DNA of 13,541 bases from Myxococcales bacterium (lineage in GTDB: Bacteria > Myxococcota > Myxococcia > Myxococcales > Anaeromyxobacteraceae): contig JBBQEB010000105.1 in assembly GCA_038320275.1 (NCBI GenBank), positions 1-13,541 of the forward strand. The letters are read 5' to 3'. A program made the position numbers and the translations under genes. Below, piece after piece: positions 1 through 13,541 of the stretch. Below the pieces are notes generated by a model. That model did no database searches, was not told the origin of the DNA, and saw only the letters and a program-made list of their open reading frames with translations. The number at the start of each line of letters is the position of its first letter. Position 1 is the first letter of the stretch.

Positions 1-89
1 CCGCTGCTCCCTCCTCGTGTGCCCGGCTCGTCGACGGCATCGTGTGCCTCGCGACGGGCTCAGACCCCGTGGGCTCCGCTGGACCCGCG

Positions 90-896
90 CTACGGGCGGC
101 TCGGCGTCTTTTTCAGCTCCTGCATGACGAGCTGCAGGTCCTCCCACGCCTTCTTCTTCTCCGCCGGATTGCGAAGCAGGTACGCCGGGTGGAACGTGGG
201 CATGAGCTTCACGCCCGCGTACTCGCGCCAGCGGCCCCGCACCTTCGAGATGGGCGTCGGGTCCCGCAGCAGCGTCTGCACCGCGAAGCGCCCCAGCCCC
301 ACCAGGACTTTAGGGCGCAGGGCGGCGAGCTGGGCGGTGAGGAACGGCTCGCAGGCGGCGATCTCGTCCGGCTCTGGATCGCGGTTCCCTGGCGGGCGGC
401 ACTTCACCACGTTCGCGATGTAGACCTCCTCGCGGCGGTAGCCCATCGCCTCGATCATCTTCGTGAGGAGCGCGCCGGCCCTGCCGACGAACGGCTCGCC
501 CTGGAGGTCCTCGTCGGCGCCCGGCCCCTCGCCCACGAAGACGAGCTCTGCCGCGGGGCTTCCCACGCCGAAGACCACCTTCGTCCGCCCGCCCGCGAGC
601 TTGCATCGCGTGCACTCACCCAACGTCTCGCGCACCGCCAGGAGCTCCGGGCTGCCGCAGCCCTTGTCTCCCAGCCCGTAGCGCGAGGGCAGACTCTCCG
701 TCGCGGCGGACGGAACCGCAGGCGCGGGGGAGAGCGCGGGCGATGGAGTGGGGGCGGACAGCGCGGGCGGCGGAGCCCGGGCGGGCGAGACCACGGCCCT
801 CTCCACCGTCGTGACGCCGCTGTCGCGAAGCCAGACGAGCTGGCGCACCAGCTCGAGCGCGATCTCCGGTGCGTCCTCTCTCACCATGGCCTCCAT
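90..896 (-). CDS. Uracil-DNA glycosylase, family 4 (4Fe-4S type), with Pro/Ala-rich N-terminal extension
   Basis: Family-4 motifs in the translation: [39 protein letters not shown]. Start placed at ATG 896 (GGAG 5 nt upstream); ATG 887 is an alternative. The track start at 962 would overlap the divergent gene. Confidence 0.93.
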
Positions 897-913
897 GTGC
901 GCTCCGCACCCTG

Positions 914-943
914 TTGCCGCCCGGCAAAGAGCGCCCCTACGAT
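914..943 (+). promoter_or_regulatory. Putative sigma70 promoter (TTGCCG-N18-TACGAT) for the phospholipase C-like gene; the -35 is one arm of the palindrome TTGCCG-cc-CGGCAA (914-927)
   Basis: TTGCCG 914-919, TACGAT 938-943, ATG at 953; lies in the 56-bp divergent gap. Confidence 0.45.
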
Positions 944-952
944 GCCGGGCGC

Positions 953-1897
953 ATGCGTGCACGCCGACAACGCGCCCTTCGCCTCGCCTCCCTGGCGCTG
1001 CTCGCGCTGGCGGTGCTCGCCATCCCCGCCGCCGCGCAGGCCTGGGCGCCTCTCGCCCACCTCAGCTTCTCCACCCAGGCCATGGTGGCGGTCGGCGCCG
1101 CCCCCGCCGCCACCCGCGAGCTCCTCCAGGAATTCGCGCACGACTTCCTCTACGGCTCGCTCGCCGCCGACATCGTCGTCGGCAAGAACCTCGCCCGGTA
1201 CGTCCACCATTGTCACAACTGGCGCGTCGGCTTCGACGTCCAGCGCGCAGCGCGCACAGGGGCCGAGCGGGCCTTCGCGCTGGGCATCCTGGCACACCTC
1301 GCCGCCGACACCATCGCCCACAACTACTTCGTCCCGTACCAGACCGTCGCGTCCTTCCACCGCCCCCGCACCGGCCACCTCTACTGGGAGCTGCGCTATG
1401 ACCAGCGCATGGACCTCGGGCTGACCTGGATCGGCCGGGCCGTCTCCGACCGAAGCTGCCGCGGCCATGACGACTTCCTGTGCCGGAGCATGCCCCGCTC
1501 CTCGGTGCTCCCCTTCCCCCTCTCGCGCGGCCTGTTCGGCTCCATGCTGGCCTCGGCCCGGCACGCCCGCTTCCAGTCCGTCTCCCGCCTCGCGCTCGCC
1601 CGCCACCGTGCGCTCGTCCTCGACGACGATCTCGTCGCCGAGACGAACCGCCTCTCGGTAAGCGCCATCGTCGGCCTCCTGCACGAGGGCGAAGGCTGCC
1701 TCGCCGCCCGGGCCGATCCCACCGGCGCGCGCAACTTGCGCCTGGCTGCCCGGCTCCGGGGCTCGCTCCGGCGAAGCCACCGCCGCCTCCCGCTGGCGCT
1801 CGCCTCCGCCGTCACCCTGGAAGCCCGCGAGAGCTTCCGCCACGCCATCGCCGGGACGCTCGTCCTCCCGCGCGAGCTCGCGCGCCTGGCGGCGTAG
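953..1897 (+). CDS. Secreted zinc-dependent phospholipase C / S1-P1 nuclease-fold protein
   Basis: Signal peptide (basic MRARRQR, hydrophobic core, AQA) followed by mature N-terminal W-x4-H. Further candidate Zn ligands: [23 protein letters not shown]. Start ATG 953 preferred over 869. Confidence 0.8.
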
Positions 1898-1912
1898 CGG
1901 CCCCGGCGAGCA

Positions 1913-2185
1913 CGAGCCACGGCGAGCCGGGGGTCCACGGAGGCACGTTGCGCAGCCGCGGCGCTCGCGGGCACATGGGCGCCGAGGCGCGCCACGCGTG
2001 CCTCGCCCACGCGGCCCACTGTCCGAGAGAGCGTGCCATCGACGACGCCTCCTCCACCAGAGCCGGTAGCGAGCGAGTTTGGGCCGCGTGGCACACGCGA
2101 GCACCCAGGCGCGCGCCCCGGCCACGCGCTCACCCGCTCCCGCGGCGGAGCCGGGCCGCAGGGGACCCCCAGCCGCCGGGGCGAT
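1913..2185 (+). repeat. Interrupted copy of a ~72-bp hairpin repeat (arms 1913-1959 and 2155-2185)
   Basis: 1913-1959 matches the reverse complement of 9173-9219 at 46/47 nt. 2155-2185 matches the reverse complement of 9148-9177 with 2 mismatches and 1 indel. Confidence 0.9.
1960..2154. other. ~195-bp self-complementary insert within the repeat (possible MITE-like element or structured ncRNA/ssDNA module)
   Basis: Flanked by direct GCCGC (1955-1959 / 2155-2159). Perfect 12-bp inverted repeat CCACGCGGCCCA 2007-2018 / 2080-2091. Additional nested pairings 1955-1961/2140-2146, 1967-1971/2133-2137, 1998-2006/2097-2104 (one bulge). Confidence 0.6.
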
Positions 2186-2206
2186 TCGATCGCACGGGAC
2201 GAGCGG

Positions 2207-3430
2207 CTACCTCTCCTTCGGCCTCCGCTCCGCCAGCACCGGCGCCACCCAATCCAGGATGGCGTCCGCCACCTGGTCCTTCGTGCCCTCCAGCTTGGCG
2301 CGCTCGCCCGGCCCCACCAGCGTCACCCGGTTGCGCGCGCTCCCGAAGCCCGCGCCCGGCTTCCCCACCTCGTTCGCCACCACCAGGTCACAGCGCTTCG
2401 CCACGAGCTTCCTGCGCGCGTTCGCCACCACCGCGTCCGTCTCCGCCGCGAAGCCCACCAGGATCGGCGCGCGCTCGCGTCCCGCCCAGCGCTTGCCCAT
2501 GGCCGCCAGGATGTCCGGGGTGCGCGTCAGGACCAGCGGCTCGTCGTCGTCGGTCTTCTTTCGCTTGCTCGTCGCCGCCATCTTCGGCCGCCAGTCGGAG
2601 ACCGCCGCCGCCGCAACGAAGACGTCGAGGTCGTCCGCCGCGTCCTCCACCGCGCGCGCCATCTCCTCGGCCGTGACCACGCGCAGCGTGCGCAGGCCCG
2701 GCGGATCCGGGAGCTCCACCGGCCCCGAGATCAGCACCACCTCCGCCCCCCGCCGCGCCGCCGCCCGGGCCACCGCGTAGCCCATCCGGCCCGTCGACGG
2801 GTTGGAGAGGAAGCGCACCGGGTCGAGCGGCTCGCGCGTCGGGCCCGCCGTCACGACCACCTTCCTGCCCGCGAGGTCGCGCGGGCCCAGCAGACTCGCC
2901 GCCGCCGCCGCGATGTCGAGCGGGTCGGCCAGCCGTCCCTCCCCCACGTCGCCATCCGCGAGCTGCCCCGAGGCAGGCCCCACGAAGCTCCACCCGCGCC
3001 GGCCCAGCTCGCGCACGTTCTCCACCACGGCAGGGTTCCGCCACATGCGCGTGTTCATGGCCGGGGCCGCGAGGAGCGGGCAGGTGCAGGCGAGCGCAGT
3101 CGTCGTCACCGCGTCGTCCGCCATCCCCGCGCGCAGGCGCGCCAGCAGGTCCGCGGTGGCAGGAGCCACCACCAGGAGGTCGGCCGCGCGCGCGAGGGCC
3201 AGGTGGCCGTAGGTGCGATCCTCCTGCGGGTCGAGCAGCTCCACCAGCACCGGCGCGCCCGTGAGCGCCTGCAGCGTCAGCGGTCCCACGAACTTCGTCG
3301 CCGCGCGCGTCATCGCCACCCGCACCGTCGCGCCGCCCTTCACGAAGAGCCGGGCCACCTCGCAGGCCTTGTAAGCCGCGATGCCGCCCCCCACGCCCAG
3401 CACCACCGTGCGCCCGCCGAACTCGTTCAT
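2207..3430 (-). CDS. coaBC: Bifunctional phosphopantothenoylcysteine decarboxylase / phosphopantothenate-cysteine ligase
   Basis: GGIAAYKA, HLALARAAD, APATAD, PAMNTRMW, VTAGPTREPLDPVRFLSNPSTGRMG, AAAVSDWRP, VGFAAET, VVANEV; 407 aa. Confidence 0.97.
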   Translation of the reverse strand: MNEFGGRTVVLGVGGGIAAYKACEVARLFVKGGATVRVAMTRAATKFVGPLTLQALTGAPVLVELLDPQEDRTYGHLALARAADLLVVAPATADLLARLRAGMADDAVTTTALACTCPLLAAPAMNTRMWRNPAVVENVRELGRRGWSFVGPASGQLADGDVGEGRLADPLDIAAAAASLLGPRDLAGRKVVVTAGPTREPLDPVRFLSNPSTGRMGYAVARAAARRGAEVVLISGPVELPDPPGLRTLRVVTAEEMARAVEDAADDLDVFVAAAAVSDWRPKMAATSKRKKTDDDEPLVLTRTPDILAAMGKRWAGRERAPILVGFAAETDAVVANARRKLVAKRCDLVVANEVGKPGAGFGSARNRVTLVGPGERAKLEGTKDQVADAILDWVAPVLAERRPKER

Positions 3431-3563
3431 GGCTAGATTCTGGCTCCTACGGGTTCACTCGCCCTGCGGCACCCAGTCTACTGCGGCAGAGGGCCGAATG
3501 GTGCGCGTTGCCCACTTCGACTTCTCTGTCGTCTCGAGCTCTCCGGAGCGTTCCCCGCCTAAC

Positions 3564-3602
3564 GTCTACAGCCTAGACAGGTGTCTAGCGGCGCGCTAAC
3601 CT
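3564..3602 (+). promoter_or_regulatory. hicAB promoter (TAGACA-N17-TAACCT) overlapped by palindromic candidate operator(s)
   Basis: -35 TAGACA 3574-3579, -10 TAACCT 3597-3602, 17-bp spacer. Inverted repeats CTAGACA-GG-TGTCTAG (3573-3588) and GTCTA-N5-TAGAC (3564-3578). Confidence 0.7.
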
Positions 3603-3609
3603 AGCTCTC

Positions 3610-3813
3610 GTGACGGCTCGAGAAGTGCTCCAGAACATCGCGTCGAAGGGTGGCGAGGTGCTTCGACGAAAGGGCTCGCACGTGCGCGTCCGTGTCGGCG
3701 AGTGCTTCTCCACCGTGCCGGATCACGGCTCGCGGGACATTCCCCCGGGCACGCTCCGCGCCATCGAGCGCGATCTGGAGCCGGCGCTTGGCAAGGGCTG
3801 GCTTCGCAGGTAG
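3610..3813 (+). CDS. hicA: Type II toxin HicA (dsRBD-fold mRNA interferase)
   Basis: 67 aa, basic; R-KGSH catalytic motif and VPDH-x3-DIPPGTLRAI; directly upstream of a hicB-like gene. Confidence 0.92.
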   Translation: MTAREVLQNIASKGGEVLRRKGSHVRVRVGECFSTVPDHGSRDIPPGTLRAIERDLEPALGKGWLRR

Positions 3814-3828
3814 CTGGAGGGTTTCACC

Positions 3829-4218
3829 ATGGGCAAGTACGCGGTCACCTACGAAAAGGATGAATCGGGCTGGTGGCAGGCCCGCCTGCATGGGGTCGCG
3901 GGCGTCCATAGCGACGGCCGGACGGTGTCCGACGCCCGCGCCCGCGTACGTGAGGCCCTGGCGCTTGCCCTCGGCGATGCCGAAGCCGAGCGCTCCGAGC
4001 TCGTCGATGAGGTGAAGCTGCCCACCGAAATTCGCCGGCTCGTGGCGCGGGCCACCAGCGCACGCGCACGCCTGGAGCAGGTCAAGGCCGAGGCCCAGGA
4101 GAGCACGGTCGAGGCGGTGAGGACGCTTCGAGCGACGCTCGGGCTCTCCCGGCGCGACATCGCCGACCTGCTCGGCATCTCTCACCAGCGCGTGCAGCAA
4201 CTCGCTCGCGGGCGGTAG
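3829..4218 (+). CDS. hicB: Type II antitoxin HicB with C-terminal helix-turn-helix
   Basis: N-terminal HicB-type segment (YAVTYEKDESGWW...GVHSDGRTVSDARARVREAL), C-terminal HTH (LSRRDIADLLGISHQRVQQL); GGAGG RBS upstream of ATG 3829. Confidence 0.88.
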   Translation: MGKYAVTYEKDESGWWQARLHGVAGVHSDGRTVSDARARVREALALALGDAEAERSELVDEVKLPTEIRRLVARATSARARLEQVKAEAQESTVEAVRTLRATLGLSRRDIADLLGISHQRVQQLARGR

Positions 4219-4283
4219 TCGCCCCTCACGCCCCCCTTCCACACCCGCGGCCCGCGCTCGCCCGCCCGCCTATCTTGCAGGCC

Positions 4284-5285
4284 GTGGACAGACCCCTTTC
4301 CGAGCCCGGTCCGGAGGCCGGGGCGGCGACGCCCTCTCCCGAGGAGCCGCCGCCGCCCCGCAAGAGTGGGCTCGCCTTCTTCGGCGTGGTGCTGGCCCTC
4401 TTCGCGGTCCTCGGGACCCTGGCGCAGACGGCGAACCTGGCGCTCGGTCTCGCCTGGAGCCAGCTGTTCGCGCTCTTCCTGCCCGCGTGCATCGTCGCGG
4501 CAGGGTCCAACTTGCGGGTCCGCGAGGCGCTGCTCCTCGTCCGTCGCCCGTCCGCCGGAGCGCTCGCCGCCGCCGCCGGCGTCGGCCTGGGCGGCTTCGT
4601 GGGGAGCTCGGCGCTGCTCCTCGTCGTGAGCCTCCTCCTGCCCGCCCGGTGGCTCCAGACCTTCGACGTCTCGCGCCTCTTCGACGTGCCGCCGCTCCAG
4701 CGGGTGGCCATGTCGCTCGTCGCTTCGCTGGTGGCGCCGCTCTGCGAGGAGGTGGCGTTCCGCGGATGGATCCTCACCGCGCTCCGCACCCGCACCTCCA
4801 CCGCCCGCGCGGTGGGCTGGTCCGCGCTGCTCTTCGCCTTCATGCACCTCGATCCCGTGCGCTTCGCGCCGCTCGTCGGGCTCGGGGCGCTCTTCGGCTG
4901 GCTCACCTGGCGGGCCGGCTCGATCTGGCCGGCGGTGGTGGCCCACGCGACCAACAACGCGCTCGGGACGGTGCTGTGGGCGGCCGCGGCGTGGAGCGGC
5001 GCGGCCCCGAACGCCCCCACCAAGCCTTCGCCGGGCGAGGCGCTCGGGGCGGCCGCGGGCGCGATGGGGCTGGCGGTCCCGGTGCTCCTCCTCGCCACCT
5101 CGTCGTACCGGAGGGCGACGCCGCATCCGCCGCTGGCCGGCGCGGCGCTGGTGCGGCGCGACGCGCGCAGGTCCACCGAGTTCCGGCTGGCGTCGGTCCC
5201 GCACGCGCAGCGCGCGGCCATCGCAGCCGGGGCCGCGTCGCTCGCCGGGCTGGTGCTCCTCGGCTACCTCCAGCGCAAATCCTGA
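4284..5285 (+). CDS. CPBP (CAAX protease/Abi) family intramembrane glutamic endopeptidase
   Basis: Multiple hydrophobic segments; motifs EEVAFRG, FAFMH, HATNN. Start uncertain (TTG 4275 or GTG 4284). Confidence 0.9.
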   Translation: MDRPLSEPGPEAGAATPSPEEPPPPRKSGLAFFGVVLALFAVLGTLAQTANLALGLAWSQLFALFLPACIVAAGSNLRVREALLLVRRPSAGALAAAAGVGLGGFVGSSALLLVVSLLLPARWLQTFDVSRLFDVPPLQRVAMSLVASLVAPLCEEVAFRGWILTALRTRTSTARAVGWSALLFAFMHLDPVRFAPLVGLGALFGWLTWRAGSIWPAVVAHATNNALGTVLWAAAAWSGAAPNAPTKPSPGEALGAAAGAMGLAVPVLLLATSSYRRATPHPPLAGAALVRRDARRSTEFRLASVPHAQRAAIAAGAASLAGLVLLGYLQRKS

Positions 5286-5292
5286 GGTCGCC

Positions 5293-6507
5293 CTACGCAG
5301 CGCGGCGGAAGACCAGAACTTTGAGATAGCGCCCTTCCCGGAACTGGGGATTCACAGGGTGATCCGGCGGCTGGCGGCGCTCCTCCACGAGCTGCAGCGT
5401 CACCCGGGCCTTGAACGCCGCCTCCTTGACCGCGTCGTGGAACTCGTCCGCCGAGACGCGCGCGCTGCAGCTCGCGGTGACGAGCAGGCCCCCCGGGGCG
5501 AGCACAGCCAGCGCGGCGCGGTTGAGGGAGGCGTATCCGTCGAGCGCCGCCTCCACCGCCTTCTGCGTCTTCGCGAAGGCCGGGGGGTCGCACACCACGA
5601 GGTCGTAGCGGCGGCCTTCCCGCTTGGCGCCCGCGAGGTGGGCGAAGACGTCTTCGTCGTGAAAGGCGTGGGCCGCAGGATCGAGCCCGTTCTCGCGAAA
5701 ATTCTCGCGCGCGAGCTCGAGCGCACCGCCGTCCCGATCGACGCTCACCACGCGCCGCGCCCCGCCCAGTGCTGCCGCGATGGAGAAGCCCCCAGCGTAG
5801 GCGAAGAGGTTGAGCGCCTCACCTCGCCCGCGCGCGAGCTCGCGCACGAGGCGCCTGTTGTCGCGCTGATCGAGGAAGGTGCCCGTCTTCTGACCCCGCC
5901 GGACGTCGACCAGCATGCGCAGGCCGTGCTCGTCGATGGCGATGCGCTCGGGCGGCTCCGCGCCCCAGAGGACGCGCCCCTCCGGCGCCGATCCCTCGTC
6001 CTCCTCGTCGTGCGGGATCTCGTCCCGCCCGAACACGCCCAGGAGCCCCTCCGCCTGGCGGACCGCCTCCACGATGGCGCCGCGGTGGGGCGTGAGCCCC
6101 GCCGAATAGAGCTTCAGTACGGCCCACCGGTCGTAGCGGTCGGCCACCACGCCCGGGAGCCCGTCCGACTCGCCGTGAACCAGCCGGTAGCCGGTGGTGC
6201 CCCGGACGAGCTCGCGGCGCATGGCGAGCGCGCGCGCCACGCCGCGCCGCCAGAAGGCGCCGTCGATGGCCTCGGCCGGCTCGCGGGTGAGGACGCGCAC
6301 CGCGATGGCGGAGTGCGGGTCGTAGTAGCCGCGCGCGACGAAGCGGCCGCCCTCCAAGACGTCCACGATCGCGCCCGCCGGGAGCCCCCTGGGCGGGCGC
6401 TCCAGAGCCTTCTTGAACACCCAGGGGTGGCCGGCCCGAAGGTGCCGGGCGAGGTCCTTCTGCAGCGTGAGACTGGCCTCGGCGAGGCCCGGGATCGCGC
6501 CGCTCAT
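5293..6507 (-). CDS. rlmI: Class I SAM-dependent rRNA methyltransferase, RlmI/RlmK-like (PUA domain + MTase)
   Basis: GHPWVF PUA motif, RLVHGESDGLPG, GQKTG-FLDQRDNR, LNLFAYAGGFS, DLVVCDPPAF, TASCS. ATG 6507 overlaps the upstream TGA (ATGA). Confidence 0.88.
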   Translation of the reverse strand: MSGAIPGLAEASLTLQKDLARHLRAGHPWVFKKALERPPRGLPAGAIVDVLEGGRFVARGYYDPHSAIAVRVLTREPAEAIDGAFWRRGVARALAMRRELVRGTTGYRLVHGESDGLPGVVADRYDRWAVLKLYSAGLTPHRGAIVEAVRQAEGLLGVFGRDEIPHDEEDEGSAPEGRVLWGAEPPERIAIDEHGLRMLVDVRRGQKTGTFLDQRDNRRLVRELARGRGEALNLFAYAGGFSIAAALGGARRVVSVDRDGGALELARENFRENGLDPAAHAFHDEDVFAHLAGAKREGRRYDLVVCDPPAFAKTQKAVEAALDGYASLNRAALAVLAPGGLLVTASCSARVSADEFHDAVKEAAFKARVTLQLVEERRQPPDHPVNPQFREGRYLKVLVFRRAA

Positions 6508-7868
6508 CCTGCGCTCCGGTGCGGCGCGCGCTCGCCCTTGGCGCGCGCGAAGTTCCCCACCACCATCCCGGGCCGGGCCGCGCGCAGGCGGCGCACCAGC
6601 ACCGACATGCCGAGGGCGGGCCCGCGCCCGCCGCGCGCTCGGGCGAGGTCCATGTACACGTCGGGATCGATGGCCAAGGAGCGCGTCTGCACCTGATCGA
6701 CCTCCGACTCCGTCACGAGCGCGCACAGCCGCTCGATCTCCTCCTCGCGGTCGGTGACGCCCGGGAAGGTGAGCAGGTTCAACGCCAGGTAAGCCCCGCG
6801 CGCGGAGGCCACCGCGAGGCTTCGCCGCACGTCGGAGAGCCCGAACCCCACCGGACGGTAGTACGCCGAGTACAGGTCGTCGGAAGCGCTGTTGAGTGAT
6901 ACCCGGCAGGAGTCGAGCCCGGCGTCGAGCAGGGCCGCCAGCGCGTCGGGGAGGGAGCCGTTGGTGTTGGCGTGGATCGAGCCGCGGCGGGTGCGGGCCC
7001 GGATGAGCCGGATGGCCTTCGCGAGCTCGCGCCAGCGGAGGAGCGGCTCCCCCTCGCACCCCTGACCGAAGCTCACCACCACCCGGCCGCGGGCCGTCTC
7101 GAGGTGCTCCACCGCCAGCTCCGCCATGTCCTCGGCGCTGGGGGGGCGGGCGATGCGCTCGTGCGACGAAGGCGGCATGCCCTCCTGCGTCTCGGAGAGG
7201 CAGCCCACGCAGCGCGCGTTGCACGCCGCGGAGGACGGGATTGCTCCCTCGTCCCGCCCGTAGAAGGTGTTCTGCGCCGTGAAACAGCGCCACTCCAGCG
7301 CGCAGCGGGCGAGCCCATGCCACACCGGATTTTCCGTCGCGGCCAGCCTCGCCTCGACCAGGGGCCGGAGCTCCGGCGTGGAGTGATGGGCCGGGCTCCA
7401 GTGACCGCGCCGGTCGGTGTGCAGCGCGAACACGACGGGCCCGTCCTGCCCCAGGCCCGCCGCGGTGTAGGCCCACTGTGGCAGCACCGGCGCCTCGGCG
7501 ACGGGCAGCGGCGGCCGGGCGGCCGCCGGCAGGAGGGCCCGCGTCCAGCCGGGCGGGAGCGTCGCGCCCACCGCGTGCGGCACGAGCCGCTTCTTGCCCA
7601 CCCTCACCTCGTGAAGCACCACCGAGGCACCCGTGGCCGGCTCGATGCCCACGGGCCGCCGGCCGGGAAGCGTGCAGAGCACCGCGCCGGGCGGCAGCTC
7701 CGCGGCGCGCTCCCAGGGAAGCGCCACCGCGTCGCCGGATCGGGCCGCGGCGAGCAGAGTCGGGTGGTCGTAGACGACGCCCCCGTCGTCGGCGAAGAGC
7801 AGCCGCGGCCGGCTGGCCGTGGCGTCGAAGCGCGGGGCCAGGCGGTCTCGAGGGGTGTGGGCGGCCAT
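6504..7868 (-). CDS. Uncharacterised radical SAM protein with long N-terminal extension
   Basis: CNARCVGC (CxxxCxxC) preceded by EGAIPSS; SFGQGCEGEPL, NTNGS and RVSLNSA radical-SAM barrel motifs. ATG 7868 chosen because the longer ORF would overlap ald. Confidence 0.9.
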   Translation of the reverse strand: MAAHTPRDRLAPRFDATASRPRLLFADDGGVVYDHPTLLAAARSGDAVALPWERAAELPPGAVLCTLPGRRPVGIEPATGASVVLHEVRVGKKRLVPHAVGATLPPGWTRALLPAAARPPLPVAEAPVLPQWAYTAAGLGQDGPVVFALHTDRRGHWSPAHHSTPELRPLVEARLAATENPVWHGLARCALEWRCFTAQNTFYGRDEGAIPSSAACNARCVGCLSETQEGMPPSSHERIARPPSAEDMAELAVEHLETARGRVVVSFGQGCEGEPLLRWRELAKAIRLIRARTRRGSIHANTNGSLPDALAALLDAGLDSCRVSLNSASDDLYSAYYRPVGFGLSDVRRSLAVASARGAYLALNLLTFPGVTDREEEIERLCALVTESEVDQVQTRSLAIDPDVYMDLARARGGRGPALGMSVLVRRLRAARPGMVVGNFARAKGERAPHRSAG

Positions 7869-8022
7869 GGGGCGGGATGGGCGGCGCGAGAGCCGAAAGG
7901 AGCGCGTTGACGCTTCTCGGCCGGTGCGGGCGGCGGGTGTATAACTCTCCGCCCGGGCGCCCGTGCGAAAAATGGCGGTCCCAAGGGAGCGGGCGCGCGC
8001 CACCGCAGCGATGGGAGGAGCC

Positions 8023-9129
8023 GTGATCGTCGGCGTTCCGAAGGAGACGAAGACGCGCGAGTACCGCGTCGGAATGGTGCCCGCAGGCGCGGACGCGCTC
8101 GTGCGCGCTGGACACACGGTGCTGGTGGAGGCGGGCGCCGGGGCTGGCGCCGGGATCACCAACGCCGAGTACGGGGCGGTCGGCGCCCGCATCGTCTCAG
8201 GGCCGGAAGAGGTCTGGGCAAGCGCCGAGCTGGTGGTGAAGGTGAAGGAGCCCATCGAGCCGGAGTACGAGCGGATGCGGGCGGGCCAGATCATCTACAC
8301 CTACTTCCACCTGGCCGCGGCGCGCCGCCTCGCGGAGGAACTGGTGGAACGGCGGGTGTCGGCCGTCGCCTACGAGACGGTCCAGCGTCCCGACGGCTCC
8401 CTCCCGCTCCTCCGGCCGATGAGCGAGGTGGCGGGCCGGATGTCCATCCAGGTCGGCGCCATGTGCCTGCAGAAGGAGAGCGGCGGGAGAGGCGTGCTCC
8501 TCGGGGGCGTCCCCGGCGTGCCGCACGGCAAGGTGGTCATCCTCGGCGCCGGGACGGTGGGCGTCAACGCCGCCAAGATGGCGGTGGGGATGGGCGCCGA
8601 CGTCACCATCCTCGACGTGAACGTCGAGCGGCTGACCTGGGTGGACGACGCCTTCGCGGGCCGCGTCACGACCCTCTACTCCGACGCGCACACGGTGGAC
8701 GCCCAGCTCCGCGACGCCGACCTCGTCGTCGGAGCGGTCCTCGTGGCCGGCGCGCGAGCGCCGCGGCTCGTCACGGAGGAGATGATCCGGCACATGATGC
8801 CGGGCTCGGTGGTGGTGGACGTCGCGGTGGACCAGGGCGGGTGCATCGAGACGGCTCATCCCACCACCCACGACGATCCCACCTTCGTCCTGCACGGGGT
8901 GGTGCACTATTGCGTCGCGAACATGCCGGGCGCCGTGGCGCGTACCAGTACCTTCGCGCTCACCAACACCACCATCGCCGGCGCCATGCAACTCGCCGAA
9001 AAGGGGCTCCTCGGCGCGGTCCAGGATGACCCCTCGCTCGCGCTGGGGGTGAACGCGCACGCCGGGCACCTCACGCACGAGGTGGTGGCGCGGAGCCTCG
9101 CCATGCCCTTCCTTCCGCTGCCCCTGTAG
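8023..9129 (+). CDS. ald: Alanine dehydrogenase
   Basis: [73 protein letters not shown] before GTG 8023. Confidence 0.98.
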
Positions 9130-9147
9130 ACGAGAGCTGCGCCTTTC

Positions 9148-9219
9148 ATCGCCCCGGCGGCGAGGGCCCCCTGCGGCTGCGCAACGTGCCTCCGGGGACC
9201 CCCGGCTCGCCGTGGCTCG
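9148..9219 (-). repeat. Compact (uninterrupted) copy of the hairpin repeat
   Basis: Reverse complement equals the joined arms of 1913-2185. Internal stems 9158-9164/9206-9212 and 9162-9171/9194-9203. Confidence 0.9.
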
Positions 9220-9239
9220 CGGCCGCGGGCGCTCCACGC

Positions 9240-9266
9240 GGGAATCGACGCCTGCGGCCCCCTGTT
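9240..9266 (+). promoter_or_regulatory. Putative autoregulatory ECF promoter GGGAAT-N18-GTT (SigR/SigH type)
   Basis: GGAAT 9241-9245, exactly 18 nt, GTT 9264-9266, upstream of a SigR/SigH-like sigma gene. Confidence 0.7.
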
Positions 9267-9333
9267 TCCGACCTGACCTCGGGAAGCGTGGACACGCCCC
9301 CGGCGGTACATCTGGGGGAGGAGGGCTCGTTCC

Positions 9334-9969
9334 ATGTTCAAGGGCGATCGCGACGACCTCATCCGCGGCGAGTTCGAGGAGCTCTCGATGCGCCACCTCG
9401 ACCCCCTCTACTCCGCGGCGCTGCGCCTCACCAGGAACGACCGCGACGCAGAGGACCTGGTGCAGGACACCTTCCTGCGCGCCTACCGCTTCTTCGACAA
9501 GTTCGAGCGCGGCACCAACATGAAGGCGTGGCTGTTCAAGATCCTCACCAACACCTTCATCAACACGTATCGCCGCACGGCGAAGGAGCGCAGCATCGTC
9601 GAGGGGTCGGAGCGGGAGGCGGTGCACGAGCGCTTCATCTCCCGGGCGGCGAGCGAGTCGGCCGGAAACCCGGAGGCCTCCTTCTTCGATCGCCTGCTCT
9701 CCGACGACGTGCTCCGGGCGGTGGACGGGCTTCCCGTCGACTTCCGCATGGTGGTGATCCTCGCCGACCTGCAGGAGTTCTCCTACAAGGAGATCGCCGA
9801 GATCCTGGAGGTGCCGGTGGGCACGGTGATGAGCCGGCTCTACCGCGGCCGCCGCCTGCTCCAGAAGGCGCTCGCGAAGTATGCCGTGGTGGCGGGCGTG
9901 ATCCGGTCCCCAGGCGAGGGCACCATCGACCTGGAGGCCTTTCGCCGCCGCCGCACGCGGTCGGCGTAG
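9334..9969 (+). CDS. rpoE1: ECF RNA polymerase sigma factor, SigR/SigH-like (probable RpoE1 orthologue)
   Basis: Region 2 [24 protein letters not shown]...[18 protein letters not shown]; region 4 [36 protein letters not shown]. The symbol rests on synteny with ald and frzS. Confidence 0.93.
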
Positions 9970-9981
9970 GCACGGGACGGC

Positions 9982-10815
9982 ATGACCATGCGACCCGGCG
10001 ACCCGGCGGAGGCGGCGCCGCTCCTCGAATGTGCCGATCTGGAGAACGTGCTCGACGCCTTCCTCGACGGCGAGCTCGCCCCGAGAGAAACGGAGGAGGC
10101 CTCCCTGCACCTCGCCTCCTGCGAGCCCTGCCGCGAGCGCGCGGGCGCGGCCGAGCGCACCCGCGCCGCCCTCCGGGCTTGCCTGCGGCTCGCGATGGGC
10201 GCACCGGCGCCCCTGTCGCGCGCGCCGGGAGAGCTGCGCGAGCGGCTGCGGCAGGCGCTCGCGCGCGAGGCGCGGCCCTTCTGGCGCCGGGCGCTGGCGC
10301 CGCTGCCTCTCGGGTCGCTCGCTGCGTTCACGTTCTGCGCGGCGCTCCTCCTCGCCGCGCACGGCTGGACCGATCCCCTGGTGGACGAGTCGGTGCGGAA
10401 GCACGCGCGCGACCTGCCGCTCGAGGTGCGCGCCGAGGTGGGGCCGGAGTCACTCGCGGGCTGGCTGGCGGGCCGGCTCGACTTCGACGCCGCGCCCCCC
10501 CGGTTCGCGACCTCCGGCGTGCGGCTCGTCGGCGCCCGCCTGTCGCACATCCAGGATCATCCGGCCGCCTATGTCCGCTACGATCTGCCGAGCCACAGGC
10601 TCGGGCTGTTCATCCTCGACGACCCCGACCATCGCTTTGTGGGCGCGACCGACCTCCTTCGCACGGGGGCGTCCCCGGTCCGCTACGCGAACGCCGGGCG
10701 CTTCCATGTGGCGGTCTGGCGGCGGGACGAGATCGTCTACAGCCTCGTGTCGGACCTCGAGGAGACGGAGCTCGCCGAGCTGGTGGCGGACGCACAGAGG
10801 CCTCGCGCGCGCTGA
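9982..10815 (+). CDS. Anti-sigma factor with zinc-binding (zf-HC2/ZAS) domain, one TM helix and extracytoplasmic domain
   Basis: C...LDAFLDGEL...HLASCEPC (HxxxCxxC); hydrophobic LGSLAAFTFCAALLLAA; 12 bp downstream of the sigma gene. ATG 9988 is an alternative start. Confidence 0.9.
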   Translation: MTMRPGDPAEAAPLLECADLENVLDAFLDGELAPRETEEASLHLASCEPCRERAGAAERTRAALRACLRLAMGAPAPLSRAPGELRERLRQALAREARPFWRRALAPLPLGSLAAFTFCAALLLAAHGWTDPLVDESVRKHARDLPLEVRAEVGPESLAGWLAGRLDFDAAPPRFATSGVRLVGARLSHIQDHPAAYVRYDLPSHRLGLFILDDPDHRFVGATDLLRTGASPVRYANAGRFHVAVWRRDEIVYSLVSDLEETELAELVADAQRPRAR

Positions 10816-10833
10816 ACGGCGGACGCCGGTCCT

Positions 10834-10863
10834 TTGACAGCCTCTCCACGGGGCCGTTACGAT
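10834..10863 (+). promoter_or_regulatory. Sigma70-type promoter TTGACA-N18-TACGAT upstream of frzS
   Basis: Perfect -35 at 10834-10839 and TACGAT at 10858-10863 in a very GC-rich intergenic gap. Confidence 0.7.
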
Positions 10864-10926
10864 CCCGCCGAGATCGCCCCGCGCACCGCTCGGGCGGACG
10901 CGCTGGCGCCACCGGAACGGAGCTCC

Positions 10927-11928
10927 ATGTCGAAGAAGATCCTCGTCATCGAGAGCGACACGACCTTCGCCGAAGGGCTCGCCGCCGCCCTCTCCGCCCG
11001 TGGCCTGGAGCCCCTCCTGTGCGCCGACGGCAAGGAGGGGCTCGAGCTCGCGCGCGCGGATCGTCCGGACGCGATCGTGCTCTGCGTCGAGCTGCCCAAG
11101 CTCTCCGGCTACGCGGTGTGCAACAAGCTCAAGAAGGACGACGCCCTGAAGAGCATCCCCCTCCTGCTCACCAGCGCCGAGGCGAACGAGGAGACCTTCG
11201 AGGCCCACCGAAAGCTGAAGGCGAGAGCCGACGACTACCTCATGAAGCCCTTCGGCGAGGCTGTGCTGCTCGAAAGGCTCGGTCGCCTCCTCAATCTTAC
11301 AGGTGAGGGCGAGCGCAGCTCCGCCGCAGACCTCGGCAGCGCCGACACCGGTGGGATGGCTAGCGCCGCGCCGGGAGGCGAGCTGGAGGACCTCACCTTC
11401 GTGCCTGAAGAGGAGCTCGTCCTCGACGATGCGGCCCCCTCGTTCGCGCTCCCGGTGGAGAGCGCGCGCGACGAGGAGGACCTGGCGCTCGACCTGCTCG
11501 AGGAGCTTCCAGGCTCCGGCATGGACGGGGCGCTGTCGAGCGCCCCGCTCGACGAGAGCGCGGCGGACGAGGCCGCCGCGGAGATCGCCAGCCTCAGGGA
11601 GGCGCTCGGCGATCGCGAGCGTGCCCTCACCGCGGCCGACGCGCGGCTGCGGCAGGCCGAGGAGCGCGCCAGCGCCGCAGAGCAGCGCGCGAATCTGGCC
11701 TCCGCGGCGGTGGCGGCGCTGCAGTCGCGCCTGCAGGAACTGGAGGGCTCCGGCGCGGGGGCGGACGGCCCTCCGCCGGGCGACGCACACGCAACCGGCT
11801 CCCGCTCATCGGGCAGCGCCGGACTCGACGGCCCGGCGCGCGAGCAGGTGCGGCAGGCCTTGCTGGCCGCTCTCGCGCTCCTGGGAGATCGCCCCTCCGG
11901 CGCGGAACCCCGCCCCGAAGAGGGATGA
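10927..11928 (+). CDS. frzS: FrzS-like protein: atypical receiver domain, acidic linker, short coiled coil
   Basis: MSKKILVIESDT...RPDAIVLCVE...GYAVCNKLKKDDALKSIP...FEAHRKLKARADDYLMKP closely resembles the M. xanthus FrzS receiver as I recall it. Heptad-like segment EIASLREAL...LQELE. Same position after ald-rpoE1-anti-sigma. GGAG before ATG 10927. Confidence 0.85.
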   Translation: MSKKILVIESDTTFAEGLAAALSARGLEPLLCADGKEGLELARADRPDAIVLCVELPKLSGYAVCNKLKKDDALKSIPLLLTSAEANEETFEAHRKLKARADDYLMKPFGEAVLLERLGRLLNLTGEGERSSAADLGSADTGGMASAAPGGELEDLTFVPEEELVLDDAAPSFALPVESARDEEDLALDLLEELPGSGMDGALSSAPLDESAADEAAAEIASLREALGDRERALTAADARLRQAEERASAAEQRANLASAAVAALQSRLQELEGSGAGADGPPPGDAHATGSRSSGSAGLDGPAREQVRQALLAALALLGDRPSGAEPRPEEG

Positions 11929-11933
11929 GCTCA

Positions 11934-11960
11934 CCCCGGCCCAGCAGCACTGGACCGGGG
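11934..11960. terminator. GC-rich hairpin between convergent genes (possible bidirectional terminator)
   Basis: CCCCGG-C-CCAG (cagca) CTGG-A-CCGGGG; no clear U-tract. Confidence 0.5.
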
Positions 11961-11969
11961 GGCCTGTTG

Positions 11970-12293
11970 CTAGGCGGGCGTCGCGTCCGAGCTGTCGCTC
12001 CGGCCGCTGGAGGCGCGGGCGGCGCCGAACGCGGCAGCGATGGCGAGAAGGTTGGTGGGCGAAAGCGCCGTGCGGCCCGCCGCCTTCACCACCGGCTTCA
12101 GCACCGGCCAGAGCCCACCGCCCAGGAGGAATCCGGCGCCCGCGGCGATGCCGAGGACGACCCACGGGTTCTCGCGCATGCGGCGGTCGATCTCGAACCT
12201 CTCCCGGGCGTCCTGGGCGGCGTCGATGAGCTGGTCCTTCACTGCGTTGACGGTCTCGGTGACCTGGGTGGGGTCCACGGAGTCGATGGCCAT
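11970..12293 (-). CDS. Small membrane protein, DUF883/ElaB-like
   Basis: Helical acidic N-terminus, then RENPWVVLGIAAGAGFLLGG hydrophobic motif; AAGGA RBS; 15 bp after the preceding small gene. Confidence 0.75.
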   Translation of the reverse strand: MAIDSVDPTQVTETVNAVKDQLIDAAQDARERFEIDRRMRENPWVVLGIAAGAGFLLGGGLWPVLKPVVKAAGRTALSPTNLLAIAAAFGAARASSGRSDSSDATPA

Positions 12294-12308
12294 GTCGTCC
12301 TTTCCGAT

Positions 12309-12518
12309 CTAGGAGCGGGCCGCGAGGCGGCCGAAGATGAAGCCGACGCCCACGGCGCAGGCGATGGCGAGCAGGGGCTTCTCGCGCGCGAAGTCGCGGA
12401 TGGTGCTGTCGGCCGACTCGGCGTAGCCGCGGACGTCGTCCATGCGCTCCGTCACCTGTCCCTGCACGTCTCGGAGCGCGTCGCGGGCATTGGCGGTCAC
12501 TTCATTCACGTCGGTCAT
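12309..12518 (-). CDS. DUF883 / ElaB-YqjD family C-tail-anchored protein
   Basis: 69 aa; FAREKPLLAIACAVGVGFIFGRL C-terminal signature; GGAGGAA RBS. Confidence 0.82.
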   Translation of the reverse strand: MTDVNEVTANARDALRDVQGQVTERMDDVRGYAESADSTIRDFAREKPLLAIACAVGVGFIFGRLAARS

Positions 12519-12623
12519 GTAGGGTTCCTCCGCAGCTGGGTGCGCGAAAGGTATGCGCTCGGGTCCGTCCTGGTAAGGGATTGTAGGGTGCCGCCGCGAG
12601 AATGGCGCGGCAGAGACCTGAAG

Positions 12624-13541
12624 TCAGCGGGAAGGAGGGGGTGCCGGGGCGCGGTAGGCGCGGCGGCGCAGGACGTTCGACACCTCGGCGAGCTCGCGGA
12701 TCCCGAGCAGCCGTGCGCATGCGAGGTAGGCGAGACCACCGCACCCGATGGGGACGAGGGCCAGGCAGAGCTGGCGGAGGAGCCCGCGCGCCGGGACGAC
12801 GCTCTCGAGGCCGTGCAGGGTTCCCCAGGCCACCAGGGCCAGCACCGCCGAGGCGGCGAGCACCCGCGCGAGCTGCCCCATCACCCCCTGGTCGCCCAGA
12901 TCTCCGTGCCGCCGGCGCCAGGCAATCGCCAGGACGGCGAAGTTGGCGATGGCTGCCAGGGAGGTCCCGAGCGCCACGCCCCGGAAACCGAGCACCGGGT
13001 AGAGCGCCAGGTTGAGGCCGACGTTCGCGGCCATGCCGAGGAAGCTTCCCAGCACCGGCACGCGCGCCTCGTCGAGCGCGTAGAAGGCGGGCGCGAAGAC
13101 CTTCACGCCGGAGTAGGCGTAGAGCCCGATGGCGTAGAAGAGCAGCGCCTGGGCGGTGGATGCGGTGGCGGCCTCGCTGAAGCGGCCGTGCTGGTAGATG
13201 AGGCCGATGATGGGCTGCGCCAGCACCATCAGCCCCACCGCGGAGGGCACGTTGAGGAACCCGACGAGGCGCATGGCCGAGCCCATCGTCCGCCGCACGG
13301 ACGCCATGTCCCCAGCGGCGGCCTTCTGGGCGACGCCCGCCCCTGCGACCGTCGCAATGGCCACGCCGAACACGCCCAGCGGGAACTGCATCAGTCGAAA
13401 CGCGAAGTTGAGCCAGCTCACGGCGCCCCGCTGGTGCGAGGCGAAGATGGTGTTCACGACGATGTTCACCTGCGTCGCCGAGAGCCCCACCACGGCCGCG
13501 GCCATGAGGCGGCCGATGCGGCGCACGCCCGGCTCGGAGAG
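12624..13541 (-). CDS. murJ: Lipid II flippase MurJ (MviN), 3' part; 5' end lies outside the window
   Basis: QVNIVVNTIFAS, VSWLNFAFRLMQFPLGVFGVAIAT, IYQHGRF, AFYALD..RVP, GVALGTSLA; frame open to the window edge. Confidence 0.96.
   Translation of the reverse strand, partial: LSEPGVRRIGRLMAAAVVGLSATQVNIVVNTIFASHQRGAVSWLNFAFRLMQFPLGVFGVAIATVAGAGVAQKAAAGDMASVRRTMGSAMRLVGFLNVPSAVGLMVLAQPIIGLIYQHGRFSEAATASTAQALLFYAIGLYAYSGVKVFAPAFYALDEARVPVLGSFLGMAANVGLNLALYPVLGFRGVALGTSLAAIANFAVLAIAWRRRHGDLGDQGVMGQLARVLAASAVLALVAWGTLHGLESVVPARGLLRQLCLALVPIGCGGLAYLACARLLGIRELAEVSNVLRRRAYRAPAPPPSR

Follow-up and report, generated by a model that had tools for sequence, protein, structure and literature searches.

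The window, the whole stretch of 13,541 nucleotides analysed here, is contig C105 of the source genome (G000; 4.1 Mb, 71.7% GC, 91% complete, 343 contigs). A gene for a Zn-dependent phospholipase-C-like protein (PLC-like; 953..1897, plus strand) and a coaBC-like gene named from its translation (2207..3430, minus strand) converge on a gap that holds a gene-less hairpin element of 273 nt (1913..2185, plus strand), hereafter a rod of subfamily A, which begins 15 nt past the PLC-like stop codon and ends 21 nt short of the coaBC stop codon. A second, 72-nt copy (9148..9219, minus strand) lies 18 nt beyond the stop codon of ald. Elsewhere in the window, a small two-gene module at 3600-4218, between coaBC and a membrane-protease gene, presumably resembles a HicAB-type toxin-antitoxin pair; Pfam gave HTH matches only for its second gene.

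A sequence-only reading had treated the 72-nt hairpin as the basic element of an intergenic repeat family, occurring once empty and once filled by a separate 195-bp insert with a 5-bp target duplication, and had offered deletion between the GCCGC repeats as a second option. Its description of the two copies was confirmed by whole-genome BLAST, in which the reverse complement of 9148-9219 matched 1913-1959 at 46 of 47 nt (E 1e-16) and 2155-2185 at 28 of 31 nt (E 3e-4). GCCGC is present on both sides (1955-1959 and 2155-2159), the stretch between 1959 and 2160 measures 200 nt (195 without the repeat), and both copies do closely follow a stop codon.

Fold and conserved loops of the rod

Folding of the G000 copies returned each of them as a single unbranched rod folded back on itself. 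At its base the rod has a variable stem, above which follow a loop rich in G.A, a short bulge, a GNA/GNA internal loop, helices of 6-7, 10-13 and 10-12 bp, a CTG/TT loop, and a tip, conserved as CTGTYYGA..GCGAGTT, that is predicted to pair via tandem G.A before a variable apex. In the window copy, the most conserved module has its 5' strand at 1950..1960 (plus strand; GC, a GNA internal loop at 1952-1954, and one strand of a 6-bp helix at 1955-1960) and its 3' partner at 2141..2151 (plus strand; helix strand 2141-2146, a GGA loop at 2147-2149, and GC). The tip (2011..2087, plus strand) is closed by a covarying helix (2011-2018 with 2080-2087) followed by the CTG/TT internal loop, and its conserved plus-strand segments CTGTCCGAGAGAGCG (2019-2033) and TAGCGAGCGAGTT (2067-2079), for which tandem G.A pairs are predicted, accompany a variable apical hairpin.

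The fold of the long copy was better than that of all 100 shuffled sequences (z -3.45), and that of the short copy was modest (z -2.15, with 5 of 200 shuffles equally good); z-scores across copies ranged from about -8 to +1, those of the C5 and C2a copies being weak. Over 13 copies, 31 named pairs were paired in 96.3% of cases and 15 of them showed double changes, whereas none of 500 shuffles reached the pairing or covariation score and slid controls stayed at or below 48%; this shuffle test is generous, since the pairs were taken from RNAalifold on the same alignment, with five tip pairs added by hand, and the copies are related. From 39 more divergent copies (52% mean column identity), RNAalifold recovered just two of the long helices. 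G.U pairs are scarce in the long helices (6 of about 335 cells), and the 5' internal loop is GGA, GCA, or GAA in 47 of 48 copies.

Copies in the source genome and the origin of the short form

BLAST, an iterated profile, and an exact motif scan returned the same eight full-length copies of about 270 nt in G000, in three subfamilies: A (contigs C105, C285, and C49), B (C34 and two copies on C2, C2a and C2b), and C (C5 and C53). A search with both arms of all eight copies found one short form, that of the window. The proposed gene-less intergenic repeat family was thereby upheld, with eight full-length copies and one short copy in this genome. The subfamily-A ends are sharp, CGAGCC...GGGCGAT being common to all three copies and to the short copy, and their flanking sequences are unrelated. 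Arm identity follows middle identity both among the eight copies (Mantel r=0.92, p=0.001) and among 39 copies drawn from several genomes (r=0.65, p=0.0005). The joined arms of C105 agree with the short copy at 69 of 73 positions and those of C285 at 67 of 72, compared with 46-50 of about 75 for the arms of subfamilies B and C; in effect, the short copy is a subfamily-A basal stem that lacks the 200 nt above it.

These comparisons bear directly on the proposal that the 72-nt hairpin is both basic element and target, into which a separate 195-nt element (the 200-nt middle) inserts at GCAGCCGC with a 5-bp duplication. GCCGC does flank the middle in C105 and C285, and true empty and filled elements exist in the host family (a 778-bp element and an IS110-family gene in genome G068). 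However, long copies outnumber the short one by eight to one, the middle was not found without its arms in G000, and arms and middle are co-inherited. The aligned GCCGC...GCCGC is exact in 2 of 39 copies, namely C105 and C285 (two of the eight in G000), so that the second GCCGC (2155..2159, plus strand) is conserved only in these two subfamily-A copies; 14 of the 39 have their own junction pentamer repeated close to the right junction. Moreover, the breakpoint splits the most conserved module: the left GCCGC (1955-1959) is part of the 5' strand 1955-1960, which pairs with 2141-2146 in a helix that keeps its outer pairs in all 39 copies and shows covariation at its two middle pairs in 13 and 18 of them. 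The partner strand of this module (2141..2151) sits within the supposed insert and is absent from the short copy. We therefore regard the nested-insertion proposal as largely refuted and extremely improbable: the empty/filled model with its second element and 5-bp target duplication was not supported, and the relationship is reversed, the long form being the element.

Deletion between the GCCGC repeats fits, and we conclude with high confidence that the short copy, which is nearest to the subfamily-A arms, was left behind by a deletion and is not an empty target site. It likely arose once from a subfamily-A rod, by a proposed slippage across the 5-bp microhomologies that the fold would have brought close, with the second GCCGC as the microhomology at the inferred junction. 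Next to C34 and C2b, ends of the element itself are repeated in tandem (50 bp x 2.9 and 51 bp x 2.8, respectively), which is consistent with the same instability. A search of sequencing runs listed no RNA run that carries the element. The joint between 1959 and 2160 was absent among 15 of the 19 joints listed in contigs of one DNA sequencing run. The empty/filled pattern that was originally flagged would thus be ordinary hairpin-driven deletion.

Distribution, genomic setting and search for a mobiliser

Comparison of orthologous gaps, which the sequence-only reading had suggested, showed that both window copies are absent from the same junctions in relatives of the genus. The gap between the PLC-like and coaBC genes measures 2, 3, 12, 74, and 120 bp in the five relatives in which both are adjacent, compared with 309 bp here, and in three other relatives of the genus the neighbour is a different one; the gap between ald and the sigma gene is 144-185 bp in four relatives and 204 bp here. 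Covariance-model matches were obtained in 6 of the 11 genus genomes, to which the model-based distribution refers, each at its own contig positions (150 candidates scored per genome). The G000 copies form six singletons and one pair; as assigned by hand, five of the eight lie in convergent gaps, one in a divergent gap, and one antisense between co-directional genes, with the eighth unassigned. Rod neighbours are varied housekeeping genes. Flank repeats were inconsistent, 2 of 15 copies sharing an 8-nt word and 13 sharing at most 6 nt, as in the background, the junctions being placed approximately. Taken together, the family very likely spreads within genomes.

Some junctions carry different rod subfamilies depending on the genome, namely those between Mur ligase and cytochrome c genes (L234 versus L277/L304) and between GT2 and GNAT genes (L290 versus L385). 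These could be hot spots of insertion or cases of long retention, and the few junctions with rods in more than one genome could thus mean that rods were retained, not inserted repeatedly. At G000:C285:756-954 (L021), the C285 rod adjoins two tRNA-like genes that stand in tandem on the opposite strand. Another repeat of G000, about 100 nt long and containing a GCGAGCGAAGCGAGC hairpin (e.g., C5:45056-45170, L024; 26 BLAST hits), forms a second family, one copy of which abuts the C5 rod.

Two genera of the host family have rods that are homologous or share the architecture, the second genus having same-architecture rods in at least 10 of 37 genomes, and a sister subfamily is present in public records titled Anaeromyxobacteraceae. 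These copies came from patterns and the covariance model; plain BLAST in 40 relatives gave weak short matches only. A loose tip pattern run on 301 genomes of the order stayed near its reversed control in most of them and served only as a lead to genus g8; the unpublished genome G204 supports none of the conclusions. The tip pattern itself matched 4 of 92 family genomes with zero control matches, as well as 40 stretches in GTDB and 78 in metagenomes; by a crude ORF call, 27 of the 40 GTDB stretches are intergenic, and about ten look like chance matches in genes. Many of the matched tips sit on top of long hairpins that are unrelated in sequence and come, according to record titles, from Patescibacteria, Thermodesulfobacteriota, Lachnospiraceae, Oscillospiraceae, Rhodothermales, Acidaminococcales, and Anaerovibrio. 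At two Lachnospiraceae loci (L052 and L071), a TwoAYGGAY motif lies about 250-400 bp from the tip-bearing rods on the opposite strand. The long-tip pattern had no match in IMG/VR, and the short tip TGTYYGAGCGNAGCGAGTT had at least 120. The element itself gave three short in-gene matches to plasmids and none to phages. The short tip is found upstream of the replication-initiation gene (rep) of a Vibrio filamentous phage, and its core at 1330-1344 of ColE1, a match that we take to lie within the mapped n'-pas. In L097, L129, L144, L172, and L187 the short tip has no long hairpin and is preceded by a fixed 11-nt leader; it lies intergenically in Firmicutes-like phages, in one case 30 bp past an integrase gene.

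In the second genus and in metagenome contigs, rods often stand back to back. A hand list of neighbouring rods within 2.5 kb of each other comprised 30 pairs, of which 29 were divergent (back to back), one tandem and none convergent; entries that looked like duplicates had been combined by eye, additional tandem copies in L384 and L267 did not count as pairs, and an automated orientation table, which mis-called some neighbours, was set aside. The typical spacing is 50-210 bp with no gene between. Other pairs bracket cargo: an SMI1/KNR4 gene (60% GC, compared with about 70% in its flanks), a methyltransferase, a 122-aa ORF, a 2-kb stretch with a trypsin-like gene, and, in G000 (C2), pepD. The genes outside this pepD block are adjacent in genome G006, and the block also holds an asparaginase gene beyond the pair. 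At L384:1950-3347 (G072:C9), an outward-facing array of rods (-,-,-,+,+) lies beside a parA-like gene, and the palindromes that follow its plus-strand rods are, we assume, parS-like.

The sequence-only reading had proposed to look for copies next to a RAYT/IS200-type transposase, tyrosine recombinase, or reverse transcriptase (RT); none of these was found as a recurring neighbour of the rods. Y1_Tnp had no match in the G000 assembly (91% complete, 343 contigs), and the 14 Y1_Tnp loci of the genus have no rod nearby. The five tyrosine recombinase, two RT, and one IS110 matches of G000 all lie on contigs without copies. No transposase, RT, or HUH protein recurred in a Pfam search of 184 neighbouring ORFs or in the top 40 clusters of 1943 ORF segments; nor did a nuclease or four-helix-bundle partner recur beside rods in the neighbour scans and clustering, which gave as single cases two unrelated integrases and one PD-(D/E)XK ORF. 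A candidate tip-targeting IS in one G068 rod was rejected, the 2.18-kb insertion being a separate element that lies at a rod in 1 of its 15 loci. G068 carries (e.g., at L426:1898-4073 and L449) a 778-bp palindromic element with 16-bp terminal inverted repeats. About a dozen copies of it are empty, and several others contain, always at one fixed site, an IS110-family element of 1.4 kb. This is a genuine empty/filled system, and one filled copy splits a rod at its tip.

The folded molecule, rival readings and related systems

The folded molecule is probably single-stranded DNA (ssDNA) rather than RNA. The 5' loop of the rods (GGA/GCA/GAA) resembles the DNA zipper, or G-zipper, which the available part of the source describes as unpaired bases between sheared G.A pairs (PMC11014236). 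All 25 scorable genus-g8 copies (17 of the 42 g8 copies being unscorable) have C-GNA-G in their tip hairpin, against a background of 10%, as do 7 of 11 type-E copies; as an apex it was seen in 0 of 8 G000 copies, 1 of 15 type-D, 0 of 5 type-H, and 0 of 9 type-F copies, and cUUCGg was counted in none of the tips scored. As the window's subfamilies have no GNA apex, the DNA argument for the window copy rests on the internal loops and on relatives. The short tip contains GCGNAGC, which in the accessible text of PMC13037366 is a DNA mini-hairpin, far less stable as RNA, at phage and plasmid priming sites. Among the matches listed, its free N is A in 41, T in 17, C in 9, and G in 6 of 73 distinct contexts, and the tip sits on long hairpins in 27 of 69 scorable contexts. 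Both orientations of the rod occur, the C285 copy and the short copy being antisense to both neighbours. Against ssDNA, tandem G.A pairs and GNA loops are also found in RNA.

We consider it unlikely that the rods instead act as RNA, in read-through transcripts as a terminator, stabiliser, or RNase III substrate, or as a TwoAYGGAY-like trans ncRNA, and spread by an RNA route. Such a role would account for the strong covariation and the five convergent gaps among the eight G000 copies, and TwoAYGGAY, as far as the available part of its description goes, likewise has divergent doublets, flanking repeats, and variable copy number (10.64898/2026.09.22.753630), besides adjoining tip-bearing hairpins at the two Lachnospiraceae loci. 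However, the rods have no Rfam match and few G.U pairs, some copies are antisense to both neighbours, the scored tips show GNA triloops and zero cUUCGg, and both RT genes of G000 lie on contigs other than those with copies. Equally doubtful, in our estimate, are self-priming ssDNA modules whose tip would be a single-strand initiation or primosome-loading signal and whose pairs would place one signal per strand around a cargo-capturing gap. The short-tip core upstream of the Vibrio phage replication gene and in ColE1 (1330-1344), GCGNAGC-type mini-hairpins at the phage G4 and RSF1010 priming sites (PMC13037366, in part), the location of ColE1 ssiA/n'-pas downstream of the origin (PMC3167613, in part), the excess of divergent over convergent pairs (29 and none of 30), and the bracketing of the SMI1/KNR4 gene, methyltransferase, 122-aa ORF, and pepD all favour such modules. 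Nevertheless, the base before the tip varies (T25, C21, G15, and A12 of 73, among the matches listed) and is not a fixed C, so that an invariant CTG primase site is lacking; most pairs are gene-free at 50-210 bp, and G000 has six singletons and one pair, with the C2 block extending to the asparaginase gene outside the pair. A classical MITE of a DDE transposase, in which the fold would be a by-product of long terminal inverted repeats, could explain the sharp subfamily-specific ends and the length of about 270 bp. It is nonetheless very improbable, because conservation over 39 copies is lowest in the terminal sequences while the internal mismatched loops are invariant, no consistent flanking direct repeat was seen in 15 copies, and the conserved features are strand-asymmetric.

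On balance, we lean towards the reading that the long copy is an intact gene-less intergenic rod, likely folded as ssDNA and moved in trans, and that the short copy is a one-off slippage deletion. The rod would extrude on transiently single-stranded DNA, such as the lagging-strand template, be recognised by its shape and G.A motifs, be cut, and then be pasted into gaps mostly near stop codons by a mobilising enzyme encoded elsewhere. It may also stall polymerase, which is proposed to give rise to both the deletion and the tandem end-duplications. More tentatively, the conserved loops and tip may be binding sites for a trans-acting ssDNA-processing enzyme, for example an HUH/Y1 nuclease or a tyrosine recombinase. 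A broader and improbable picture is of cross-phylum gene-less ssDNA rods whose tip is a replication signal shared with, or borrowed from, ssDNA phage and plasmid origins, and which are paired, capture genes, and would be moved by an enzyme so far tied to no repeat.

The intergenic DNA of bacteria is full of palindromic repeats that carry no genes, and in most cases both the molecule that folds and the enzyme that moves it have yet to be established. The rod family offers an unusually clean handle, in that mean column identity is about 52% yet a few G.A loops and one tip are fixed. Because the same tip is also seen on hairpins unrelated to the rods in several phyla, as well as close to the origins of ssDNA replicons, it provides a defined bait for pull-downs and priming assays, and the cargo-bearing back-to-back pairs suggest a testable route for small-gene traffic. 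The sequence-only reading could not match the element to a named REP/MITE family, and no Rfam match was obtained here: at the gathering score, Rfam 15 gave nothing on the rods in the window and 51 loci (1800-2300 also by E-value), with TwoAYGGAY and tRNA matches lying beside, not on, the hairpins. Flavo-1 and Acido-Lenti-1, searched under accessions that we take to be theirs, had no match over the cut-off in G000. No description of the element or its tip was found in the literature searched, which comprised few subscription papers and no supplements; supplements of structured-RNA surveys or preprints could hold a related motif. The parts of PMC2864571 and PMC4129139 that were available hold nothing specific to rods. 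Apparently, the family is an undescribed, structurally distinctive REP/REPIN-like repeat class with a cross-phylum tip.

Integron attC sites have RYYYAAC/GTTRRRY core sites at their ends and form cassette arrays. Like them, the rod would be a strand-specific ssDNA hairpin read by shape, and it tolerates variable sequence, and an attC-like ssDNA motif has been described (PMC8632094, in part). Unlike attC, the rod ends CGAGCC...GGGCGAT carry no core sites, there are no cassette arrays, and no integron integrase lies beside the copies. With REP, REPIN, and BIME sequences and their RAYT, which are extragenic hairpin-forming repeats (Bertels and Rainey, 2011; PMC3116915), the rods share, to judge from the available part of that work, being gene-less, extragenic, multi-copy, hairpin-forming, non-autonomous, patchy among relatives, and present in ordered tandem clusters. 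In contrast to a REPIN, which consists of two short (20-40 bp) inverted REP palindromes, the rod is a single imperfect unit of about 270 nt with invariant internal G.A loops, an asymmetric tip, and arms that are not self-palindromic; rod doublets are two whole rods back to back, and no RAYT was found in G000 or beside copies. TwoAYGGAY (RF01731) is likewise a multi-copy structured intergenic motif with a long basal stem and flanking repeats, and 68.4% of its doublets are divergent in the part of 10.64898/2026.09.22.753630 at hand; the rods, however, lack the two AYGGAY loops and an RF01731 match, are unbranched, and have near-exclusively divergent pairs. Thus, the family behaves like REP/REPIN yet differs in defining features from REP/REPIN, TwoAYGGAY, and attC, and does not show the conserved terminal inverted repeats of a MITE. 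The combination of a GNA mini-hairpin and a tandem-G.A tip appears, by sequence, similar to the ssi signals of the G4 origin, RSF1010 ssiA, and ColE1 n'-pas (PMC13037366 and PMC3167613, both in part), whereas the rods are chromosomal and multi-copy and mount the tip on a long rod.

The intrastrand-triplex repeats BoxC, PIT, and TM form triplexes of about 37-56 nt (Holder et al., 2015; PMC4666352) and, in the available part of that account, share with the rods a wide intergenic distribution, an ssDNA structure (a probable one in the rods), local instability, and the absence of both a strand bias and a linked transposase. Unlike BoxC and PIT, the window rod has by eye no mirror-repeat tail, which short-tip rods on phage contigs often have. 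In IMG/VR phage contigs (L133, L137, L118, L102, L100, L099, and others), short-tip rods often have a pyrimidine tract and another hairpin behind them, an arrangement that resembles triplex (PIT-like) tails.
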